UHGV virus genome: UHGV-1366603
Origin: a virus
Reading direction: 5' to 3' (one strand)
Length of the DNA: 64,000 nt
Both the position numbers and the translations under genes were made by a program. The notes under the pieces are model-generated. The model had not been told where the DNA came from and made no database searches. It was given only the letters and a program-made list of their open reading frames with translations. Below are positions 1 to 64,000 of the stretch, in pieces. How positions within the stretch are numbered: position 1 is the first letter of the stretch; the number at the start of each line of letters is the position of its first letter.

Positions 1-960
1 CGCCAGTTAATGTAACGTCCCGCACCTGTGCCTTCCAGATGCCCTACCGCTAATACCACAGAACCGTTGGATTTTAACGTAAAGCCATCATTCGCAAAAA
101 TGATTTCTGACTCGCCGTTTTTCGAACGGAACTGTGCGCGGTTTCCTGACACCGTACAGTTAAACACACCCCGTACTTCCGAAGAAATCCAGTGAGAGAT
201 ATACGTGTCGATAACCGACTGCGGTAAACGAAACGCTTTGAGTTCTTCCGTTAACGCTTTCAACTTTAACCCATACGCCATAAAGGTGTCGGGTGTTTTC
301 AGGTTAACGGGATGGGCATTAATTTGTGCGCTCGTGGTTTCGTGCGGGTTCGTCGCGGCGATATGTGCTGGGTAGTTGAACGCTTCAATTTCTTTACCCA
401 GCGCAGTCACTAACGCTTTAACTTCGGCTAATTTATCTTTAATTAGCTGGTTAGCATCATCGGTTTTCAGCTCAATATCGTGAATCGCTGACGCTAAATA
501 TTTTTTGTTCAGCAAATCCGCCCAAGACGTTGCCGCAGGCGTAGCTGGATATAACGACGGCCTTCCGTCTAACAACAGCCAGTCTGCACTGACCGGGTTA
601 TTCAAATATTTCACCAGCTCGTCGAGCATGTCAACGAACGGGTCGTAGAACGTACCGCCGAGCATTTGTCCTTCAAAGGTTACGATGCCTTTGATGGATG
701 GGTTGATAAGGTGTACCCCACAATACACGTTGGCTGCTACCGAGTCATCCAGTTCCGTCAGCTGATATTGCAGTTCGTAGTCCACCCCACGGCTCAGTGG
801 GGTGGTTGAACCTGGTTGTCTGACGACTAAATCTTCAAAGAACGGGCGATGGTCTAAAATCACCACCCGATCGTTGTTGTTTTCTGACCCGATGATACGC
901 TCCTCTAAGAAGTGATTCTCGGTTTTCGTCCCCCGAGGATCGTAAGGATACGCTTTCATC
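1..960 (-). CDS. tail-fibre-like protein, N-terminal ~320 codons (gene continues past window start)
   Basis: Minus-strand ATG at ~958-960 preceded by AAGGAGA. N-terminus (MKAYPYDPRG...HRPFFEDLVV...GVDY) parallels the N-terminus of the adjacent 1440-aa protein. Frame in the printed text needs a 1-nt correction near 900, so the call is tentative. Confidence 0.4.
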
Positions 961-972
961 AAAAAATTCTCC

Positions 973-3900
973 TTAATCGCGAATGATTACCGCCTGCACT
1001 TTATTGTTGGTGTCGATAAACGACATTACGCGCTCCTTGTTAAGATAAGGAGGTATCGGTAACGCAGCGTAATCCGCCAGGTTGTTATTAAACTCGGTTG
1101 CCACTAGCGCATTAAGCGTTTCGGGGTCTGAGCTTGTCCCGGCCAATTCCATGACACGTACACGATTTAACGAGGAGTAGTTGCTAATATAATCCAGCAG
1201 CGTACCGTAGAGTTTGTTCCCGGTTATGCTGTCTGCCGTAGAACGGATATTAGCACGCACTTCGTCCTCATAAAGTCCCCCTAAACCGTAGTAAATAGGG
1301 GTGTACGGATCGTTAACGATAGGTGCAATATTGAACCCGGTTAAACGGTCGCTTAGTGGGATTTTCTGCGTAGTGCCGCCTGCTGCTGTACAGCTTACGT
1401 ATTTATCTACCGCAGACAAGTACACCACGATAGTGTAAACGGTACCTGCTAAGGTCAGCGATGCGTTAAACGTTAAGTCGTTATTCGCACCACGCGTGTG
1501 TGTAAAAGTCACATCGGGTTGTAACGTACTCCACGGTGCAGGTGTAACACGTTTGGTGGGCGTGAAGCCTAACACCACAGATTTCCCGTTACCGAAGTTT
1601 AAACCAAACCCGGCGTAACAATACTCGCCGTTGCTATCAGTTAACCGATAACCACGGGTGACAAGTAACGACAACCGCATAAACTCGCCATCGGTGTTTT
1701 TCCAGCAACCCAGGACGGTTTCTAGCACCGTTCCGGTTTTTGCGTTGCTTTCGGTTTCCCAACTGACTCGCATCCCCGCATTGTTAAATACTGGGAACAA
1801 GTTGTGGATAAACCCGTGAACGTTATCACTTACCCCTTTCGCATCAAACACCCACTTCGACGCAAGCTGGTCGTATTTCACACCATCGAGTGCTTTATAT
1901 CCACCGCCAACCACATAACGCCAATCTGCCTCGCCACGCACAACCGCTTGAAGTCCAGAAGCCCAGCAGGGCGCACCTACTGTTAAATTGCTTAACCCCA
2001 GCACTGCACGCGGAGCAGAACGCTGAATATGTGCGTTGTCATTAGCGACGTGGTCTTTCAATTCACGGAAATCGCCTAACCGTGTCACGTTACGTAGTTC
2101 AGTAACGAACACTTCAGAAAGGTCGTTAATACCGATCAGCCCCACGCGCGTCATGGTATCCGTTTCAGCCTGACTGTAGCTGTCGTGAATAATATACTTC
2201 GCTTTGTTATCGACAATGTCAACAAAAATCCCTGCGTAAATTTCCTTATTCAGATTCGGGAAACGTTCAGTGACGTTAACCGACATCAACGGCACGTCGT
2301 ACGTTTCGCCGCCAATGAAATACGTGGAAGCAGGAAGTGTCACCAGGATTTTGTCTTTAACCGTAACGTCAATTAGGTCGTTACCGGACTTACCAAAGCG
2401 AATAATGTCAACGCGAGCACCCGAGTCAACCCCACCGACGGTATTCTCCAAATCTTCAATCTGGGAAGTCTGCGCCATCACCACACTACCATCGAGTGCT
2501 AAGGTGACATCATCCACATCCAGACCGAACTTAATCAGACCCCGTTTCGTGGTGTCTGCGTTTTCAACACCGAACACAGAAGACGGGTGTTGGTGAACCT
2601 TCGGTGAGTATTTGTCTAACTCAGTCTGTTGTGCAACAGAAATCGGTAAGTCAACGTCCGGGGTATTCGCAACGTTACCTAAACCAAAGGTAATTTTGTC
2701 GATAGTAACCGAACTGGTAAGCTGCATGTCGTTGATGTACGACTTGGCAGCAACCAACTTACCAGTAAACTCTGCGTCCAGTTTTTCAATTAGCGCAGGA
2801 GTCGCCGCGAGGTTTTCAGCCGTACCAAACTCGTCAGTCAACTGCCAACACGCTAACGTAGTAACGTCTTCGGCAACCGGAAGGATAAACGTTGCGACAA
2901 ACGGCGATGCTTTAATCCCGCTACCGGTAAGTTCCACCGTAGACGTCGACGCACCGTAGAACAGACCTGTACCGCCTGCGGTATTACCCGGCAAATACGG
3001 ACCGACCGTAGTGGGGTCTAAGAGCTTCTTACCACGCCACAACAATCCACGGTCATCGGGGTATAGCACAAGCTGGTTACCGCCTGCTTGTAACGTAACA
3101 GGGTTATTACCCACGTTAACATCGGTAGAACCTTGACCGATGAACTTAATGGATTTCGGATCAACGACGAACTGGGCACCTAAACGTTTTTCGTCAACTA
3201 CACCAGGTGCTTTCTTAATGGTAACCGTGTTACCTTTGTTTTGCGAACTAATAGAGACGCCGTCAGCAACATTATTGATCAGCGATTTAAAGTGATGCTG
3301 ATTCTCTAATGCTTCTAACGCAGCGTCCATGTTATCGAAGTTAATCCGGGAGCTATACGTTTTACCGTTTAAGCTAATAACGGCGTCAAACACGTTCCCT
3401 GTACGCTTCAGTTGAAAACGCAGCGTAAAATCCCCATCCGGTATTGCTGGATCAGGAGCTTGAGAAATGTACCGAACTGACGGTACCGGATTCCCGTAAC
3501 CGTGCAACGACAGTTCGATAGTAAGAGTACCACTCCGGACTTCACCGAAAATCTCTACGTACTTACCGGAGTTACTACCGGGATTTTCGTAGAAACGTAA
3601 ACCGGCCCTACCGACTGCCTCATTACCAGACGCTGTTTTACGTCCAGTAACAATAAAGTCAATATCTTGCAGGCTGGCGGGTACCGCGTTAAAAGAAGCA
3701 CTAAATCCATTCTTCGTTCCTGTGTAACGAAGTGCGCCGTGATACGTGCGACCTTGACTAACATAGCTTTCGCTAAAATAAGGATTCACGTATTTAGACA
3801 TCGAAACCGGATCAACTTCTGTCGTGAACGAAGTAAAACCGGATAGCGTTCCAATGGTTCCGTCGGCCGTTTTCGTAGTTGACGTGCGCAGTAGTTTCTT

Positions 3901-5295
3901 TTGCGCAGTCAATGTTGCTTGCGTTGGATACTTAGCATTAACATAATCTGTTAACTGCGGCTTCGTTTTTCCGTAAGCTAACGCTGCATCCGTCGCAATA
4001 CCATTCAACTCTAACGCACGAATCGGGCCCCAAGTGTCAGCGTGTGGGTTATCCTTACGAGTGACGTGTTCGTGTGCAGGGGCGTTGCGATAGAGTTGTT
4101 CTACTAACTGATGGTACTTAACGATTAGCTGATAAACGTCATTACTTACGTCGGCTTCTGGCGCACCAGGTAACGCAAGGAATTGAGCGTAATCGTTTTC
4201 AGCCGCCCACCAGTTTAAGTTAACGTTGGTTTTGTATTTCAGCCACTTCGCAACGTCGGTTTTGCTGTAACCTGCTGAGAATTCGTCTGGCGGTGTGTCA
4301 ACGTTAAACGTATAGTCCATGGACTGTTTGTTAGTCGTTACCTCGATAACGTATACACCATTACCCGGCTGACGAACGACACTAAACGTTAACTCGCCTT
4401 TTAATTCATCGTCGGTCAAACCGTTGATTAACGTATAATCGTAATCGGTCGAACCACTGCCTAACGCAACCGTTAGACGTAGGCCGATTTTACGTTGTTT
4501 TAATTGGAGACGAAGGATACTTGCGCCACCGTTCGCGTAACACAACATCCAATCGATTTGTTCGTTCGGATTAATACTCCCCATATTCGGAAAAATAGCC
4601 GGAATGCGGTATTTCATCGACAGGGAATATTCATTTAACGTGGTGGTTTTGTACGTAACAGAGAAACGACGTTTAGCGGTATTGTAAGTATACCCACCTT
4701 TGTTGTCGTACGTTGCGTACTGTTCAGACGTGATAACCGTGCCATTAGCGCGATGCTCGATATCTAACGTGTTACGTGCAATCGGGTCTACCCGATTCAC
4801 CACGTTACCTAACGAATCACCTAAGCCTGCAATGGCCTGCATTAATTCCAGTTCACCTTTCCAGTTTTCCCAGTCAAACTGAATATCAACCGGTGGAAAG
4901 TAAACGTCTCCGATAACGGTATCCCATTGACACGCAGACGGGTATTTATCTTTATTGAGTTCGCGTTCTGCGGTAATCTGTTCTTGGGTCGCTTCACCAC
5001 AACCTACGGCGTGGTAATCTACCGTGAAATTCGATTTGTATTTGTCGTTAACAATCCAAATCATCCCGTGCACGAGATAGGCTGTGCGCAACATACCGGT
5101 CTCGTACGGGTGTGTAATAACGTAATCGTCGCCTAAGGTCAGTATTTTGCCGCCGCTCTTGACCACCAGGGATGTGGTGAAAAAAGGGGCGTGGGCAGGT
5201 ACCAACATTCGGTACTTCGTACCAATGACGGCGACCGCTTCACCGGTTATTTTATTCCCCGGTTCTTTGAAGTGTGGGTCTAGGACGACAGCCAT
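973..5295 (-). CDS. large tail fibre / tailspike-like virion protein (1440 aa)
   Basis: ORF track. N-terminal domain (..AHAPFFTTSLVV..GDDYV..) is shared with the upstream partial gene. Size and Gly/Thr/Asn-rich repetitive body are typical of fibre proteins. No enzymatic motif recognised. Confidence 0.6.
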   Translation of the reverse strand: MAVVLDPHFKEPGNKITGEAVAVIGTKYRMLVPAHAPFFTTSLVVKSGGKILTLGDDYVITHPYETGMLRTAYLVHGMIWIVNDKYKSNFTVDYHAVGCGEATQEQITAERELNKDKYPSACQWDTVIGDVYFPPVDIQFDWENWKGELELMQAIAGLGDSLGNVVNRVDPIARNTLDIEHRANGTVITSEQYATYDNKGGYTYNTAKRRFSVTYKTTTLNEYSLSMKYRIPAIFPNMGSINPNEQIDWMLCYANGGASILRLQLKQRKIGLRLTVALGSGSTDYDYTLINGLTDDELKGELTFSVVRQPGNGVYVIEVTTNKQSMDYTFNVDTPPDEFSAGYSKTDVAKWLKYKTNVNLNWWAAENDYAQFLALPGAPEADVSNDVYQLIVKYHQLVEQLYRNAPAHEHVTRKDNPHADTWGPIRALELNGIATDAALAYGKTKPQLTDYVNAKYPTQATLTAQKKLLRTSTTKTADGTIGTLSGFTSFTTEVDPVSMSKYVNPYFSESYVSQGRTYHGALRYTGTKNGFSASFNAVPASLQDIDFIVTGRKTASGNEAVGRAGLRFYENPGSNSGKYVEIFGEVRSGTLTIELSLHGYGNPVPSVRYISQAPDPAIPDGDFTLRFQLKRTGNVFDAVISLNGKTYSSRINFDNMDAALEALENQHHFKSLINNVADGVSISSQNKGNTVTIKKAPGVVDEKRLGAQFVVDPKSIKFIGQGSTDVNVGNNPVTLQAGGNQLVLYPDDRGLLWRGKKLLDPTTVGPYLPGNTAGGTGLFYGASTSTVELTGSGIKASPFVATFILPVAEDVTTLACWQLTDEFGTAENLAATPALIEKLDAEFTGKLVAAKSYINDMQLTSSVTIDKITFGLGNVANTPDVDLPISVAQQTELDKYSPKVHQHPSSVFGVENADTTKRGLIKFGLDVDDVTLALDGSVVMAQTSQIEDLENTVGGVDSGARVDIIRFGKSGNDLIDVTVKDKILVTLPASTYFIGGETYDVPLMSVNVTERFPNLNKEIYAGIFVDIVDNKAKYIIHDSYSQAETDTMTRVGLIGINDLSEVFVTELRNVTRLGDFRELKDHVANDNAHIQRSAPRAVLGLSNLTVGAPCWASGLQAVVRGEADWRYVVGGGYKALDGVKYDQLASKWVFDAKGVSDNVHGFIHNLFPVFNNAGMRVSWETESNAKTGTVLETVLGCWKNTDGEFMRLSLLVTRGYRLTDSNGEYCYAGFGLNFGNGKSVVLGFTPTKRVTPAPWSTLQPDVTFTHTRGANNDLTFNASLTLAGTVYTIVVYLSAVDKYVSCTAAGGTTQKIPLSDRLTGFNIAPIVNDPYTPIYYGLGGLYEDEVRANIRSTADSITGNKLYGTLLDYISNYSSLNRVRVMELAGTSSDPETLNALVATEFNNNLADYAALPIPPYLNKERVMSFIDTNNKVQAVIIRD

Positions 5296-5362
5296 TATCT
5301 ACTCCTATAGTCCGTGGGCGTCGAGTTCATACTATGACTTGAATCTATTGAGGAAAAGAGCT

Positions 5363-6625
5363 GTGACTACTGCTTATCAAGTGCGGCCTGACAGCGCTTT
5401 TGGCTTCTCTCGTGAGACCCGTACCTGGGGAGCCATCGACGTCACGCAACCCTTAGAAACCTTGTGTTCTGATTACCATATTTTCGAAGTCGGTCTGAGT
5501 GCGCTTGGTAAAGACTATACGTTAATTAGCCAATATCACCTCGCTGACTTACAAAACCGTACCGATACATTACAAGACTGGCTGAATGAAAAAGCCGGTG
5601 TGGTTATCTCTGCGTTGAAAGACGGTTTACCGACGTTAGAGTTTGATTGGGCACACTATCAATCGATTAATGCTGATGTTCCAGTAGAAACCTATCTGTG
5701 TCCTCCTGGTTATCACTACAGTCAAGAATTCAGTATAGACGATGCTGACGACGTTGTGATTGTTTGCGAAGATAAATGGAAAGACAAATACCGTAACGGG
5801 GTGCTGTATAACATCAACGGTCAATGGGTACCACATCAGTCGGATACTGTTGGTGTACGTTTACCGGGTGCAGGTAAGATAGTACGTCGTGCAGGGACAC
5901 CGGATATCGGGTGCATGGTCTTTAGTAAATTGGGGAATGTTAAAACGTACCCCATTGCTAACTTGACCTTAAACAAACTCGACACCACCCGTGACTATTA
6001 TTCCACGTTAATGATTTCTTTACCGGAATCTATTACAGGTAAAACCGTGGGGTTTGTTATCGGGGGACTGATACACTGGTTACCGGTTACTGGGTACTTC
6101 TCCGACAAAGCCATTATGGTGTCGCTACCGAACTTTGACGTTGCGCGTACTGTGTTAGAAACACGTCGCTATTACGATTGGGACAGTATTGGTGTTGGCG
6201 ATTTATCATCGCCGACCAGCGTACAGCGTATCCGCAACCCAGAAACGTTAAAGGCGCTTTTAACCCACGAGTCGTCGTTTATCTTTACGGTGGATAATCC
6301 GTATCTGGAAGAAGAAGTTGTGGGGGTTTCTCACAACGCTATCTGGGGACGTTTATACCTTAAAGATCCTACTGACCCTGACGGGGAAAAGCAGCTGGGG
6401 TATCTGTTAAACCGCTTCGGTAAAACCGTTGCCTATTGGCCGACGTGGGAAGAAGGGGAATGGGTATTTAACACCACGGAGTTCGACAGTCAAAACTACG
6501 TGTTCCGTGAAGCCCGCTGGTATAACCAGAAGAAAATTAACGATGCACAGGCAATCGTAGGGCCTTTCGGTCCCTGGGAAAAAGTCTATTTGGAAATGCA
6601 TCGTTTCCGTGCAAGAAAAAAATAA
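5363..6625 (+). CDS. hypothetical protein (~420 aa)
   Basis: In-frame GTG at 5363 with AGGAAAAG 5 nt upstream. The longer TTG-initiated ORF from 5147 would overlap the upstream gene by ~150 nt. No recognisable domain. Confidence 0.5.
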   Translation: MTTAYQVRPDSAFGFSRETRTWGAIDVTQPLETLCSDYHIFEVGLSALGKDYTLISQYHLADLQNRTDTLQDWLNEKAGVVISALKDGLPTLEFDWAHYQSINADVPVETYLCPPGYHYSQEFSIDDADDVVIVCEDKWKDKYRNGVLYNINGQWVPHQSDTVGVRLPGAGKIVRRAGTPDIGCMVFSKLGNVKTYPIANLTLNKLDTTRDYYSTLMISLPESITGKTVGFVIGGLIHWLPVTGYFSDKAIMVSLPNFDVARTVLETRRYYDWDSIGVGDLSSPTSVQRIRNPETLKALLTHESSFIFTVDNPYLEEEVVGVSHNAIWGRLYLKDPTDPDGEKQLGYLLNRFGKTVAYWPTWEEGEWVFNTTEFDSQNYVFREARWYNQKKINDAQAIVGPFGPWEKVYLEMHRFRARKK

Positions 6626-6630
6626 GTAAC

Positions 6631-6672
6631 CTCCTACCCTCTTAGAGGGTAGGAGTAGCACGTTTTTTTTTT
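6631..6672 (+). terminator. terminator-like hairpin (CTCCTACCCT-CTTAG-AGGGTAGGAG) followed by T10
   Basis: 10-bp stem between convergent genes 5363..6625 and 6676..6885; the T-run starts ~8 nt after the stem. Confidence 0.45.
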
Positions 6673-6675
6673 CAC

Positions 6676-6885
6676 TTAGTCTTTTTTGTAGACGATCGCG
6701 TTACCGTGCAGTTTGTTGTTACCGGAAATACCGATAACTTTAAACGCTTCACCGCCGATCTTTTCAGCTTCGACAGCCAGCTTAGCAGTAACGTCGTCTA
6801 CGGTGTCACCGAAAGCGCTTACGTTACCAATTTTCTTGAACTCTTCAGGAATGTGTTCAGCAGAAGAGAATTCTTTAATAGCCAT
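6676..6885 (-). CDS. small YdgH/BhsA/McbA (DUF1471)-like domain protein, no signal peptide
   Basis: 69 aa. C-terminal pattern ..KLAVEAEKIGGEAFKVIGISGNNKLHGNAIVYKK matches the DUF1471 signature (..SG.N..HG.A..YK). Confidence 0.5.
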   Translation of the reverse strand: MAIKEFSSAEHIPEEFKKIGNVSAFGDTVDDVTAKLAVEAEKIGGEAFKVIGISGNNKLHGNAIVYKKD

Positions 6886-7084
6886 AGCTACTCTCCAGTT
6901 AAAGAAAGGAAGGACTGTATCGTGTTACAACCAAAGCATAAGATAGCTCCTCCCCGAAGGGAGGAGTGAGTGCGCGAAAAAAGTGGCCTGCTTAACTAAA
7001 CGATGAGGTTTAAGAAAAGTGTTGATAAGAAGCTTACCAACGTCAGGTCACAATATATAATACCAACGTAAGAAAAAGGGGAAA

Positions 7085-8050
7085 TTAGCGTGGGCCTGAA
7101 GTTGGGCCATGTACACCGTCGTGGATGTGTACGCTGAAGGTAATACCGGAAATCACCGCATCCTTAACTGTAAAGACACCCACACCTTCACCCGTACCAC
7201 CGTATTTGAAGTTCTTAGCAACTTCCAAATTACCGGTGAACATCGCTTCATTACCCTCTTGCTTAAAGTTCGGCGTTTTATACGTTGTGGAACCGGAGGC
7301 TTCGGTTAGCCACGTTTCTGTTTTAAAGGTAACCGATTTCGACGCTTCGGTATTCCGAACTTCGCATTTCTCATTAATCGTTTTCGTTTCCAGGTTAATC
7401 GAACGTTTTGCGTAAATGAACGCATCTTCTTTGTTGATGTTCACTTTCGAGAGCATCGCGTTCTCAAAACCTAAATCGTCTTCCACCGAGTTAATGTAAT
7501 ACTTATTCCCTTTATGGTCAACGCACTGCCACGACCCGTTAGCGTTATCGAATTGGAATAACCACGCCGCTTTCTCCCCGTTCACCATACTTGTTCTTAG
7601 GGTAACGTGTTTGTCAATCGTTGAGACGTTTAACACATACGCGTTCGACAAGTCATCCGCCATCTGGTTTTCAGGGTCAGCAGACCACGCGTAAACCGCA
7701 TCCTCTAATCGCTTAACGTTAGCGAAATTCAAATCAATCCAAAAATAAATATCGGTTTGCCCTAGACGTAGCAAGATAACATAATCTTCACGCTTAACGT
7801 CTGGGGAATTAATTCGATTGGAATTAAACTTCCACCACTTTGCGGTAATCGTGTTACCGGTTTTAATCGTTAGGTTGTCGGTAGCACCCCCGGCTTCGTG
7901 TACCTTTTCAGCGGTTGAGGAAACTGACTGTACAACGGTAGGGTTCGCAAAGTTGGTTTCAATGGGAATAACACTCACCCGATCCGTACCACGAGGTTTA
8001 TCTTCCGCGACGATACCAATCGAGAAAAAGTCAACGCTGGATTTCTCCAT
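7085..8050 (-). CDS. hypothetical protein (321 aa), possibly virion-associated
   Basis: ORF track; Thr/Asn-rich beta-type composition; lies in the minus-strand structural block. No motif recognised. Confidence 0.55.
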   Translation of the reverse strand: MEKSSVDFFSIGIVAEDKPRGTDRVSVIPIETNFANPTVVQSVSSTAEKVHEAGGATDNLTIKTGNTITAKWWKFNSNRINSPDVKREDYVILLRLGQTDIYFWIDLNFANVKRLEDAVYAWSADPENQMADDLSNAYVLNVSTIDKHVTLRTSMVNGEKAAWLFQFDNANGSWQCVDHKGNKYYINSVEDDLGFENAMLSKVNINKEDAFIYAKRSINLETKTINEKCEVRNTEASKSVTFKTETWLTEASGSTTYKTPNFKQEGNEAMFTGNLEVAKNFKYGGTGEGVGVFTVKDAVISGITFSVHIHDGVHGPTSGPR

Positions 8051-8080
8051 TAGGTCGTTCCTTAGATCGGAAATGTAATC

Positions 8081-8102
8081 AGATATATTTTACTTAGGTG
8101 AG
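8081..8102 (+). promoter_or_regulatory. candidate phage promoter motif AGATATATTTTACTTAGGTGAG, followed by a hairpin at 8104..8130
   Basis: Member of a recurring AT-rich motif family (see findings); sits at the head of the plus-strand block. Confidence 0.3.
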
Positions 8103-8438
8103 TAGGGGCTGAAGTGCGAATTCAGCCCCTATGGGCACGTTTCTTTCGAAACGGAGTTACCATGTGATTAGGAGACAGACCAATGTCTACTGAGAAGAAA
8201 AGCGGATTGGACGAAGTCATCGAATTGTTCAAACGCTACAACCCGGCTATTCCTCGGTAATCATAGTATTACTTAAAATTTACAGATTGTCCCTTTATTC
8301 TGCTACTCGGGATACCGGTAGGGGGTAGGGGGCAATATGTATACGGATATAAATAGCGGAGGTATACGTAGTATACCGACATACTCTTCCCAGAGGAACG
8401 TAGTGACTTCCTTATTCCTTTTTAGGAGAATAAACCTC

Positions 8439-9173
8439 ATGAGAGAATTATTAGACGATATCTTTACCAACACCAGTTTAGAACTTTCTTCTACAGTGGT
8501 TAACGAACTAATAAAACAATCGCAACCTGCTAAGTTAGTCACTGTCAGGGTAGTTAACCCTAAAGATTATCTAGGCTGCGATATCATAAACGGTACGATC
8601 GATGAGTACGCAATTGGTATTTACGCCGACTGGGTCTTCTTTGTTCTTAATACCGAAACCGGTGTCATGTTAACCTACACGATGAGTAGTGATGTCGAAC
8701 ACGAAGTTGTAGCGAAACATATTCGCCACATTGCCAGCACGCCTACCTTTTCCGACGTTACGTTTATTGGGGGAAGCACTATGCTGACGTTATTCTCTTA
8801 CTTCCCACTGTTTAGACATGGGGTAGGGTTAATCAAGCATGTAGAAAACCTTCCCGCTGATGTAGAATTAACGTTGCTCGGTCGGGACATTAGTCTTTAT
8901 CCCTTAAAAGATAACGGTAAGTTATACGGTTTACGTATCTATGTTTCTTGGTTAGAGGGATACCGCGTTATTGAACTGATTGCATCGGATTTAACAAAAC
9001 AAATCCCAGAGGTGGAAACGATTTCTAAAGCCACCCACCTGGTTGAGATTAACCCAGACGATCCGTTTTTACAGTATCACAATGAAATTGCCCTTCGTGG
9101 TATCGCTGCCGTAAAAGGGTGGGGGTGTGCTGAGATTACGAAGGGGTATCTGCTGTTAATTAAAACCGCGTAA
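8439..9173 (+). CDS. hypothetical protein, divergent member of tandem paralog family 1
   Basis: ATG at 8439 preceded by TAGGAGA. C-terminus ..AAVKGWGCAEITKGYLLLIKTA resembles the GW..V...G.QLLF.A tail of the next three genes. Confidence 0.55.
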   Translation: MRELLDDIFTNTSLELSSTVVNELIKQSQPAKLVTVRVVNPKDYLGCDIINGTIDEYAIGIYADWVFFVLNTETGVMLTYTMSSDVEHEVVAKHIRHIASTPTFSDVTFIGGSTMLTLFSYFPLFRHGVGLIKHVENLPADVELTLLGRDISLYPLKDNGKLYGLRIYVSWLEGYRVIELIASDLTKQIPEVETISKATHLVEINPDDPFLQYHNEIALRGIAAVKGWGCAEITKGYLLLIKTA

Positions 9174-9198
9174 GTAAAAACCTAAAGGAGAAAATATC

Positions 9199-9753
9199 AT
9201 GTTTCAAACTGAACTGAAAATTGAAATTATCCAAACCCTTGAAAAAGGCGTAGGCGAACATTTCTTTAGCTGTCCTTATACCGTACTGACCAATACCATT
9301 ATTCAGCCAGGCGCGATGATAGTAGGGGTGAGGGTACAAGCTGTGGAGGAAACCCCGCTGCGTCGCAACATCACTCGTAAAAACCATATCCCATTTAGAA
9401 CGGGTTTTACAGATTACTTTCAGAGCTTACTGAAAGATAGCGTTTGGAAAACGGGCAGCTTCTTCCACGAAGGGAAGACGTCCACGCTGGTTTATAAAGA
9501 AAATACCAAGTATCTGGTTGATTTTCTCTTAGCGCGGCAATACGATTTCTTTCCATCCCCTTCTGGCACCACCCCTGATAATCCAGGTAAGTTATTAAAC
9601 CAAGACGAAGCCGAAGCACTCTTTACAAAACTTCGGAATGAGCAGTGCGATGTTGACGACTGGGAAACATTGATCGCGGTCGCTAAAGCCCACGGTTGGT
9701 ATACTGTACGTAAACTCGGCCAGCAGTTGTTGTTCTTAGCTTATAATGTTTAA
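9199..9753 (+). CDS. hypothetical protein, paralog family 1 (C-terminal GW..V...GxQLLF motif)
   Basis: ORF track; SD AAAGGAG; C-terminus AKAHGWYTVRKLGQQLLFLAYNV. Confidence 0.7.
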   Translation: MFQTELKIEIIQTLEKGVGEHFFSCPYTVLTNTIIQPGAMIVGVRVQAVEETPLRRNITRKNHIPFRTGFTDYFQSLLKDSVWKTGSFFHEGKTSTLVYKENTKYLVDFLLARQYDFFPSPSGTTPDNPGKLLNQDEAEALFTKLRNEQCDVDDWETLIAVAKAHGWYTVRKLGQQLLFLAYNV

Positions 9754-9781
9754 GTAACGAAAACCCTAAAGGAGAGTAAAA

Positions 9782-10933
9782 ATGCGAAATATTATTTCTA
9801 AACCAGGACATGTCAAAATCCTAAAAGAACTGATGGACAGATGCTATAATCAGACTTGGCCTCTGCCAAGCTTAACCATCGAGTCTTCATTACAACGTGA
9901 GTTGTTTGGTTATAACTTGGGCTGCTGTGTACTTACTGAATACAATGAGATTATCGCGCCTGTCGATATCTGTACTTACGATGAAGAAATTGAAGGTTAC
10001 AAGTTCGCGGTTTACACAAATTCTGGACTAAATTACCGTAAACTCGTTGTTAGAGAAAAGAGTAGCAACCGGAAGATTATGTTTAAAGTCTTCCCAAGTG
10101 GTAAAGTCAGTAATTTATGTTTTCAGCTTGAGCAAGTGCCCTTTCACGGTGCGGACATTTTAACTAAACCAGAACTCGCGTTATTAAGCGGGTTAATCGG
10201 CTTTGAAGCAAAAACCATCAAAGTTGAGCAGGAACTTACACAAAACGATTTCGGCTCAAGTTGGTACGAAAGTTTCTTCCGCTACGAAATGTTAAGTGAT
10301 AAAGCTATCAAACTCACTTACCGTTCTACCGACGATCTCGTTTACCACATTTTAATTAGCGGCGAACCCCACCTGATTATTGAAGACAAAGGAGAAAATC
10401 AAATGTCTGCCTTAAAAGACGAATTAGCCCAATTCATTCGTGACGTTGAAGAGAAAAGCAAGAGCGATCATATTTTCTCACAACGCTATCCTGAACTTAT
10501 TGACGAAACCACCGATAGTGTTGTCGATGGTATACGCATTTTCCCAAGTGGTCTTGCAATTTACCGACTGCCTAGCGTTAACCAGCTTAAAGTCATGGAA
10601 ATGCTAAAAGACGTTTTAGCAGAAGCGGGTTGGGAATATCGCTTCGATTGCAATTTCGAAGGGATGGCGTTATTCGTTACAAAGAAAAACTATACCTTGT
10701 CAATCGATCTGCCTAAAAGTCAATACTACAGTTTCTTCCCAAAAGCGTATGACCGCACTGAAAAAGAACCTGCGATGTTACTTGATGCGGCAGAATCCAA
10801 TACGTTAATGATGCATTTGCGGTCAATTGACAAAAAGTTAAATACTAGTCATTTAACGACGATCGGTAAAGATTACGGTTGGAAATCTGTCGAACCGTAC
10901 GGCAGTCAGCTGCTGTTTGTTGCTGACCTTTAA
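9782..10933 (+). CDS. hypothetical protein, paralog family 1
   Basis: ORF track; SD AAAGGAG; C-terminus GKDYGWKSVEPYGSQLLFVADL. Confidence 0.7.
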   Translation: MRNIISKPGHVKILKELMDRCYNQTWPLPSLTIESSLQRELFGYNLGCCVLTEYNEIIAPVDICTYDEEIEGYKFAVYTNSGLNYRKLVVREKSSNRKIMFKVFPSGKVSNLCFQLEQVPFHGADILTKPELALLSGLIGFEAKTIKVEQELTQNDFGSSWYESFFRYEMLSDKAIKLTYRSTDDLVYHILISGEPHLIIEDKGENQMSALKDELAQFIRDVEEKSKSDHIFSQRYPELIDETTDSVVDGIRIFPSGLAIYRLPSVNQLKVMEMLKDVLAEAGWEYRFDCNFEGMALFVTKKNYTLSIDLPKSQYYSFFPKAYDRTEKEPAMLLDAAESNTLMMHLRSIDKKLNTSHLTTIGKDYGWKSVEPYGSQLLFVADL

Positions 10934-11000
10934 TAAGTGAAAATACACTTTCTCTAACTGCCGCGCTTTAGTCGCGGCTTTTGTTAAGAAGGAAATAGAA

Positions 11001-11774
11001 ATGAAAGTCCATTTAGACGATATCTTTAAAACCGAACCGTATATGATCGAAGGTCCGCTAACGTCCCTACTATTCGCCGATAGACTAGATCGTACGTTGC
11101 AATTACAATCGGTCGAATCTGCACCGATTAACGATGTAGAGCGCTACGAGCGTATCAACCATACGCGGGGTGAGTATCGTCGCTATAAGCCAAACTCACT
11201 AACCATCAAACTTTGGAAAGTAAGCACAGGTAAAGTATTAACTTATCGCGCCGTTGGTAGTTATTACATTCAACAGGCCAAAGAGTGGTTAGAAAAAGTT
11301 AAAGAACTGAACTTCGATCTACTGAGCAAAAAACTGCGCGATCATAACGCCAGTTTGCCGATACGTAATTATTTCGCCACGATTGAAAATAGTCGTTGCT
11401 TCGTTTCCAGCAAGTCTATGATCTTACCCGGGGCTGATGTTCAAACAACACTGAAAGATGTGGTTGTGAAGAAAATCTTTCATGAATCTGAACACGTTGG
11501 ATTTCGTATCTATTTAACGCACAAGAGGCCATTTACCGTGATTCATGTTGTTACCGCACCCGAAGGCTCAGCAGTCGTACGTGAACTTCCTGACGCACGT
11601 GACCGCAGCCCTAATGAGCCGCTTTACTTAATGTCAGGAACAAAATCAGAATCTTTGATGTCCCGTTACAGCATGGTTGATGTTGTTGATACTGCTATGA
11701 AGTTAGGTTGGAAAGAAGTACAGCAGCACGGCAAACAATTGCTGTTTATCGCAGATGTAAATCTCAATAACTAA
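11001..11774 (+). CDS. hypothetical protein, paralog family 1
   Basis: ORF track; SD AAGGAAA; C-terminus AMKLGWKEVQQHGKQLLFIADVNLNN. Confidence 0.7.
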   Translation: MKVHLDDIFKTEPYMIEGPLTSLLFADRLDRTLQLQSVESAPINDVERYERINHTRGEYRRYKPNSLTIKLWKVSTGKVLTYRAVGSYYIQQAKEWLEKVKELNFDLLSKKLRDHNASLPIRNYFATIENSRCFVSSKSMILPGADVQTTLKDVVVKKIFHESEHVGFRIYLTHKRPFTVIHVVTAPEGSAVVRELPDARDRSPNEPLYLMSGTKSESLMSRYSMVDVVDTAMKLGWKEVQQHGKQLLFIADVNLNN

Positions 11775-11786
11775 AGAGGTGGTACC

Positions 11787-12365
11787 GTGTACCGATTAAT
11801 AGAAATGAGAAAAGACGTTTGGTTGGAAAACCTCGTCGATGGGGAGCTTGAGGGAATAGAGCTTTCCTTACCAGAGAGAGCGGACACGGTATTGGCCTTT
11901 CTGGTAAAACAGGCAGACCGTGAACCGGTAGGAATCTTCACTGTGGACTATAAAGATCCACGAGGAATTCATTTACGGAACATTTGCAGTGGTTTGGAAA
12001 ACTTACCGGCTAATCCGTTCTTAAACTACGCAAAACGTAAACTCCAAACGGGACAACACCTCTGGGTAACGTTATCGCCTGACGTTAGGATCATACGTGA
12101 CGATTACTCGGCGTTTGTACAGGCAACGAAAGTCAGTCTGTATAACCCGAACGCAGAGCGTACCGATATGCCGTTTATAATTACCTTAGAAGACGATGGA
12201 ACGCAAGAAGGTATTGAGGCAATTACGGAATTAGTAAATTCTTATCCGGTTGCCACTATTGAGTTAGAAAACCCAAACCGATTACCGTTGGGTGACCTGC
12301 TCGAATGGATCGAACTGAATACAGAATTCTTAATCAATTCTCGTCAGTATCGATTCGACGTTTAA
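11787..12365 (+). CDS. hypothetical protein (192 aa)
   Basis: GTG start with AAAGAGGTGG just upstream; no motif recognised. Confidence 0.55.
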   Translation: MYRLIEMRKDVWLENLVDGELEGIELSLPERADTVLAFLVKQADREPVGIFTVDYKDPRGIHLRNICSGLENLPANPFLNYAKRKLQTGQHLWVTLSPDVRIIRDDYSAFVQATKVSLYNPNAERTDMPFIITLEDDGTQEGIEAITELVNSYPVATIELENPNRLPLGDLLEWIELNTEFLINSRQYRFDV

Positions 12366-12369
12366 CAAC

Positions 12370-12400
12370 GGTGGGGTGTAAGCCCCACCTTTTATTTTTT
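12370..12400 (+). terminator. rho-independent terminator (GGTGGGG-loop-CCCCACC + T-run)
   Basis: 7-bp GC stem followed by TTTTATTTTTT directly after the stop of 11787..12365. Confidence 0.6.
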
Positions 12401-12425
12401 GTTCGCTAACATTAAAAATAATCTC

Positions 12426-12447
12426 AGATATATATTACTCAGGTGAG
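12426..12447 (+). promoter_or_regulatory. candidate phage promoter motif AGATATATATTACTCAGGTGAG, followed by a hairpin
   Basis: Contains TATATTAC; lies between the terminator and the first secreted-protein gene; followed by hairpin AGAGTTAA-GAT-TTAACTCT. Confidence 0.35.
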
Positions 12448-12494
12448 AGTTAAGATTAACTCTTTTACTTGTTAACCCCACGAGGAGCAAAACA

Positions 12495-12956
12495 ATGAAA
12501 ATCTTCACTTCCTTTTTAATCGCCCTTTTCGCAATCGGATTCAATACTGCACACGCCGCAATCAATAGCTGGGAACAACTACCGAACCCAGGTCAGACTG
12601 TTTACGAAATTGAAGACACCGCCGGAAACGGACTGTCTATCAACTGTGACACTGAAACTGCGAATCGCAAATTTTACGGTCGTATGGTTTGGTATTACGG
12701 GGAACCTGTAGGTGCAACTAACGCTGAAGACAACACGATGGATATCGTCGTAAATGGCAAAACCTACAACATCCCTACGGTGGATGGCAGTGACAAAGCA
12801 GAGCTCGCTTGGGTGGCTTTCGTTAACGCTATCGGTAACGCCAAAACTTTCAGTGTGAACATCAATGGTAACGAAGCTGCTAACTTTACCGTAGAAGGCG
12901 AACGTCTGTCTGAAACTTTCTTCCAGAACTGTGGACACACCCGTCCTAACAAATAA
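12495..12956 (+). CDS. small secreted protein (signal peptide)
   Basis: N-terminus MKIFTSFLIALFAIGFNTAHA (hydrophobic core, AxA site); SD GAGGAG; two Cys. Confidence 0.65.
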   Translation: MKIFTSFLIALFAIGFNTAHAAINSWEQLPNPGQTVYEIEDTAGNGLSINCDTETANRKFYGRMVWYYGEPVGATNAEDNTMDIVVNGKTYNIPTVDGSDKAELAWVAFVNAIGNAKTFSVNINGNEAANFTVEGERLSETFFQNCGHTRPNK

Positions 12957-12978
12957 GTAATAATCTTTTTTAGAGTGC

Positions 12979-13371
12979 GTGAAAATGAATATCAGAACTA
13001 TACTTTATTCAATCATTATTTTCTGTGCAATCGGTATTACTGGCACTTATGCTTTCGGCGATTCGGACGTCCGCCATTACGAACCGGCTCCTGACTCGCC
13101 CATTATCAACCCGGATGAGTCCCCTACGTTAATGCGCAGTTTCGGTAAACTGCAAGTTTATCGCTTAGTACGTGGTGAAACGTGTACCGGATTACTCATT
13201 GCTGACACCCGTGCACAGGTCTACCAACGTCTGACGGATATCGCCTGCGAACAACCAAAAGTCATGTCGGTCAGTATTCATCCGTTAGAGGTCGGTAACT
13301 ATACTGCTGTGGACTTCTTCCATAATGCAGAACTGATTGGTCGTATCACTTTAAATCGTAGCGCTGAATAA
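12979..13371 (+). CDS. small secreted or membrane-anchored protein
   Basis: N-terminal hydrophobic segment ILYSIIIFCAIGITGTYAFG; start may be GTG 12979 or ATG 12985. Confidence 0.55.
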   Translation: MKMNIRTILYSIIIFCAIGITGTYAFGDSDVRHYEPAPDSPIINPDESPTLMRSFGKLQVYRLVRGETCTGLLIADTRAQVYQRLTDIACEQPKVMSVSIHPLEVGNYTAVDFFHNAELIGRITLNRSAE

Positions 13372-13389
13372 TTTAATGGAGAATTTACA

Positions 13390-13872
13390 ATGAAACGTTT
13401 ACACACCCTGATGCTTTTCGTGGCTATTCTGTTCACAGGCTTTACCTTTAACACAGAAGCGGCTACCGTAAAACAAGCACTTAGCTGTAACCCGGAAGCC
13501 TGGGCTGAACAACCTGGTGCGTGTCCTGACATCAATACGCTCTATACCGACGACGCGACTTATAAAGCCGCAATCGATAAAGCGTTGAAACCTGTCGGAC
13601 TAGACGGGTTATTCGGTAAAGATGGTGTAATGAATGGTCCTGGCGGCGATGTTATTCCCGTGCAAATCAACGGTAAAGTCTGGCTTGAGTCTACCGCTTG
13701 CAAAAGCAATGCTTGTGGTTGGGAATACATCACGACGCTTTATAACCCGCAGACCCATGTCGTGGTAGGTTACTATTACAACGTCGACCCAGGTTACCTG
13801 GTCTGGTTCGGCGATATCGGCGTTAACGAATTCGCCTATCTGGTTAAGAAATACGTAGCTACGGTTAATTAA
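13390..13872 (+). CDS. secreted protein, Ivy-like (candidate periplasmic lysozyme / lytic-transglycosylase inhibitor)
   Basis: Signal peptide MKRLHTLMLFVAILFTGFTFNTEA. Loop ..ESTACKSNACGW.. matches the Ivy-family ..SACKPHDCG.. arrangement (C-x4-C with Lys at position 2), but the loop His is replaced by Asn. Confidence 0.45.
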   Translation: MKRLHTLMLFVAILFTGFTFNTEAATVKQALSCNPEAWAEQPGACPDINTLYTDDATYKAAIDKALKPVGLDGLFGKDGVMNGPGGDVIPVQINGKVWLESTACKSNACGWEYITTLYNPQTHVVVGYYYNVDPGYLVWFGDIGVNEFAYLVKKYVATVN

Positions 13873-13887
13873 TTTAAGGAGTCTGTC

Positions 13888-14298
13888 ATGAAAACGTTTA
13901 TCAAAACTTTACTCGTTGCTGTAACTGTTCTGTTCTCTCTTAACGTAGCAGCAAAAACAATAAAGCTACCGGCGGGTATCAAATACGTCAACAGTACCGA
14001 TGAATTCTACTGCACTGAAATTGACGGCCTGTATTGCCAGACAAAGAATTTGTTTGAATACAAAGGTAACAGATATGTTTTCGTTGTTGAGCAAGGTGGT
14101 GCCTGGTGCTACGACAGCCCTATGTCGGTACTCAACCTGGAAACTTGGAAAGCACAGAAAATTGAATACAAAGACAACCAACTGTGTTCAGGCGAAAACA
14201 AACCGTTCTTCAAAATCAAAAATGGTGTGCCGACTGTAGGTATTATCGACACCTCTGGAGCACCCATCGTTGTAGCTCAGGACAAACTTAAAATCTAA
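13888..14298 (+). CDS. small secreted protein (signal peptide, multiple Cys)
   Basis: N-terminus MKTFIKTLLVAVTVLFSLNVAA; SD AAGGAG. Confidence 0.65.
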   Translation: MKTFIKTLLVAVTVLFSLNVAAKTIKLPAGIKYVNSTDEFYCTEIDGLYCQTKNLFEYKGNRYVFVVEQGGAWCYDSPMSVLNLETWKAQKIEYKDNQLCSGENKPFFKIKNGVPTVGIIDTSGAPIVVAQDKLKI

Positions 14299-14308
14299 GG
14301 AGTAAACC

Positions 14309-14698
14309 ATGCGTCTTATCTGCGCTTTGTTGGCGTTTTTCTCAATCGGAGTTATGGCTTCTACACACATCGACGATTTATTACTTACCCCGGCAACGAA
14401 CACAGACTATCACTACAACCCACCGGGTTTTGAAGTCTGCGAAGGCGATGCAGGCGAATGCCAAGAAGTTGGCGCAGATGGACGCTATATACTCGTAAAA
14501 GCAGACGGCGGGACAACCTGCCCTGCGGGTTATTATTTCGTACTTGACGCTGTAGCAAAAGAGGTACTTCCTGTAACGACCAAAACGTGTGACCCCACAG
14601 TTGTACTAACGCTTGCGAAAAGCAAATCACGTGACCGCCATCTTATCGTCATCGAAGAACGCGGTGAGATGCTAGGCGCTATCGAATTAGATTACTGA
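14309..14698 (+). CDS. small secreted protein (signal peptide, Cys-rich)
   Basis: N-terminus MRLICALLAFFSIGVMAS; SD TAAGGAG. Confidence 0.65.
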   Translation: MRLICALLAFFSIGVMASTHIDDLLLTPATNTDYHYNPPGFEVCEGDAGECQEVGADGRYILVKADGGTTCPAGYYFVLDAVAKEVLPVTTKTCDPTVVLTLAKSKSRDRHLIVIEERGEMLGAIELDY

Positions 14699-14709
14699 TG
14701 TGTAGTCTT

Positions 14710-14746
14710 GACCCCGGTTCGTGCCGATTCGTCCGGGGTCCTTTTT
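14710..14746 (+). terminator. rho-independent terminator (GACCCCGG ... CCGGGGTC + CTTTTT)
   Basis: 8-bp GC stem with a large loop and a short T-run after the secreted-protein cluster. Confidence 0.45.
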
Positions 14747-14777
14747 ACGACCTGTTTTACCTAAAGGAGAATTAAAA

Positions 14778-15254
14778 ATGCGTTTATCTAATGTTTATCA
14801 AGCGGCCCAATTCCATCACGAACTGACGGCTAAGCCTGAATATATTCGCCACAACTTAACGGTGGCTTGGAAACTGCTATTGATTGCTGACGCAGCACGG
14901 CACAACGACCAGGAAACTATTATCAAAACCGTGCGTACTTTACGCCCTATTGACCTGGAAACAATTTGGTCGTTTGACTTAATTCGAATTTATCATCGTC
15001 GTTTTAATGCGGCGGTGGATGCGATACGTCCTTATTTCCACTATTTGCAAGCAACATCAGACTGTGGTCCATCCTTAGAGTGGGTCTTGGTACAAAGCGT
15101 ATGGAGCGATTACATTTATCTCCTATCTTTAGAGACGGGTGAATGCATTATCGCTAACGAGGTATTCTCAACCAACGCTGAAATGTATCGTTCCCACGCT
15201 ACTATCCAGGGTGTCTCACAGCCTATCTTATCACTCACGCACTTAGGGCTGTGA
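14778..15254 (+). CDS. hypothetical protein (~158 aa)
   Basis: ATG at 14778 with AAAGGAG upstream; the ORF-track start at 14721 lies inside the terminator. Confidence 0.55.
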   Translation: MRLSNVYQAAQFHHELTAKPEYIRHNLTVAWKLLLIADAARHNDQETIIKTVRTLRPIDLETIWSFDLIRIYHRRFNAAVDAIRPYFHYLQATSDCGPSLEWVLVQSVWSDYIYLLSLETGECIIANEVFSTNAEMYRSHATIQGVSQPILSLTHLGL

Positions 15255-15262
15255 TTAGCCCG

Positions 15263-15290
15263 GCCCCGCTGTGTACGGGGCTTCTTTTTT
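15263..15290 (+). terminator. rho-independent terminator (GCCCCG-loop-CGGGGC + TTCTTTTTT)
   Basis: Seen directly in the sequence after the stop at 15254. Confidence 0.55.
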
Positions 15291-15308
15291 GCCCAAGGAA
15301 ACTGAAAC

Positions 15309-15917
15309 ATGAACGAAATTACTTTGGTTCGTTTTATTGAAGCGATGCATCTAAACGAAGCTAATCCGCACTCTCCGTTATTCATCGATTTAATGGAGGA
15401 AGAAGTCGAAGGGTTCTTAGCGTACCCGCGTTTGAAAGACTACTTCGAACGTAAAACACCAACCGCTTACGAAAAGCTGATGTACGCGTTAGATAACCGT
15501 ACTACGCTAAACAATACGCCGTTTAAAGCGCTGGAAGCAATAGACCCTACCGGGGGTGCAGGTATCCCACAACGTGTTGTGTTCTACTACATCGACAACG
15601 GACGTATTAAAGCCGACGTTGTAAACTGGATCTCCGAAGGGGAAATCCCAGAAACGCGTACTTTTAACCTCTGTCCGGTAGAAGAAGGTTGGGTTGCAGG
15701 AACGCATTATTCCTATCCGTATCAAAGCATCAAATCACCTTATCTGTATCCGGTGTATTTAGATGACGTTACGCCAGGGAAATGTATTCCCGTTACCAAT
15801 CTGATTTGTTTACTGACGATGGAAGTTGTTGCGTCGGACGCAGGCCAGGCTTGGGTTGAGCAATCGAAGAATATCCAAAACTGGCAGGAGATGGGTTACA
15901 AACTCTATCAGCCGTAA
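15309..15917 (+). CDS. hypothetical protein (202 aa)
   Basis: ORF track; SD AAGGAAA; no motif recognised. Confidence 0.6.
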   Translation: MNEITLVRFIEAMHLNEANPHSPLFIDLMEEEVEGFLAYPRLKDYFERKTPTAYEKLMYALDNRTTLNNTPFKALEAIDPTGGAGIPQRVVFYYIDNGRIKADVVNWISEGEIPETRTFNLCPVEEGWVAGTHYSYPYQSIKSPYLYPVYLDDVTPGKCIPVTNLICLLTMEVVASDAGQAWVEQSKNIQNWQEMGYKLYQP

Positions 15918-15923
15918 TACCAC

Positions 15924-15970
15924 GAGAGAACCTTCGGGTTCTCTCCCTTCTCTTTTATTTTTTTTTCTTT
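15924..15970 (+). terminator. rho-independent terminator (GAGAGAACC-TTCG-GGTTCTCTC + long T-run)
   Basis: 9-bp stem, tetraloop, then TCTTTTATTTTTTTTTCTTTTT. Confidence 0.6.
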
Positions 15971-16002
15971 TTACACCACGCTCCGTGAATATGGAGGTGG
16001 AC

Positions 16003-18507
16003 ATGTTAAAAGTTGAACGTATTGTACTTAAAGGATTTACCGGAATGGGATTACACGAAATCGAAACCTTCGATTTTACTATCCATTCCCCGACCACCAT
16101 TATCCTCGGTGGTAACGGGTGCGGTAAGACCAGCTTACTGTCCGTGTTTCTACCTATCGCACCTTCGAAATCCGAATTCCGTGACGGGGGTTCTTACACC
16201 AACATCTGTTTGGTTAACGACCATCGTTACAAATTTAAGGTTGCACGTAAAGGCAACTCACTGGTTTGCGATATCGAGAACCTGACGACGGGTACCAAAA
16301 TCGTCGAACAAGGTAATGCGAAAGTGTATAACTCTCGTGTAGAAGAAATCACGGGCATTACAAAAGAGATTAAAGAGTTACTGAACGGAGAAGTGCTTTT
16401 AACGGATGCAGGAACGGAGCTGCGTCGTAAGTGGTTCTACCGTTTAAGTACGTCAGACTTAACTTACGCGTTAGGTTTTTATCAACGTTTACGAAAAAAC
16501 CTGACGATGCTAAACGGTGGTATTGAAATCACCAGCCGTAAAATTGCAGAGTTGCGTACCCGCGTAATTGATAACGAGGAAGAACGTCAGCAGTTAGCAA
16601 CACGGTTAAAAGCATTAGAAGTAGATTTACGTGAACTCAACAAACAGATTGAACAACTGCCTGGTCTGAATCGTGACGTTACGGTGGCAACTATTCAATC
16701 GCTATTGCTTAAAATCGAAGCACCGATTAATGCTATCTTGGAACACCGTGGCGGATTACCTACGGAAGAACAGGTAGAGGAAGCACGACGGATTGAAGCC
16801 ACTGCCCGTGAAGCGGTGGTCTCTGCTGAAACAGAACTATCCATGCTAAACAAAGATTTGTCTTTGTTGATGGACGAGTCCACTCGCCAAGATTACCTGA
16901 TGCGGAATCACGAGGGGTTAAAAAACACGGTTGCGAAACTGCGCGAGTTATTAAAGCAGTGGGACACTGAGCATCTTTTCCCTGAACTGTTTGCGGAGAC
17001 CGTTAACATCGACCAGCTTAAAGCAGCGACGGATGCGCGTGTCTGGGGACAACGTTTAGGAACAACGCTGGATGCTATTAAATCAACGGAACGGTTGAAC
17101 GTACTGGAAGAGAAACTGTTGACCTTAGACCAAAACTCATCTGGGTTGCGTGACCGGTTACAACGCGTTGAAAACGTATTGCAGAACCTCAACCACGAAC
17201 GGAATCACTATTTGGAAACTGCCGAGGTTGATTGTCCGCAGTGTCAATTTAAATTCCGTCCGGGTGTCCGTCGATCGCTGCCTGAATTGGAAGAAGCCAT
17301 TCGTGGTCAGATGGAGCAACGTAATACGTTACAGACTCAACTTGATTCCGTATTGCGAGACCGTACGGAATTAGAGTCAGACGTTAATTACATGCGTCAA
17401 GTACGGGAAATTGTTTTAACATACTCGAAAGACCCGGTATTGAGCTTGTTCTTTAAACGACTCCAGGAGCGGAATGTCTTTACGGATAACCGTAGTCAGT
17501 TTGGTAGTTTGTGCGCAGAGTTTGATCGTGAACTTTATTCTGCAATTGAGTACCACGAAACGAAACACCGTTTCGCTAAAGCGGAAAAAGAGTGGGAAAA
17601 TGCAGTTGCAGCGGTAGGTAACGTTGACGGTGCACTACAGCAGAAAATTGCCTTCCAGCAGGAACGTTTGGGTAAGGCAACAGAAACGCTCTCAGAGCGC
17701 CGTAGAGAGCACGCAGTTGCTAATGATACCTTTTGTTATCTAAACGAACTTAAAGCCACTGTAGACAATTTTAATGCGGTTTTTGAGCGTTTAGAGAACG
17801 ATGTTAAGGTAACATTAACCAACACGGTGGTCGAAACGTTATTAAACGCCCGAGAAAACAAGTTGGATGCGTTCACCACAGCACGGGAACGGTACCGTCA
17901 GATGGAAAACGAACTCAACCAACTTACTGCGTTAGAAAAGGAGTTATCAGATTTACAAGCGCAGCAATTCAATAACAAGCTGATGATTCAAGCGTTCTCA
18001 CCTGAGAAAGGGGTATTACGCAAATACTTCTACAACGCTATCGTGAGAATCACGGAATTGATGACGCGGTATATCGAACAAGTCTGGACCTACCCTATGC
18101 GGGTCATGCCGTGCGACTTAACCGACGGTGACTTAGACTACACGTTCCCAGTGCAGTTGAAAACCCATCCTGAGCCGGTACCTGACGTGCGGAAAGGGTC
18201 GAAAGCGCAGCGAGCCATCTTTAATTTGATGTTTCGTTTAACCGCTTACAAAGCCCTGAAACTTCATCAGTATCCGCTACTGTTGGATGAACCGTCAGAA
18301 GGGATGGATGAGGAACACCGAAATAACCTCGTCGGGTTTATTAAAACCCTGGCGAATTCCGGTGAGTTCTCTCAGTTACTGGTGGTATCTCACGAAGCAG
18401 AAATTCATTCAAAACTTAACGAAGCCGCATACTGTGTTATTGAACCTGAAGGCGTAACACTGCCTGCGGTATACAACGAGGGAGTAAAAATTGTCTACGC
18501 AAACTGA
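16003..18507 (+). CDS. Rad50/SbcC/gp46-like ABC ATPase with coiled coil and CPQC zinc hook
   Basis: N-terminal Walker A ILGGNGCGKTSLL; long coiled-coil middle containing ..VDCPQCQF..; C-terminal signature-like GSKAQRAIFNL, Walker B LLLDEPSEGMD and H-loop VVSHE. ATG at 16003 preceded by GGAGGTGG. Confidence 0.7.
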   Translation: MLKVERIVLKGFTGMGLHEIETFDFTIHSPTTIILGGNGCGKTSLLSVFLPIAPSKSEFRDGGSYTNICLVNDHRYKFKVARKGNSLVCDIENLTTGTKIVEQGNAKVYNSRVEEITGITKEIKELLNGEVLLTDAGTELRRKWFYRLSTSDLTYALGFYQRLRKNLTMLNGGIEITSRKIAELRTRVIDNEEERQQLATRLKALEVDLRELNKQIEQLPGLNRDVTVATIQSLLLKIEAPINAILEHRGGLPTEEQVEEARRIEATAREAVVSAETELSMLNKDLSLLMDESTRQDYLMRNHEGLKNTVAKLRELLKQWDTEHLFPELFAETVNIDQLKAATDARVWGQRLGTTLDAIKSTERLNVLEEKLLTLDQNSSGLRDRLQRVENVLQNLNHERNHYLETAEVDCPQCQFKFRPGVRRSLPELEEAIRGQMEQRNTLQTQLDSVLRDRTELESDVNYMRQVREIVLTYSKDPVLSLFFKRLQERNVFTDNRSQFGSLCAEFDRELYSAIEYHETKHRFAKAEKEWENAVAAVGNVDGALQQKIAFQQERLGKATETLSERRREHAVANDTFCYLNELKATVDNFNAVFERLENDVKVTLTNTVVETLLNARENKLDAFTTARERYRQMENELNQLTALEKELSDLQAQQFNNKLMIQAFSPEKGVLRKYFYNAIVRITELMTRYIEQVWTYPMRVMPCDLTDGDLDYTFPVQLKTHPEPVPDVRKGSKAQRAIFNLMFRLTAYKALKLHQYPLLLDEPSEGMDEEHRNNLVGFIKTLANSGEFSQLLVVSHEAEIHSKLNEAAYCVIEPEGVTLPAVYNEGVKIVYAN

Positions 18508-18691
18508 TTGGTGGCGTCAGTTACTAAGCGTTTTAGGGTTTAGCGTCATGGTGCTGGTTGCCATTCTGTACGTGCTATTTTGTATAACGGCGATTTTATG
18601 GGTGGTCTTAGCGTACGCGATTAGACTCGCCTGGGGTTCAATTTGGCACCAACGCGAATGTGAGTGGCGGTGTGTTGGAGGGAAGTCATGA
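18491..18691 (+). CDS. small membrane protein (66 aa)
   Basis: TTG start with GAGGGAG upstream, overlapping the end of the ATPase gene; one long hydrophobic segment. Confidence 0.4.
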   Translation: MSTQTDWWRQLLSVLGFSVMVLVAILYVLFCITAILWVVLAYAIRLAWGSIWHQRECEWRCVGGKS

Positions 18692-18798
18692 TTGAGGGTA
18701 TTCTGTTAACACTTGGGTCGTTGTGGATTATTGGGAAATCCCTCAACTGGCTGATTAATAAGTACGGATGGGCTTTCAAAGGCTCTACGCACAGTTAA
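18688..18798 (+). CDS. small membrane peptide (36 aa)
   Basis: ATG overlaps the upstream stop (ATGA); SD GGAGGGAAG; sequence MIEGILLTLGSLWIIGKSLNWLINKYGWAFKGSTHS. Below the ORF-track size cutoff. Confidence 0.35.
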   Translation: MIEGILLTLGSLWIIGKSLNWLINKYGWAFKGSTHS

Positions 18799-18848
18799 GT
18801 TAGAACCCCCTCCTGGGTAACTGGGAGGGCGTTTTACGAGGGAAAACC

Positions 18849-18977
18849 ATGACTGTTGTCAATACTACCAATGCTGCAATTGGCGCTTTATACAACGCGG
18901 AACTAACATGGGGTGCGGGTTTTATCACCGTACTGCTTCTCGCCGCAGCCGCTTTTATCATTGGACGTTGGTTTTAA
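18849..18977 (+). CDS. small membrane peptide (42 aa)
   Basis: ATG with GAGGGAAAACC upstream; sequence MTVVNTTNAAIGALYNAELTWGAGFITVLLLAAAAFIIGRWF. Below the ORF-track size cutoff. Confidence 0.35.
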   Translation: MTVVNTTNAAIGALYNAELTWGAGFITVLLLAAAAFIIGRWF

Positions 18978-19010
18978 TTTCATCTTTTTTGCGTCTGTAA
19001 GGTCTGATAA

Positions 19011-19454
19011 ATGGAAATTTATTTGTTGAACGCACTTTCTAAAATCGGTGAAGAACAAGCGAAAGATTTACTCGCACTTCATTACCGTTACTTAGATCAT
19101 CAAGCAACGATGCTGAAAATCAAAACCGCTGTACCGAAATTAAACGTGCGTCAACTGATCGAAGGCAACTGTGTTGTTCTGATTTATATCGACGATGTTG
19201 CGGTGGGTTATTGCAGTTACCGCAATCGCAACGGGGTACTCAAAATTCGTTCGTTATACGTGCTGCCTGATTACCGTCAACGCGGGGTAATGAAAGAAAT
19301 CTTCAAAGCGATAGCCGCTGATGAAGCATTCGGTGAAATTGCCATTGGGATGTACACGAAGTGCAAAGAAGCGAAAGAGTATTTCATTCGTCGTGGCTAC
19401 AAAGCAACCTATTCTCACGATAAAGAATGGGTGGATTTCAGCAAAACTTTCTAA
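19011..19454 (+). CDS. GNAT-family N-acetyltransferase (putative)
   Basis: 147 aa; ..GYCSYRNRNGVLKIRSLYVLPDYRQRGVMKEIF.. resembles GNAT motif A (acetyl-CoA binding). Confidence 0.5.
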   Translation: MEIYLLNALSKIGEEQAKDLLALHYRYLDHQATMLKIKTAVPKLNVRQLIEGNCVVLIYIDDVAVGYCSYRNRNGVLKIRSLYVLPDYRQRGVMKEIFKAIAADEAFGEIAIGMYTKCKEAKEYFIRRGYKATYSHDKEWVDFSKTF

Positions 19455-19520
19455 AACAATAAAGGCTCTCTTGACGTTCCTCACTATGAGTGTGAGATTT
19501 TTACGTCAGGAGAGCTACTT

Positions 19521-19757
19521 ATGTTAAACAGTTTCGGTGTAGGTGGAATGGATACAAGCATTTGCTGGAAAGAATACGAACGCGCAAAAGCATTTCTCCA
19601 GCATCCCAACGTGGGTAAGATCGGTCAGGTGTGTTTTGGTAAACCTGAACTGACGGCCTGTATTCAAGGTGCGTTAGGAACGCTGCCACCTGAATCACCT
19701 TTCGAGCCTAAGGAGAATCCAGATGTTACCAGGAACCCAAACCCCGTATCTATTTAG
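19521..19757 (+). CDS. hypothetical protein (78 aa)
   Basis: ORF track; no motif recognised. Confidence 0.45.
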   Translation: MLNSFGVGGMDTSICWKEYERAKAFLQHPNVGKIGQVCFGKPELTACIQGALGTLPPESPFEPKENPDVTRNPNPVSI

Positions 19758-20097
19758 TGAACCACTGGATAACAGCGACATCTTACAAATCTGTTATCAG
19801 TGTCACGAAATCGGTGGTAGCGAACTTACGCGGATTAATAAACTACTGTGGCTGATTCCAGAAATCGAATTACCGTTCGTTAAACCGAGTTTGTGGCGTC
19901 GTGGTGCGTGTCGTGAAGCGTATATGCTGTCAAAATTTAACATTAATCTGGAGAAAGTCTGGGAGAAAATGAATGATGCTCAAACCCGAGAACAGATTAC
20001 GCACACGCTGGAATTGCATCTTGCCATGAAACGCCTCGGTCTTGAGCATGAAGGGCTAGAGTCCGTTATCAGTCAATGGGTGAAAAGGAATCGTTAA
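19723..20097 (+). CDS. hypothetical protein (124 aa)
   Basis: ATG with AAGGAGA upstream. Confidence 0.55.
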   Translation: MLPGTQTPYLFSEPLDNSDILQICYQCHEIGGSELTRINKLLWLIPEIELPFVKPSLWRRGACREAYMLSKFNINLEKVWEKMNDAQTREQITHTLELHLAMKRLGLEHEGLESVISQWVKRNR

Positions 20098-20170
20098 TGT
20101 CTAAAACGTATATAGCGATTTTGGTTGAGTTAGCGATTGGCGGAACGCGGTTTATCCCTGTGCATCAATT

Positions 20171-20695
20171 ATGCTTACCTCACTCGGTAAGACCGTTATG
20201 CTAACGATACTTCCAGAATCGGTTATTGACAACGACCTGTTTAACGCCCCTGAGCGCTTCAAGGTCGTTACGATAAATTGCGTAGGGGCAATGGGTCGGG
20301 GTATCGCTTTAGCGTGCAGAGAACGCTATCCTGGGCTTTATCAGGACTACCGGGAACGTTGCTTCGCTAACGAAATACGAATAGGGAATGTGTACGTTTA
20401 TCCCGAGGAAAACTGCATTCTCTTACCAACCAAAACACATTGGAAACTAAAATCCCAGGTTTCTTATGTTATCGCGGGTATCACCGCGTTGGCAGATGCC
20501 GCAGAAAACTTAGAGGGTGGGGTGGCTTTACCGCCGTTAGGGATGGCTAACGGTTGGTTGACAAAAGCTGAACGTCAACAAATCTTTTTGTTTATCGAAA
20601 AGAAACTCGTACCGAGGAGACAACATTACCGTTTCTATTTACCCGATACGCTTTATCAAGAAGCAAAACCTTTAATTCCAAACCTTTTTAAATAG
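20171..20695 (+). CDS. macrodomain protein, TARG1/DarG-like (putative ADP-ribose hydrolase)
   Basis: ..VVTINCVGAMGRGIALACRERYPGLY.. resembles TARG1 ..[24 protein letters not shown]..; downstream ..ILLPTKTHWK.. and ..VALPPLGMANGWL.. parallel TARG1 ..LITKKRASHK.. and ..LSMPRIGCGLDRL.. Start may be ATG 20171 or 20201. Confidence 0.5.
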   Translation: MLTSLGKTVMLTILPESVIDNDLFNAPERFKVVTINCVGAMGRGIALACRERYPGLYQDYRERCFANEIRIGNVYVYPEENCILLPTKTHWKLKSQVSYVIAGITALADAAENLEGGVALPPLGMANGWLTKAERQQIFLFIEKKLVPRRQHYRFYLPDTLYQEAKPLIPNLFK

Positions 20696-20795
20696 ATATT
20701 ATCATTAGGGCACACAACAAAGGAGTTCCAGCTGTCCGCGCCGTGATTTCGTTCTACGGAACACGGAAATGTATAAATCCAACTGGAGAACTAGT

Positions 20796-21482
20796 ATGTT
20801 TCGTATTTTCTTTCTTTTACTGGTAACACTTTTCGCGTTTAACGCATACGCATCCAAATCCGCACCCAGTGCCAAACACCATCGTGAATTCGAAATGATT
20901 CAAGACCGTTTCGAACGTGTAAAACCGTTGATTGTGGAAATCTCCCGAAAGCAGGGCGTCGATCCTAAGTTGATGACCACGCTAATCTATCGGGAATCGC
21001 GGTTTAATCCGAAGGCGTATAATCGAACGTCTAAAGCGCACAGTCTGGTTCAGATGCTACCGAGCACAAAGCGTAATTTGCTAAAACTCTACGGTGCCGA
21101 AATCGGACTTAGTCGTAACGCGGATTTGTATAATCCTCGTAATGCGGTGCTATTGGCTTCCGTCTACGTTAAACATTTAGAAAAGGGGTTGACTAAACGA
21201 CTCAAACGCAAGCCCACTATTGCAGAAATTGCATTGGCTTATCACTGGGGTGAAAGTGGTGCACACGCCAGGATTAAAAGCAAGTCTCGGGCAGCACAAC
21301 GAGAAATGGCGAGCTTTATGAAAGATGCAACGTTCTACAGTGCGAAAATCGACAAGCCTGTAGCATCTCGTCAGCTTGCGTTTGCGAAGAAACCAGAACG
21401 CCAGATTCAGTTAGCGGAAGTTAACCGAATTTGGGATACGATAAACACCAGTTTTCCATTTAAACAAGGAGTCACCCTTTGA
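20796..21482 (+). CDS. secreted soluble lytic transglycosylase (SLT domain), endolysin candidate
   Basis: Signal-peptide-like N-terminus MFRIFFLLLVTLFAFNAYA; SLT motifs ..LIYRESRFNPKA.. (catalytic Glu-Ser) and ..AHSLVQMLPST..; ATG at 20796 has GGAGAA upstream (ORF-track start at 20769). Confidence 0.65.
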   Translation: MFRIFFLLLVTLFAFNAYASKSAPSAKHHREFEMIQDRFERVKPLIVEISRKQGVDPKLMTTLIYRESRFNPKAYNRTSKAHSLVQMLPSTKRNLLKLYGAEIGLSRNADLYNPRNAVLLASVYVKHLEKGLTKRLKRKPTIAEIALAYHWGESGAHARIKSKSRAAQREMASFMKDATFYSAKIDKPVASRQLAFAKKPERQIQLAEVNRIWDTINTSFPFKQGVTL

Positions 21483-21988
21483 GCATCGTTGTAACCGATT
21501 GGTATAAAGGTATCACTAAGGCTACCCAAATTACTGCCCAGGACGTGTACAGTATCGTTCGTAGCAGTAACGAAGACCAGATAAAGTCCGACGAAGACTT
21601 TGCAACGCGTCATGAGTTTTACGATGCCCTTAAAACGGCTTTCGGTGATGACGAAGAAGAAGGTTTAGAGTTTGACTGGAACGTCAACCTTGCCTTGTTG
21701 TGGATTTGCGGATTACGTCCGAGTGTGAAAGACACGGAGCAAGGGAAAGTTCTGTTGTGGCGCTACACCGGTAAATACAATCCGAACCAGGTCTTTAAAG
21801 AAGCGTATATGGAAGCCACTGTAGAGTTACAGAATCTGCTGTTGGGTGAGAACACCTACTGTCAACGCAGCTTCCTGACGATTCTGGAGAAACTGGCGAC
21901 TACACACAAAATCTGGCGTCAAGCAGATGCCCCTGAACACATCTTCGTTCTGGAATATGCTGTGATTCCAAACCAACCGTTCTTTTAA
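21479..21988 (+). CDS. hypothetical protein (169 aa)
   Basis: TTG start overlapping the upstream stop, with AAGGAG upstream. Confidence 0.5.
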   Translation: MSIVVTDWYKGITKATQITAQDVYSIVRSSNEDQIKSDEDFATRHEFYDALKTAFGDDEEEGLEFDWNVNLALLWICGLRPSVKDTEQGKVLLWRYTGKYNPNQVFKEAYMEATVELQNLLLGENTYCQRSFLTILEKLATTHKIWRQADAPEHIFVLEYAVIPNQPFF

Positions 21989-21994
21989 TACTTG

Positions 21995-22030
21995 CCCCTA
22001 ATCCGATTGGATTAGGGGTACTTTTATTTA
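21995..22030 (+). terminator. rho-independent terminator (CCCCTAATCC-GATT-GGATTAGGGG + T-run)
   Basis: 10-bp perfect stem followed by TACTTTTATTTATT. Confidence 0.6.
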
Positions 22031-22051
22031 TTCCCCTAAAGGAGCAAAGGT

Positions 22052-22531
22052 ATGTTGAAGTTTATCTGGCGTTACCCAACCCGCTTTTGGTTCGTGGTAT
22101 TAGAGGTAATCACCGTTTTACTGTTAGTGACGTTCGTAAACGCCTCTACGAAACAAATGGTGATTTTCTGTGTATTCGTGGCTATACCGCTGTGGGTGTT
22201 TGCAAAGATTATTAAGTTTTACATGATAAGCTGGGCGAACTACACCTGTCCATTTAAACCCAGAGAAATCATGAACTGGTTGATGTATATCGAAGACCGT
22301 TTACCCGCTCAGTCTAAAACGTTAGGTTGGCAATCGATGTTGGATATTGCGCTAGAAACAAACGCAAAATTCCCTGGGTCAAAGAATCCTTATTTGCTGC
22401 TGGCTGTTATTGTTGCCCAGCAGAAACGTGCAGGCGAACGTTGGTTACCGAAAGAAGCGAAAGAGTATATTCGTAAACATCCGAAGGCTTTCTATTCCGT
22501 AGGTCAATGGCGTAACCTCCCACTCTTTTAA
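22052..22531 (+). CDS. membrane protein (two N-terminal TM segments), function unknown
   Basis: SD AAAGGAG; hydrophobic stretches FWFVVLEVITVLLLVTFV and MVIFCVFVAIPLWVFAKII. Confidence 0.6.
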   Translation: MLKFIWRYPTRFWFVVLEVITVLLLVTFVNASTKQMVIFCVFVAIPLWVFAKIIKFYMISWANYTCPFKPREIMNWLMYIEDRLPAQSKTLGWQSMLDIALETNAKFPGSKNPYLLLAVIVAQQKRAGERWLPKEAKEYIRKHPKAFYSVGQWRNLPLF

Positions 22532-22583
22532 CTTTTTACAAAACCCTTAGTTGATTTGAACAAACCTAAAGAGGACTATTAAA

Positions 22584-23516
22584 ATGACTTTTCCATCTGA
22601 AGTAATTTACGAACTGGCTAACACACTGCGCCGTCGTTATAACTACCATATGCTGCAAACCAGCGTAGGTGCAACCGCTACCTTTCTGCGCAACCATTTC
22701 CTAGGCAGTAATCAATCTTCAATTACGCAGGAAATGGTTTTCTCTATCGATCGAACCACCAAAATTCTTCCGATTGACAGTGCAATTGCGGTTCAAAATG
22801 GTGATATGTTCAACTTCTCCATGGGAATGCGCCATACAACCGTTACTGTTGACCCAAACGTAGGGATCGAACATTCTTTCATGCGCAACCCGTATCCTCT
22901 CCCGGATAGCTGGTTCGTTGTTGTAGAACAAGGGGTGAATCAGTACGAAGTTGTTGCGGCACGCGACGAGTCTTTCTTTGACTTGGGGCAGATTTCGCGC
23001 CGCCTGGAAATTGCTCTCGAACTTCGCCAAGGCAATATCGGATTAAATGGGGGCGTCGTCTACTTCATCCTGAGCAACTGGGCGCATGTGAGCTACGTCC
23101 TGAGAAAAGCTGACGCAACGTTCCACGCAACAGAAGTAAATTACCTCTCCGCTGAGAATGAAGATCAAGACGAAGAAGAAACCGTCCCTGGTACAGAAGT
23201 CGCCGTTTGCGAAGACTACGATGATCTGAAATCTGTGCTTGTTAAGCGCGATGTTTTCGAATCGTTAAACCTGGATTTCCCTGGTGACGAAAATGAAATA
23301 TCCGTAGCTGACCTGGTAGAAGCATTGTGTCAGAAAGACCAAGCTAATGAAATCAGTGACGAAGAAGCGGAACTCTTCCAAGTTCAACAACTCGTCAGCA
23401 AGGTTATCGGCGGCCAGGAAATCGTTGACACCCTTATGGCTTTACCAGCGAAGAAACGCACTCAAAAGTACATTCGTGAACTGGTTCTTAAAAATCTGGG
23501 TCAAACCAAAAAGTAA
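22584..23516 (+). CDS. hypothetical protein, paralog pair 2 member, acidic C-terminal region
   Basis: N-terminus MTFPSEVIYELANTLRRR and ..LNGGVVYFILSNW...EV shared with 23577..24125. Confidence 0.6.
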   Translation: MTFPSEVIYELANTLRRRYNYHMLQTSVGATATFLRNHFLGSNQSSITQEMVFSIDRTTKILPIDSAIAVQNGDMFNFSMGMRHTTVTVDPNVGIEHSFMRNPYPLPDSWFVVVEQGVNQYEVVAARDESFFDLGQISRRLEIALELRQGNIGLNGGVVYFILSNWAHVSYVLRKADATFHATEVNYLSAENEDQDEEETVPGTEVAVCEDYDDLKSVLVKRDVFESLNLDFPGDENEISVADLVEALCQKDQANEISDEEAELFQVQQLVSKVIGGQEIVDTLMALPAKKRTQKYIRELVLKNLGQTKK

Positions 23517-23523
23517 TATAAGT

Positions 23524-23557
23524 CCCCTACTCCTCCGGGAGTAGGGTTATTCTTTTT
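23524..23557 (+). terminator. rho-independent terminator (CCCTACTCC-TCCG-GGAGTAGGG + T-run)
   Basis: Member of the CCCTAC-type hairpin family. Confidence 0.6.
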
Positions 23558-23576
23558 TCCATCTTAGGAGTATTAA

Positions 23577-24125
23577 ATGTTTCCATCGTCTGAATATTTA
23601 ACCCACCTGGCTTACGGTATTCGTCGTGGTTCTGTTTTCCGTACACGTTTAAAGGATATAAATTTCCTGGCTAATTTCTTATTTGATCGTTTGGGAGATG
23701 GCAATAGCGTTTACAAAAAGATCACCACAACACAACTTTATTCCCTTATAGCAGCATCGGAAATTGTACCTACAGATATTTGGCGATTCAAACGGTATTG
23801 CGAGGGAATTACGATCAGTTTTCTTGATCATTCTCCGATTACCGTTGAAATCGTCGATCGCGTTGATATTAATAGTGAAGTATCAGGTTGGAAGATTCTG
23901 TTCGATTGTGGCAATCGTTATGCGGTACTTGGTTCCTCTGATGAGCGTGACTTCCCATTCGACAAACCCTACTACTACCTCAACGAGGATGAATTCCCGG
24001 ATAAAGAATCCAATATCTTTTTAAACGGGAATACCGTTTACTTCATTTTTCGTACCTGGAACGATGTTGCTGCTATGATTGCTCAAGGCGTCATCGATTA
24101 CCGTAAACTAGAAGTCGACATTTAA
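23577..24125 (+). CDS. hypothetical protein, paralog pair 2 member
   Basis: N-terminus MFPSSEYLTHLAYGIRR and ..LNGNTVYFIFRTW...EV. Confidence 0.6.
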   Translation: MFPSSEYLTHLAYGIRRGSVFRTRLKDINFLANFLFDRLGDGNSVYKKITTTQLYSLIAASEIVPTDIWRFKRYCEGITISFLDHSPITVEIVDRVDINSEVSGWKILFDCGNRYAVLGSSDERDFPFDKPYYYLNEDEFPDKESNIFLNGNTVYFIFRTWNDVAAMIAQGVIDYRKLEVDI

Positions 24126-24136
24126 AATAAAAGCTA

Positions 24137-24172
24137 CCCTACTCCCGAAAAGGAGTAGGGTAATTTCTTTTA
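24137..24172. terminator. bidirectional terminator between convergent genes (CCCTACTCC-CGAAAA-GGAGTAGGG, T/A runs on both sides)
   Basis: Same stem sequence as the hairpin at 23524; flanked by A-rich 5' and T-rich 3' sequence. Confidence 0.6.
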
Positions 24173-24793
24173 GTTAACTAACCCGTTAGCTTTAAGAATC
24201 TCTAACATCTGGTTGTTTAACTCTTTTAATTTTTTGTTTTCGTTTGTCAACGAAGTAACCTGTTCTGACAACGGAATAGCCTCCCGAATTTTCCTTTTCC
24301 GAGCTGCTTCCATTTGCAGGTGTTGCTCCTCCGTCACTTTCCCTTCATACTCCATGGTCGTGATTTCGACTTTCGGGTCGATACCCAACGTTCGGGTAAG
24401 AATATCCGAAACGTCTTTAGTCATCACCGACACATCTACGTAATCCGGTACAAACGATAAGTCCACTACCATCACATTACGCTGATACGCAATCCCCGAT
24501 AAACCAGGACACGATTCTACGTAAGTATCGGGGATATAAACGACTTGGCCATCGCGTGATTTAAACGTAAGTATTGACGCGTTAACGGTGGCATCAGCAA
24601 GATATTCTTCTCGCTCCAACCCGACAGGCTTGTAATACTCGTTGTAAACATCAATATTCTGACGTACTAAATCTGGGAAGGTACGTGATGCCTCCACCGT
24701 GAAGATAACCGTTTCGGCTAACGTAAACGGTGTTTTTACCTTAAATAAACCCGTTGTGTTAACGGGAACCAAAAGAGGTAAACGCGTAGCCAT
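24170..24793 (-). CDS. hypothetical protein (207 aa)
   Basis: ORF track; no motif recognised. Confidence 0.55.
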   Translation of the reverse strand: MATRLPLLVPVNTTGLFKVKTPFTLAETVIFTVEASRTFPDLVRQNIDVYNEYYKPVGLEREEYLADATVNASILTFKSRDGQVVYIPDTYVESCPGLSGIAYQRNVMVVDLSFVPDYVDVSVMTKDVSDILTRTLGIDPKVEITTMEYEGKVTEEQHLQMEAARKRKIREAIPLSEQVTSLTNENKKLKELNNQMLEILKANGLVN

Positions 24794-24796
24794 TCA

Positions 24797-26170
24797 TTAC
24801 TCCTCGTCGATTTCAGTGTACCATTTCGCTTTACGAGACAGTATGCGATATTCGACGTTATCGTATTCGAACACCCAGAAGTAGTTATCGGGATCAGCTT
24901 CATCAACGAGTTTCACGACATCCAGACTGGTCTGGTACGGATGGTATTCTTCCGCTGCGATTAACGCCTGGAAGAACAACGCTAACCACTCGGTGGTGGA
25001 TTTCGACATTCGTGCAATGTCTGGGTTTGTTGTTGCAATCAGTGCATAGTCTGGTAACGTTTCGTGTAAGGTATTCTTACGGGTGTCATTCTCAGGACCA
25101 CTGATAACCACCATGTTCAGTGATTTATACACAGTAGGTAAATCGGTAACATCCGTCGTCGGTTTGCTTACCGTTTTACTATTTCTTTCTGCAACAGACT
25201 GATCAGACCATTCCCCAAACTTTGTAATGGCTTTGACCCAGAAATCATATGGAAGGATGGGGGAATAGAGAGCCGCCACGTCTTCCTCATTCGGTATACC
25301 ACGGATTTTCCACCCCGGAACCATTGTGAATTTCGTGGTGGTAAAGATCTCAGGGAATACCTTCACTCCAATCGGAACCGTAAAGCTGGAGTTTGCAAGA
25401 ATATGTTCACGCAACGCTTGCTTTATTTTCGTTGGGTTTTTTCCTGCGCGTCCGTAAATGATAACCGACATTGGAACAACCAGTGTTGACTCGTAGTTTT
25501 CTTGGTCATGCCAGGTGTAGTAGTTAGTCTGGATGGCAGTATACGGGAACCCTGCCATTAACTCGTTGATTTTCTTATGGTGTTCGGTAAGGTTAAACCC
25601 TTCCATCGCTTTTTCAACGACTGACTTCGTGGCCAAAAACGTGTCGATTGGCTCAATCGGCATTTGCACTTCGATTTCATAACCCGTGTAGTCCTGGTCG
25701 AAGTCTTCATCCGAGAACCAAACTATGATTTGGTTATCTACATCAGTGTCATCTTGTACTTGATCTGCTGTTGCTTCATATTTCCAGCTCACCCAACGTG
25801 GGAACCAGTTACTGTTCGTCTGGATCATCGCACCGGATTGAACACCGGAAATGGTTGATTGGAATTGGCCTAATAATAGGCGCTGGAATTCAAGTTCGTC
25901 ATTTCTCAGATTCCCCAAGATGGCTTGCTGGTAAATCCATTGAGAAACGGTTAGAATATGATCAGAAAACTCGGCTGGAACAACAACCGTCTGTTTTTCT
26001 CGTTTAGACGTAAATGTCACCAACTGCACTTGCAGATTGGATTTAGTAAACGTCTGTTTACTCTTCGCGTACGAGAGGGTCAGATCAGACAGCTCACCTA
26101 CCGGAGCGGTGACGCCGTCCTGATTGTCAAACAGAGCCGGTATCTGAATAAAACCTTGTAAGTCTAACAT
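24797..26170 (-). CDS. hypothetical protein (~457 aa; start uncertain, 26170 or 26230)
   Basis: ORF track gives 24797..26230; an internal ATG at 26170 avoids overlap with the divergent gene at 26196. Confidence 0.5.
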   Translation of the reverse strand: MLDLQGFIQIPALFDNQDGVTAPVGELSDLTLSYAKSKQTFTKSNLQVQLVTFTSKREKQTVVVPAEFSDHILTVSQWIYQQAILGNLRNDELEFQRLLLGQFQSTISGVQSGAMIQTNSNWFPRWVSWKYEATADQVQDDTDVDNQIIVWFSDEDFDQDYTGYEIEVQMPIEPIDTFLATKSVVEKAMEGFNLTEHHKKINELMAGFPYTAIQTNYYTWHDQENYESTLVVPMSVIIYGRAGKNPTKIKQALREHILANSSFTVPIGVKVFPEIFTTTKFTMVPGWKIRGIPNEEDVAALYSPILPYDFWVKAITKFGEWSDQSVAERNSKTVSKPTTDVTDLPTVYKSLNMVVISGPENDTRKNTLHETLPDYALIATTNPDIARMSKSTTEWLALFFQALIAAEEYHPYQTSLDVVKLVDEADPDNYFWVFEYDNVEYRILSRKAKWYTEIDEE

Positions 26171-26195
26171 AATTAAAAATACTCCGAGGTGAGCA

Positions 26196-26699
26196 ATGGG
26201 TTCATTTCTTAAAGTGCTTCCGTTCTTCATTCAGATGTTGATGGAAGCATTTAAACCAGGAGAAGGAGAAAACGTATCAAGAGCAAACAAGATAATGACT
26301 TTAATCATCACGGTCTTGTTATCCTATTCGACTTTCGTCTCCTATGCGTACGTAGTGCAGTTTCACAAGCTCGTTACAGTACAATCTCATGATCAATACA
26401 TGTCGCAATCTTACCAAGAGATGAAGCAAGATCGTGACAAACTGAAAGATGATAATGGTAGATTATACGACAAGCTCTTTATTTGCCTCGGCCAGAAACC
26501 GCCATATGAAAGCGGGTACAGCACGGTAAAAGAAGACAACTCTACCAAAGATTTAACACCTAAGAAACCAGAAACTCCTGTTAGCCCAGCTTCAACACCA
26601 GAACAACGCAAAGAAGCTTCGGCGCGACCTGTTGGTAGTCAAAACGCTAACAGTTTCCGTCAGGAGATCATAAAGACGTTATCCTCACCTAAGGAGTAA
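26196..26699 (+). CDS. hypothetical membrane-anchored protein with disordered Ser/Pro/Lys-rich C-terminus
   Basis: SD GAGGTGA; N-terminal hydrophobic segments. Confidence 0.55.
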   Translation: MGSFLKVLPFFIQMLMEAFKPGEGENVSRANKIMTLIITVLLSYSTFVSYAYVVQFHKLVTVQSHDQYMSQSYQEMKQDRDKLKDDNGRLYDKLFICLGQKPPYESGYSTVKEDNSTKDLTPKKPETPVSPASTPEQRKEASARPVGSQNANSFRQEIIKTLSSPKE

Positions 26700-26702
26700 C
26701 TG

Positions 26703-27158
26703 ATGAAATTGCTGTTATTCATCATGATTTTGTGCGTGGGTTTGGTGAGTAATAGCTATGGAGAACCCGGTAAACGGCCATCCTATACTGCGTTACAACC
26801 TCCGCCAGCGCCGCCTATCATGCTAAATTGGAAGATTGATAAAGACGCGATGCGGGAATATGTTGCGGATGTGAATACATACGCTTATTACGTTTATCTC
26901 TACACACGAAACTTAAATCAACAAGCAGTCAAGCGCGGGTGGAATCCACCGATGTTAGCGCCTATCTGCGAACGGTTTGAAATTCCTAAATTACATTCCG
27001 TTCCAGAGAAGATGTTATTAGACGACAAAGCGTTAACGCCACAAGAAATCAGTCGCGATTTATCACGTAAACTGAATTCGTTGTTGTGGAATTATCGCTC
27101 TGACCGGCAAGCTTTATTAGACGCCTACGATCAGTATCTGACAACGTGTTTGAACTGA
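26703..27158 (+). CDS. small secreted protein (signal peptide)
   Basis: N-terminus MKLLLFIMILCVGLVSNSYG; SD TAAGGAG. Confidence 0.6.
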   Translation: MKLLLFIMILCVGLVSNSYGEPGKRPSYTALQPPPAPPIMLNWKIDKDAMREYVADVNTYAYYVYLYTRNLNQQAVKRGWNPPMLAPICERFEIPKLHSVPEKMLLDDKALTPQEISRDLSRKLNSLLWNYRSDRQALLDAYDQYLTTCLN

Positions 27159-27163
27159 CAACG

Positions 27164-27205
27164 CCTCCTGTATCCTTCGGGGTACAGGAGGTATTTTCTT
27201 TTTAA
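27164..27205 (+). terminator. rho-independent terminator (CCTCCTGTA...TACAGGAGG + TATTTTCTTTTT)
   Basis: Seen directly in the sequence after the stop at 27158. Confidence 0.55.
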
Positions 27206-27245
27206 CGTTTAACCCCCTTCTAATGTATAGAGAAAGGAGCTTAAC

Positions 27246-27980
27246 ATGACATACCCGAAAACGATTCAACCTACCTTACCGACGCTGGTAATCGGTGCTG
27301 ACGCAGAAACCAAATCACTGCGTCCTGATGCGTATCTGTTAACCACAGGCTTAGTTGCCTTTGACGTACCGACTTTAAAAATGGTAGGGTCGTCGTATAT
27401 GCGTATTGATCCTAACGACCCTAAAGCAAAAGCTGTGTTCCACGAAGACCCGCAAACCGTGGGGTGGTGGGAAGGTAAAGGAGAACCTGAATACGCACCG
27501 TCTCGCGAAGCCTATACGGAAGCATGGGGCGGTACTACACCTATGCCGGAAGCGCTGTGGGCGATGCGTAAGTGGTTAGACGAAATCACCGGTAAACACA
27601 ATTTTGTTATCACCATGCGTGGCCCGGATTTCGATTCTCCGATTTTCATGAACGCGTTCGCACAATGTGACGTCCCTCCAGGTAAGTTCCGTAAATTCAG
27701 CGCGTTAGACAGCGACCGCACCGCAGAACGTTTAGCGTTGGCGTTTGGTTTTGAACCTGACTTGACCGTTGAGCAAGTTTACTGGACGCGTGGCAAACCT
27801 GCATTTGAACACCATGCTTTGTGGGACGCTGCGAAAGAAGCGTACACCACCGCACGTATTTATCACCTTGCACTGATTACCCGCGAGTATGGGTACGAAC
27901 GTGCTAAAGCCTGTCACGAAGAACTGAAAACCGGTGAATATATTCCACCACAGATTCGTGATCAGTTAACCAGGGATTAA
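27246..27980 (+). CDS. DEDDh (DnaQ-like) 3'-5' exonuclease (putative)
   Basis: Exo I-like IGADAETKS, Exo II-like GPDFDSPIFM, Exo III-like HHALWDAAKEAYTTARIYH. Confidence 0.55.
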   Translation: MTYPKTIQPTLPTLVIGADAETKSLRPDAYLLTTGLVAFDVPTLKMVGSSYMRIDPNDPKAKAVFHEDPQTVGWWEGKGEPEYAPSREAYTEAWGGTTPMPEALWAMRKWLDEITGKHNFVITMRGPDFDSPIFMNAFAQCDVPPGKFRKFSALDSDRTAERLALAFGFEPDLTVEQVYWTRGKPAFEHHALWDAAKEAYTTARIYHLALITREYGYERAKACHEELKTGEYIPPQIRDQLTRD

Positions 27981-27982
27981 GA

Positions 27983-29494
27983 ATGAAGAACGTTGATGTT
28001 GCTGTACTTTATACCGACGGTAGCCATTTAACCTCACCGATGGGAACAGGCGGTGGGATTCACGGTTACCTGTTTAATAAGGAAGAAATTGTTGACGGTG
28101 GCGTTTATCGCCACCCTACCATTCCCGAAGGGATTACAACCTCCGGCTATCGCCAGATTAACAAAGAGGAAAAACTTCCTGCGTTACCAGACTCTGTTGA
28201 GTTCGTGGACTGTGTTATTCCGGTACCGAAACACCACCACTCTGACGTTGCAGAGATTGTTGCTTTTTTAACCGTTTTCGAAAAAGCACCGTTCGTTGCA
28301 AAGAACTACATTATCTATATCGATGCGTCTTACGTTGTGAATACGTTTAACGATTGGATTGACGGTTGGGCTAAGCGGGACTGGCGACGGGCTGATGGAA
28401 CCCCTATCGCGAACCTTGAGCTGGTTCAACGGATGTGGGAAATTAAGAAACGTCTGAAGCGTGAAGGAAAAGGGATTCGTGTTCTTAAAATCAAAGGACA
28501 CTCTGGTCACTACGGTAACGAACGGGCTGACGGGCTGGCACGAAAAGGATCGTCCATCTCTGCACACGGAGAAGGCTTAGATTATCAGGCGTACTGGTCA
28601 GCAGACGAAATCCCGGAAGAACAGCAGGAAGAAATCGTCAGTGAAGGCGTTAACGTTGCCGCGTTTCCTGATATTTGCGTAACTAAGTTCTGTTACCCGA
28701 TGGTAAATGAGCAGCACCCTACAGTTAAAGTAAACGGTGAAAATCTCTATTACATGTTCGGGGGTAACCACGCAAAACAGAAGGACGATATTGTCTTCGT
28801 CGGAAAATACATTCCTGATGCGCAGTTTTGTGTGATGTTTACACGTGAGCCGTGGACAAACGTTTACGATTTGGTTAACACCCACGCTGCTAAAGCCTGG
28901 GAAGGTGTGCCGCGTTTGCGTCAGTTTGACCCTATCGCAGTTGTTTTTAACCTGTTCGTAAAACGTAAGAAGTTTGCGGAAGCAGCGGCTAACGGTATTC
29001 CGGTTGACAAAATGCACTTTAGCGAAGACAAAAACCTGTGGATGTACGAAGACTTGTCCATCAGTCGTATTCTGCGTCCTGCGTTATTGTCTTACCGTTG
29101 CATTTCCATTCGTGATGAACTGGCAGTGTGGCTGCGTGACTGTTTGGAAGGCAAATCAAACGTTGTCTTAAATGACATTACCGATTTGCTTTATGACGAA
29201 AAAGGTAAACCCACCAAAGACTTTTACCGAAACGTGGATAAAGGGTTTGACGTCTCCATTAAAATCCCTAACGGGAAGGTTGCCGTTAAAACTATTTTGA
29301 CGCGTGCTATCGACTTACCGACGCGTACGGAAATCAACCGTATCAAAGAACCGAATGGACGATTCTACGTCGCTGTACGTCGTCCAGAACGTCAGTACGT
29401 TGAATACGCGTTAGTGTATATCGGTGAGAAGTATCACGGTCTGTGGTGTGGTTATTATTCAAACAAACGAATATTGACCGATAAGGAACTTTGA
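27983..29494 (+). CDS. RNase HI-like domain protein with ~300-aa C-terminal extension
   Basis: VAVLYTDGS (Asp), ..VAEIVAFL.. (Glu), ..IYIDASYVVNTFNDWIDGWAKRDW.. (Asp), ..KIKGHSGHYGNERADGLARKG.. (His/Asp) parallel E. coli RNase HI catalytic motifs. Confidence 0.75.
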   Translation: MKNVDVAVLYTDGSHLTSPMGTGGGIHGYLFNKEEIVDGGVYRHPTIPEGITTSGYRQINKEEKLPALPDSVEFVDCVIPVPKHHHSDVAEIVAFLTVFEKAPFVAKNYIIYIDASYVVNTFNDWIDGWAKRDWRRADGTPIANLELVQRMWEIKKRLKREGKGIRVLKIKGHSGHYGNERADGLARKGSSISAHGEGLDYQAYWSADEIPEEQQEEIVSEGVNVAAFPDICVTKFCYPMVNEQHPTVKVNGENLYYMFGGNHAKQKDDIVFVGKYIPDAQFCVMFTREPWTNVYDLVNTHAAKAWEGVPRLRQFDPIAVVFNLFVKRKKFAEAAANGIPVDKMHFSEDKNLWMYEDLSISRILRPALLSYRCISIRDELAVWLRDCLEGKSNVVLNDITDLLYDEKGKPTKDFYRNVDKGFDVSIKIPNGKVAVKTILTRAIDLPTRTEINRIKEPNGRFYVAVRRPERQYVEYALVYIGEKYHGLWCGYYSNKRILTDKEL

Positions 29495-30162
29495 TGCTGA
29501 TTGTTTTTAGTCATGCGTTATCGATGGCACCGAGTTATATTCAGATACGCTTTTCAGCAATTGCGCGTCAGCAGTGGGGCTTTAAAGCCCCCTATTCTGA
29601 CGACCACTATACTCTTGGTGAAGTAGCACTTGAACTTGCCTTACGCTCATTGTGGGAAATCATCGCATTGTATAATGCAGGTTGTGATATACCGAAAGAT
29701 TGTTTCCCGCAACGGTTGATTGCGCAAGGTACTACGAACACTTACGGTAATCCGGCATTGGTAGAAGAGTGCTTAGGCTACGCTAACCAGTCTGGGGAAC
29801 TGCAACACAACTTTAATCTGGTGATTAACAAAGTCTGGAGTGAGCTGGAAAGCTATCCTGAAAAGATTATCTGGTTTGATCGTAACCAATTCGTTAAGGA
29901 GGTGGCCAGTAAACGACCTGTTCGTTTAGTTACCTTAAAACCCGCCGACCTTGATTTGAAACAAACGTATCCCTTCCCGGAAGAAATTCGGCTTTCTCCA
30001 GAAACTGTAGGTCACACTATTTTCAAACAAGGTGACGCCTGGATATTGCCTCACGATCTAGACCGTTTCCTGCTCAACTCCGATCAGATTCACTCCGGCT
30101 ATGATTCTCTCGTGAAAGCGTTTCACATCGATCCCTATTTCGCTAAAAACTTTCTTAGATAG
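29494..30162 (+). CDS. hypothetical protein
   Basis: ATG overlapping the upstream stop (TGATG); ORF track 29491..30162. Confidence 0.55.
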   Translation: MLIVFSHALSMAPSYIQIRFSAIARQQWGFKAPYSDDHYTLGEVALELALRSLWEIIALYNAGCDIPKDCFPQRLIAQGTTNTYGNPALVEECLGYANQSGELQHNFNLVINKVWSELESYPEKIIWFDRNQFVKEVASKRPVRLVTLKPADLDLKQTYPFPEEIRLSPETVGHTIFKQGDAWILPHDLDRFLLNSDQIHSGYDSLVKAFHIDPYFAKNFLR

Positions 30163-30176
30163 ATATTATTCAGGTG
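30158..30176 (+). promoter_or_regulatory. candidate phage promoter motif AGATAGATATTATTCAGGTG
   Basis: Matches the recurring AGATAT-ATT-AC/TC-AGGTG motif, upstream of gene 30200. Confidence 0.3.
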
Positions 30177-30199
30177 TAGAACCCTCGGAGTTAATCACC

Positions 30200-30937
30200 A
30201 TGTTGAAAGTTTATGTCCCTCAATTACAACGTATTAATCCCTCGTTGTTCGAGGGACTCTTTTATAAAATTTGGCCACAATACTTCAATGAACGCCTGAA
30301 AGACCCAAAATGGTCAACTGTCCAAGGAGAATTCTTTTACACCGCACAAACAGCCTGTACAAATGTCTTTACTCACCTCATCTCTGAGGTTATTGACGCT
30401 ATCAACACCAACCGAAACTTTGACCTTCGTGACATCATAATAGATCTCTCAGCAATCTTCGATAACTACGATTGTGATGACGCCGTATTCGAACATTTCT
30501 CCTCTGAAGATGTCTGGGAGGCCGTTTATCAATGGCTAGAATACTACGTAAATTTTCTACTTTCCCCGAACATGTTAGAAAATTACAATAAAGCACTCTT
30601 TCCCATTTATAACGACTTAATGAACGTCAAACGAACAAAGAATCTCGTTGGTTTCTGGTATTCGACTTATGACGCTGAATGTAAGTTGTGGGAAAAAGAA
30701 ATGATTGCTTACGGTATCGAGCGCGATGATTTTGATGAATTACATCGTGGTTATTGGCCGTTCAATCATTACGAAAATGGGTGTCATGGCGATCCGTATT
30801 TGTGGTCTTTTTATTTCTGTAATCAGACTGGTGTTATCTATCTTGAAGACACCGGTGTGCGAATCCCTAACGGTGCGGATGTGACATACTGCCAGTTACG
30901 TAAAGACCGGGCTGACGTCATTTATCAGGATTATTAA
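30200..30937 (+). CDS. hypothetical protein (245 aa)
   Basis: ORF track; no motif recognised. Confidence 0.6.
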   Translation: MLKVYVPQLQRINPSLFEGLFYKIWPQYFNERLKDPKWSTVQGEFFYTAQTACTNVFTHLISEVIDAINTNRNFDLRDIIIDLSAIFDNYDCDDAVFEHFSSEDVWEAVYQWLEYYVNFLLSPNMLENYNKALFPIYNDLMNVKRTKNLVGFWYSTYDAECKLWEKEMIAYGIERDDFDELHRGYWPFNHYENGCHGDPYLWSFYFCNQTGVIYLEDTGVRIPNGADVTYCQLRKDRADVIYQDY

Positions 30938-30938
30938 C

Positions 30939-31487
30939 ATGAAATTACTTATTGATTTCTCTCTGAGCTCGTCACGAGACAGGCTAAATAAAATACTTAC
31001 TGAAATGCGAAATAAAGTGACGTTAGAACTGCACGACGCGATAGCGGTGTACGAGAGAAAGCTAACAAAAGAGAACAACGGGGAAACCGTGGTGATCTTA
31101 GACGCTAAGGCGATGGTGGATTTTCTGGTAGACGTATTAGAAAGGCGGATTCACGCAGTGATAGAACGACCTTATCTGGTTCGTGTAACTGACCCAGACA
31201 CTACGGTAGAATCAATACTGGAAAAGGCGTTCGTCGACGCAGCACACTATTTACAAAACCATTCCCCAGACGATTTCGAAACGATTTACGTTGGCGTTAT
31301 ACAGCAACAGAATGCTGAAACCAACATCGTGGATACCGTCTGCTGGAGCGATATCCTTACTAATGAAACCATGTCTCGTATTCGAGATATCTTTATTGAA
31401 AATCTGGCATTAGTGAAAAGGGTGTGTAGTTCCGAGATTATTTATTTATCATCAAAACTTCAACCCGCTAAGACAAGCACCGTTTAA
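30939..31487 (+). CDS. hypothetical protein (182 aa)
   Basis: ORF track; start 2 nt after the upstream stop. Confidence 0.6.
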   Translation: MKLLIDFSLSSSRDRLNKILTEMRNKVTLELHDAIAVYERKLTKENNGETVVILDAKAMVDFLVDVLERRIHAVIERPYLVRVTDPDTTVESILEKAFVDAAHYLQNHSPDDFETIYVGVIQQQNAETNIVDTVCWSDILTNETMSRIRDIFIENLALVKRVCSSEIIYLSSKLQPAKTSTV

Positions 31488-31504
31488 CTTAAGGAGATTA
31501 AAAC

Positions 31505-31993
31505 ATGAATTTAAATCAAATTATCGCTTTGAAAAACTCAGACATCATTCATGAATTCCTCAACCATACCGACCGTGTACATGCCACGATCAGAAATAAA
31601 CTCGCACCAATGGTCGTCGATACTCCCTGGATGGCTGGCGTTGCCAGCGACTACATCGAAAATAGTTACAGAGCCCGACTTATAACGAATCTGGATGATT
31701 TCTTTGTTGGTTTCTTTGGCGGAATCACAAAATCATTTATCGATAGACGGTTATACGGAATCCGTATTGAAACATTACAATCGCTAATTAACGAATACCA
31801 TAACGGTTTTATCCCAGCAATTGTACCGCCTTATGCAGAAGGTGAGTGGCGTCGTTTCTATAGTCAAATTTGGGGCAATGAAGCACACTCACACGGTATT
31901 GTGGAAATCATTAGCTACGATCAAGGTATGCTCGCACTACACCTGTGGGAATGGCTAAAAGCTAACTATCCAAATTACGTCAAGATCGACTAA
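31505..31993 (+). CDS. hypothetical protein (162 aa)
   Basis: ORF track; SD TAAGGAG. Confidence 0.6.
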   Translation: MNLNQIIALKNSDIIHEFLNHTDRVHATIRNKLAPMVVDTPWMAGVASDYIENSYRARLITNLDDFFVGFFGGITKSFIDRRLYGIRIETLQSLINEYHNGFIPAIVPPYAEGEWRRFYSQIWGNEAHSHGIVEIISYDQGMLALHLWEWLKANYPNYVKID

Positions 31994-31998
31994 TATAC

Positions 31999-32030
31999 AC
32001 CCTAGCCTCGGCTAGGGTTACTTTATTTTA
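31999..32030 (+). terminator. rho-independent terminator (CCCTAGCC-loop-GGCTAGGG + T-run)
   Basis: Hairpin followed by TTACTTTATTTT. Confidence 0.5.
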
Positions 32031-32051
32031 ACCATTTTAGGAGTATATACC

Positions 32052-32984
32052 ATGTATTTGTACAAAAGTAAAAAAGTAAAAGGTATTAAAGACTGTCTTA
32101 GACAAATGGGGAGTCAGCATCTAGAAAATGTCATGGAAGAAAACCAAACAAAAGAAAATCCTGTCTCGAAATGGATAAAAAAGAATCGTAACCATTTAAC
32201 CAATTCCTTTATACCCTACGACACTGAGTTAGGTCTCAAAGATCCACGTTCCCTTCACGCACAAACGTTGGCAATCGGGTGGCTATATGGCGGGGTTTCC
32301 TTAATATCCAACCAAGCACTTAGAGAACTTGTTTTCGAGACTGAGATGCCCAGTAAATTCCCTGAAGAATGGTTGGACTTTATACCCGCATGGACTGTGG
32401 CAATCGACGTAGGTAAAGAGGATGAGACTTTCTTTCTCGGCTATCGAAAAAATGGGAAGAAAAGGTTTATTATAATCGCTACAAATACTGATTACGGGTT
32501 AACAGAAGGAGTTACCACAATTGCCACTTGTTCGTTAGAGCTTCGTAGTGTAGGAAACGGGCTTGTTGAAATTGATTATACAACTGGCGTACAGACCGAA
32601 GAAGAGAAGATGTTATGGTTATCTCTGGCCAAAGCCGCCACTTCGATGATATTTCTGTGCACGCTAATCCCGCCTAATTACAGGGAGTCTTTTAATGATA
32701 TTAAGTTCAGGGAAATCAAAAAGAACGGTAGTATTAGTTACGACGTTAAACCGCGAGAACGTGATGTTAAGGTTGATATCACACCAGGACAAGTAAAATA
32801 TCTAAAAGGATTTAACACCGACTTGAAAGCCATGCAGGGTATCAAACACGCCAAAGCTGCACATATTCGTCGTGCACACTGGCGTAGATATTGGGTCGGT
32901 CCAAGAGATGGGGAAAGGAAGAGAAAACTTTGCTGGATTCCACCGACGTTTGTCCGAGGCTACGTACCCCACACGCAAGACTAG
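32052..32984 (+). CDS. hypothetical protein, paralog pair 3 (Arg-rich C-terminal HIRRAHWRR..W.WI.PTF motif)
   Basis: C-terminus KAAHIRRAHWRRYWVGPRDGERKRKLCWIPPTFVRGY; SD TTAGGAG. Confidence 0.6.
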   Translation: MYLYKSKKVKGIKDCLRQMGSQHLENVMEENQTKENPVSKWIKKNRNHLTNSFIPYDTELGLKDPRSLHAQTLAIGWLYGGVSLISNQALRELVFETEMPSKFPEEWLDFIPAWTVAIDVGKEDETFFLGYRKNGKKRFIIIATNTDYGLTEGVTTIATCSLELRSVGNGLVEIDYTTGVQTEEEKMLWLSLAKAATSMIFLCTLIPPNYRESFNDIKFREIKKNGSISYDVKPRERDVKVDITPGQVKYLKGFNTDLKAMQGIKHAKAAHIRRAHWRRYWVGPRDGERKRKLCWIPPTFVRGYVPHTQD

Positions 32985-32995
32985 GAGAATTATAA

Positions 32996-33879
32996 TGTTA
33001 AGACGCAGAATTTATGGAGACACGCTTCGTCGTATTAGTGAAGCTATAGAGACTGCACACAAAGACTTGTTTGGTCTGAAAGAAGATCGGTTTCTAACGT
33101 TTGTCAGGGAACACAAGAGACAACTCCCCGTAACCTTTCTGCCCGTTAACGACCCAACGTACCGTGAGTTCGGCACCACCAAACAGGTGCCGTATTCTAT
33201 TCGCCAGTCGTTAGGTTTGGGTTGGCAATACGCAGGTATTGAAATTATCTCTGATAAAGAGCTGATGGGATTACTTGCAGACACAGAACGTTTAACGGAT
33301 ATTCCGTACGCGTGGATTGAAGCCATCCCTTCATTCACCTTTTCCGTGACTGTCAAGATTAACGAACTTCCTGCTACGCTCTTTATCGGTCGTCGTAAAT
33401 TCGAAGGTGAAGAAGTATTGTTCGTTTTACGATGGGTGGAGATAAATCAGCGGCACTGTTGGTCAACCAAGATTTATCGGTTCAACAGAAAGGCAGACGA
33501 CTTTGTTAGTTTAGAACCTTACTTTGCTAACGAGTCAAAGGACGAGGAACTTCTGGATGAGGTACATATCGGTTTATATCTTTCCTCGCGGGTGAAGAAA
33601 TCGGAACGCGAGCGACGGGAATACCGTGGTAGAACGACACGTTACGTACCTGATACAGAAATCCTCCCACGCAGAGAACCTGTCGTTGTTGACGTAAGTC
33701 CAGTACAACGCGAAGACTTAGAGAAGCAACGCAGAGAAGGCAGGAGAATCTGTTTAACGCCGCATCGCGCAGCGCACATACGCAGAGCACATTGGAAACG
33801 GGTCTGGTGTGGACCAATGACAGGGACACGCTGGCAGGAATGGCGTTGGATTGCACCCACCTTTATATCCGGTTTTTAG
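32996..33879 (+). CDS. hypothetical protein, paralog pair 3
   Basis: ATG at 32996 preceded by AGGAGA; C-terminus RAAHIRRAHWKRVWCGPMTGTRWQEWRWIAPTFISGF. Confidence 0.6.
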
Positions 33880-33896
33880 CGTGAAAATAAAGATTA

Positions 33897-33942
33897 CCCC
33901 TAGACCTTGTGGTCTAGGGGTAGCTTTTACTTATTATTTTTT
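33897..33942. terminator. bidirectional terminator (CCCCTAGACC-TTGT-GGTCTAGGGG, T-runs both sides)
   Basis: 10-bp stem between convergent genes 32996..33879 and 33934..34689. Confidence 0.6.
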
Positions 33943-34689
33943 GTTTGCCTTCAGCGCTTTCAGGCGTTCAGCCGTCACGTTCAGGCATTCAATCAATTCG
34001 TTCACTTGTTTCATGAACAAACCAAACAGTTCAACCCAATCGGATGCAAAGTCTAACATCGCTGTCAGTTCTTTTGCCACATTAGGATGGATGTTTTGTT
34101 CAGACAGAATCGTTGCAGAAGCTTTAATGGACTCGATGGATTTATCGATGTTCGTACGAAGTTTCTTCGTGATTTCAACGTTCAGTGCTTTTGCACGGTT
34201 AAACGCAATATCGATTTCCGTAGCACTGTGGTACGTTTTCTCAATCGGACGCTGGTCAATAACGTTGTTGGTGTAAGACTTAGCCAACTGGTTAACCAGG
34301 TCTTTCGGATTCACGTTACGTAACGGAATGTTAACGTTTTTATAACGGAAACCGATAGGTAATGACAGTACGCCCACATCATGTGTAAGGGCGGAAAGTT
34401 GCAACTCAACAGGTAAAAGGACACCGTCGTAGATCTTCTGTAATGAACTCCACACCGATTCTAAGCGGTTAATGTGATCCATTACGTAGGTATTGAAGCC
34501 TGGCGGTACAATAACCAACATGCCTGCAAAGTGTAAGAATTTTTCCTGTTGCATCCACTTGGAAACGTCTGACATGTCGTCGTAAGTGGTTAATGCAATC
34601 TCTTGTTGAGGGCCACTGAACCCTTTGGGTAAGATTGCAGACGCTTTAGCGGCAAAGCTAGTTAACGCTGCAAGTGGATTTACGTTCAT
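33934..34689 (-). CDS. hypothetical protein (251 aa)
   Basis: ORF track; no motif recognised. Confidence 0.6.
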   Translation of the reverse strand: MNVNPLAALTSFAAKASAILPKGFSGPQQEIALTTYDDMSDVSKWMQQEKFLHFAGMLVIVPPGFNTYVMDHINRLESVWSSLQKIYDGVLLPVELQLSALTHDVGVLSLPIGFRYKNVNIPLRNVNPKDLVNQLAKSYTNNVIDQRPIEKTYHSATEIDIAFNRAKALNVEITKKLRTNIDKSIESIKASATILSEQNIHPNVAKELTAMLDFASDWVELFGLFMKQVNELIECLNVTAERLKALKANKK

Positions 34690-34786
34690 TTAAAACCTCG
34701 GATTATAAGTCAGGGTTACATAGTAAAGTCTTTTTACAGTTCATCCTGAACTTATGACCGAGATTATCTCACAAAGGTAAAGCTCG

Positions 34787-35086
34787 ATGAAAATCAAATT
34801 ACTGACTCGAAACACCACGCCTCGTCTGGAACCGGAAATCTATCTTACCCCGGTGAAAAAAGACAAAGAAGGTAAGCCTATTCAAGTAGGTAAGATTCTT
34901 AGCGTGACTTCTTTACCTAACGGTAAGCGCGTGATGGAATTAGAAATCGACGAGCGCAACAAACGTCGTTTCGAGTCTATTGAGAACCCCTATCCTGAAA
35001 AATCGGAAGAAGTCACCGAGTGGGCAGAGACCTACTTTGAATTCTGGCACAAACGCCGTCTTCTTCTTCCGACCAAGAATCGTTAA
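34787..35086 (+). CDS. hypothetical protein (99 aa)
   Basis: ORF track. Confidence 0.5.
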   Translation: MKIKLLTRNTTPRLEPEIYLTPVKKDKEGKPIQVGKILSVTSLPNGKRVMELEIDERNKRRFESIENPYPEKSEEVTEWAETYFEFWHKRRLLLPTKNR

Positions 35087-35101
35087 TTATTGGAGCGCTA
35101 A

Positions 35102-36598
35102 ATGGCAGGCCCAACTAAGCAAGTTATCGGTGAAGTAATTCGTCCTCGTTTTAACGTTTATACCATCATGGACCACGCCTTAGGCAACTACGAAAGAGGC
35201 GAAGATGGTTTATACTACCTTAACGGTGGTTTTGCCCACATCATGGGTTTCGCGGGTCGTGGTAACACCTTCAAATCTACACTGTTGGATTTCTGTATCT
35301 TCCAAATCCTGCAACGCTATAAAGCAGAGTGGGGTTCGAAATACGATACCGAAGTGTCTGCTGCCCTCGATCGCTTAGAGACTGGTTATATTTCTGCCAT
35401 GCACGCCAACGGTATTGACGATGGAACTTCGGTACTGGAACTTATTCACGAAGGTCGTTATAACCTCGTTGGTTCTGACGTGATGCCAGGGGAACAGTAT
35501 TACAGTGACTATATTCGTGACGAAGTGGAAAAACGCTTCAAGCAGTATATGTCTGGTAAAACCCGTGTAACCCCGTTCCTTGACCCAGTTCGTCGTAAGC
35601 AAAAAGAAATCCTTGACCCGTGGCTGTATTCTATCGACTCCCTGTCTGAGTGGCACTCGTCTTCTCTGGAAGACAAGCACGCTAAAACGGATATCGGTGA
35701 TTCCGATCAGAACATTCTCAACGCCCACGACGCCTTACAGAAATCGAACATGATGAGCCGTTGGCCGTCTGCGTTTGCCCGTGGTGGTTTCTACATGGGC
35801 TTTGTTGCACAGATGGCGGACGACTCCGGTAAGGCGATGGCTGGCGGTCGTCAAGGGCAGAAAGCAAACGCGAAACTGCTGGACGATGCGAACGACGATC
35901 TCAAATTCGCAGGGATTCCTCGTCGTCAGTTAAGCTTCCTGACTAACTCGTTTATTGTTGCGACAAAATCAGGCGAGCTGAAAAAAGACCAGAGTTATAA
36001 TGCCCAGACCGGTGTTAACGAAGAACTTTACCCAACTGCACGTTCAAAAGCCATGAACGCGTCGGTTAACGACCTGAAAGTTATCACCTTTACGCAATAC
36101 CGTGCTAAAGGCGGTCACACGGGTGTGAAGTTCCAGATGATCTTCTCACAAGAGATGGGTCTACTGTACCACCTGAGCCTGTGGCATTACCTGAGTGACA
36201 CCCTGAAAAAATCCGAATTTGGGTTTACGTCCAGCGGTAGCGGTGGTTCCATTAAAGAACTCCAGATTCTTCCTGGTGTTAAATTCCAGCGTACGACGAT
36301 TCGTGACATGATTGACGATAACCCGAAACTGCGTCGGGCATTAGAAATCACGGCTGCGATTGCGTACATGCAAAACAACTACCATCGTTTAGAGGTTAAA
36401 TACCACCTCACGATGGAAGAAATCTACAAACTCATTGATGAAAAATGGGATTGGAATGAGATTCTGGAAAACACCGTAGAATACTGGATGTTTAAAGACC
36501 AGGAAACGAAAGGTGGTAAACGCACGTTAACTGCCCGTACGATTCTGGGTATGGCCGTGGACGGCCTGGAACCGAAGTTCCTCACCAAAAAGAAATAA
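35102..36598 (+). CDS. RecA/UvsX-like P-loop ATPase (putative recombinase)
   Basis: ..GGFAHIMGFAGRGNTFKSTLLD.. resembles the T4 UvsX P-loop ..GLTIFAGPSKHFKSNMSL..; candidate Walker B ..PWLYSIDSLSEW.. Confidence 0.45.
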   Translation: MAGPTKQVIGEVIRPRFNVYTIMDHALGNYERGEDGLYYLNGGFAHIMGFAGRGNTFKSTLLDFCIFQILQRYKAEWGSKYDTEVSAALDRLETGYISAMHANGIDDGTSVLELIHEGRYNLVGSDVMPGEQYYSDYIRDEVEKRFKQYMSGKTRVTPFLDPVRRKQKEILDPWLYSIDSLSEWHSSSLEDKHAKTDIGDSDQNILNAHDALQKSNMMSRWPSAFARGGFYMGFVAQMADDSGKAMAGGRQGQKANAKLLDDANDDLKFAGIPRRQLSFLTNSFIVATKSGELKKDQSYNAQTGVNEELYPTARSKAMNASVNDLKVITFTQYRAKGGHTGVKFQMIFSQEMGLLYHLSLWHYLSDTLKKSEFGFTSSGSGGSIKELQILPGVKFQRTTIRDMIDDNPKLRRALEITAAIAYMQNNYHRLEVKYHLTMEEIYKLIDEKWDWNEILENTVEYWMFKDQETKGGKRTLTARTILGMAVDGLEPKFLTKKK

Positions 36599-36643
36599 AA
36601 GCGTTAGGGTAGGGGATTACCCTACCCTAGCTAAGGAGTCGTT

Positions 36644-36943
36644 ATGCGTTATCAAACGGAGATTGTGGAACGCTTAAGCGAAGGTTTAGCCAGCGTCAGT
36701 CTGGAAACAGCAGCGGCATTTCGTGAGACTTTCGCTACTTTCTTTCCCGATCGTGAATCTTTTTGTTTAAAGGTCGGTGAATATTATTCCAAGTTACTCG
36801 AACACTACGGTTATCCGCCGGTGAAATTCGACGTACCTGAAAACACCGACGACATCAGTTATTGGATTGAAACCCTCGAAGCAGGGACACTTTCCAACTT
36901 GCGTAAGGCGGTAGAAAATGAAACTCGATCCAGCGCGGCGTAA
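36644..36943 (+). CDS. hypothetical protein (99 aa)
   Basis: SD TAAGGAG; preceded by hairpin GGGTAGGG-GATTA-CCCTACCC with no T-run. Confidence 0.5.
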   Translation: MRYQTEIVERLSEGLASVSLETAAAFRETFATFFPDRESFCLKVGEYYSKLLEHYGYPPVKFDVPENTDDISYWIETLEAGTLSNLRKAVENETRSSAA

Positions 36944-37586
36944 AAAAGCGGAAGCTTACGCCTTACAAATCTTAAGCCTGGTTGACCCCTCTGGGATTAA
37001 CGCGGAAGCAGCAAAGAAAGCCTTTGCTCGAATGACGGACGAACAGTTTAATCGTCTTCGTGAAGGGCTACCGATTTACAACCCGGTCGGTAGTAAAGTT
37101 AAAATCGACCACATGCGAAACGTTAAGCTTTGTCGTGTTTTAGGTTTGAACCTGGAACAACGGTTGTGGTTAACTGAGCCGAAAACGGGTGTTTTCCATC
37201 GTACTCGCTATCCCCATCTGGTGCTACGTTTACCTGCGCGTCGTCAAACACAGATGCAAGAAAAGAAAATGGCGGTAGCGAAGAACGACAAAGTTCGTGA
37301 TAAACTCTCCGGTCAGGTTGTGGGTCCTTCTAAGGCATCTGGCGTCTCTTTCCCAGAAGCGTACATCATGTACTCGGATGGTCACGACTGGACACTGAAA
37401 GAGTTTCTGTGGGCGCGTGGGGGTAACGAAGCGTTACAACGTGCGTTCTATCAATCGTTACGTCAAACCGGTAAGGGACGTATTGACCTACCGGGGGCAG
37501 AACGTACCAGTTCGAAAGCAACACGTACCTGGTCTGCGTATCTGAAAGCGATGCACATTGGTAACAACATAGGCCATCCGTCATGA
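36918..37586 (+). CDS. hypothetical protein (222 aa)
   Basis: ORF track; overlaps the upstream gene by 26 nt. Confidence 0.5.
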   Translation: MKLDPARRKKAEAYALQILSLVDPSGINAEAAKKAFARMTDEQFNRLREGLPIYNPVGSKVKIDHMRNVKLCRVLGLNLEQRLWLTEPKTGVFHRTRYPHLVLRLPARRQTQMQEKKMAVAKNDKVRDKLSGQVVGPSKASGVSFPEAYIMYSDGHDWTLKEFLWARGGNEALQRAFYQSLRQTGKGRIDLPGAERTSSKATRTWSAYLKAMHIGNNIGHPS

Positions 37587-38305
37587 GATTTTCTCGACGT
37601 TTTTTGATTGATATCGATGCGTTGTTTGACACCCGAATCGGTTGGGTCAAAGCCATCAAACCTGAAAGATTGGAAATTATGGATTACGACGTTTATCGTC
37701 GTCGTTTTACGGAGGAATGGGCGACTGTCTTGGGGTTTGAGAATTGGGAAGAGGAGTATCAGAAACGCGATAAACGCGCGTTGATGAATGCGGAACCCAC
37801 CGAACTGTTGTTGACGATGAAGAACGAGTTCGAATGTATGTTACTCGAAATCGAGATGCATTCGCCTATCGAAAAACCGACGCTGACGATCAACACCTGG
37901 CCGTATACTGATCTTACTGACCAAGAAATGCAAACGTTCTTGCAGATGTTCCGTATCTATTACGATATGGTGCAGGTTGAGTTAGTGTCGTGGCCGCATT
38001 CGGAGCTCACACCAGGTCGTTTAGCGACGGCTTGGGATTGTTGGATAATGTACGATTGGTTCGCTTGGATTGAACTCAATGCGAAACATCTGAAAAAACC
38101 TATCCCTAGCTTTACCATTACGCACCCTGCCCTGCTAACACCGGAGCTTACAAAAGAGACGGTAGAGCAGCTTAAACGCGATGGTGTAAATCCGTTCAAG
38201 GAACACATCCGGTTTATGGCAGAGTGGGTCGGTGTCGACCCACGTGATTCTGCGTTATTTAGTCTTGCTCGTCCGAAGAAGGACGCGCAAACGCCGCAGT
38301 CATAA
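37583..38305 (+). CDS. hypothetical protein (240 aa)
   Basis: ORF track; start overlaps the upstream stop. Confidence 0.55.
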   Translation: MRFSRRFLIDIDALFDTRIGWVKAIKPERLEIMDYDVYRRRFTEEWATVLGFENWEEEYQKRDKRALMNAEPTELLLTMKNEFECMLLEIEMHSPIEKPTLTINTWPYTDLTDQEMQTFLQMFRIYYDMVQVELVSWPHSELTPGRLATAWDCWIMYDWFAWIELNAKHLKKPIPSFTITHPALLTPELTKETVEQLKRDGVNPFKEHIRFMAEWVGVDPRDSALFSLARPKKDAQTPQS

Positions 38306-38723
38306 TGGACTTCACGTCAATTTGTTCGCCAACCGGAGCCAACTCCCCTTCCGAGATTTCTACGTTAGGAATGTCTGGAAGGGTGGGTTGGTAACTATTA
38401 TTTTCATCAGGTTCTTCGTCGTGACGTTTTATTTTCACGTTACCGCGTTGCATCAGAATTGTATTCAGTGCGTTAGCCAAGTCTTGGTTCGCTTCACTGT
38501 TTTTCTGAGCAGCAGCAACACGACGTTTAGAAATGATTTGCTTATCTAGGTCGTTTAATAACGTCCCGATACGATCCACGGTCTTTAAATCTTTGTGGGC
38601 ATTAGGATCGTCTAAGATTAGATTGACAATTCTGACACGGGCTTGTTGCGTTTGGCGGAGAAGCGATTCTTCGTCGTCTACTTCACCATCTAACGCCTGG
38701 TATTTCACTTCTTCTTCAGCCAT
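38259..38723 (-). CDS. hypothetical acidic protein (154 aa)
   Basis: ORF track; 3' end overlaps convergent gene 37583..38305. Confidence 0.45.
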   Translation of the reverse strand: MAEEEVKYQALDGEVDDEESLLRQTQQARVRIVNLILDDPNAHKDLKTVDRIGTLLNDLDKQIISKRRVAAAQKNSEANQDLANALNTILMQRGNVKIKRHDEEPDENNSYQPTLPDIPNVEISEGELAPVGEQIDVKSIMTAAFARPSSDEQD

Positions 38724-38757
38724 TTAAAACCACCTCATTTTCAAAAAGAAGTCAGAC

Positions 38758-38775
38758 AGATATTATTTACGTGAG
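38758..38775 (+). promoter_or_regulatory. candidate phage promoter motif AGATATTATTTACGTGAG
   Basis: Member of the recurring motif family, ~20 nt upstream of gene 38796. Confidence 0.3.
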
Positions 38776-38795
38776 ACATTCTTTCGGAGTGAATT

Positions 38796-39344
38796 ATGTT
38801 TACAGGATTAATAGCACGTTTTAAGAAACGTCTACAGCAAAAGCGTTTACAGGCTCTCAGAGAGTCTCTAAGGCAGGAGTTTCATAAGAACATCCATAAC
38901 CCCTACGTAAGAACGTTTAGCGGCTTACGGTTGCTTACGTTGCCTATAAACGTAGATACCGAACCCTACCACCCCAGCTTACGTGGTAATCTCGAGTTAC
39001 GTATCGCTAATCTCGATATTCTTTACCAACGTCTTGCTTTTTATATCAACGAATACCAACGCACGATTAACGGCACCTCTATCGAGTGGTTATCATTGCC
39101 AGAGTCGTTAAGTAAACAAAAAGACTCGTCAGAAAACCGCTGGTTAGACACTTATTTTGGGACGTCCAATCCGGCGGTTGCCTATTATAAGCTAACGCAG
39201 TTACTCGAGCTTATCGATCCTTACGAAGATATTTTCTTAAAGCCCAAGACCGATGAAGATCGGGCATTGGTGAATCACTGTGCACATTTGTTTCGTGAAA
39301 TGGAGGTACTCATCGAACACTACCTTTTAAACCGACCTGTTTAA
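38796..39344 (+). CDS. hypothetical protein (182 aa)
   Basis: ORF track. Confidence 0.6.
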   Translation: MFTGLIARFKKRLQQKRLQALRESLRQEFHKNIHNPYVRTFSGLRLLTLPINVDTEPYHPSLRGNLELRIANLDILYQRLAFYINEYQRTINGTSIEWLSLPESLSKQKDSSENRWLDTYFGTSNPAVAYYKLTQLLELIDPYEDIFLKPKTDEDRALVNHCAHLFREMEVLIEHYLLNRPV

Positions 39345-39377
39345 TAACCAGTTAACCCCTTGTAACAAGGTGAAGTG

Positions 39378-40190
39378 ATGGATAACGAAGCAAAAGCAAA
39401 ACTGCAACGAGACGAAGACGAACGTGCGGGTAAACCGTTGCAAAAACTTTACTGGGAATATAAAACTCAGATTGGGTGGGAACCTAAAGATTATAAGCTT
39501 GCGGTTGCAAGACACATCCTATCCCCTGATTTCCGCACACGTTCGAAGGCCGTTCTCGAAGATCGAGTACAACGCATCTCAACGAAACTTACCTCGGGTA
39601 ACAACCGTGACTTACCGGTTGACCTTACGTGGCGAGGGTTCACGGAAGGGTTAGTGATTACCGGGGTAGAATCGTTGAGAATCTGTATAACGACTTACCG
39701 TGGACGTTTCCAGACAAAAACCATTTCTGAAGTCACCACACGAGTGCGTGACGATCTTATCCGCTACGATTTCGAGGACTGTAACGAGAAACCGACGGCC
39801 AGTGCCAGTACGGAACTGAATCGTTTCTTCCGAGATTGTGCGGGAACCGCAAAGACGATGGAGCACCCCCTTTCGAGACTCCTGTGGACAATTTTTGCGA
39901 ATATCAAAATGACTTCGGATTGGTGGCATCGACTTTCAACGAACTATGTTAATAATCCAGAGAACTGTCTTCCTATCTCTTCTAAACGCAATGACATGCG
40001 GCACAATATGCAGCACAACATGCGACTGAAAAAGAAGCTGTCTTGGAAATGGTTTATGAGGATACTCAAGGCGATTGATGTGAAGAAATTCGACATTCTG
40101 TTGACGTTAAAACGCAAAAACGACAACAAGATTTACGAAGTCGTTCACACGGTTGACCTCGAGGCTTATCAATTTCGGAGTACAGAATGA
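39378..40190 (+). CDS. hypothetical protein (~270 aa)
   Basis: ATG at 39378 with AAGGTGAAG upstream. Confidence 0.6.
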   Translation: MDNEAKAKLQRDEDERAGKPLQKLYWEYKTQIGWEPKDYKLAVARHILSPDFRTRSKAVLEDRVQRISTKLTSGNNRDLPVDLTWRGFTEGLVITGVESLRICITTYRGRFQTKTISEVTTRVRDDLIRYDFEDCNEKPTASASTELNRFFRDCAGTAKTMEHPLSRLLWTIFANIKMTSDWWHRLSTNYVNNPENCLPISSKRNDMRHNMQHNMRLKKKLSWKWFMRILKAIDVKKFDILLTLKRKNDNKIYEVVHTVDLEAYQFRSTE

Positions 40191-41461
40191 AACTCGATCA
40201 GATAACCAGCCAGATTAACAAAGGTCAATCGGCTATCGACAACTCGGTTAATACCGCGAAGAATGCGGTTAACCGAGTACAGTCTACGGTGGAGAACGCC
40301 GAACGTGGCATTCAGAATACCGTCGATAAAGTCAGTCAGCTTTCCGATCGTGCTGGTGAAACCTTTAACAAACTCATCAGCGGTGGGAGCGAACTGACCT
40401 CAAAAATCGGTAACCTTTTCGGTGGTAGCGACATTGCAAGCGTAGGGGGTACCAAAACAGCGGGTAGCTCCACTTCCGGTGTTTCCCCAGGACAAAAAGT
40501 TCCTGGGTTTGCTTCTAACACTAAAGAGACACTGCCTGTTCTCGATCCGCAGAAGCGTGATGTTTCAGAACCTTTCAAAAAGGTTAATGAGGAAGGACTT
40601 AAAGCACTAGGGTATCTGTCACCGGGTGACTCAGGAAGTTTACTGGGTAAAGGTTGGAACAGTCTTTCGTCGCTTAGTGATTCTCTTCTGTCAGGAATCG
40701 GTACTGACTTCTCCTCCGTGAAGAAACGTCTCGAAGGAACGCTGAATATCGCAGGTCAACTGGCTAAGCTTCCTTCGGAAATCAGTCATGAAGTCAACAA
40801 CTTTATGTCTGAAGTCAACAGTATGCGTTACCAGATAACCTCGGTTATTGATGACGTACAACACACGTTTGACAGCTATAAAGACCTTGACGATTTCTTA
40901 GCCATCGACAACTTGATTAACAGTTTCAAAGGCAGCGACAGTTTTTCAGCGTTAGACATTAACACATCGTCTGCATTGATCTACGGTCTGTCTACGAAAC
41001 TTAACAGTTACGGACTGCCTGCAAAAATCGACCCGATGATTCAGGCTATTACTGACGATCAAGCAAAAGAGGCGCTTTACGGGGAGTTGATGATTCAAGC
41101 TGCTGCGACCGGTAACTTGGACTCAACGGAATATTACCTGGACAAACTTCAGGAAGGTCAGGGCAAACAGATTGCGGAAACCGTGATTCAAAACATCATG
41201 GCTAACTTGCGTGTAGAACCCGGTACGAGTTTTAGTACGTACGGGACACGAATGTTGGCGTTGTTTAAAGCACTGGATGCCAAATGGGATAAAACGAAAA
41301 ACGTTACTCCCGAAACTACCGAATTGAAACTCTATACTTACGCAGGCGCTAACGCGATACAAGCGCTGATGACCACCGAAAAACGTAACTACGTTTTAGC
41401 GGCAGGTAGTGTAAGTTATCAGTCTACCGATGAAATCGTGGAAGACTACTTTGCAATCTAA
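40187..41461 (+). CDS. hypothetical protein with N-terminal coiled-coil and Gly/Ser-rich segment (424 aa)
   Basis: ORF track; start overlaps the upstream stop. Confidence 0.6.
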   Translation: MKLDQITSQINKGQSAIDNSVNTAKNAVNRVQSTVENAERGIQNTVDKVSQLSDRAGETFNKLISGGSELTSKIGNLFGGSDIASVGGTKTAGSSTSGVSPGQKVPGFASNTKETLPVLDPQKRDVSEPFKKVNEEGLKALGYLSPGDSGSLLGKGWNSLSSLSDSLLSGIGTDFSSVKKRLEGTLNIAGQLAKLPSEISHEVNNFMSEVNSMRYQITSVIDDVQHTFDSYKDLDDFLAIDNLINSFKGSDSFSALDINTSSALIYGLSTKLNSYGLPAKIDPMIQAITDDQAKEALYGELMIQAAATGNLDSTEYYLDKLQEGQGKQIAETVIQNIMANLRVEPGTSFSTYGTRMLALFKALDAKWDKTKNVTPETTELKLYTYAGANAIQALMTTEKRNYVLAAGSVSYQSTDEIVEDYFAI

Positions 41462-41471
41462 GAGGCCGGAT

Positions 41472-42293
41472 ATGTCCGAACCACAATTACTGCGCTCCGT
41501 ATTAATGAAAATCAAAAGTCAACGTGAAGACATTCAATCATTGGCTTTAACGCTCGGTTATGCGCCGGGTGACTTACGTTCTAAATCCTACGTGAACGCG
41601 TCAAGCATTGTACTCACGCCTGATGAGCGCCTTGCTTATGTCCTATACCTGAGACGGTTAGGCTATGTTTGTGCTTTACCTGAACAACTCCCGTTTACCG
41701 ATGGGGTGAACCACATCAACTTTTACTCCAACGGTCGTACTACCGTGGGTAAGATGATCAGTAACTTCTACGCGAAACCTGACGGGTCAAAATTCGACAC
41801 GATTCACGGTCAGTTCCTGACGTTGGAAGGTTACTATCACTACTTGCGTATCGTTGACTACATGTTACACATGGGTTATTCGATTAAAACGATGGGGCGT
41901 CTGGAAACTGAATTTCCTGATATTCTTCGTTTACGTACGTTAACGGGTACGGAATGTATTCAGTTAGGTCGTCGATTAAAAGCGGCAATTTACGGGAAAA
42001 CGGATTACCGTCCGGGCGAGTTTAGTAGCTACGCGACTGGCGCATTTAAGAATGCACTGCTGCGTAAGTTACACCTGTTACAATACGACGGGTCTTGTTT
42101 AGGTAATACCCTGTCTTACTGCCATTCAATGAATCTTCCGTTCTTGCATTATTACGTTATGAACGGTCGGGTGATTACACCACCGCATTCTGAATGGCTT
42201 CCTAATCTGGTGATTTCTATTGTAGAAAACATCGACTATAACGACTCGACGTTCGATATTACGGACGTCAGTGAACGTATGGGATTAATCTAA
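41472..42293 (+). CDS. hypothetical protein (~273 aa)
   Basis: ATG at 41472 with AGAGG upstream; ORF-track start at 41430. Confidence 0.55.
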   Translation: MSEPQLLRSVLMKIKSQREDIQSLALTLGYAPGDLRSKSYVNASSIVLTPDERLAYVLYLRRLGYVCALPEQLPFTDGVNHINFYSNGRTTVGKMISNFYAKPDGSKFDTIHGQFLTLEGYYHYLRIVDYMLHMGYSIKTMGRLETEFPDILRLRTLTGTECIQLGRRLKAAIYGKTDYRPGEFSSYATGAFKNALLRKLHLLQYDGSCLGNTLSYCHSMNLPFLHYYVMNGRVITPPHSEWLPNLVISIVENIDYNDSTFDITDVSERMGLI

Positions 42294-42952
42294 TGGGATT
42301 GTTCGATACCCTAGCGCGGCTGGATAAAGCGCAGGAAGAAGAAATCATTCGTGTTGCAGGTGAATCCATTAAACACGAAGTCGAAAAGGAATACTGCGTT
42401 TGGGTAAAACCGACGCAAGCGGGATGGGATTGGCTCCACGCACAAGAAGCCAAGATGTTCATGGACATTCTCATGCCGATAGAAGGTGGGCGTCGTCGTA
42501 TCCGTATTAAAGAAGACGGTACGGCACAGCTAACGCTTAAGCGTAAATTCCAGGACGGAAAGGTTGAAGAGAATTCGGATATCGGGATTAGTTCCGCACT
42601 CTCTTTTTACAAAGATGGCTATTTGGCACACCTGGTGAAGCGTGTTCACTTAGAGCCAGGTGAATTAGCCGATAAAGGTGCTAAGCATTGGGATATTGAT
42701 ATTTTCAGTATCACCACCGGACACCCTGCTATTGAAGTTTCGGCTGACTTTAACGATCTCCTCACCGAGATGCGTAGTAGTACCAGCGTCGGAGACTGGG
42801 TGAAAGTTGAACTGGAAGTCGAGCGTTACGAGATTGCGGATGTGTTGTCCGTGATTCCGTTTGAGTTTGACGGCCATATTCCGGCTACGCCAAAAGATCC
42901 TGAAGACCAAGAATACCTTCGCGATTACTGGGATTCAGTTACCCGTATGTAA
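42293..42952 (+). CDS. hypothetical protein (219 aa)
   Basis: ATG overlapping the upstream stop. Confidence 0.6.
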   Translation: MGLFDTLARLDKAQEEEIIRVAGESIKHEVEKEYCVWVKPTQAGWDWLHAQEAKMFMDILMPIEGGRRRIRIKEDGTAQLTLKRKFQDGKVEENSDIGISSALSFYKDGYLAHLVKRVHLEPGELADKGAKHWDIDIFSITTGHPAIEVSADFNDLLTEMRSSTSVGDWVKVELEVERYEIADVLSVIPFEFDGHIPATPKDPEDQEYLRDYWDSVTRM

Positions 42953-42958
42953 CACCTA

Positions 42959-42997
42959 CCCTACTCCTGTCTGGGAGTAGGGTATTTTCATTTTTTA
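42959..42997 (+). terminator. rho-independent terminator (CCCTACTCC-loop-GGAGTAGGG + T-run)
   Basis: Third copy of the identical CCCTACTCC/GGAGTAGGG stem, followed by TATTTTCATTTTTT. Confidence 0.6.
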
Positions 42998-43016
42998 CCC
43001 TAAAGGAGAATTTACC

Positions 43017-43385
43017 ATGCAAGCTCAGTTTTTTAATACTCCCAACGGATTCGGTTTTAGATTCCCTGAATTTGTTTTACCAAAACAAGTTATTGAAGTA
43101 CCACTCACACGTGGTGTGCTATTAAAGCTACGCACCGTACTGGCCAACTTCTCAGGAAAGACTGTGGATATTCGTGTATGGTCAGGTTCGGGAAGTCCTG
43201 GTGGTGTTTTGTTTGTCGATTACAATTGGATTAAAAGGACAGGTTTTCCGCTTGTACGAAAAGTTGAAGCTGTACACGGATTATCCTTCCACACTCTGCT
43301 GGGTGATTTAACGTTCCCTGAAAGTGGCGAATATTCTACTCCTGCTGAAGACGAATACCAAATTCATCTCGTTTTGTTGAAGTAA
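43017..43385 (+). CDS. hypothetical protein (122 aa)
   Basis: SD AAAGGAG. Confidence 0.55.
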   Translation: MQAQFFNTPNGFGFRFPEFVLPKQVIEVPLTRGVLLKLRTVLANFSGKTVDIRVWSGSGSPGGVLFVDYNWIKRTGFPLVRKVEAVHGLSFHTLLGDLTFPESGEYSTPAEDEYQIHLVLLK

Positions 43386-43448
43386 TTTTTACAATTAGGT
43401 GTAGATTTATGTCTCCCCTAGAACAAAATCTAAATCGGAGAAACAATT

Positions 43449-43859
43449 ATGCGTGAACATATCCTCGATCTTAGTGTTTCTGTAGAAGAACTTGTCAATC
43501 AACTTGGCGGCACGGGTCATGGTCTTCATTCAAAGACGAACAGTATAAGCCATCTCCTCGACCCAGAGTACGAACGAAAACTCCACATGATCGCAACCGT
43601 TCGTAACAAAGCCATGCACGAGAATATTCTCCCTACCAACATTCAAGCCTTTGAACAAGCCGTAGCAGATACAAAAGTTTATTTGCTTGACCTCTGTTTG
43701 CGCCAAGAAAACCCTAGCCAGTCGGAACCCAAAGAGCCGGGTAAAAGAAAGCTTGGGTGGTCTGAAATGAATAAGAAGCAAAGAATCTATTACGGTATCG
43801 GTATTGCTATCGGCTGTGTCGCTATTGGTATTTTCGGTATAACAGGACCTAAAAGATGA
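43449..43859 (+). CDS. hypothetical protein with C-terminal TM anchor (136 aa)
   Basis: C-terminal hydrophobic segment IYYGIGIAIGCVAIGIFGI. Confidence 0.55.
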   Translation: MREHILDLSVSVEELVNQLGGTGHGLHSKTNSISHLLDPEYERKLHMIATVRNKAMHENILPTNIQAFEQAVADTKVYLLDLCLRQENPSQSEPKEPGKRKLGWSEMNKKQRIYYGIGIAIGCVAIGIFGITGPKR

Positions 43860-44401
43860 AACTCGTAAACATGACGGACGAGGTTTCTAAGTTTATTGTT
43901 TTCTTAGAAAACCAAAATGTAAAGCCGGGTGAGAACATTGACGAATGGATGCTTAGACTACACAGCACGATAGGTAAAGTGTGTGGGTCAATCACCTCAA
44001 TCGACAGTTTAGGTCTGGCCAGAAACATTGGGGTAGCCTTTTGGGATATTGCTGCTTTTGTCTACGTTACTAATAAAGGAAACTTACACCCGTTCTTAAG
44101 CTCTCTGGTAAGGATGAATGGGGTTCGTAAATGGAGCAACGACCCTATCGTGATACAGGGAAGTAAATTAGTTAACGCGGCAGTACGAACTATTGCTCTT
44201 GGGCAATGCCGTACGGGAAAATACACGGACAAATGTGAGATAGAACTCACGACGTTAACTTATCGCCTGGCGTCTGTTGCCAGAACCAACGGCTTAGTCG
44301 TAGACCGCGTTATCAAAAACGGTCGCGAGACGTGGGTTAAGGAACAAAACAAAGGCGATTTTCTCTCTTATCTTGAATTACACAAAATGATTAAAGGATA
44401 A
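43856..44401 (+). CDS. hypothetical protein (181 aa)
   Basis: ORF track; start overlaps the upstream stop. Confidence 0.55.
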   Translation: MKLVNMTDEVSKFIVFLENQNVKPGENIDEWMLRLHSTIGKVCGSITSIDSLGLARNIGVAFWDIAAFVYVTNKGNLHPFLSSLVRMNGVRKWSNDPIVIQGSKLVNAAVRTIALGQCRTGKYTDKCEIELTTLTYRLASVARTNGLVVDRVIKNGRETWVKEQNKGDFLSYLELHKMIKG

Positions 44402-44409
44402 TCAGTACG

Positions 44410-44718
44410 ATGGAAAACTATTCGGGTTGGGCAATTTCGCAGTGCATTGGCTATTCTTTACGTTCTTTAGTGCGTACACTTTATAACAAAAACTCAGGTG
44501 AAGCTATTACACCACAGTTACTGGGCAAATTGGAAGTCGAAGTTAACCACAAATTAAAGCAGTTACTCGACAACCACGTAAGAACAATGCGTTGGGAGTT
44601 TTTGTTGCGTGGTAAGAAGCCGTCAATTACTGTTGTGGCAGAAGGCAGTGAAATTGTTCTCCAATCCAACGCAGACCTGTTTGAAATTTTAACTGAACTC
44701 GAAAAGGACAAAATCTGA
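44410..44718 (+). CDS. hypothetical protein (102 aa)
   Basis: ORF track. Confidence 0.5.
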
Positions 44719-45752
44719 TGAAACAGTATTTAGCGTTAATGCAAGACATTCTGGATAACGGCGTTGTCAAGAAAGACCGTACAGGCGTAGGGACACTTTC
44801 TGTATTTGGCCGTCAACTACGTTTTGACCTGAAAGAAGGTTTCCCATTAGTTACTACGAAAAAGGTTCACCTGAAAAGTATCATTCATGAACTGCTGTGG
44901 TTCTTAAACGGTGACACTAACGTGAAGTACCTGCAAGAGAATGGGGTAAGAATTTGGAACGAATGGAGTGATGAAGAGGGGAACTTAGGGCCAGTATATG
45001 GTAAACAATGGCGCGAATGGCGCGACTGTAAAGTTGTGGAATGTCACGATGTAGGACGTACACAACAACTAATGCAGCTCGGTTACAAGTATATTGGGAA
45101 CATAAAGGAAGACGGTACGACGTATTTGGTCTATGAAAAAGCACATGACCAGATCAGTAAAGTTATCCAACAACTTCGTGAAGACCCAGATTCTCGCCGC
45201 ATTATTGTTAGTGCCTGGAACGTAGCCGACCTGGACGACATGGCACTTAACCCATGCCACAACTATTTCCAATTCTACACTACAGAAATGACACTGCTTG
45301 AACGACTGGATTGGTACGAAGTAAACGAGCCGGAAAAATTTGCGAGCGCACCGCTTATTAATCACGAAGATATTGATGATGAAGAGCGGCTTCAAGAAAC
45401 TTTAGATCGTGAGGGCATTCCACGCCGTAAGCTTTCATGTTTTTACATGATGCGGAGCAACGATTACCTACTCGGCGCGCCATTTAACATCGCTTCCTAC
45501 GCTCTGTTAACCTATATGGTTGCACAGCAGTTGAACATGGTTCCAGACGAACTCGTTTACAGCGGCGTAGATGTTCATCTGTACTCTAACCATCTGGAGC
45601 AAGCAAAACTTCAGCTTACACGCGAACCATACCCGTTACCTAAACTGGTTATCAAACGTAAACCTGATTCTATCTTCGATTACAAATACGAAGACTTCGA
45701 ATTAGTCGGCTATCAAGCACATCCACATATTGCGGCCCCCGTCGCAGTATAA
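44718..45752 (+). CDS. thyA: thymidylate synthase (ThyA-family) with two insertions
   Basis: N-terminal ~100 aa close to enterobacterial ThyA ([45 protein letters not shown]); catalytic NPCH and [10 protein letters not shown] present; C-terminus ..[28 protein letters not shown]..; extra segments at ~45020-45125 and ~45300-45440. Confidence 0.85.
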
Positions 45753-45782
45753 ATTACCACCTAATTAAAAAGGTATGATAAA

Positions 45783-46229
45783 ATGTCTAAAACTCATGTT
45801 AACTATAACATCGTAGTAGAAGAATTATCAAAAGGTTTAACCGATCTGGATTCTAAAGATAATCCGTTTACCGATCGCTATGGTCCCAATGCTTTGTCTG
45901 AATTTCGTACTATCCGCTACGGTACAGGTAGGCAGATGGGGCTTACAGACTTTGGTGTCGAGTTAGCTAAGAACCATAAAGGGAAAGTATTATTCGTTAA
46001 CCCAAAAGGGTTCTTAGAGGACGATGTGCTATTCCGTTTAGGTCTCGAAGACTTACCGGAGAATATCACACAAATCAGCGGTTACCAAATGGGTACAGAA
46101 AAAGAAAAATACAGCCTTGTCATTGTAGACGACGCTGGGGTTTTCTTTAGCATGTTCCGTTACATGAAGTTCTTCCGCTTACTTGCAAACTCAGTAACTA
46201 AAGACGTTGTAATCCATTTAATAGGTTAA
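45783..46229 (+). CDS. hypothetical protein (148 aa)
   Basis: ORF track. Confidence 0.55.
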   Translation: MSKTHVNYNIVVEELSKGLTDLDSKDNPFTDRYGPNALSEFRTIRYGTGRQMGLTDFGVELAKNHKGKVLFVNPKGFLEDDVLFRLGLEDLPENITQISGYQMGTEKEKYSLVIVDDAGVFFSMFRYMKFFRLLANSVTKDVVIHLIG

Positions 46230-46249
46230 TTAATGACGAGGGAATTCTT

Positions 46250-46400
46250 TATGTCGAATGATGTCATTAAAGTTACTATAAAGTATATCAATCTGAATAA
46301 GAGAATCCGTTGCAAAGTAAATCGTAAAGCTATCGCTAGTCGCTGGCGTAAAGGACCACACAAGGGTCGTAAACGCTTTCTGGCTTTTTGGGATGTCTGA
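46250..46400 (+). CDS. small basic protein (49 aa)
   Basis: MSNDVIKVTIKYINLNKRIRCKVNRKAIASRWRKGPHKGRKRFLAFWDV; below the ORF-track cutoff. Confidence 0.3.
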
Positions 46401-46624
46401 TGAAAAAACCACGTTTTCACAGCCTGAGATACTTTACAGGTACTCTATATTTTATTGGCTACAACCGTGTACGTAAGGGTCCTGGTAAATCGAAGATGCG
46501 CATCGTGCGATATAAAGAGACGCCGCCAGGTCTAGCACCGATGGCGAAACTTCTGTCGCCGTTCGCTAACCTTAATATCAAAACTGTTAACCCCTTTGTA
46601 AGAAATCTGGAAACTAAAAAATGA
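46400..46624 (+). CDS. small basic protein (~74 aa)
   Basis: ATG overlapping the upstream stop (TGATG); ..RVRKGPGKSKMRIVRYK.. resembles the RWRKGPHKGRKRF segment of the preceding ORF. Confidence 0.4.
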   Translation: MKKPRFHSLRYFTGTLYFIGYNRVRKGPGKSKMRIVRYKETPPGLAPMAKLLSPFANLNIKTVNPFVRNLETKK

Positions 46625-46764
46625 CTGAAGAAGTTAAAGTAGAAGCCGTTAAAGAAACTGACGAATTTGCAATCCCTGGCTTAGACCCGGAAGCGACCGT
46701 AGAGAAAGGTGCTGACCCAACTACGGAAGACGATAACTGCTCAGGCGGGGCTTGCAAAATTTAA
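46621..46764 (+). CDS. small acidic peptide with C-terminal CSGGACKI (47 aa)
   Basis: ATG overlapping the upstream stop; below the ORF-track cutoff. Confidence 0.3.
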   Translation: MTEEVKVEAVKETDEFAIPGLDPEATVEKGADPTTEDDNCSGGACKI

Positions 46765-46772
46765 CAGTTCAC

Positions 46773-46813
46773 GGGGTGCTTATGTAGCACCCCTAATCCT
46801 TATTCTTTTTTTG
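46773..46813 (+). terminator. rho-independent terminator (GGGGTGC-TATGTA-GCACCCC + long T-run)
   Basis: Seen directly in the sequence. Confidence 0.6.
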
Positions 46814-46834
46814 TTAATCTAATGGAGTTTTAGA

Positions 46835-47665
46835 ATGGGCGAACGTTTTAACATCAACGCTATTTACAACATCGTAGTTAATCCTGGTCAGCACCTGGAA
46901 GAAGTTAACGCGCAACTGCGTGCTCTGAATGAGAAGGCAATACAGTTCGACGCCATTTACACAATCGGTGTAAACCCTGGTACCAATCGTATTCGCGTGG
47001 AAGGTAAACGACACACCGGCACTCAAGAACTGGACATCGAAACGATTGAAGCACCGATTAAACTTACTGATGCTGTTTATAACGGTACAGTAATGCACAC
47101 CGTATCGGTTCCGGTCTATTCTATTGCGAACTGTGCAGAACATGTTAAAGGTTGGTCTAAAGAACGCGGCATCCTCGATAACGGTAAACTGGAAACTCAA
47201 ATCACGAAATTCTTTGAAGAGTTTGGTGAAATTGCAACGGGTATCAGTAAAAACAAACCTGATTTGATCATGGACGGGATCGGCGATGCGTTAGTGGTTT
47301 TAGTGAACATCCTGGAGCTGGGTAAAGACAAACTGTCTGGAGAAATGACAACCGCTGAAATCATCGAGCACGGTTTACAGTTGCAGGTAGATGATGTCGC
47401 TGACGTTGAAGAACATTTTGATGACAACGGGTATCCACATCATTTGTATCTCCACGCTACCGAAATCTTCGCTACCGCATTTATTCGCTCCGATGCTGGG
47501 TTCGATCAGCTTAACTGGGCTTTGTACCGCCTTGCAAAACTGGCTCTCTACTATCGTCTTGACATTCGTCATTGTTTCTCTTTAGCCTGGCACGAAATCA
47601 AAGACCGTAAAGGTTACCTGAACGCCGACGGCATCTTTGTAAAAGAAGCAGACTTGGCGAAATAA
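46835..47665 (+). CDS. MazG-like nucleoside triphosphate pyrophosphohydrolase domain protein with N-terminal extension
   Basis: ..KFFEEFGEIATG..(x10)..LIMDGIGDALVVLVNILELG.. matches the MazG EExxE ... E/DxxGD helix pair. Confidence 0.6.
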   Translation: MGERFNINAIYNIVVNPGQHLEEVNAQLRALNEKAIQFDAIYTIGVNPGTNRIRVEGKRHTGTQELDIETIEAPIKLTDAVYNGTVMHTVSVPVYSIANCAEHVKGWSKERGILDNGKLETQITKFFEEFGEIATGISKNKPDLIMDGIGDALVVLVNILELGKDKLSGEMTTAEIIEHGLQLQVDDVADVEEHFDDNGYPHHLYLHATEIFATAFIRSDAGFDQLNWALYRLAKLALYYRLDIRHCFSLAWHEIKDRKGYLNADGIFVKEADLAK

Positions 47666-47673
47666 ATAAAAGT

Positions 47674-47720
47674 ACCTACCTCCGAAAGGAGGTAGGTTAA
47701 CTTTCTTTTTTTCTTTTTTT
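47674..47720. terminator. bidirectional terminator (CCTACCTCC-GAAA-GGAGGTAGG, T-runs both sides)
   Basis: Between convergent genes 46835..47665 and 47719..48282. Confidence 0.6.
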
Positions 47721-48282
47721 AAGCGCCAGGAACAATCCCAGAAGAGATATACGTCAAACCGTCAAGTTCGGTAACTTTAATCAGTTTCGAAATATCCTTA
47801 CCGTCAGACGGCAGTTCAGTTAAGTACACTTCCAACTGACCTGTCCAAGCTAAAGATCTCCCGTTCATGATAATGATGGTTTTATCTTTGCTGTCTGGCG
47901 CAGCTGTTGGGTTCTCAACTTCGTCGTCCGTAATCTGTAAGTTATATTTCGTACGGAATAGTTCCAATACTTCAGAAACAGTAGCAGCGTTCACACCTGC
48001 GACAGAGACAACGAAATCACCTAACAGATGTTCCAAATCCAACCGACGATAAATAACGTCAATTTTACCAAACGTTTTCTGTTCAATAATTCCCTGGACG
48101 CTGAGTTGAGTATTTAATCGCGTAAATTGAGTTTCTGGTGTTTCTACTGCGGGGATATGTGCCGGTGTGCCGAAATTCAATTTATCGATTGTAATACCTT
48201 TCTCTACCAAACCTGGATTCTTTTTTACTAATAACTCATAAACCAGTTGTTTTCCTGATTTACCTAATAGCGTATTAGCCAT
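47719..48282 (-). CDS. hypothetical protein (187 aa), possibly virion-associated
   Basis: ORF track; first gene of the minus-strand block. Confidence 0.55.
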   Translation of the reverse strand: MANTLLGKSGKQLVYELLVKKNPGLVEKGITIDKLNFGTPAHIPAVETPETQFTRLNTQLSVQGIIEQKTFGKIDVIYRRLDLEHLLGDFVVSVAGVNAATVSEVLELFRTKYNLQITDDEVENPTAAPDSKDKTIIIMNGRSLAWTGQLEVYLTELPSDGKDISKLIKVTELDGLTYISSGIVPGA

Positions 48283-48298
48283 TATTTCCTCTCAAACA

Positions 48299-50500
48299 TT
48301 AACGTGCTTGCGGCAGGAAGATGTTCGCGATCTGGCGTGCTGGGATAACATCCAGTGCCGAGTTAATAAAACTACCCTGCGACCATGCAGATGCCCAGTT
48401 TTGTGCCCAGATGCTCGCATTAATCTTGGCACGCGCAATACCGTTAGTACGTTCGTACAACGTAGCACCACCTAAACACGCCATAAATTCACTGAATTTG
48501 TTATCATCATCCCACACACCTGTGTCAGTAACAATGGGCATGTACATAACGCGAGTCAAATCACGAATAGTAACAGAGATGTCGCAAGACAGTGGGACGG
48601 AATCACCTGGCCGCCAACCTAAACCACCCACACCGAACTGTAACGACATCGACGTTACCATTGCATTACGGAACGAGAAACGTCCTTGAGAGTAACACTC
48701 TAAGTAGAACGGGTGGGTAAAGGATTGTTTACCGGTTGCGAGCGGACACACTGCTGCAATCCAAAACGAAAGCGGAACTAACAAATCCTGGAAAATATCC
48801 AGGTCGTTACCCGACCAACAACGTAAAGGAATGGTTAAAGTAATGTCGTCTCCTGATGCGTCAGAACTATCCCAGACTTCTGGGAAGTCTATCACCGAGG
48901 AGTTGTACAACGACATTATCCCTGTCAAATGTAGGGTGTCTGCAACGCCTCGCATCGCTGACTTAATACCGGAAACTAAAGCATCGACCGCACTAAAACC
49001 GGTTTGTCCACCCGACAGGTTAACCTCCAACGAACGCGCTTTTGCTGTTGCGGAGTTTACCATCCCGGAAATCTCAGGTTCTTTCGTGGAGTTAGAGAAC
49101 GAACGCGAAACGGTGTCTTTACCGTCAATACGCCAAGTAACCCATTGTGAACCGTTCTTAATCTCTGACAGGACGTTATCGCCAACATCCGCAACCATGT
49201 CGGTAAACTCTTTAAAGAACGTTCCTACTTTGGATTCATCTTTACCTTTGTTCATCCAATCTTGGACTTGAACGATGTCTCCTTCGGTAAGGTCTTCTGG
49301 GTTCTTTTCATCTAACGTAGAGTTCAACTGCTTAGCTGCTGCCGCACGTTTCTCCATGGTCTGACGGGTTTTTTCCTGCTCAGATTGGATTTCTGCGGCT
49401 TGCTGTTGTAGTTCATTAGCGGTACCACCCACCACCAGGCTATTACTCATCTGTCCGATGAGCTGGTCTTCCTGACTGTCAATATCCTGTATCGGAGAAG
49501 CGTAACCACCCTTTTCACTTCTGGCAACTTTTTCCAAGTCGTATAGCGAGACTTCGAACTGTTCTGCTTTTAGACGTACGTTATCGCTGTAAGTAGCATT
49601 ATAGTAAAACGCACGTAAGCGACTAGCAAACAATTCTTCATCGTCACCGGATTCTACACGAATCGCATCGATAGTTTTAGCCTGATAGTTCGCCAAGGTC
49701 TGGTAACGGTTAATCATTCGGTAAATGTCAAACTCACCGTTCGCTTTCCAGACTTCGGGTAAGGATTTATACCACTCTTCACGATCTTTATGGTAACTAT
49801 TTTCTTTGCTTTCGGTATCGTAGCCCAACGCAAAAGTCCCTAACACCCCTGTAGGTACCAAACGACGGTAAATTAGCTGGGTATTCAGGATGTTTTGCAC
49901 CGCGCGCAAATACAGATGCATTGTGGGCTTAACGTAATAGTATCTTGACGTTTCTTTATTCAGCGCTGCCGAAAGAATCCTCGGTGTAATCAGAATCACC
50001 GCAAACGCTACAGTACCCACCGTCGCCCAAATAGCAGCCGCACCGATGTACGATGCCGCTGTTCGAATAATTCCTGGATAGTCACCTGTACGCGCAAGAT
50101 ACGCCAGGTTAGAATCGTACATGTTCGCAAAGAACGAAGCCATGCCCAGATACTTCGGTTTACCGAAACGGCAATGAACGTAAAATGAGTTCTGGCTGAT
50201 ACTTTCGTAGTAATACGTCCCTAAGCGATAAGACCCTGCGGCTGAGGAGTTATAAAGGGACTCGGTACCGCTCTTAGTCGCGTCGGGTTGTGCAAACGCG
50301 CCTGTTGAGGAAGGGTCTGCAAAAAGTGTAAACTGGGGCGGTGTGTTAATCGCTTTACTGCCACCAACTGTGGTGTCTTCAAACGACATCATACCACCGG
50401 AATAGCGGCGCAAGGCCAGGAAACGTTCATCTCGGCCATCGACTGCGCCATTAAATAGGTTTTTGACCCAGCTTGAGTCGTTAACTGTTCTAGCGTCCAC
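48299..50500 (-). CDS. large hypothetical virion-type protein (733 aa) with internal hydrophobic segment
   Basis: ORF track; hydrophobic stretch ..IGAAAIWATVGTVAFAVILI..; coiled-coil-like central region. Confidence 0.6.
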   Translation of the reverse strand: MDARTVNDSSWVKNLFNGAVDGRDERFLALRRYSGGMMSFEDTTVGGSKAINTPPQFTLFADPSSTGAFAQPDATKSGTESLYNSSAAGSYRLGTYYYESISQNSFYVHCRFGKPKYLGMASFFANMYDSNLAYLARTGDYPGIIRTAASYIGAAAIWATVGTVAFAVILITPRILSAALNKETSRYYYVKPTMHLYLRAVQNILNTQLIYRRLVPTGVLGTFALGYDTESKENSYHKDREEWYKSLPEVWKANGEFDIYRMINRYQTLANYQAKTIDAIRVESGDDEELFASRLRAFYYNATYSDNVRLKAEQFEVSLYDLEKVARSEKGGYASPIQDIDSQEDQLIGQMSNSLVVGGTANELQQQAAEIQSEQEKTRQTMEKRAAAAKQLNSTLDEKNPEDLTEGDIVQVQDWMNKGKDESKVGTFFKEFTDMVADVGDNVLSEIKNGSQWVTWRIDGKDTVSRSFSNSTKEPEISGMVNSATAKARSLEVNLSGGQTGFSAVDALVSGIKSAMRGVADTLHLTGIMSLYNSSVIDFPEVWDSSDASGDDITLTIPLRCWSGNDLDIFQDLLVPLSFWIAAVCPLATGKQSFTHPFYLECYSQGRFSFRNAMVTSMSLQFGVGGLGWRPGDSVPLSCDISVTIRDLTRVMYMPIVTDTGVWDDDNKFSEFMACLGGATLYERTNGIARAKINASIWAQNWASAWSQGSFINSALDVIPARQIANIFLPQAR

Positions 50501-50545
50501 TTTCTACCTCTTTAAGATGGGGGTGGTTTCCCACCCCCGTTTGTA

Positions 50546-53500
50546 TTAACCTGCACGTCTAACGTTAAGCTGTCGTGCTGGCTGTTCAACGGACATTTGT
50601 CGTGATGCTGAACCTGCTGGTGCCATAGGTTGAGCCGATGCGGTGTTTTGTACCGGTTGTGGACGTTGCTTAAGGATCGTGACAATCTCTTTGAGATAAC
50701 CCGCCGATTCTTTCGCAACAGCCAACTGCTGAACACTAATCGGATCGCCACTGCTAAGTGTAGGTCCGTTTTGTGCATCAGAAGTAACCGCAGGTGCCGG
50801 TTTACTCGTCGCTGCTGCGCGCTGCACAGCACCTTCTTTCACCTTCTCGACATCTTCTTCAGGCAACCCTTCATTTCTGGCTCCAGTTGCAACAGTCTCC
50901 CCAATCATAGAGGCGTCACCGCCTGCACTACTACCGCCAGGTGACGGTACTGCTGGACCACCACTGGTTGCAGCTTTGACGTTGTCCGCACCCATTGCAC
51001 CTTTCTCTGCTAACGCTTCATCACGACGCGCAGCATTGGACGCAGGCAAGTTATCCGTCGCTCCAGAAATTGATGGATCGTTAGCTGCCCCTGCTGCTAC
51101 CGCCGGAGAGGAGGCAACCGCAGGCGTTAGCCCTTTCACCATGTCTTTCGTTGAAGCTGGGTTAGCCGCAATTTCGTTTGTCGCCACAGCACCCATACGG
51201 CGGTTCAGTTCATTAATAACTTCACCAACAGTACGAATACGAACAATCTGCTTGCCGCGCATTTCGTAGAAGACCCCCTTATTACCACTAAGGATTTGAG
51301 GAGTAATGCCTTCTGCTTTGTCGGCTGGCATGTTCGGATTCTGCCGCCATGCATTAAGGAACTTCTTACCACCGCCTGGGCCCAAGAAGTGATACAGATA
51401 CGCAACAGCCGGAGGCGGTTCTACACCACCTAAGTCTTTCTGCGCCTGCATGATATTGTCACGAATAAACTGTACCCCGAGGATGGTATTTGCCCACGGG
51501 TCGTACTGGTTTACTTGCGGTATACCGTACCGACGAGAGTACCCTTTCATCATTCCAGACCACGTTTTGTCAATGAACTGGAACAACCCTGCTGCTGACG
51601 CACCTGGGTTCTTGACACCATATTTGAAATCAGATTCGGCTTTCGCCATCGCAATCGCGACCGCAGGCGGAACACCTAAGGTATTTGCGACATCCGCAAT
51701 CATCGCTTTAACGCCTTCTACGTTAGGTGACTTACCATCACCCAGTTTGCTGATTGGATACTTCTCAGCCAAGGTTTTGTAATCACCTTCTTTGACGTCC
51801 CCGAGTTTAATCCCGGATTGGCCCGTAGAGAACTTCGCGTAATTGCTAATACCCATCTCACCCACAACTTGAGACAGATCACCCGGTGTACCGTAAGACG
51901 ACCCACCGTTTGGCAAGTACCCATCCTTAGACGCTGTACCCCAATCAACAACACCTTTGAAACGATCTTTGGTGTCTTCGTCGGTTTGGTACATTCTCGT
52001 CGCACGATCGGCTTTCTGCCACTTCGCACGTTTACCTGCTGCGGGTGTAGACCGCAGGGTATCACGAACAGCCAGGTCAGGTTCTTTGGACAGTTCTTTC
52101 AGGTTGGCAAGTTCAGTAGCAACAGAACCTGCGTCGGTGTTTGCTTCTTCACCCAGTGGGTTGAACGGAATCTCCCACACGGACTGACGAATACCACCCT
52201 TCATGTTGTAAGCGCCACGAATCATCAACGCCAATTCGTACATGAACCCACCGGATACTTTCAGTTCGGTAGGGTCTGCTTGCGGAATGTAACGTTTCAG
52301 ACCAACGACGTAGGTCATATACGCCGGTAAGAAACGGTTGTAGAACCAGTTCTTACAACGCTCCTCTTTAGGACCACCTATCAGGTCAGGCGAGATAACC
52401 GCAATGGCTTCTTTCCAGTTGCCTTTATAGGTACAGTTCTTCACATCAATGTCTTTCAACACGTTCTTCTCTAACAGTGTGAAAAGATTACGCGTTGTTT
52501 GGTTGATAGTAACCGCACCGTAGGTTTTCCACCTGACCGATTCCAGGTCTTCCAAATCACTTTTCTTCGGTAAGGAATGCCAGTCAACTTGGATTTGAAC
52601 CTGTTCAGTTCCGTCTTCCCAACCTTCGACCTTCGCAACTTTCTCGTTACGTTCAGCATCTGCATTCGCCAGTACCTGACTGGTTTCAGCAACGGACGCA
52701 ACTTTGTGGCCTTCGACAGCATCACGCATACCTGAACGTTGTTTCCGTTTGTCGTCAGTACGCATGTTGATTGACCGCCACACACGTTCCTGTGCTTCGA
52801 CAACCTCTTCCCCTGACAAGAACTCTGCCGGAGTAAAGGTAACGAAATCCCACGCTTTAGAGAACCAACCCTGGTTAACTTTACGCGGGTCAGTCAATGA
52901 ACGGAATTCCGCAGAATCTTTACCCATCTTCATTTTGTTGTAGAGGGTAATCATATCCGCTTTCGACACTTTCTTCGGATCACCAACATCTGCCAAAGCG
53001 ATGTCGTTATCCATCGACTTCAGTGCTGAAATCCAGCGGAGGTAAATCGGTGCGAAACGTTGTAGCATAAACGCAGTAAATGCTAACATCTCACCACGTT
53101 CTTCCAAGTTTACACCGAACCCTTCTGCGAGTTTCTTCACGTCTTCGGAAGACAAGCCACGTAATTGTGCTTCACCCCCTTCGGTATACGAGACGTAAGG
53201 TTTCAAAGCGTCTTCTAAATAACGGGCTTTCATACCGTCTTCAGAAGACCACTGGTCGTAGTCACGGAAACCGTATTGTGCCAGACGCATATAGTCGAGG
53301 TACTGTGCTTTCACACGGGTAGCGCATTTATACGCCCAATAACCCAGACCAGCGGCAGTCGCACCGATCGCAATTGCAGGCCAACCCACCGCAGCCACTA
53401 CCGTAGATGCAGCCGAGGCTACCGCAGTCACTGCCGGTACCGCTAAACGTTGTACAGCAAACTTACCAACGTTCCACGCTGCTTTACCGAGGAACCCGGT

Positions 53501-56500
53501 AGGTTTAAAAATACCCCACTTCGCAACTTTGCCCAGTATCGAACCCACCGTACCTAAGATACTCACGATTGGTCCTACTAACGGTAAGTCTTTGAGGAAG
53601 TCCATCACCCCGCCTTTACGTCCTTTCTGCTCAGCGGTTTTCTTGGCTTTCTCTTCTTCCTTAGAACGTCTACGACGACGGAAGAATTGGAAGTAGTCAC
53701 GTTTTTCATCGTTGGCTGCCGGTTTGTTACGTTGTCCGAACTTACTGAACATCGTACGAATCAGGCCATCAGGTGCACCAGCACGTTCCGCAGAGTCACG
53801 CATGGTGTTAAACCAGGACATTTCCTGGAGGTTAACCATCCGGTTTAAACGTTCCAATAATGCTGAACCAACACTCTTCGCTTTCTGCTTACCTTTGTTG
53901 ATAACGCGTCCTGCGGTATCCGTTGCGGTTTCGAAATCCTCCTTCGCTGCGTTAAACACGCGTGTTGGAGAAACCTTACCACGAGCGTACAAGTGTTGAC
54001 GGTAAAACTCCGCAACGTCATCATCACGACCCGCTAAACGCGACTCCGCCCGATAACGTGTGGCAATATCGTAGCGTGGGTCACGGAAGCTATCTACTGT
54101 TTCACCAAAGCGCCCACGGAAACGGTCAAACCACCCTTTACCCGCAGCGCCCCAACGAGACAGTCTATCGCCAACGCCATGACGGAAACGTGAGAATCGG
54201 TCACGTTGTCTGCCTCGCCAATCCCGGAAATTCTGGAAGTAATCTTTAAATCCGTCGCGGAAATCCTTAACACGGTTAAGCATCCCTTTGATAGATTTCG
54301 AGCCAACGTTTTTCTCCAGTTGCTCCGTCCAGGATTCATCTTCAGGCTCACCGTCTAAACGACGGTTAAGGAGTTTATAGATACGAATCAGGATATGGTT
54401 GGTCTTACGGCCATTCGACCAAGAGAACATGCTGAAGCCACCGCCAGAACCACCTTCCTTACGATTCTGCCACCACCGGGTAAGCGGGTTGTCGGTCGCT
54501 AACTCTTTGAATTTCTCAAAGCCACGTTTTGCATTGTTCCACAAACGAGCAGGCATTCCGGTTACGCGAGAAATCATGCTTTGTAAACGTGTTTTCTCAC
54601 TCCCCTCAGGAATCTCATTAAGCCACTCACGCGCTTTCTCGAAGATAGACGCTGCTCTTGGCGAGATTAGACCAATCAGTTTCTTCGGTAAGTTAACAGC
54701 TTTGTTTACTGCTGTACCTGCTTTACCGGAGATATACTGGAACAGGGCCTGGAGTTTACCGCCTTTATAGAAGCGCAGTTTACCCGCAGCCGCTAAGTCT
54801 GCCGCTGCGAGAATCAAGTTCCCGGCTTCGTCAACAATATCACGACCCAGCTTAATGTCGTCTAACGAGCGGAGTTGTACCAGCTTGTTGGTTTTAGGGT
54901 CAGCCTGATAATACTCACCTGCCTCTAAACGGCTTCCTTGTAAAACAACATTGCCTTTCTCGTCGTAGATGTCCCGAACACCAAGAACACCTTTCCCGAA
55001 GGCGACCGCCGAATTCCAGCCTGTGGACAACGTACCAGTAACTAAACCTTTCAGTCGTTCAAAAACACCTGGACCGTCAGATGGCCCACCGGAGAATTTC
55101 CCACGAATAAAACTGCCCAGTGACTGTAAACGCCCTTTCCCTCTCAGGAACATGTTCTTCGCAAAACGACCCGCGCCCGTACCGGTGTCCCAAAGTACGC
55201 CCGCCCAACGACGGAACAGCCCACTTTCACCAAGCACGATGCGTTTACGCTTGCGTTTGTTACCGGTGCTACCTGCATCTTCAGAAGCGTCACCCTCGTC
55301 ACCGTCACGACCACCACCTAAGCTGGCCAGCAGGATACCTTCCTCATCCATGTTCTTAACATGTTTCAGAATTTCCTGCACGGTGTTGGATTCGGACTTA
55401 TTACGAATAGCATCAACGATTCTATCAAACTGTTGCTCTAACCCTGCGGTGGTATCAGGACGTTCGCTTAGCAGTTCAACAAAGTTGGTAGATTTTTCAC
55501 CGTAGAGGACAGCAGCAAGTTGTCGTGCCGACAGTCCACGGCCACCGCGACCGCCTTTACCTTTAACGGTGTCAATTGTCGACTCGTCACCGGTTACGGA
55601 GGCGTCTACCCCTAAACGACGTAAATAGTCACCTAGCGCAGAACCGTTTTTCAGTTTGCGCTGGATTTCTTGTTCACGCGTTAACGAACGACCGGAACGG
55701 GTTTTCCCCATGGCCAGGTCGTTATACAGCGTATACGGATCGTTAATGTCTTTATCTACATCAAACCGATCGTTCTTCGCATCGTACTTAAAGATACCTG
55801 CATCACGTAACGCATTCTCACCGTAGATAATTGAAGCTTCGTCTACCGTGTTTTGACGTGCACGAATTGTTGACTGAATGGCCGAAATCTTACCAGCGAT
55901 TTCGTTGCTAAGTTCGTGATGACCGCCTGTCAGTTCTGAAGACCGTGCTTCTAAGACCGCCTGAATCGCTTCTACCGCGTTTGCATTCATGTAACGATAC
56001 ATGTGCATCGGGTCTTTCAGCAGACTGCCTACGTCGAACGCCTTACCTTCAGACGCACGTGATTCGATATAGTCCGCCAGCGCTTGGCGAGTTTTCGAAT
56101 CCAGAGTTTTGTCTTTGTCGATAAAGTCAACGGTTTCGTTAATGTACTGCTGTAAACGCTTCCGCTGTTCATCGTTCGCAACCGCTTTACGGACACGGTT
56201 GCCGACAACTTTACGGTCAATCATCCCACGCGTGGTTAAATCGTACACCTGGTCGTGGTGTTCGCCGTACCCGCGACGAATAGATTTGTTAATCTCCGTC
56301 AGCAAAGTCGGGATGACTTCCGTGATGCTAAGATACGCTTTACGGTCGAACTTCGCAGCGGCGGATAACGCTTCTGCTGAACGTTCTTCTAAAGCTAATC
56401 CCTCACGACGCAGCGGTGTCACTAACCCCATCTCGTGCATTAAACGGAAGACGGTGGCCAGTGGGCCGTCTATCTCACCAGCAATCGCCGAGTTAGAGAT

Positions 56501-57682
56501 AGAAGATAAGTTACCGAACCCGTAGCGTGCCAACTGAAGCCGTTTCATGACTTCTGGGTTCTTTTCTAACTCACTGCGTGTCCAGTTCTGTAAACGTTCT
56601 ACCTGAGGTTGTAAGAACCGTTTTGCTAACCAACTACCGGCAAACCCTGCGACTTTACCTCGGGAATTCGTACGACGACGTTCTGGCGACAGTGTAGAAC
56701 TGTCTTCCATGCCGAAGTCGTCTTCCTGACTCATTGACAGAACTTGTTCTAATATCCCGCGTCCGTCGCTGAAGATATTCGAAATCTTTTTCTTCGCGTT
56801 CTCACGAATCTGATCAATAAAGTTATCCGCGTAACGCAAGGGGTTCATCCATTCGGCAGCTTTACGTTTTACGTTAGCCCAACGAACTTCAGAGAATTCC
56901 TCTTTTGCGTAGTCCGGCAACGCGGTGTTTTTAACAATCGCTTCAAGTGCCGGGGTGTTACGGCTAAACTCATCCTGTTTAAGTTTAGCAATATCTTGCA
57001 ACGCGAATAACGTACGGTATTGCAGCTCTAGCTGTTTACGCTGAACGTTAAGCATTACCCCGCGACTTAAACTGGTCGTCAGGTTAACGTCTTTCGCAAT
57101 ACCGATAACCGTCTGGAACAGCGCATCGGACTTCATGTCCTTGATGGTGTCACGAAGACGGTCTTCTACCATTCCTTCCTGAACTTCACGTTGTTGTTCA
57201 GGTGTTTGTGGCGTACCTGCAAAAACAGAGTCTAACTCACGATCCATTAACGCTTGTTTAGGATCGTAATTCCCGTAATCGTACTGGTCGCTTTTCGCCC
57301 ACTTGTCGATCTTACGGGTTACACTGTCAGGCAAATACCGTTTTAGGGTTGGGCCTAACTGACGAGCTTGTGCCTTCACCACACGGGAGGTCTTTTCAAT
57401 CTCGTCTTTCGTATGGGCCAGAATGTCTTGACCTGCGGCTTTGACGTTCTTATAACCTTCATAAGCGTCAGTCGCCGGTTTTGGCATTCCTTTTAAAATG
57501 ACCTGATCACGTTTATTTTCGGGCCAGATAGTCGACAACGCCGACTTACGGGCAGCACGAAATGTGTCCATGACCGGGTTACGCGATTGGTCTTGTTGAC
57601 GAGGGGGCTCATCAAAATCGTCCCAGTCGTCCATGTTATCAAGATCGATTTCATCGAAATCGTCTTTACCTTTTTTAGCCAT
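50546..57682 (-). CDS. giant virion-type protein (2378 aa) with C-terminal lytic transglycosylase (SLT) domain
   Basis: SLT motifs ..AMAKAESDFKYGVKNPGASAAGLFQFIDKTW.. and ..AYLYHFLGPGG.. (coding ~51290..51720); acidic N-terminus; Gly/Arg repeats; Ala/Pro-rich C-terminal tail. Confidence 0.8.
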   Translation of the reverse strand: MAKKGKDDFDEIDLDNMDDWDDFDEPPRQQDQSRNPVMDTFRAARKSALSTIWPENKRDQVILKGMPKPATDAYEGYKNVKAAGQDILAHTKDEIEKTSRVVKAQARQLGPTLKRYLPDSVTRKIDKWAKSDQYDYGNYDPKQALMDRELDSVFAGTPQTPEQQREVQEGMVEDRLRDTIKDMKSDALFQTVIGIAKDVNLTTSLSRGVMLNVQRKQLELQYRTLFALQDIAKLKQDEFSRNTPALEAIVKNTALPDYAKEEFSEVRWANVKRKAAEWMNPLRYADNFIDQIRENAKKKISNIFSDGRGILEQVLSMSQEDDFGMEDSSTLSPERRRTNSRGKVAGFAGSWLAKRFLQPQVERLQNWTRSELEKNPEVMKRLQLARYGFGNLSSISNSAIAGEIDGPLATVFRLMHEMGLVTPLRREGLALEERSAEALSAAAKFDRKAYLSITEVIPTLLTEINKSIRRGYGEHHDQVYDLTTRGMIDRKVVGNRVRKAVANDEQRKRLQQYINETVDFIDKDKTLDSKTRQALADYIESRASEGKAFDVGSLLKDPMHMYRYMNANAVEAIQAVLEARSSELTGGHHELSNEIAGKISAIQSTIRARQNTVDEASIIYGENALRDAGIFKYDAKNDRFDVDKDINDPYTLYNDLAMGKTRSGRSLTREQEIQRKLKNGSALGDYLRRLGVDASVTGDESTIDTVKGKGGRGGRGLSARQLAAVLYGEKSTNFVELLSERPDTTAGLEQQFDRIVDAIRNKSESNTVQEILKHVKNMDEEGILLASLGGGRDGDEGDASEDAGSTGNKRKRKRIVLGESGLFRRWAGVLWDTGTGAGRFAKNMFLRGKGRLQSLGSFIRGKFSGGPSDGPGVFERLKGLVTGTLSTGWNSAVAFGKGVLGVRDIYDEKGNVVLQGSRLEAGEYYQADPKTNKLVQLRSLDDIKLGRDIVDEAGNLILAAADLAAAGKLRFYKGGKLQALFQYISGKAGTAVNKAVNLPKKLIGLISPRAASIFEKAREWLNEIPEGSEKTRLQSMISRVTGMPARLWNNAKRGFEKFKELATDNPLTRWWQNRKEGGSGGGFSMFSWSNGRKTNHILIRIYKLLNRRLDGEPEDESWTEQLEKNVGSKSIKGMLNRVKDFRDGFKDYFQNFRDWRGRQRDRFSRFRHGVGDRLSRWGAAGKGWFDRFRGRFGETVDSFRDPRYDIATRYRAESRLAGRDDDVAEFYRQHLYARGKVSPTRVFNAAKEDFETATDTAGRVINKGKQKAKSVGSALLERLNRMVNLQEMSWFNTMRDSAERAGAPDGLIRTMFSKFGQRNKPAANDEKRDYFQFFRRRRRSKEEEKAKKTAEQKGRKGGVMDFLKDLPLVGPIVSILGTVGSILGKVAKWGIFKPTGFLGKAAWNVGKFAVQRLAVPAVTAVASAASTVVAAVGWPAIAIGATAAGLGYWAYKCATRVKAQYLDYMRLAQYGFRDYDQWSSEDGMKARYLEDALKPYVSYTEGGEAQLRGLSSEDVKKLAEGFGVNLEERGEMLAFTAFMLQRFAPIYLRWISALKSMDNDIALADVGDPKKVSKADMITLYNKMKMGKDSAEFRSLTDPRKVNQGWFSKAWDFVTFTPAEFLSGEEVVEAQERVWRSINMRTDDKRKQRSGMRDAVEGHKVASVAETSQVLANADAERNEKVAKVEGWEDGTEQVQIQVDWHSLPKKSDLEDLESVRWKTYGAVTINQTTRNLFTLLEKNVLKDIDVKNCTYKGNWKEAIAVISPDLIGGPKEERCKNWFYNRFLPAYMTYVVGLKRYIPQADPTELKVSGGFMYELALMIRGAYNMKGGIRQSVWEIPFNPLGEEANTDAGSVATELANLKELSKEPDLAVRDTLRSTPAAGKRAKWQKADRATRMYQTDEDTKDRFKGVVDWGTASKDGYLPNGGSSYGTPGDLSQVVGEMGISNYAKFSTGQSGIKLGDVKEGDYKTLAEKYPISKLGDGKSPNVEGVKAMIADVANTLGVPPAVAIAMAKAESDFKYGVKNPGASAAGLFQFIDKTWSGMMKGYSRRYGIPQVNQYDPWANTILGVQFIRDNIMQAQKDLGGVEPPPAVAYLYHFLGPGGGKKFLNAWRQNPNMPADKAEGITPQILSGNKGVFYEMRGKQIVRIRTVGEVINELNRRMGAVATNEIAANPASTKDMVKGLTPAVASSPAVAAGAANDPSISGATDNLPASNAARRDEALAEKGAMGADNVKAATSGGPAVPSPGGSSAGGDASMIGETVATGARNEGLPEEDVEKVKEGAVQRAAATSKPAPAVTSDAQNGPTLSSGDPISVQQLAVAKESAGYLKEIVTILKQRPQPVQNTASAQPMAPAGSASRQMSVEQPARQLNVRRAG

Positions 57683-57711
57683 AACGTTTAATCCGTATCA
57701 GGAGATTTAGC

Positions 57712-59337
57712 GTGAATAAACTTAATTGGGTTGACTTTTATCTGCTCAATGTAAACAAGTCTCTTGTGTCGCGATTACGACCCGTCACGACCACAGATAC
57801 TTTTCAAGGGTTGACAAAAAACTTTCACCCTGAAGGGTTATACTCCACGGAGATATTCGGTCTTACGGGAAGTGAAGCCCGAGACTCAACGTTTTCTTAC
57901 ATTGATATTAAATTAGATATCATTTCGCCGACGGTGTGTTTGGCGTTATTCCAACTAAAACAACTCTACGAAGAAATTTGTTCTGGAAAACGCTACGCAA
58001 CCTGGAGCGAAAAAGAAAAAGATTTTGAACCGGCTTTGCCTGGCGACGCTGGCGCAGATACCGGTTTTAACTTTTTCCTTAGTCACTACAACGACTTAAA
58101 ACCCGGACGTAACGAATCGTTACAACGTGACGAAACGGTGGATTTCTTCGAGAAGTTCCGTCCCGTGAGTCTTAGCCGCTATGTTCTCGTATTACCCGCA
58201 GGTTTACGTGATTTGGTGGTTAGACAAGACGGTAGGGAACAGGAAGAGGAAATCGGCGGGTTATATCGTCGTTTGATTTCTTTGGCCAGGGCGATTCCTG
58301 ACCGTGCCACACGGGTTGAATTAACGAACCCTGTGCGATGGAAACTCCAACAAACCTTTAACGAAATCTGGATGTACTTCTTTAACATCCAGGACGGTAA
58401 AGGGGGTTTCCAACGTCGTAAAGTGACGTCGCGTAAACTGATGAACGGGACACGTAACGTATTGTCCTCATTCTCCACAGGCTCTAAATGCATGGGGCGT
58501 GAGGATGCGATTCGACCAACTGACACCAAAATTGGTTTGTATCAGGGTCTGAAGGCGTTACTGCCCGTTGCGCAATACCAGATACGTGAACGTTACCTCG
58601 GTAACATTCGTGCTGGCGATGGCAACCTTTACGGCGTAAACACCAAAACGCTTAAACGCGAGTTCTTGGAAGTTGGGGGTCGAGTTTACGACACCTTTAC
58701 CACGGACGACGGTATCGAAACATTAATTAACCGAATGGAAGCTCGCGAGCTTCGTCATCAGCCGTTAATGATTAACGATACCCATTACGTCGCGTTAGTC
58801 TACCAAGACAACAAACATTTTAAGGTGTTCTACGATATCGATGAACTGCCTAAAACGTTTGACCGTAAAAACGTCCACGGAATGACCCTGGTAGAACTAC
58901 TCTACTTATCGGGTTACGATCTGTGGAACAACTATTTCGGTTTCGTTACACGTTATCCCGTCACCGGTCGAGGCTCGACGTACTCATCGACCATAAGATT
59001 GGAGACCACCACGTCATCTTTATACTTAAAAGAACTGGAAGATGACTGGGAGACTGAAAAGCCTCGCGGGGCAATCAGTTATCCTGACCGGTCGGTTCCA
59101 ACCTTTGTTGAGTCGATGGCACCGCACCCGTCACGACTGGGTGGCTTAGGGGGTGACTACGACGGTGACACCGGTTCACTTAACGCGCCTATGTCGGAAG
59201 AAGCGCTCGAGGAAAACCGTAACTGGGTACACTCGAAGAACTACTGGTTCGACTCTGACGGGAATTTCAAAATCAACCCCGTCAACAACGTGATTAAACG
59301 TGCGACGCAAGCGTTATTAAAGAATCCAAAAGGCTAA
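57712..59337 (+). CDS. multisubunit RNA polymerase beta-prime-like subunit, N-terminal fragment (split RNAP)
   Basis: GTG start with AGGAG 7 nt upstream. Motifs ..GLYSTEIFG.., ..IDIKLDIISPTV.., ..VLVLPAGLRDLV..GGLYRRLISL.., ..GGDYDGDTGSLNAP.. align with bacterial RpoC landmarks (ARIFGP, HIELASP, VLPVLPPDLRPLV / LYRRVIN, NADFDGD). No Zn-finger cysteines. Confidence 0.65.
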   Translation: MNKLNWVDFYLLNVNKSLVSRLRPVTTTDTFQGLTKNFHPEGLYSTEIFGLTGSEARDSTFSYIDIKLDIISPTVCLALFQLKQLYEEICSGKRYATWSEKEKDFEPALPGDAGADTGFNFFLSHYNDLKPGRNESLQRDETVDFFEKFRPVSLSRYVLVLPAGLRDLVVRQDGREQEEEIGGLYRRLISLARAIPDRATRVELTNPVRWKLQQTFNEIWMYFFNIQDGKGGFQRRKVTSRKLMNGTRNVLSSFSTGSKCMGREDAIRPTDTKIGLYQGLKALLPVAQYQIRERYLGNIRAGDGNLYGVNTKTLKREFLEVGGRVYDTFTTDDGIETLINRMEARELRHQPLMINDTHYVALVYQDNKHFKVFYDIDELPKTFDRKNVHGMTLVELLYLSGYDLWNNYFGFVTRYPVTGRGSTYSSTIRLETTTSSLYLKELEDDWETEKPRGAISYPDRSVPTFVESMAPHPSRLGGLGGDYDGDTGSLNAPMSEEALEENRNWVHSKNYWFDSDGNFKINPVNNVIKRATQALLKNPKG

Positions 59338-59340
59338 TCA

Positions 59341-62300
59341 ATGCTGCTCATTAAACAGTTTAACCAACGCTTCTCTGTGCGTAAAACAGACGAGTTTGGT
59401 AATCCGAGGATTATCCCGCTCGAGAAGCTCCAGATACCACGAGGCTCCATACTGCACGTCGTGGATCTCGATCAGGTGGTCTTAGCGCCACCTGCTACGC
59501 TGGAAATCATCCAGCCGTTGGAAAAACCTGCACAAATTCGCCACCACTTTAAACTTCCCGAAGAAGGGATTAGTGGGCATCCACGTAACAAACCTGTGCA
59601 GGGGCAAGAACGTGCTATCTTTGCGTACCATCGCGCTAACCGTCCAATTCGTCGTCTGACTTCAGATGACCTGGTGCGTAAAGACTTAAAAGTTCTCCTT
59701 ATTGAGAACTACACACCGATGTTATCGCACTACTATTATCCAGACACTCAGTTAGCCTGGTACGATAGACTGCGTAATATCCAGCTGTTAATGACCAACC
59801 AGTTCAAATACGACACGCAAGAATACATGCGTCAGAACTATTTCGTGATTGAGCTGGGATCAACGTTACCGTCTTTCCAGAAGTTCCAAACGACGTATAA
59901 CGATCGCGTTAAAAGCAAGATTGAAAAGTTCCAGGACTTTAACCTGCTGTGGCTGTTGGAACTTTTCGCTTGGGCGTACGGTAAACAGTCCGATTCTCTG
60001 TTTGCGGGAATGGACTTAACGCAACTGTCTCGAATGAACTTCATCTTCACCCATAACGGCGGCTTTACGTCGATGAACATGGGTGTCGTGGAGAAGATGC
60101 GTAAATCGTCCGGTGGTCGTTTAAGTGACGACCAGATGGCCAGGATGTTCTATCGTACGTTAGTGCGTGTAATGACACAAGCACCGTCTAATGCGTACGA
60201 AGCTGAATTCCTGACACCGGAAGGTGATGAACGTATCTTTGTTAAAGACATCGAAGAAGAGACGGTTGACGTCGCTGACGATGGAGACGTTGTTAACGAC
60301 GCTGTGGTTGAATCGGATAACGCATTCGATGAAAAAGAAGACCTCGTTATTGAGGAACCGAAAGAAGACGTTAAGCCGACGACTATCGTTATCGAAAAAA
60401 CGATTGCTCACGATGACATTATCAAACAGGAAGCGCAGAAACTGGCTGAGGCGGGCCGCTTAAGCTCTAAAGCGTATCAGTTCCTGTCTGATTCGACTAA
60501 ACGTTTCGTTCAGTTACCGAACCCGTATAACCCGAAAGAGACTTACGGTGAAGCATTAACCATTCACGAAAAAGACATTGCCGTGAAAGCGGAACCGAAG
60601 AAAGTCCAGCGACTGGTTACGGATGAAGGTTGGGCAGAAAACGTCACCGACCAAATGGTGAAACAATACAACCAGACCATGATGAGTAAAGACGTACTGG
60701 CAGCTGTCGCCAGCTCGCAGCGTCTTGGTTTGGCTATTCACAACCACACGATCGAGAAAGAGATTTCCGTTACGGGAACTATCGAACACCACACCCTGCG
60801 TGTTCAACCGATTGGTGGTGAACCGACGACAGTGCGTTTCTCTATCCCTGGTCTAACCGAAGACGGTACCTGGGTAGCAAACGGTGTTGAATACACCATG
60901 CGTCGTCAGCGTGTAGACGTGCCGATTCGTAAGGTCGCCCCAGACACCGTAGCGTTAACGACCGCTTACGGTAAAAACTTCGTACGTCGCAGTGACAAAG
61001 TCGCAAACGACTACGGTCGCTGGTTAACGAACGCGATTATCACGCGTGCCGTAGACCCGACCAACACGGAGATCACTGACGCACGTCTCGCGAACGTTTT
61101 CGATCCTACTGAGAAACTTCCTCGTCAGTATACGGAGATTGCACGTCGTATCGCCAGCTTTAATGCAGGCGGGTATATGTGGAACTTCGATTATAAAGAA
61201 GCGGTTAACTTCTTTAATGACGAACAGCTTACTGACGCAAACAACGTTGAGATGTTGCCGGTTGCGAAACGTCCGCGTAGTGAAGTTATTGTGGTGATGG
61301 ATACCAAGTCCATGCTCTATACCGTTAAGGGTAAAGAGTGCACACCGCTGGGCACCATCTCTGAAGTGCTTGGTTTCAGTAACCAGAAAGCGCCAAGAGA
61401 GATGACCGAACTTTCACTGATGGGCAAATCGCTCTCACTGGGCTTCATCTTCTCGTTCTATTTAGGTCTGCAAGGGATGCTTAAGCATTTCGGCATTCAG
61501 TACGAAATCGTCCCTGTTGGCCAACGTGTAGATAAGAGCACGTACGATTCTATTATTCGTCTCCAGGACAGTAAGTTCCTGGTAACGTGTGATAACGATC
61601 AGCAACGAATGATTCTACACGGTCTGGATAAGTACCTGAAACACCTGGTAGCTTATACCGAGTCCGAAGTCGACCGCGAAGACATTTACCTGAACTTAAT
61701 ACGTGATGCAGATGGGCTAACTCCACGCTACATCAACGAGCTGAAACAAATGCGGGCCGCGTTTGTTGATGACATGCACGCACGTATCCTCAGGAAAATG
61801 GGTGAACCGGAAACCTTTATCGGGCTGTTGGAACGTTCTAACGAACTGTTACAAACCGACCACTCTTTGCCGGAGATTAACGGTGATGAGATGATGTTCT
61901 TAGGGAACCAACGTATTTCCTACCACATCTACACCGCGTTGGTCAGGGCGATGCGTAACTACAACAACGCACCGAACAGTAACCGTAAGTTCGAACTTAC
62001 TCAGGACATGATTTGGGGTGCCATTAACTCCGACCCGTCTGTTCTGTTAGCGCCGGGTGCTAACCCTATCCAGTCGATTAAAGAGAAAGACGTTATCACC
62101 ATGGGGGGCACGGGTGGCCGTAACCGTAAAACAATGGTTTATCACACGCGTGAGTTCCAACCGAGTGACCTGGGTATTGTATCCGGTAACACGGTGGATA
62201 ACGGTGACGTAGGTATTACTGCTTTCGCCACTAACAACCCACGTTTTGATACCGTTGACGGCACCACCTATAAACGGGATGAAAAGAAACTGAAGCCGAG

Positions 62301-63507
62301 TGACACTCTGTCATTTATTGACGGTCTCGTACCGGATACCCTGATGGATGACGCTAAACGTCAAAACTTCGTTGGGATTCAGTTAGGTTCTGCCACCAGT
62401 TGCAACGGCGCTACCACTACCCCTTATCGTACCGAACAGGAGAAATTTGTCGCTCACCGTACGTCGGTGAAACACGCACGCGTTATTGATAAAGCAGGTA
62501 AAATCACCGGTCTGTCTAAAGACCATATCGAAATTACGTACGAAGATGGAAGTAAAGAAGCCTTTCCTCTAGGGCGCTGGTTCGGCCCCCACGAAGGTAC
62601 CTTCTATCCGCACACCCTGGTGACTCGCTGGAAAGCCGGTGACAAACTCCCGGCCGGGGCAGTCATCACCTATAACGAGCAACACTTTGAACCCGATATC
62701 TACGACCCTACTCAGGTTTCCTGGAAAAACGGGGTGCTGGCTACCGTCGCTCTAATCGAAGCTGAAGAAGTAATCGAAGACTCCAATGCTATTTCTGAAC
62801 GGTTCGCGAAGAAAATGGTTGGGCAGGTTACTAAGCTGAAAGAAGTGGTGATTAACAGCAACCAGATGCTCCTGGAAATCGTTAACGAAGGGGAACACGT
62901 TGACGTCGACACAATCCTATGCACATTTACTGACGACCTTACGGGGGATATGAGTACCTTTAGTAAGGAAGCAGCACAAACGTTGCAAAGTTTAAGTTCG
63001 TACGCGCCTCGTGCTGGGGTTCGTGGTATCGTGGATAAAATCGAAGTCGTGTATCACGGTGAAACCGAAGACATGACGCCTTCACTGGCAGAACTGGTAC
63101 GTAAATACGATCGCATTCGTCGTAAAGCAGCATTGGCTGTTAATCGTGGCGATCCGGTATCAGGGAGTGTTAATGGGGATTACCGTGTAGAGGGTGTACC
63201 GTTAGCCTTTAACTCGCTTTGTGTTCGATTCTTTATTACGCACGAAGTTGAAATGGCCGCAGCGGATAAGATGGTTATTGCTAACCAGCTGAAAACCACT
63301 GTACAAGAAGTGATGTACGGGGAAAACAAAACAGAAGATGGCGACGACATTGACATTTTGTTCGGTCGTGATTCTGTCGACGCACGTATCGTAGGTTCTA
63401 TCCAACGAATCGGTACCGCAAATGCTGTGGGTGAACAAGCAGGGATTCTTATCGGTCGTATTCTCGACGGCGAGTCCGTGCCTGAGTTACCAGCGACACT
63501 TAAATAA
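59341..63507 (+). CDS. multisubunit RNA polymerase beta-like subunit, N-terminal fragment (putative)
   Basis: ..NPIQSIKEKDVITMGGTGGRNRK..FQPSDLGIVSGNTVDNGDVGIT..NNPRFDTVDGTTYKR.. parallels E. coli RpoB ..[60 protein letters not shown]..; the RpoB C-terminal catalytic region is absent. Confidence 0.55.
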   Translation: MLLIKQFNQRFSVRKTDEFGNPRIIPLEKLQIPRGSILHVVDLDQVVLAPPATLEIIQPLEKPAQIRHHFKLPEEGISGHPRNKPVQGQERAIFAYHRANRPIRRLTSDDLVRKDLKVLLIENYTPMLSHYYYPDTQLAWYDRLRNIQLLMTNQFKYDTQEYMRQNYFVIELGSTLPSFQKFQTTYNDRVKSKIEKFQDFNLLWLLELFAWAYGKQSDSLFAGMDLTQLSRMNFIFTHNGGFTSMNMGVVEKMRKSSGGRLSDDQMARMFYRTLVRVMTQAPSNAYEAEFLTPEGDERIFVKDIEEETVDVADDGDVVNDAVVESDNAFDEKEDLVIEEPKEDVKPTTIVIEKTIAHDDIIKQEAQKLAEAGRLSSKAYQFLSDSTKRFVQLPNPYNPKETYGEALTIHEKDIAVKAEPKKVQRLVTDEGWAENVTDQMVKQYNQTMMSKDVLAAVASSQRLGLAIHNHTIEKEISVTGTIEHHTLRVQPIGGEPTTVRFSIPGLTEDGTWVANGVEYTMRRQRVDVPIRKVAPDTVALTTAYGKNFVRRSDKVANDYGRWLTNAIITRAVDPTNTEITDARLANVFDPTEKLPRQYTEIARRIASFNAGGYMWNFDYKEAVNFFNDEQLTDANNVEMLPVAKRPRSEVIVVMDTKSMLYTVKGKECTPLGTISEVLGFSNQKAPREMTELSLMGKSLSLGFIFSFYLGLQGMLKHFGIQYEIVPVGQRVDKSTYDSIIRLQDSKFLVTCDNDQQRMILHGLDKYLKHLVAYTESEVDREDIYLNLIRDADGLTPRYINELKQMRAAFVDDMHARILRKMGEPETFIGLLERSNELLQTDHSLPEINGDEMMFLGNQRISYHIYTALVRAMRNYNNAPNSNRKFELTQDMIWGAINSDPSVLLAPGANPIQSIKEKDVITMGGTGGRNRKTMVYHTREFQPSDLGIVSGNTVDNGDVGITAFATNNPRFDTVDGTTYKRDEKKLKPSDTLSFIDGLVPDTLMDDAKRQNFVGIQLGSATSCNGATTTPYRTEQEKFVAHRTSVKHARVIDKAGKITGLSKDHIEITYEDGSKEAFPLGRWFGPHEGTFYPHTLVTRWKAGDKLPAGAVITYNEQHFEPDIYDPTQVSWKNGVLATVALIEAEEVIEDSNAISERFAKKMVGQVTKLKEVVINSNQMLLEIVNEGEHVDVDTILCTFTDDLTGDMSTFSKEAAQTLQSLSSYAPRAGVRGIVDKIEVVYHGETEDMTPSLAELVRKYDRIRRKAALAVNRGDPVSGSVNGDYRVEGVPLAFNSLCVRFFITHEVEMAAADKMVIANQLKTTVQEVMYGENKTEDGDDIDILFGRDSVDARIVGSIQRIGTANAVGEQAGILIGRILDGESVPELPATLK

Positions 63508-63554
63508 TCTCAAGGGGTGGGTCGCTCCCACCCTGATAAACTCCGGAGTAGAGA

Positions 63555-63848
63555 ATGTCTATTTTAGATAAAATCAAACAGCGACACGGTATTCCGACTG
63601 GGAAAAATATTACCCAGCAAAGCGTGGAGGGCTATAGCCCTATCCAACGTACTAACTACGTGTCTTTGGGCAACACGGTTGAACTGACAACGGAAATCGT
63701 GCACGGCTTGATTCGTGGCAATTCTGGAATGTCTGACCGTATCGGCGATCAGAAACTGCTGAAACGCGATATCGCTGACCTGGTGGGAGCTCGTTTGTAC
63801 ACGAAGCTTCAGGATGCCGTCACCACCAATAATGAGGTTAAACAATGA
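63555..63848 (+). CDS. hypothetical protein (97 aa)
   Basis: ORF track. Confidence 0.5.
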   Translation: MSILDKIKQRHGIPTGKNITQQSVEGYSPIQRTNYVSLGNTVELTTEIVHGLIRGNSGMSDRIGDQKLLKRDIADLVGARLYTKLQDAVTTNNEVKQ

Positions 63849-64000
63849 TCAGTTTATACTCGCTGAACGCAGTTACCAACGCCATGAAGCTGTGCAAACA
63901 GCACAACATTCAACTCGGCACCGACGTTGACTCTCCGGTTGACCTGTTAAACCGTGCGGTAGATCCATCTCGTGTTTTTGACACCACCATTACTGACGAA
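63845..64000 (+). CDS. hypothetical protein, 5' part (runs off window end)
   Basis: ATG overlapping the upstream stop (ATGA); open to the window end. Confidence 0.35.
   Translation, partial: MISLYSLNAVTNAMKLCKQHNIQLGTDVDSPVDLLNRAVDPSRVFDTTITDE

What the first reader, a model, noticed from the sequence alone, without database searches (positions are those of the whole stretch)
44718..45752. ThyA-family enzyme with two insertions and a changed folate-site residue
The N-terminal third is very close to enterobacterial ThyA, and the catalytic Cys (NPCH) and dUMP-specifying Asn (PFNIASY) are present. Relative to E. coli ThyA there are extra segments of roughly 34 aa (coding ~45020-45125) and 45 aa (~45300-45440), and the position matching E. 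coli Cys168 in the RSCDV motif is Asn (RSNDY). In other phages ThyA homologues are repurposed as dUMP hydroxymethylases feeding hypermodified thymidine pathways. No kinase or transferase partner is visible nearby, so either activity is possible.
Basis: partly seen in the sequence, partly recalled or inferred. Interest (0 to 1): 0.5.

Follow-up and report, generated by a model that had tools for sequence, protein, structure and literature searches.

The report
Jumbo-phage thymidylate synthase with two insertions
This gene encodes an ordinary dTMP-making thymidylate synthase of a nucleus-forming jumbo phage. Its two extra surface segments are an old, shared trait of that phage family's enzyme, not a sign of a DNA-hypermodification pathway.

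Summary
ORF 44718-45752 (+) encodes a 344-aa ThyA-family protein (Pfam PF00303, E 2.9e-110). Against E. coli ThyA it has two insertions: residues 103-142 (net +34) and 190-236 (net +46). Asn sits at the position of E. coli Cys168.

The interpretation that either activity is possible is not supported. The protein is 66% identical to E. coli ThyA and 19-24% identical to four hydroxymethylases: SPO1 gp29, M6 gp58, a ViI-like homologue and T4 gp42. It keeps every residue that separates dTMP synthases from them: Leu143, His147, Trp80/Trp83, Asp169, Asn177 and the C-terminal PVAV. Position 168 is variable. Asn occurs there in the solved B. subtilis ThyA and co-varies with loss of Gln165. A 96%-identical 222-kb relative encodes a dihydrofolate reductase.

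The window is a Seoulvirus-like jumbo phage, matching the proposed 'Bapsvirus'. Both insertions are shared by SPN3US-like, Goslar, Erwinia and phiKZ-like phage enzymes and by many metagenomic ones. Insertion 1 also occurs in the solved Burkholderia thailandensis ThyA (3V8H). Insertion 2, a helical extension of a beta-hairpin, has no solved counterpart and no known role.

Verdict: a new member of a known enzyme kind, of low interest.

The parts
44718..45752 (+). thyA-type thymidylate synthase gene, 344 codons plus stop. Its ATG overlaps the TGA of the upstream 102-aa ORF (TGATG), which suggests translational coupling.
45024..45143 (+). Insertion 1 (residues 103-142). It enlarges the variable 'small domain' loop after the GKQWR motif. 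The model predicts strand-helix-strand-strand.
45285..45425 (+). Insertion 2 (residues 190-236). It is a helical insertion in the beta-hairpin between the strand that starts at catalytic Cys180 and the strand that ends at Arg246. Conserved frame: FQFYTxE(L/M)(S/T)xxER ... LDxxx(I/V)PxRxLSC.
   Evidence: Boundaries. Predicted helices at 193-203, 205-210 and 222-231, with a low-confidence loop at about 211-221. The motif is conserved in 30 diverse representatives. tblastn finds it in SPN3US-like, Erwinia, Cronobacter and phiKZ-like phages. No solved counterpart was found.
45246..45260 (+). Active-site motif L177-N-P-C180-H181 (= Ec Leu143-Ala144-Pro145-Cys146-His147). The catalytic nucleophile is present, along with the hydrophobic Leu that marks methyl-forming enzymes.
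   Evidence: diagnostic role of Ec143 from PMC13326640
45450..45464 (+). M245-R246-S247-N248-D249 (= Ec Gln165-Arg166-Ser167-Cys168-Asp169). The phosphate-binding Arg/Ser and the pterin-binding Asp are kept. The Gln165->Met / Cys168->Asn pair is a co-varying swap.
   Evidence: non-Gln at 165 goes with a polar residue at 168: 30/45 vs 2/104, Fisher 5e-18
45486..45488 (+). Asn257 (= Ec Asn177), the dUMP-specifying residue.
   Evidence: PMC13326640
45738..45749 (+). C-terminal P-V-A-V. This is the conserved carboxy-terminus of dTMP synthases and is absent from all four hydroxymethylases compared.
46835..47665 (+). Context only: a MazG-like nucleoside-triphosphate pyrophosphohydrolase gene. It lies in the same terminator-bounded unit (terminator-like sites at 42957-42984 and 47674-47697).

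Best explanation
The gene encodes a catalytically conventional ThyA-class thymidylate synthase (EC 2.1.1.45). Cys180 attacks C6 of dUMP. The methylene of 5,10-methylene-tetrahydrofolate is transferred to C5 and then reduced by hydride from the cofactor, giving dTMP and dihydrofolate. The phage's own dihydrofolate reductase recycles the dihydrofolate. This supplies thymidylate for replication of a roughly 222-kb nucleus-forming jumbo phage (Chimalliviridae, 'Bapsvirus'-like). By analogy with Pseudomonas relatives, the enzyme probably works in the cytoplasm, outside the phage nucleus.

The two insertions are peripheral and inherited, not active-site changes. Insertion 1 is a small alpha/beta addition to the variable small domain, and it also occurs in a cellular Burkholderia ThyA. 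Insertion 2 is a helical extension at the tip of the beta-hairpin that runs away from the catalytic Cys and back. By strand topology it lies well away from the active site, at the edge of the sheet that forms the dimer interface.

Shown here: family membership, the residue signature, the distribution of the insertions, the predicted fold, and DHFR in the lineage. Inferred: enzymatic activity, cytoplasmic location, and that the insertions serve stability or protein contacts rather than chemistry.
For: Sequence family: Pfam full length, E 2.9e-110. NCBIfam equivalog above its cut-off. 66% identity to E. coli ThyA over all 264 aligned positions.

Residue signature: Arg21, Glu58, Trp80, Trp83, Tyr94, Arg126/127, Leu143, Cys146, His147, Arg166, Ser167, Asp169, Asn177, His207, Tyr209 and the C-terminal PVAV are all present. 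The four hydroxymethylases differ at 143, 147, 80/83 and the C-terminus. The criteria for 143, 169 and 177 come from PMC13326640.

Conservation: the 13 residues checked (Ec143, 144, 146-148, 164-166, 168, 169, 177, 201, 204) are invariant in 120 close relatives, except Ec164 (Met in 103, Leu in 17). All 120 are 344 aa. The core is under strong purifying selection, pN/pS 0.05 against the E. coli-borne relative.

Genome context: a relative that is 96% identical over 97.5% of the window encodes dihydrofolate reductase. Seoulvirus phages carry DHFR, TS and thymidylate kinase (PMC6614189). TS and DHFR co-occur across jumbo phages (PMC7824862).

Insertions: they are shared by Seoulvirus, Goslarvirus, Erwinia, Cronobacter and phiKZ-like phages. 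The BFVD best match is the 201phi2-1 TS, query-normalised TM-score 0.92. Insertion 1 is present in solved 3V8H.

Location: TS-GFP is excluded from the phage nucleus in Pseudomonas relatives (PMC9067925).
Against: No biochemical or genetic test of this protein, or of any insertion-bearing homologue, was found. No nucleoside analysis of this lineage's DNA was found.

This clade differs from SPN3US and E. coli at several residues near the active site: Ala144Asn, Ala148Asn, Tyr164Met, Gln165Met, Trp201Tyr and Gly204Val. All of these positions vary among thymidylate-synthase representatives.

The relative's genome also holds an NT5C-type 5'-nucleotidase, a MazG-like pyrophosphatase and two radical SAM genes. 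Enzymes of those kinds also occur in thymine-replacing phages.

The location of insertion 2 relative to the dimer interface is inferred from topology.
Confidence: 0.9

Rival explanations
1. The protein is a dUMP hydroxymethylase. Water, not hydride, would resolve the exocyclic methylene intermediate, giving 5-hmdUMP as the precursor of hypermodified thymidine, as in SPO1, ViI and M6.
For: ThyA homologues do this in other phages (PMC8989533). Asn at Ec168 and a non-Gln residue at Ec165 also occur in SPO1 gp29, M6 gp58 and T4 gp42. The lineage has MazG-like, NT5C-type nucleotidase and radical SAM genes.
Against: It has Leu, not Asp, at Ec143 and His, not Asn/Thr, at Ec147. Trp80 and Trp83 are kept, as is the C-terminal PVAV. 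Identity to SPO1 gp29, M6 gp58 and the ViI-like enzyme is only 19-23%.

The SPO1 gp29-like clade (627 phage records at E<=1e-10) showed no roughly 220-250-kb jumbo phage among the 40 rows listed. The other 587 records were not inspected.

The lineage encodes DHFR, which a hydroxymethylase does not need. No kinase gene lies next to it, unlike the ViI-like locus, where a kinase and a dNMP kinase flank the homologue. DNA-modification systems are reported as uncommon in Chimalliviridae (PMC13282480).
Confidence: 0.03
2. The protein is a synthase with relaxed or shifted pyrimidine specificity. Loss of Gln165 would free the Asn177 amide, allowing some dCMP methylation or another C5 product. (From memory, not tested: Gln165 holds the Asn177 amide in the dUMP-reading orientation.)
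For: Gln165 is Met here and invariant in 120 close relatives. Goslar has also lost it. T4 dCMP hydroxymethylase has Met-Arg-Ser-Asn at the same four positions.
Against: Asn177 itself is kept, whereas dCMP-using enzymes have Asp there (PMC13326640). B. subtilis ThyA, a solved protein deposited as thymidylate synthase A, has Ala165/Asn168. 45 of 150 thymidylate-synthase representatives lack Gln165, and two thirds of those have a polar residue at 168, which suggests a compensated swap. Asp169 is kept, so it does not carry the 5-hydroxy-dCMP synthase signature.
Confidence: 0.03
3. The insertions are remnants of mobile elements (a mini-intein, an in-frame intron or homing-endonuclease relic) with no function of their own.
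For: Phage thyA genes are known targets of introns and homing endonucleases. In phiKZ-like SL2 the thyA CDS stops at ...LSCQLYQR and a GIY-YIG nuclease gene follows. Some metagenomic enzymes have 190-280 aa at site 1, and two of the four such proteins scanned gave weak I-HmuI-NUMOD matches.
Against: The segments are only 40 and 47 aa. Both are confidently folded in the model apart from one loop. Insertion 1 is a structured element of a solved cellular enzyme. Insertion 2 has a conserved sequence frame across very diverse proteins. All 120 close relatives keep the same length.
Confidence: 0.04

Closest known systems
E. coli ThyA (thymidylate synthase, e.g. PDB 2TSC / 1AOB)
   Same: 66% identity over all 264 aligned residues. 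Catalytic and substrate-binding residues and the C-terminus are the same. The fold superposes with a target-normalised TM-score of 0.96.
   Different: 80 extra residues in two insertions. Substitutions at Ec144, 148, 164, 165, 168, 201 and 204.
Thymidylate synthases of Chimalliviridae jumbo phages (SPN3US gp229, Goslar gp141, Erwinia phages, phiKZ gp235-type, 201phi2-1)
   Same: The same two insertions at the same sites. Identity is 58-65% to the enterobacterial jumbo phages. The neighbourhood is syntenic with SPN3US. Query-normalised TM-score is 0.92 to the 201phi2-1 model.
   Different: SPN3US keeps the E. coli-like Gln165/Tyr164/Ala144, and this lineage does not. phiKZ-like and P. syringae phage enzymes carry a further ~112-aa insertion at the L. 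casei site. In SL2 the gene is interrupted after Arg166.
Burkholderia thailandensis ThyA, PDB 3V8H (NCBIfam NF010393 / PRK13821 type)
   Different: 38% identity. Insertion 2 appears to be lacking, inferred from the profile match lengths and from the absence of 3V8H in the insertion-2 search.
Bacillus subtilis ThyA / phage phi3T-type thymidylate synthase (PDB 1B02, 1BKO)
   Same: A solved protein deposited as thymidylate synthase with the same 'RSND' motif, and without Gln at Ec165.
   Different: 39% identity. Neither of the two insertions is present, and Ec147 is Val.
dUMP / dCMP hydroxymethylases (SPO1 gp29, M6 gp58, ViI-like gp121, T4 gp42)
   Same: Same superfamily fold. Catalytic Cys, Glu58, Tyr94, Arg166, Ser167, Asp169, His207 and Tyr209 are shared. 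Three of the four also have Asn at Ec168; the ViI-like enzyme has Gln.

Membership tests
ThyA-class thymidylate synthase (EC 2.1.1.45) | Full-length match to the family profile above curated cut-offs | tested here: met
   Pfam PF00303: 368 bits against a cut-off of 24.3, covering 1-266 of 266 profile positions. NCBIfam equivalog NF002499: 412 against 405. TIGR03284: 341 against 108.
ThyA-class thymidylate synthase (EC 2.1.1.45) | Catalytic Cys (Ec146) with His147, Glu58 and Tyr94; phosphate-binding Arg21, Arg126', Arg127', Arg166 and Ser167 | tested here: met
   All are present. Of these, Cys146, His147 and Arg166 were checked in 120 close relatives and are invariant.
ThyA-class thymidylate synthase (EC 2.1.1.45) | dUMP-specifying Asn177 | tested here: met
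   Asn257.
ThyA-class thymidylate synthase (EC 2.1.1.45) | Folate-site residues Asp169, Trp80, Trp83 and the C-terminal (P)VA(I/V) carboxylate that closes over the cofactor | tested here: met
   Asp249, Trp80, Trp83 and the C-terminus APVAV.
ThyA-class thymidylate synthase (EC 2.1.1.45) | Hydrophobic residue at Ec143 that excludes water, giving a methyl rather than a hydroxymethyl product | tested here: met
   Leu177. The criterion is from PMC13326640. All 150 representatives have Leu.
ThyA-class thymidylate synthase (EC 2.1.1.45) | TS fold | tested here: met
ThyA-class thymidylate synthase (EC 2.1.1.45) | A dihydrofolate-recycling partner (DHFR) is available | tested here: met
   DHFR is annotated at 97030-97566 of NZ_CP173450.1. 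That genome is 96% identical to the window over 97.5% of its length. The DHFR gene lies outside the 64-kb window itself.
ThyA-class thymidylate synthase (EC 2.1.1.45) | Catalytic activity: dUMP + CH2-THF -> dTMP + DHF | not testable with these tools
   This needs an enzyme assay or thyA complementation.
dUMP hydroxymethylase (SPO1 gp29 type) | Acidic residue at Ec143 and a non-His residue at Ec147 | tested here: not met
   The window has Leu and His. SPO1 gp29, M6 gp58 and the ViI-like gp121 have Asp and Asn.
dUMP hydroxymethylase (SPO1 gp29 type) | Sequence clustering with verified members | tested here: not met
   19-23% identity to SPO1 gp29, M6 gp58 and the ViI-like gp121. The PHROG and NCBIfam best hits are thymidylate-synthase families.
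dUMP hydroxymethylase (SPO1 gp29 type) | Linked genes for 5-hmdUMP use (dNMP kinase, 5-HMU DNA kinase, transferases) and for dTTP/dTMP depletion | tested here: inconclusive
   Pfam and PHROGs found no such gene in ten neighbours. None is annotated in the 222-kb relative apart from a MazG-like gene and an NT5C nucleotidase. tblastn with the ViI-like and SPO1 partner proteins found nothing, but that test is weak: it did not detect the TS homologue either.
dCMP hydroxymethylase / 5-hydroxy-dCMP synthase | Asp at Ec177 (dCMP use); Asn at Ec169 (5-hydroxy-dCMP synthases) | tested here: not met
   Asn at 177 and Asp at 169. The criteria are from PMC13326640.

The most novel reading that the evidence does not exclude
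Insertion 2 may be a dedicated interaction module rather than passive decoration. It is a ~47-aa helical hairpin with no solved counterpart, conserved in frame across Chimalliviridae and a large metagenomic clade of thymidylate synthases. It could tether the enzyme to DHFR or nucleotide kinases in a phage dNTP-synthesising complex near the phage nucleus. It could instead shield the dimer from a host factor. Less likely, the Gln165Met/Asn168 remodelling in this lineage could loosen pyrimidine specificity.
Probability: 0.12. Interest if true: 0.5.

Novelty: new member of a known kind. Interest (0 to 1): 0.2.

Why it matters
The practical value is in annotation. The gene should stay 'thymidylate synthase', and this widespread enterobacterial jumbo-phage lineage should not be listed as a candidate thymidine-hypermodifying phage on this evidence. 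The residue table also gives a quick test for telling dTMP synthases from dUMP/dCMP hydroxymethylases in phage genomes. It uses Ec143, 147, 80/83, 169, 177 and the C-terminus.

The one open point is insertion 2. It is an unstudied, structurally uncharacterised element shared by the thymidylate synthases of nucleus-forming phages. If it mediates a specific interaction, it would bear on how these phages organise nucleotide supply outside the phage nucleus.

Tried and rejected
- Near-identity DNA search of the gene in the phage collection found nothing. The lineage is absent from INPHARED but present as 'plasmids'.
- The listing of cluster members on ten insertion-bearing representatives gave no names or hosts.
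- Per-region selection: only 3 synonymous and 3 non-synonymous differences fall in the insertions between the window and the E. coli-borne relative. Constraint on the insertions could not be measured that way.
- PDB sequence searches with P0155, P0242 and the insertion-2 segment found no solved structure containing insertion 2.
- The AFDB50 fold library was unavailable, so the occurrence of insertion 2 in cellular organisms was not surveyed.
- Model coordinates could not be read, so distances from the insertions to the active site and the dimer interface were not measured.
- tblastn of ViI-like and SPO1 nucleotide-pathway proteins against the window and the relative's genome gave no hits. The test is insensitive.
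- Considered and rejected: intein (segments too short, no splicing motifs); in-frame intron (protein-level conservation and a confident fold); pseudogene (intact ORF, pN/pS 0.05 in the core).

Full report
**What is there.** ORF 44718..45752 on the + strand encodes 344 residues. Its ATG overlaps the TGA of the preceding 102-aa ORF (TGATG). It lies in a run of same-strand genes between terminator-like hairpins at 42957-42984 and 47674-47697. It matches Pfam Thymidylat_synt end to end (E 2.9e-110). It also exceeds the curated cut-off of an NCBIfam thymidylate-synthase equivalog (412 vs 405 bits).

Against E. coli ThyA chains the alignment breaks into three blocks: 1-102 = 1-102, 143-189 = 109-155 and 237-344 = 157-264. 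This fixes insertion 1 at residues 103-142 (nt 45024-45143, net +34 aa) and insertion 2 at residues 190-236 (nt 45285-45425, net +46 aa).

**Where the window comes from.** The best phage matches by tblastn are thymidylate synthases of about 240-kb jumbo phages: SPN3US and other Seoulvirus, Goslar, Proteus phage 7 and Erwinia phages. They show 58-65% identity, each over the whole query. The surrounding gene order matches SPN3US.

No phage record matches at the DNA level. The protein does have more than 100 relatives at 95-100% identity on roughly 222-kb contigs labelled Salmonella, E. coli or Shigella. A circular 221,873-bp 'plasmid' of E. coli 98232 is 96% identical to the window over 97.5% of its length. 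This fits the proposed Chimalliviridae genus 'Bapsvirus', found in bacterial assemblies (PMC12768965).

**Synthase or hydroxymethylase.** I aligned the protein with two solved thymidylate synthases and four hydroxymethylases or hydroxymethylase homologues.
- The synthases were E. coli ThyA and B. subtilis ThyA (PDB 1B02).
- SPO1 gp29 is annotated as dUMP hydroxymethylase.
- M6 gp58 and a ViI-like gp121 come from phage groups whose DNA derives from 5-hmdU according to PMC8989533.
- T4 gp42 is the dCMP hydroxymethylase (PDB 1B5E).

All four hydroxymethylases have Asp at Ec143 and Asn or Thr at Ec147. They lack Trp80 and Trp83, and they end in unrelated sequence. The window protein has Leu, His, Trp, Trp and a C-terminal APVAV, like the synthases. 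It also keeps Arg21, Glu58, Tyr94, Arg126/127, Cys146, Arg166, Ser167, Asp169, Asn177, His207 and Tyr209.

The dTMP reaction consumes tetrahydrofolate reducing power and needs dihydrofolate reductase. The hydroxymethylase reaction does not (PMC4528723). The 222-kb relative encodes a DHFR, and Seoulvirus phages carry DHFR, TS and thymidylate kinase (PMC6614189). In a ViI-like phage the homologue sits between a kinase and a dNMP kinase. Nothing comparable flanks this gene.

**The 'changed folate-site residue'.** Ec168 is not a conserved or folate-contacting position. It is Ala in most jumbo-phage homologues, Gln in Goslar and Cys in E. coli. Among 150 representatives of 50%-identity clusters it is A64/V21/N17/C13/S9/G8 and others. 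The same 'RSND' occurs in B. subtilis ThyA, solved and deposited as thymidylate synthase A, and in T4 gp42. It therefore does not discriminate between the two activities.

Among the representatives, a polar residue at 168 accompanies a non-Gln 165 in 30 of 45 cases, against 2 of 104 with Gln165 (Fisher 5e-18; the sequences are not phylogenetically independent). This looks like a compensated pair. The other departures of this lineage from SPN3US (Ec144, 148, 164, 201, 204) are all at positions that vary among representatives.

**The insertions.** Both are inherited features, not novelties of this phage.
- They are present in SPN3US, Goslar and four Erwinia or Salmonella jumbo phages. They are also present in phiKZ-like SL2 and the P. 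syringae phage Viktualia, which add a third ~112-aa insertion.
- tblastn with insertion 2 alone recovers 52 records, all jumbo phages of Salmonella, Erwinia, Cronobacter, Escherichia, Proteus or Pseudomonas.
- Among the 150 closest representatives, 110 have at least 25 residues at site 2, 94 have at least 20 at site 1, and 72 have both. This ranking favours sequences that share the insertions, because the query contained them.
- Insertion 2 has a recognisable frame, FQFYTxELSxxER ... LDxxx(I/V)P(K/R)RxLSC, around a variable middle.

The AlphaFold2 model, built on 57 sequences, has pLDDT 94.7 and pTM 0.92. It folds insertion 1 as strand-helix-strand-strand. It folds insertion 2 as three helices with one low-confidence loop.

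Insertion 2 has no solved counterpart in the sequence searches run. Its best structural match is the predicted TS of phage 201phi2-1, with a query-normalised TM-score of 0.92, against 0.74 for E. coli TS.

By strand topology, insertion 2 sits at the far tip of the hairpin that begins at the catalytic Cys and returns to Arg166. That places it away from the active site, at the margin of the sheet that forms the dimer interface. This is inference, because I could not read the coordinates. The insertions vary more than the core among close relatives (34-43% variable sites, against 17-32%) but never change length. In the Enterobacter-borne relative, insertion 1 is strongly diverged while the core is almost unchanged.

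**Mechanism and verdict.** The best-supported reading is a conventional thymidylate synthase supplying dTMP for jumbo-phage replication and paired with the phage DHFR. By analogy with Pseudomonas relatives, where TS-GFP is excluded from the phage nucleus, it probably acts in the cytoplasm (PMC9067925). The insertions are peripheral and lineage-wide. Their role is unknown, and I found no paper describing them.

The hydroxymethylase reading fails its defining residue tests. The gene is a new member (about 64% identical to its nearest named relatives) of a known kind. The only loose end worth an experiment is whether insertion 2 has a specific partner.

Noticed in passing
whole window 1-64000: The window is 96% identical over 97.5% of its length to a circular 221,873-bp 'plasmid' of E. 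coli 98232 (NZ_CP173450.1). It is also related to a 222,441-bp Enterobacter ludwigii 'plasmid'. More than 100 near-identical TS variants sit on roughly 222-kb contigs in Salmonella, E. coli or Shigella assemblies. This matches the proposed carrier-state jumbo-phage genus 'Bapsvirus' (PMC12768965).
   Followed up: yes
L013 (Pseudomonas phage SL2, NC_042081.1 53242-55200): In this phiKZ-like phage the annotated thyA CDS stops right after ...LSCQLYQR (Ec Arg166), and a GIY-YIG nuclease gene follows. Other phiKZ-like records label the gene 'thyA_1'. This points to a split gene or an intron with a homing endonuclease at the conserved RS(x)D site.
   Followed up: partly
window 43856-44401 and 44410-44718: Two adjacent ORFs (181 and 102 aa) match the N-terminal and C-terminal parts of one PHROG (phrog_10269, 299 positions). 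At the syntenic position SPN3US has a single 290-aa gene (SPN3US_0228). So the gene appears split in this lineage. The MazG-like protein at 46835-47665 also weakly matches the start of that PHROG.
   Followed up: partly
window 43673-44409 and the junction at 44718: The stretch 43673-44409 has no blastn match in the otherwise collinear E. coli-borne relative. That relative carries an extra 313-bp ORF (106 aa) between the 102-aa ORF and thyA, which the window lacks. The region just upstream of thyA is therefore an indel hot spot.
   Followed up: partly
window 46835-47665: A 276-aa protein with a C-terminal MazG-like NTP pyrophosphohydrolase domain (PHROG 7855, E 6e-72; Pfam MazG just below its cut-off) lies in the same terminator-bounded unit as thyA. 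It may feed or police the dNTP pool, but its substrate is unknown.
   Followed up: partly
NZ_CP173450.1 28603-30724, 169521-170072, 61340-62155 (outside the window): The close relative encodes two adjacent radical SAM proteins, an NT5C-type 5'-nucleotidase and a DNA adenine methylase. Their roles were not examined.
   Followed up: no
L015 (Enterobacter ludwigii NZ_CP134650.1) 3001-4026: The thyA of this relative has a nearly identical core. Its insertion 1 is strongly diverged (closer in sequence to Erwinia phage Parshik) and its insertion 2 is 3 aa shorter. This suggests mosaic exchange or fast evolution confined to the insertions.
   Followed up: partly
proteins P0129, P0132, P0140, P0147, P0158 and others: Many metagenomic thymidylate synthases carry 190-280 extra residues at insertion site 1, or 70-216 at the L. 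casei site. Two of the four site-1 examples scanned (P0132, P0147) gave weak I-HmuI NUMOD-like (homing-endonuclease) matches.
   Followed up: partly

Follow-up and report, generated by a model that had tools for sequence, protein, structure and literature searches.

A split mini-gene of an SPN3US-like jumbo phage may encode a detached copy of the NrdA redox tail

Introduction

Three overlapping mini-genes, two of them coding for very basic peptides and the third for an acidic one with a cysteine-containing end, raise the question of what such a cluster does for the virus that carries it. The genes, named here ORF1, ORF2 and ORF3, lie in a stretch of viral DNA of 64,000 nucleotides (hereafter the window). 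The original prediction, made from the letters alone, read them as three peptides placed beside the virion block and suggested that the basic ones might condense DNA or be packaged. The supply of DNA precursors is limited by ribonucleotide reductase (RNR), an enzyme that many large phages encode themselves. In this work, the locus was compared with its relatives, with protein families and with known structures. We give an even chance to a reading in which the cluster comprises two units: a split gene, ORF2 plus ORF3, supplying a mimic of the C-terminal tail of the reductase NrdA that would act in trans, and ORF1, an accessory paralog resembling ORF2.

Results

The mini-genes lie in a nucleotide-metabolism block

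The window comes from an SPN3US-like jumbo phage: a near-identity search against phages returned no match, and distant blastn groups it with the SPN3US/Caitlin-like phages. The features of the locus are collected in Table 1. The positions originally given for ORF2 and ORF3 are correct, and that of ORF1, placed at 46250, was one base early. An alternative in-frame ATG at 46233 would extend ORF1 to 55 aa; we favour the start of Table 1 because of the GAGGG upstream of it and of the starts used in relatives. In those with a divergent ORF1 allele (ORF1'), AAGGAAA occupies the position equivalent to GAGGG. The start/stop sharing that had been described is indeed seen at both junctions, one base being common to ORF1 and ORF2 and four to ORF2 and ORF3, and ATGA overlaps are present in the ORF1'/ORF2 relatives too. 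On a single strand, this is the stop/start arrangement of translationally coupled overlapping genes, and the three may be coupled.

Table 1. Features of the mini-gene locus (positions in the window)
Feature	Position	Strand	Remarks
148-aa gene, phrog_2586	45783..46229	+	context gene 5' of ORF1; function unassigned
Shine-Dalgarno-like GAGGG	46238..46242	+	8 nt 5' of ORF1 ATG; read from sequence
ORF1	46251-46400	+	49 aa; pI 11.7, charge +13; from the ORF list
ORF1 motif RWRKGPHKGRKRF	46341..46379	+	K, G, P, K, G, R, K unchanged across 20 members of the family
ORF1/ORF2 overlap	46398-46402	+	TGATG
ORF2	46400-46624	+	74 aa; pI 11.2, charge +15
ORF2 motif RVRKGPGKSKMRI	46466..46504	+	loop joining strands 2 and 3 in low-confidence models
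A6 homopolymer, ORF2/ORF3 junction	46616..46621	+	sets frame relation; junction table, 23 loci
ORF3	46621-46764	+	47 aa, C-terminus CSGGACKI; pI 4.05, charge -9
ORF2/ORF3 overlap	46621-46624	+	ATGA
IPGLDP block	46672..46689	+	PGLDP invariant in 9 aligned family members (alignment A2)
ORF3 C-terminal 15 residues PTTEDDNCSGGACKI	46717..46761	+	end-to-end with E. coli NrdA 747-761 PSIQDDGCESGACKI, Cys754/Cys759 pair
Hairpin GGGGTGCT-loop-AGCACCCC, then T-rich tract	46773..46793	+	after ORF3, before the MazG gene
MazG-like nucleotide pyrophosphohydrolase	46835..47665	+	immediately 3'; phrog_7855, E 6e-72

ORF1-ORF3 are part of a + strand block of nucleotide metabolism that runs from ThyA to MazG. 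The virion block does adjoin them, but its genes are on the - strand; given this placement, and the resemblance of ORF3 to the redox tail of NrdA described below, the DNA-condensing or packaged role first proposed finds no support. A ThyA/dCMP-deaminase/MazG neighbourhood surrounds the ORF3 homolog in all the annotated phages inspected at the locus (9/9), and the phrog_2586 gene is directly 5' of this homolog in SPN3US, Caitlin and Asesino. The Pfam MazG score of the MazG-like product, 20.3 bits, is slightly below the 22-bit cut-off. The hairpin after ORF3 (fold energy -16.3 kcal/mol, z = -4.45) is kept in close relatives and went uncalled by a simple terminator scan; it is possibly a terminator or an RNA-stability element. 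Within the ORF1-ORF3 region itself, neither Rfam families nor tRNAs were found and substitutions are codon-phased, so that an RNA element is ruled out as an explanation of the locus. Searches of Pfam, NCBIfam and PADLOC gave no match for ORF1, ORF2 or ORF3, a Cas10d match in PADLOC (E 0.04) being dismissed as noise.

All three reading frames are under selection

Coding status was assessed on about 20 related contigs, from pN/pS in each frame. For ORF3, pN/pS is 0.09 in its own frame versus 3.9 and 85 in the others; for the ORF2 core (aa 1-40, 46400-46519), it is 0.30 versus 0.86 and 1.11. The 13 codons of the ORF1 motif differ from the divergent ORF1' allele by 8 synonymous and 3 replacement changes (pN/pS 0.12). 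ORF1, ORF2 and ORF3 are real genes, with purifying selection limited to the own frame of each, and the reading frames, on whose conservation in relatives the original prediction had staked its case, are conserved.

ORF2 and ORF3 are two parts of one gene

All three ORFs are present as described, but not as independent peptides, since ORF2 and ORF3 form a single ORF of 120-121 aa in most relatives (P0004, P0006, P0008-13). Across the 23 loci compared, the length of an A-run decides between the two states: with A4 or A7, ORF2 and ORF3 are fused, and with A6, the allele of the window, they are split with the ATGA overlap. The split allele is found both with and without ORF1 in the background. At loci L019-21 and L023, stops or frameshifts interrupt the linker, yet the ORF2 core and ORF3 are unbroken. 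ORF2 thus represents the N-terminal, basic portion of this gene, specific to the clade, and its ancient portion is the C-terminal module, ORF3. SPN3US, Caitlin, CR5 and other annotated relatives lack ORF1 and ORF2 and carry ORF3 alone.

The ancestral 120-aa protein would have comprised a basic beta-rich N-terminal module with an RKGP loop, a weakly constrained linker and a conserved, acidic and disordered C-terminal module. Two extra A's in the homopolymer split its gene in the window, where ORF3 would be re-initiated at a conserved internal Met via the ATGA overlap. ORF3 is in the -1 frame relative to ORF2, and the A-run ends at the stop codon (AAA AAA TGA). In ACT AAA AAA TGA the heptamer is non-canonical; slippage of the P-site Lys-tRNA into the ORF3 frame would yield the fusion that occurs naturally with A7.

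ORF1 is an accessory gene related to the basic module

The motif predicted for the two basic peptides, of the RKGPxKG type, is confirmed: R.RKGP.K[GS][RK].R is common to ORF1 (31-RWRKGPHKGR-40) and ORF2 (23-RVRKGPGKSK-32), and the 64-kb window, translated in six frames, has no other RKGP. Composition-preserving shuffles give the likeness of the two motifs a P of 0.005-0.009, and profile-profile alignment a P of 0.0014 over 26 gapless columns. The similarity is real, yet modest, and on these values (P ~0.001-0.009) ORF1 and the ORF2 module are probably tandem paralogs, ORF1 being a partial one (YF-x12-RKGPxKxxxR).

ORF1 homologs form 33 clusters, in which a form of 57-65 aa predominates. The gene is missing from several relatives, its presence varying even among close ones; where present, KGP.KGRK is unchanged in 20 family members of 63-89% identity. 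ORF1 has no Pfam, PHROG, NCBIfam or PADLOC match, and tblastn against phages gave only noise at E >= 1, HNH genes included. A remnant of an HNH homing endonuclease was rejected, as the actinophage HNH matches have tblastn E values of 1-8, the peptide holds 1 His and 1 Cys, and there is no Pfam match. The same applies to a ribosomal protein of the uL14 or bL34 type, for which Pfam gave nothing and the PDB profile matches (E 0.3 and 6) were gone with the 20-sequence profile. ORF1 is an accessory, clade-restricted orphan. ORF2 is similarly isolated: in a set of 1.84 billion representatives it has no homolog beyond its own pair of clusters, its profile has no PDB match with E <= 10, and tblastn against phages returned noise at E >= 1. 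The possibility that ORF2 is a remnant of the nrdA 3' end, from the resemblance of 'TLYFIGYNR' to 'KTLYYQNTR' of NrdA, was discarded for want of profile support in the PDB and among the 1.84 billion representatives. AlphaFold models (pLDDT 42 and 58) are too poor for use, and Foldseek with the better one (pLDDT 58) found no match below E 0.9.

The basic ORF1 and ORF2 modules possibly bind nucleic acid. Extending this idea, ORF1 and ORF2 could be proteins that coat or condense DNA or RNA, possibly packaged, and ORF3 would mask the basic module, either within one molecule or in trans, without acting on RNR. The opposite charges (+13 and +15 versus -9) and the basic-acidic fusion of most relatives fit masking, the models show a beta2-loop-beta3 arrangement with RKGPxKG in the loop, as in a basic arm formed by a beta-hairpin with Gly-Pro at its tip, and there is a weak, non-significant likeness to the basic strands of ribosomal proteins. 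However, family and structure searches gave this account no match, the genes are in a metabolic operon and not in the virion block, and no mention in a virion proteome was found in the literature searched. Moreover, it cannot explain the conservation of ORF3, which the annotated relatives carry without ORF1 or ORF2. We consider this account unlikely, if worth keeping in mind.

ORF3 belongs to a family of phage peptides with an NrdA-like end

The third peptide is acidic and ends in CSGGACKI, as first described. By tblastn, its family comprises 63 phage records. PHROG matches, at the C-terminal end of the profile, are phrog_38753 (E 1e-14), phrog_14561 (E 1.1e-14) and phrog_24014 (E 3.4e-13), all of them hypothetical proteins with no functional annotation, such as SPN3US gp234, Caitlin gp246 and Asesino gp255. 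Stand-alone ORF3-like peptides of 39-97 aa occur in Seoulvirus, Machinavirus, Erskinevirus, Derbicusvirus and Alexandravirus, and seven further clusters of short peptides (39-92 aa) match ORF3 C-terminally. The PHROG members from named phages are without the basic N-terminal module, whereas ORF3 of the window is coupled to one and the copies of its relatives are fused to it. No prior description of an ORF3-type peptide was found in the literature searched, in which the SPN3US papers leave gp234 unmentioned.

The family ends in DDxCxxGACK[IL], as does the tail of E. coli NrdA (DDGCESGACKI); Phobos gp116 ends in GCESGACKL and Asesino gp255 in EDDGCAGGACKI. When the ORF3 profile (alignment A2) was run against 177,635 PDB sequences, it gave 14 matches, and 14/14 are class Ia RNR alpha subunits, all aligned end-to-end on the redox tail. 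They include E. coli NrdA 747-761 (E 0.022) and an isolated 25-mer tail peptide (1QFN_B). The family profile is required for this result, as a phmmer search of the PDB with ORF3 as a single query sequence returned only a spurious ankyrin repeat match. In the reverse direction, tblastn with NrdA found its best match, in the window and in the whole SPN3US genome, at the C-terminus of the ORF3-family peptide. The ORF3 C-terminus has 9-10/15 identities with the NrdA tail, in register. Its CX4C pair falls in the last 8 residues (C40-SGGA-C45-KI) and is kept without change in 9 aligned phages and in seven further clusters, the first Cys follows [DE][DE]x, and the pI equals that of the NrdA tail; in the low-confidence model the ORF3 part is predicted disordered, as expected for a tail. 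Attachment to the ten-stranded catalytic barrel of RNR alpha is not seen: the family consists of stand-alone proteins of 39-121 aa, and ORF3 is therefore a look-alike of the NrdA tail rather than NrdA itself.

The likeness is specific but short (12-15 residues, E ~0.02), and it may have arisen by convergence. At the nucleotide level, ORF3 and nrdA are identical at 18-21/24 of codon positions 1 and 2 and at 3-6/12 of position 3, indicating that amino-acid selection maintains the tail sequence; with the third positions unrelated, we reject the idea that host nrdA DNA was captured recently. For the conserved F.IPGLDP...VEGG.D, NrdA, NrdB, Trx and Grx offer no counterpart, so that there is more to the peptide than a copied tail; comparison of the IPGLDP block with NrdA, NrdB, TrxA, GrxA and T4 NrdC gave no significant similarity. 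A further suggestion, that the acidic 'MDFxDIPG' resembles by eye the C-terminal tip of SSB, was set aside, as SSB entries are absent from the PDB profile search.

In RNR, the flexible C-terminus of alpha carries a Cys pair by which the disulfide in the active site of the second polypeptide is reduced, and thioredoxin or glutaredoxin then reduces the pair in turn (PMC11903788, PMC4078304). By annotation or tblastn, the complete SPN3US and Phobos genomes hold no nrdA, nrdB, trx or grx, and tblastn found no RNR, thioredoxin or glutaredoxin in the 64-kb window; nor was a protein of the Trx fold found in SPN3US, Phobos or the window. Given the tail likeness and the lack of reductase, thioredoxin and glutaredoxin in SPN3US and Phobos, the most likely role of ORF3 is to mimic the NrdA tail of the host in trans.

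Could ORF3 instead be the relic 3' end of an nrdA gene that the phage has lost, functionless or kept for a role involving neither RNR nor thiols? phiKZ, a related nucleus-forming jumbo phage, has RNR subunits, which makes an RNR-bearing ancestor plausible, and the likeness is limited to the extreme C-terminus. On the other hand, a pN/pS of 0.09 and conservation in at least 5 genera plus nine further clusters argue for a current function, the invariant residues are the redox-relevant C..GACK together with the additional PGLDP block, and there is neither a DNA-level trace of nrdA nor a further nrdA fragment nearby. We thus hold the relic to be quite unlikely, and return to the mimic of the host NrdA tail.

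The basic modules are constrained as proteins

ORF1 and ORF2 might also be young and dispensable, a de novo or decaying extension and its duplicate, and serve as uORFs that set ORF3 translation by coupling, without a protein function. Both are orphans of one clade, ORF1 comes and goes, the ORF2 linker tolerates stops and frameshifts, and the Shine-Dalgarno sites of ORF2 and ORF3 are weak, consistent with coupling. Against this stand the purifying selection, in-frame only, on the ORF2 core and the ORF1 motif (0.30 and 0.12), the invariance of KGP.KGRK across the 20 ORF1 members, and the persistence of the ORF2 core where the linker is broken, making such an origin improbable. The least probable alternative, that ORF3 is a RiPP-type precursor for phage radical-SAM enzymes or else a small peptide that binds metal or senses redox state, with a coincidental likeness to NrdA, draws on its short acidic leader-like N-terminus, its Cys-containing C-terminal core and the two radical-SAM genes in each of SPN3US and Phobos, but these genes are ~60 kb (SPN3US) and ~37 kb (Phobos) away, the neighbours are ThyA, the 148-aa gene and MazG in a nucleotide-metabolism setting, the window is without a radical-SAM gene or any CxxxCxxC ORF, and the unbiased PDB profile search returned RNR alpha tails only, in register to the C-terminus.

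Discussion

If the ORF3 peptide is a detached tail, host thioredoxin or glutaredoxin-1 would serve as its reductant, or it would reach into the active site of NrdA, or both. It would thereby modulate the re-reduction half-cycle of the host RNR, and with it the dNTP supply during infection; stimulation and inhibition are both compatible with such a role, the peptide being either an extra electron shuttle that boosts active-site re-reduction or a competitor that diverts the host redoxins. In the clade of the window, the tail would in addition be tethered to, or co-translated with, a basic RKGP module predicted to form a beta-hairpin. The complete scheme, in which enterobacterial jumbo phages without an RNR plug a free copy of the NrdA tail into the host relay from redoxin to tail to active site, and the hypermutable A-run or -1 slippage sets the ratio of tethered to free tail, is put forward tentatively, as one that we expect rather to fail than to hold in full. 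Compared with the native tail, which is tethered, a free peptide would have a far lower effective concentration near the active site, which makes the benefit to the phage questionable. From the sequence comparisons, a detached NrdA tail may be an undescribed viral route to host DNA building blocks. If the conserved peptide of 40-60 aa does work in this way, it would stand for a new principle of host takeover, the thing mimicked being a mobile catalytic tail instead of an entire enzyme or the fold of an inhibitor. It would then also offer a natural tool for probing how class Ia RNR is re-reduced, a half-cycle that is poorly understood, and would give a function to PHROG families now annotated as hypothetical only.

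The locus is also a clean natural case of a gene that switches between a fused form and split, coupled forms at a homopolymer, and one in which the orphan mini-proteins ORF1 and ORF2 are shown to be under selection. A-runs can be phase-variable or prone to slippage, and -1 frameshifting occurs at A-rich sites, for example in dnaX. As in known cases of splitting and fusion at homopolymers, the A4, A6 and A7 alleles here switch between one long ORF and two overlapping ones. Unlike slippery sites of the X XXY YYZ type, none here is canonical, and the A-run may be a simple mutational polymorphism.

How does the proposed peptide compare with known systems? It shares with the tail of E. coli NrdA, which spans about residues 737-761, an acidic flexible DDxC-x4-CK[IL] at the C-terminus and is encoded among dNTP-metabolism genes, but it is without the catalytic barrel and has the invariant PGLDP...G.D block and, in the clade of the window, the basic module. 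Among regulators of RNR, Sml1 competes with the R1 C-terminal domain. Sml1 and its kin are small disordered eukaryotic RNR regulators of the tail-mediated regeneration step; PMC4078304 cites the Sml1 paper as its ref. 16. The phage peptide would likewise be a small unstructured protein acting at this step, but there is no sequence similarity between the two, and Sml1, a cellular checkpoint target for which inhibition is established, is no copy of a tail and has no CX4C. Phages are also known to act on the thioredoxin/glutaredoxin-RNR axis or to recruit host thioredoxin, as exemplified by T4 NrdC and by the T7 DNA polymerase-thioredoxin complex. These proteins supply or bind the reductant, whereas in the present case a copy of the tail, the substrate, would come from the phage.

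Organization of the mini-ORFs and their neighborhood

Three small ORFs follow one another on the + strand between 46233 and 46764. The original prediction of three overlapping ORFs, two basic and one encoding an acidic Cys peptide, is borne out by the sequence and the computed charges; its coordinates hold for ORF2, ORF3 and the ends, the ORF1 start being one base off. A second in-frame ATG for ORF1, at 46233, is the less likely start, because a GAGGG precedes the 46251 ATG by 8 nt and relatives use the equivalent Met. ORF1 and ORF2 share stop and start codons in TGATG, ORF2 and ORF3 in ATGA. The R.RKGP segment that the two basic peptides were said to share is present, as RWRKGPHKGR in ORF1 and RVRKGPGKSK in ORF2, with no further RKGP copy in the six-frame translation of the 64-kb window. 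No Rfam family or tRNA was found in the mini-ORF region.

Features of the mini-ORF region and of related loci
Feature	Location	Strand	Remarks
ThyA (thymidylate synthase)	44718-45752	+	intact in the window, 344 aa
148-aa gene (phrog_2586)	45783-46229	+	upstream neighbor of the mini-ORFs
GAGGG	46238-46242	+	upstream of the 46251 ATG
ORF1	46251-46400	+	49 aa, pI 11.7, net charge +13
ORF2	46400-46624	+	74 aa, pI 11.2, net charge +15
ORF3	46621-46764	+	47 aa, pI 4.05, net charge -9; C-terminal end CSGGACKI
Hairpin	46773-46793		directly 3' of ORF3; -16.3 kcal/mol, z -4.45
MazG-like pyrophosphohydrolase	46835-47665	+	downstream of the mini-ORFs
ORFs overlapping ORF1	46226-46420	-	64 and 60 aa
ThyA fragments and endonuclease	L022:1387-3505		relative with interrupted thyA
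thyA gap	L016:1857-3170		relative with interrupted thyA
Remainder of 148-aa gene	L005:5534-5610		MSKTHVN fused to last codons
Extra gene, CR5	L024:2584-3069		annotated 'similar to Arn.3'
Extra gene, Phobos	L027:2587-3033		
Radical-SAM gene pair, SPN3US	L032:40024-42139		
Radical-SAM gene pair, Phobos	L037:39056-41303		

A search of 50,697 phage records gave no close match to the window, which shares synteny, at 65-72% DNA identity, with SPN3US-like jumbo phages of Salmonella, Erwinia, Cronobacter and E. coli. A long + strand block closes with ThyA, the 148-aa gene, the three mini-ORFs and the MazG-like gene. Since they share this strand with ThyA and MazG, and the next virion genes (a DUF7941 protein, a 733-aa protein and a 2378-aa SLT-domain protein) lie on the opposite strand, we conclude that they belong to a nucleotide-metabolism operon and not to the virion block. 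This context leaves the suggestion that the basic peptides are DNA-condensing or packaged proteins unsupported.

The neighboring genes vary among relatives. thyA is interrupted in some: in one contig (L022), a 269-aa GIY-YIG/NUMOD3/I-TevI-like homing endonuclease separates two ThyA fragments, as in a T4 td-type intron, and in another (L016) the gap of about 250 nt contains no ORF. The 148-aa gene, whose homolog directly precedes that of ORF3 in SPN3US, Caitlin and Asesino, is a conserved neighbor of the ORF3 family; it contains a Walker-B-like 'LVIVDDAGFFF', read by eye, has no match in Pfam, NCBIfam or PDB, and is cleanly deleted in L005/L019-type relatives. The strong, conserved hairpin behind ORF3 is followed by a T-rich tract reaching about 46812, and was missed by a simple terminator scan because the T-run begins about 10 nt beyond the stem; L016 and L018 have other sequence at this position. 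In Derbicusvirus, an additional gene of 148-161 aa lies between the ORF3 homolog and MazG, overlapping the ORF3 stop.

Coding evidence and a split gene

Codon-phased substitution patterns across some twenty related contigs from metagenomes or assemblies revealed purifying selection in the annotated frames only, and the reading frames are conserved in relatives. For ORF3, pN/pS was 0.09, versus 3.9 and 85 in the other frames, and 16 of the 22 variable columns were third codon positions. The ORF2 core (42 codons) gave 0.30, versus 0.86 and 1.11. In the 13 codons of the ORF1 motif, comparison of the window allele with the roughly 65%-identical ORF1' allele, a divergent form found in relatives, gave 8 synonymous and 3 replacement changes (pN/pS 0.12). 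These patterns indicate that all three are real genes. Two minus-strand ORFs overlapping ORF1 are probably spurious, because the codon-phased substitutions support the + strand frame.

Most ORF2 homologs are 120-121 aa long and continue in frame into ORF3 (...NLGTK-M[ST]EEVKVE...), the junction being a homopolymer A-run. ACT-A4-TG yields a fused protein of 120 aa (L015-18, L022) and A7 one of 121 aa (L040); A6 yields the split form with its ATGA overlap (window, L005-14, and also L041/42, in a background without ORF1). The ORF3 start Met is kept in all fused forms. Comparison of these alleles indicates that ORF2 and ORF3 make up a single gene, which an A-run indel has split in the window. In L019-21 and L023, an in-frame stop or frameshift breaks the linker, and both the ORF2 core (aa 1-40) and ORF3 are intact, which argues that selection acts on the basic core at the N-terminus and on the acidic module at the C-terminus, the linker being expendable. 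ORF3 lies in the -1 frame relative to ORF2 and the A-run terminates at the stop (AAA AAA TGA); P-site slippage there, a possibility only, would exactly restore the natural A7 fusion.

Relation between ORF1 and ORF2

The ORF1 family comprises 33 clusters, mostly of the 57-65 aa ORF1' form (...YFEPKKFRTIVTRCRKGPRKGRKRFQVIQLSYS..LE.NPFE...), with KGP.KGRK invariant; the 49-aa window ORF1 is a divergent allele. One related protein, P0027, is a chimera of both forms joined at the motif, and several close relatives have no ORF1. The ORF2 core had no relative beyond its own two 50% clusters among 1.84 billion representative proteins, and matched no known family or structure. ORF1' and ORF2 can be aligned across 26 columns with no gap (YF-x12-RKGP.K...R; hhalign P 0.0014, shuffles P 0.005-0.009), and low-confidence models of ORF1 and ORF2 share one topology (beta1, beta2, basic loop, beta3). 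The pair is most simply read as a partial tandem duplication. The modeled basic beta-hairpin suggests binding of nucleic acid or of an acidic partner, the ORF3 part included. Initial hints of similarity between ORF1 and uL14, bL34 or HNH proteins were not upheld.

ORF3 resembles the redox tail of NrdA

Homologs of ORF3 were detected by tblastn in 63 phage records and belong to three PHROG families without functional annotation. An exhaustive profile search of the 1.84 billion representatives added seven clusters of stand-alone peptides (39-92 aa), in each of which the match falls at the C-terminal end. In the nine annotated phages inspected at this locus, the gene has ThyA, dCMP deaminase or MazG genes around it; counting CDSs, the homolog in SPN3US is gp234. 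N-termini vary freely, and PGLDP, G.D and the C-terminal C..GACK are invariant. Of the split gene, ORF3 is the ancient part. The CR5 and Phobos homologs (78 and 97 aa) have long N-terminal extensions, starting MKERNGVVDNSH. In P0003, a 78-aa homolog from one ENA contig, a frameshift within the tail (…DDNCSVLTQLRK…) abolishes the CX4C end, explained by a sequencing error or by a natural knock-out. An acidic [MF]D[FL]x(1-2)IPG just before IPGLDP (e.g. 'DPMDFGDIPG' in Asesino gp255) resembles by eye the SSB C-terminal tip, …PMDFDDDIPF; this likeness is probably meaningless, as the stretch is internal and no SSB appeared in the PDB profile search.

E. coli NrdA, the class Ia ribonucleotide reductase (RNR) alpha subunit, has a C-terminal end similar to that of ORF3. 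K-12 NrdA (761 aa) ends ...LVPSIQDDGCESGACKI, with Cys754 and Cys759, and a tblastn search with it scores highest, both in the window and across the complete SPN3US genome, on the ORF3-family C-terminus, end to end. To test the likeness without bias, nine family members were combined into a profile and compared with the full set of 177,635 distinct PDB sequences. The 14 matches at E <= 10 were without exception class Ia RNR alpha subunits, each covering roughly the final 15 residues up to the last one (E. coli NrdA, E 0.022). Among them was 1QFN_B, an isolated 25-residue NrdA tail peptide, reportedly solved in complex with glutaredoxin-1. Some single members come closer still: Phobos gp116 ends in GCESGACKL and Asesino gp255 in EDDGCAGGACKI, and SPN3US and CR5 have PSKDDDNCTGGACKI versus PSIQDDGCESGACKI in NrdA. 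Identity to nrdA is 18-21/24 at codon positions 1+2 and random, 3-6/12, at position 3; the likeness is therefore maintained by selection on the peptide rather than inherited from a recent DNA capture. Relative to NrdA, the invariant PGLDP...VEGG.D block is the phage peptide's alone, with no counterpart in NrdA, NrdB, thioredoxin or glutaredoxin, and may dock another partner. Taken together, these comparisons, though the similarity is short, indicate that ORF3 belongs to a conserved jumbo-phage family copying the host NrdA redox tail.

ThyA, thymidylate kinase and MazG appear in the full annotations of both SPN3US (240 kb) and Phobos (229 kb), and DHFR in that of SPN3US; neither includes a ribonucleotide reductase, thioredoxin or glutaredoxin. 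E. coli NrdA, NrdB and redoxin queries revealed no such gene by tblastn in either phage or the window. By contrast, phiKZ carries RNR genes. Both SPN3US and Phobos have two adjacent radical-SAM genes 37-60 kb from the peptide gene, relevant only to a rival reading as a RiPP precursor.

A putative mimic acting on the partners of the host tail

In class I RNR, the active-site cysteine pair is oxidised at each turnover; a cysteine pair on the flexible C-terminal tail of alpha reduces this disulfide in the second polypeptide, and the tail is re-reduced by thioredoxin or glutaredoxin (PMC11903788, PMC4078304). A free tail-bearing phage peptide would engage the same partners as the host NrdA tail, the most plausible role for a conserved free tail peptide in a phage dependent on host RNR. 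It might feed electrons into the active site of host NrdA, or be a competitor for that site and for the redoxins. We give the functional claim an even chance, because the evidence is wholly comparative and the similarity short. Literature searches returned no description of a phage-encoded RNR tail copy. In yeast, small disordered RNR regulators, e.g. Sml1 (cited as ref. 16 in PMC4078304), act through the tail pathway.

What the first reader, a model, noticed from the sequence alone, without database searches (positions are those of the whole stretch)
46835..47665. MazG-like pyrophosphohydrolase with an unknown ~120-aa N-terminal domain near thyA
The MazG helix pair (FFEEFGEIA ... DGIGDALVVL) lies in the C-terminal half; the N-terminal half has no recognisable motif. 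Together with ThyA about 1 kb upstream this forms a small nucleotide-metabolism cluster. Phage MazG-like proteins can sanitise the dNTP pool or degrade alarmones and signalling nucleotides.
Basis: partly seen in the sequence, partly recalled or inferred. Interest (0 to 1): 0.35.

Follow-up and report, generated by a model that had tools for sequence, protein, structure and literature searches.

The report
Jumbo-phage MazG-like nucleotide pyrophosphatase gene
This gene of a giant Salmonella/E. coli phage encodes a probable enzyme that clips pyrophosphate off nucleotide triphosphates, fused to a small extra domain seen only in this phage group; it is a diverged copy of a gene family already annotated in related phages, so it is fairly ordinary.

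Summary
The ORF is real: 46835-47665 (+), 276 aa. It is the ortholog of SPN3US gp235, a family (PHROG 7855) already annotated 'mazG nucleotide pyrophosphohydrolase'.

It has four parts:
- Residues 1-95: a clade-restricted alpha+beta domain with cystatin-like topology and no significant structural or sequence relative.
- Residues 96-163 and 239-276: an all-alpha NTP-pyrophosphohydrolase core. E128, E129, D147, E254 and D257 are invariant; E132 and D151 are nearly invariant.
- Residues 164-238: a variable helical insert that splits the core.

The whole gene is under purifying selection (dN/dS 0.14; N-domain 0.13). Linkage to thyA is kept across the clade, but 2-8 changeable small ORFs lie between the two genes.

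A 222-kb relative carries thyA, DHFR and a 5'-nucleotidase, and no canonical dUTPase was found in it. The best guess is therefore a Mg-dependent (d)NTP to (d)NMP + PPi enzyme, possibly acting on dUTP/dCTP to feed ThyA. Substrate and N-domain role remain untested.

Verdict: a new member of a known kind, of low to moderate interest.

The parts
46835..47665 (+). Complete ORF, 276 aa plus stop. Ortholog of SPN3US gp235 / PHROG 7855, 'mazG nucleotide pyrophosphohydrolase'.
   Evidence: for the ORF. PHROG 7855 matches full length at E 6.4e-72. tblastn finds 33-44% identity over 98-100% of the query in SPN3US-like jumbo phages. dN/dS is 0.14.
46824..46827 (+). GGAG ribosome-binding site, 8 nt before the ATG.
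   Evidence: Read directly from the sequence.
46835..47119 (+). N-terminal accessory domain, residues 1-95. Predicted as strand-helix-four strands, a cystatin-like alpha+beta roll topology. Restricted to this phage clade.
47120..47323 (+). Catalytic core, first part (residues 96-163). Helix 1 carries W107 and R111; helix 2 carries Q122, K125 and E128-E129-x-x-E132; helix 3 carries D147-G-x-G-D151.
   Evidence: These columns are invariant or nearly invariant in 48 family members and shared with stand-alone phage homologues. Pfam MazG matches residues 120-168. dN/dS is 0.06.
47216..47230 (+). EEFGE, residues 128-132: the predicted metal-binding ExxE motif.
   Evidence: It aligns to EEVGE of solved MazG 1vmg.
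47273..47287 (+). DGIGD, residues 147-151: the second acidic motif. The family has D-x3-D in place of the canonical ExxD.
   Evidence: It aligns to EELAD of 1vmg.
47324..47548 (+). Variable helical insert, residues 164-238, between core helices 3 and 4.
   Evidence: The insert is absent from the Staphylococcus phage phiRS7 homologue and varies in length and sequence in the others. Within the close clade 60% of its positions vary. dN/dS is 0.23, with a mosaic grouping of sequences. pLDDT is lower here, 69-87.
47549..47662 (+). Catalytic core, second part (residues 239-276): the last helix with E254-I-K256-D257-R258-K-G, then a beta-hairpin LNADGIFVKEAD.
   Evidence: Invariant columns. dN/dS is 0.04. 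Secondary structure.
47674..47697 (.). A 10-bp GC-rich hairpin flanked by T-runs on both strands: a bidirectional terminator-like site between the convergent MazG-like gene and the virion gene 47719-48282 (-).
   Evidence: plus the sequence.
44718..45752 (+). thyA, thymidylate synthase of 344 aa with insertions relative to the 266-position Pfam model. Syntenic partner of the MazG-like gene.
   Evidence: Pfam PF00303 E 2.9e-110. The same gene order is seen in SPN3US, Asesino, CR5 and four metagenomic or isolate relatives.
43856..44401 (+). 181-aa protein upstream of thyA (phrog_10269, N-terminal part of SPN3US gp228). Probably a degenerate MazG-like paralogue that lacks the acidic residues.
   Evidence: phrog_10269 matches both this ORF and residues 95-170 of the target. 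hhalign of the two family alignments gives probability 83% and E 8.7e-6, in register over helices 1-3.

Best explanation
The gene encodes a soluble two-part enzyme.

The catalytic part (residues 96-276) is an all-alpha nucleoside-triphosphate pyrophosphohydrolase of the MazG / dimeric-dUTPase superfamily. As in solved relatives, it probably acts as a homo-oligomer and binds Mg2+ through E128/E129/E132 and D147/D151. The phosphates would be held by K125, K256 and R258. The enzyme would cut between the alpha and beta phosphates of a (d)NTP, giving (d)NMP + PPi. All of this is inferred, not shown.

The most likely physiological substrates are pyrimidine dNTPs (dUTP, perhaps dCTP). The enzyme would then do two things: keep uracil out of phage DNA, and deliver dUMP to the phage thymidylate synthase encoded upstream, with the phage DHFR recycling the folate. 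This substrate assignment is inference from fold neighbours and gene content only.

A variable helical insert (residues 164-238) splits the core. It gives the domain the extended shape of dimeric dUTPases.

The N-terminal 95 residues form a separate, selected, clade-specific alpha+beta domain. Its role is unknown; the best guess is an oligomerisation or partner-binding module. It is not a second enzyme, because it has no conserved polar cluster (only M1, F5, L21 and G57 are conserved).
For: Family and fold:
- PHROG 7855 matches full length at E 6e-72, and the stand-alone 'MazG-like pyrophosphatase' family PHROG 715 at E 7e-26.
- Pfam MazG scores 20.3-21.2 bits on the target. The Mannheimia phage homologue passes the cut-off with 24.9 bits.
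- A profile of the core plus stand-alone homologues hits solved MazG 1vmg at E 2.3e-4, followed by YpjD, 2yxh, 5ie9 and iMazG.
- The AlphaFold model is confident (pLDDT 86.8, pTM 0.78).

Conservation:
- The acidic and basic residues are invariant or nearly invariant across 48 family members and 134 close relatives.
- dN/dS of the core is 0.04-0.06, and of the N-domain 0.13.

Context:
- thyA lies upstream on the same strand in all relatives examined.
- The 222-kb relative NZ_CP173450.1 is annotated with thyA, DHFR and an NT5C 5'-nucleotidase, but no dUTPase, dCTP deaminase or RNR.
- tblastn with E. coli Dut and Dcd finds nothing below E 2.
- Staphylococcus phage dimeric Duts are published as conserved catalytic motifs flanking a variable central region, with both dUTPase and dCTPase activity (PMC5608427).
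Against: - No biochemical data exist for any member of this family.
- The Pfam MazG score is below the gathering cut-off, and Pfam dUTPase_2 gives no hit at E<=1.
- The second metal motif is DGxGD, not the canonical ExxD.
- Identity to dimeric dUTPases is only 7-14%, so their uracil-specific residues cannot be mapped.
- Foldseek against the PDB gave no hit at E<=0.001.
- Stand-alone homologues in temperate phages are not next to thyA.
- Within the jumbo clade 2-8 unrelated small ORFs separate the two genes, so the linkage may reflect overall genome collinearity.
Confidence: 0.7

Rival explanations
1. It is a generic 'house-cleaning' MazG. The enzyme would hydrolyse non-canonical or damaged (d)NTPs (oxidised, deaminated or modified bases) to protect replication of the phage genome, with no special link to dUMP supply or ThyA.
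For: By sequence the nearest solved relatives are MazG proteins (1vmg, YpjD, 2yxh, iMazG). Stand-alone homologues are spread through temperate phages of Streptococcus, Staphylococcus, Haemophilus, Mannheimia and Acinetobacter that have no thyA nearby. A jumbo-phage genomics survey treats MazG-like triphosphatases as possible degraders of unwanted nucleotides (PMC7824862).
Against: This reading does not explain the conserved thyA linkage in the jumbo clade or the apparent lack of another dUTPase. The best structural matches are dUTPases. The two readings overlap, since dUTP is itself a 'non-canonical' dNTP.
Confidence: 0.2
2. It is an alarmone or signal degrader. The enzyme would hydrolyse (p)ppGpp or another host signalling nucleotide to keep the infected cell metabolically active or to blunt a defence signal.
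For: The only support is the general precedent that MazG has been linked to the nutritional-stress response (title of PDB entry 3cra). The host phage also belongs to the 'persistent' Seoul-like jumbo phages, where host physiology control would be useful.
Against: There is no PADLOC or anti-defence family match, and no context genes connected with signalling. The closest folds act on dNTPs. To my knowledge, not checked here, a cyanophage MazG tested in vitro did not hydrolyse (p)ppGpp.
Confidence: 0.05
3. It is mainly a protein-binding, moonlighting factor. As with Staphylococcus phage Duts that bind the SaPI repressor Stl, the variable insert and the N-terminal domain would be interaction surfaces for a host, satellite or phage partner, with catalysis secondary or regulatory.
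For: The insert is the most variable part: 60% of its positions vary in the close clade, and its dN/dS of 0.23 is the highest of the four regions. The insert and the N-domain group the six sequences differently, which indicates recombination of modules. The published parallel is conserved catalytic motifs flanking a hypervariable 'motif VI' in phage dimeric Duts (PMC5608427). A probable inactive paralogue sits on the other side of thyA.
Against: All regions have dN/dS well below 1, so there is no sign of diversifying selection at region level. The catalytic residues are strictly kept. No partner is known.
Confidence: 0.05

Closest known systems
SPN3US gp235 (RefSeq ACQ60_gp031) and its orthologues in Seoulvirus, Erskinevirus, Machinavirus, Wellingtonvirus and Derbicusvirus jumbo phages (PHROG 7855, annotated 'mazG nucleotide pyrophosphohydrolase')
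   Same: They share the three-part architecture (N-domain, core, insert), the invariant residues, and the position between thyA and the convergent virion and tail-fibre genes.
   Different: Identity is only 33-44%, and the target lineage has no near DNA match among deposited phages. The target lacks the C-terminal extensions of SPN3US (313 aa) and of the Wellingtonvirus proteins (444-460 aa). Fewer genes lie between thyA and the MazG-like gene. None of these orthologues has been characterised experimentally, as far as the paper searches showed.
Stand-alone phage 'MazG-like pyrophosphatase' proteins (PHROG 715 / 1994; e.g. Haemophilus phage HP1 orf12, Mannheimia phage 587AP2 gp39, Streptococcus phage Javan336_0032, Staphylococcus phage phiRS7 Orf56)
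   Same: The core motifs are the same: W...R, Q..K..EEFGE, D.IGD..VV, C...A..EIKDRKG, G.F.KE.D. Identity over the catalytic domain is 26-35%.
   Different: They have no N-terminal domain. The insert is shorter, different or absent. They sit in early or replication modules of temperate phages and are not next to thyA.
Canonical MazG (Pfam PF03819; solved examples Sulfolobus SSO3215 1vmg, B. subtilis YpjD 2gta, E. coli MazG 3cra)
   Different: The Pfam score is below the gathering cut-off. The second motif is DGxGD instead of ExxD. There is a 75-aa insert, a C-terminal IKDRKG helix plus beta-hairpin, and an extra N-terminal domain.
Dimeric dUTPases (Pfam PF08761; C. jejuni 1w2y, L. major 2yay, Staphylococcus phage Duts 5myd/5mil)

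Membership tests
PHROG 7855 (jumbo-phage 'mazG nucleotide pyrophosphohydrolase') | Full-length profile match. | tested here: met
   E 6.4e-72; residues 1-274 match profile positions 1-290 of 291. The N-domain alone still matches at E 6.7e-11.
PHROG 7855 (jumbo-phage 'mazG nucleotide pyrophosphohydrolase') | Conserved genomic position, downstream of thyA and convergent with the virion and tail-fibre genes. | tested here: met
   The same order is seen in SPN3US, Asesino and four close relatives. In CR5 thyA lies 3.4 kb upstream.
MazG family (Pfam PF03819) / all-alpha NTP pyrophosphohydrolase superfamily | Pfam MazG score at or above the gathering cut-off of 22 bits. | tested here: not met
   The full protein scores 20.3 bits and the catalytic domain alone 21.2 bits. 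Of 48 family members, 28 match at E<0.1, the best at 3e-4. A stand-alone homologue from a Mannheimia phage passes with 24.9 bits.
MazG family (Pfam PF03819) / all-alpha NTP pyrophosphohydrolase superfamily | All-alpha four-helix-bundle fold that superposes on solved members. | tested here: met
MazG family (Pfam PF03819) / all-alpha NTP pyrophosphohydrolase superfamily | Metal-binding signature ExxE-x(12-28)-ExxD. The motif is quoted from my knowledge of the family. | tested here: inconclusive
   E129-x-x-E132 is present, along with E128, and the spacing to the second motif is 14 residues. The second motif is D147-G-x-G-D151, which is D-x3-D with Gly at the canonical Glu position. This variant is invariant across the whole phage family.
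MazG family (Pfam PF03819) / all-alpha NTP pyrophosphohydrolase superfamily | Mg-dependent hydrolysis of (d)NTP to (d)NMP + PPi, and homo-oligomeric assembly. | not testable with these tools
   This needs purified protein. No multimer prediction was available.
Dimeric dUTPase (Pfam PF08761, dUTPase_2) | Sequence-profile match. | tested here: not met
   No hit at E<=1 for the catalytic domain and none at E<=0.1 for 48 family members. PHROG hits include no dUTPase or dCTPase family.
Dimeric dUTPase (Pfam PF08761, dUTPase_2) | Fold similarity to solved dimeric dUTPases. | tested here: met
Dimeric dUTPase (Pfam PF08761, dUTPase_2) | The five catalytic motifs, including the uracil- and deoxyribose-specific residues of motif IV (described in PMC5608427). 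| not tested
   At 7-14% identity the motifs cannot be placed without model coordinates or a structure-based alignment, and the tools did not return either.
Cystatin-like fold (N-terminal domain only) | Significant structural match, and the cystatin QxVxG inhibitory loop. The motif is quoted from my knowledge. | tested here: not met

The most novel reading that the evidence does not exclude
The clade-specific N-terminal domain and the recombining, variable insert may make this enzyme a regulated or moonlighting component of a phage thymidylate-synthesis assembly. It would work together with ThyA and the catalytically dead MazG-like paralogue encoded on the other side of thyA. Alternatively it may be a protein that is sensed by, or that targets, a host or satellite factor, as Staphylococcus phage Duts do with Stl. 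Either case would be a new example of an all-alpha NTP pyrophosphatase recruited for signalling or complex formation in nucleus-forming, persistently infecting jumbo phages.
Probability: 0.1. Interest if true: 0.55.

Novelty: new member of a known kind. Interest (0 to 1): 0.25.

Why it matters
If the enzyme is the phage's own dUTP/dCTP pyrophosphatase, it would explain how SPN3US-like nucleus-forming phages feed ThyA and keep uracil out of their DNA. These phages appear to carry thyA and DHFR but no canonical dUTPase or ribonucleotide reductase. It would also add a biochemically defined member to a large, uncharacterised phage branch of the MazG/dimeric-dUTPase superfamily. The N-terminal domain is a small orphan fold under selection. 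Learning its role (oligomerisation, localisation relative to the phage nucleus, or partner binding) could be of modest interest for Chimalliviridae biology. As it stands, the finding mainly confirms an existing database annotation.

Tried and rejected
- Near-DNA search against deposited phages found no match. The lineage is known only from bacterial assemblies and 'plasmid' records.
- Direct sequence search of the PDB with the protein and with the 48-member family profile gave only noise (HI0817, tropomyosin). A profile that included short stand-alone homologues was needed to reach MazG structures.
- NCBIfam and PADLOC gave nothing for the target.
- An exhaustive phmmer search with residues 1-100 returned a 613-aa repeat protein, P0191 (E 9e-12, five stretches). 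I rejected it. Its repeats are identical, so the score is a sum of one weak match, and the same protein 'hits' unrelated Pfam and PHROG families in the same way. P0192 was rejected likewise.
- The apparent internal repeat in the N-domain (NAIYNIVVNPG / DAIYTIGVNPG) corresponds to two strand-plus-turn elements and is not conserved in orthologues. I did not pursue it.
- Rfam and tRNA scans of the thyA-to-mazG interval and the window found nothing.
- The sigma-70 promoter scan did not exceed shuffled expectation.
- A search for a canonical trimeric dUTPase or dCTP deaminase in the 222-kb relative was negative.
- Literature searches for SPN3US gp235 or a characterised member of this family found nothing relevant. 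The 'gp235' mention followed up (PMC6893735) concerns a thymidylate synthase, not a MazG-like protein; the other hit (PMC10585845) was not read.

Full report
**Observation**

The window has an ATG-to-TAA ORF at 46835-47665 on the + strand, encoding 276 aa. A GGAG lies 8 nt upstream. A strong hairpin flanked by T-runs follows at 47674-47697, separating the gene from a convergent virion gene. thyA (44718-45752, Pfam E 3e-110) ends 1,083 bp upstream. The corrections concern the domain boundary and the fact that the catalytic domain has a third conserved block at the C-terminus.

**What the element is**

The window belongs to a jumbo phage of about 222-225 kb that is distantly related to Salmonella phage SPN3US.
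- The gene has no near-DNA match among 50,697 deposited phage records.
- Proteins 96-100% identical occur on 220-226 kb contigs of more than 100 Salmonella, E. coli and Shigella isolate assemblies.
- DNA 94% identical is deposited as 'plasmids' of E. coli 98232 and Enterobacter ludwigii.
- This matches the 'Seoul-like persistent jumbo phages' described in bioRxiv 10.1101/2024.12.31.630880.

**Family**

The protein matches PHROG 7855, 'mazG nucleotide pyrophosphohydrolase', over its whole length at E 6e-72. tblastn finds full-length orthologues at 33-44% identity in SPN3US (gp235 in GenBank), Erwinia phages Asesino, Caitlin, Kwan and Huxley, and Cronobacter phage CR5.

The position is syntenic in SPN3US, Asesino and the close relatives: a phrog_10269 gene, thyA, a few small ORFs, the MazG-like gene, then convergent virion, 733-aa and tail-fibre genes. 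In CR5 thyA lies 3.4 kb upstream on the same strand, but its other neighbours are unnamed. The number of ORFs between thyA and the MazG-like gene ranges from 2 to 8 and they are not conserved. The 'nucleotide cluster' is thus conserved linkage rather than a tight operon.

**Domain anatomy**

An AlphaFold2 model built on a 48-sequence alignment is confident (pLDDT 86.8, pTM 0.78).
- Residues 4-93 form strand-helix-strand-strand-strand-strand.
- Residues 97-255 are all helical.
- Residues 260-270 form a hairpin.

Stand-alone homologues of 100-186 aa in Streptococcus, Staphylococcus, Haemophilus, Mannheimia and Acinetobacter phages align from residue ~97 onwards. They share these motifs:
- W107...R111
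- Q122..K125..E128-E129-F-G-E132
- D147-x-I-G-D151..VV
- C246...A251..E254-I-K-D-R-K-G260
- G266.F.KE.D273

The Staphylococcus phage phiRS7 homologue has no residues between the third and fourth helices. In the target, 75 variable residues (164-238) lie there.

The protein is therefore N-domain (1-95) + core part 1 (96-163) + insert (164-238) + core part 2 (239-276). The 'unknown N-terminal domain' is about 95 aa, not about 120.

**Is it a MazG?**

By sequence the match is marginal.
- Pfam MazG scores 20.3 bits against a cut-off of 22. No family member passes, but a stand-alone Mannheimia phage homologue does, with 24.9 bits.
- NCBIfam gives nothing.
- The 48-member profile finds nothing in the PDB.
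- A profile of the core plus stand-alone homologues hits Sulfolobus MazG 1vmg at E 2.3e-4, followed by YpjD, 2yxh, 5ie9 and iMazG. That alignment places EEFGE on EEVGE and D-x-I-G-D on E-E-L-A-D.

By structure the match is clearer.

Pfam dUTPase_2 gives no hit. I conclude that the domain belongs to the all-alpha NTP pyrophosphohydrolase superfamily, in a phage-specific MazG-like branch. Its helical insert gives it the extended shape of dimeric dUTPases. It fails the formal Pfam membership tests for both named families.

**Selection**
- Among 134 close alleles (84-100% identity), variable positions make up 45% of the N-domain, 22% and 21% of the two core parts, and 60% of the insert. The catalytic residues change only in two singletons.
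- Nei-Gojobori dN/dS over six clade members is 0.13 for the N-domain, 0.06 and 0.04 for the core, 0.23 for the insert and 0.14 overall.
- The N-domain is therefore a real, constrained part of the protein. The insert is relaxed but not under detectable positive selection.
- The N-domain and the insert group the six sequences differently, and dS differs sharply between regions of the same pair. This points to recombination between modules.

**N-terminal domain**
- tblastn and an exhaustive phmmer search of 1.8 billion representatives find it only in this jumbo-phage clade, and always fused to the MazG-like domain.
- Modelled alone it folds the same way (pLDDT 84.6).
- Only M1, F5, L21 and G57 are conserved across genera, which argues against a second catalytic site.
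- Its function is open. An oligomerisation or partner-binding role is my guess.

**Function**

The 222-kb relative NZ_CP173450.1 is annotated with thyA, dihydrofolate reductase and an NT5C-type 5'-nucleotidase. It has no annotated dUTPase, dCTP deaminase, dCMP deaminase or ribonucleotide reductase.

ThyA keeps the PCH catalytic cysteine and the FNIASY asparagine typical of dUMP-using enzymes. This is read and interpreted from my knowledge of the family. The presence of DHFR fits a true methylating thymidylate synthase.

Four observations make a dUTP (and perhaps dCTP) pyrophosphatase that supplies dUMP and excludes uracil the most economical reading:
- the conserved thyA linkage;
- the dUTPase-like fold;
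- the apparent lack of another dUTPase;
- the published dUTPase and dCTPase activities of phage dimeric Duts (PMC5608427).

The substrate is nevertheless inferred, not shown. A general house-cleaning role is the main rival. Nothing found here supports alarmone hydrolysis or an anti-defence role.

**Comparison and novelty**

The gene is a diverged orthologue (at most 44% identity) of a family that RefSeq and PHROGs already call MazG. I found no experimental work on any member. It is a new member of a known kind. The orphan N-domain, the modular variability and the probable inactive paralogue upstream of thyA (hhalign probability 83%, E 9e-6) are the only mildly unusual features. I score interest at 0.25.

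Noticed in passing
whole window (1-64000); relatives NZ_CP173450.1 (L009-L013) and NZ_CP134650.1: The window is part of a SPN3US-like, chimallin-type jumbo phage of about 222 kb. It has no near-DNA match among deposited phages, but near-identical copies sit on 220-226 kb contigs of more than 100 Salmonella, E. coli and Shigella isolate assemblies and are deposited as circular 'plasmids'. This fits the 'Seoul-like persistent jumbo phages' of bioRxiv 10.1101/2024.12.31.630880.
   Followed up: partly
window 43856-44401 and 44410-44718 (+): The gene upstream of thyA is a single 289-303 aa ORF in SPN3US (gp228) and Asesino. Here and in all close relatives it is two ORFs (181 + 102 aa) in different frames. 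The first part aligns in register with helices 1-3 of the MazG-like core (hhalign probability 83%, E 9e-6) but has lost every acidic residue (EEFGE becomes HSTIGK, DGIGD becomes RNIGV). It is probably an inactive paralogue flanking thyA.
   Followed up: partly
window 45753-46834: The thyA-to-MazG interval is a hot spot of small-gene turnover. It holds 2 ORFs plus a 390-bp stretch with no called gene (46230-46620) here, other combinations of 47-148 aa ORFs in four close relatives, 5 genes in SPN3US and 8 in CR5. No Rfam family or tRNA was found in it.
   Followed up: partly
window 46773-46793 (+): A GGGGTGC-N7-GCACCCC hairpin lies directly after the 47-aa ORF (stop at 46762-46764). A T-run follows about 10 nt later and the MazG-like start about 40 nt later. 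It may be a terminator or attenuator that isolates the MazG-like gene transcriptionally. The consensus scan did not call it.
   Followed up: no
window 43614-44409 compared with L012: The window and the E. coli 'plasmid' relative are 96-97% identical on both sides of this stretch but have no blastn alignment across about 800 bp, which covers the 181-aa ORF (41% protein identity). The relative also has an extra 321-bp ORF before thyA. This is a locally replaced segment.
   Followed up: no
P0155, P0156, P0161, P0166: A second lineage, CR5-like (Derbicusvirus-related) with 293-295 aa MazG-like proteins, also turns up on contigs of about 224 kb in Salmonella enterica isolate assemblies. More than one jumbo-phage lineage therefore seems to persist in Salmonella isolates.
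   Followed up: no
L005 and L008 (Erwinia phages Kwan and pEa_SNUABM_11): The Wellingtonvirus orthologues are 444-460 aa. They carry an extra C-terminal extension of about 150 aa after the KExD hairpin, with no counterpart in the target. It was not analysed.
   Followed up: no
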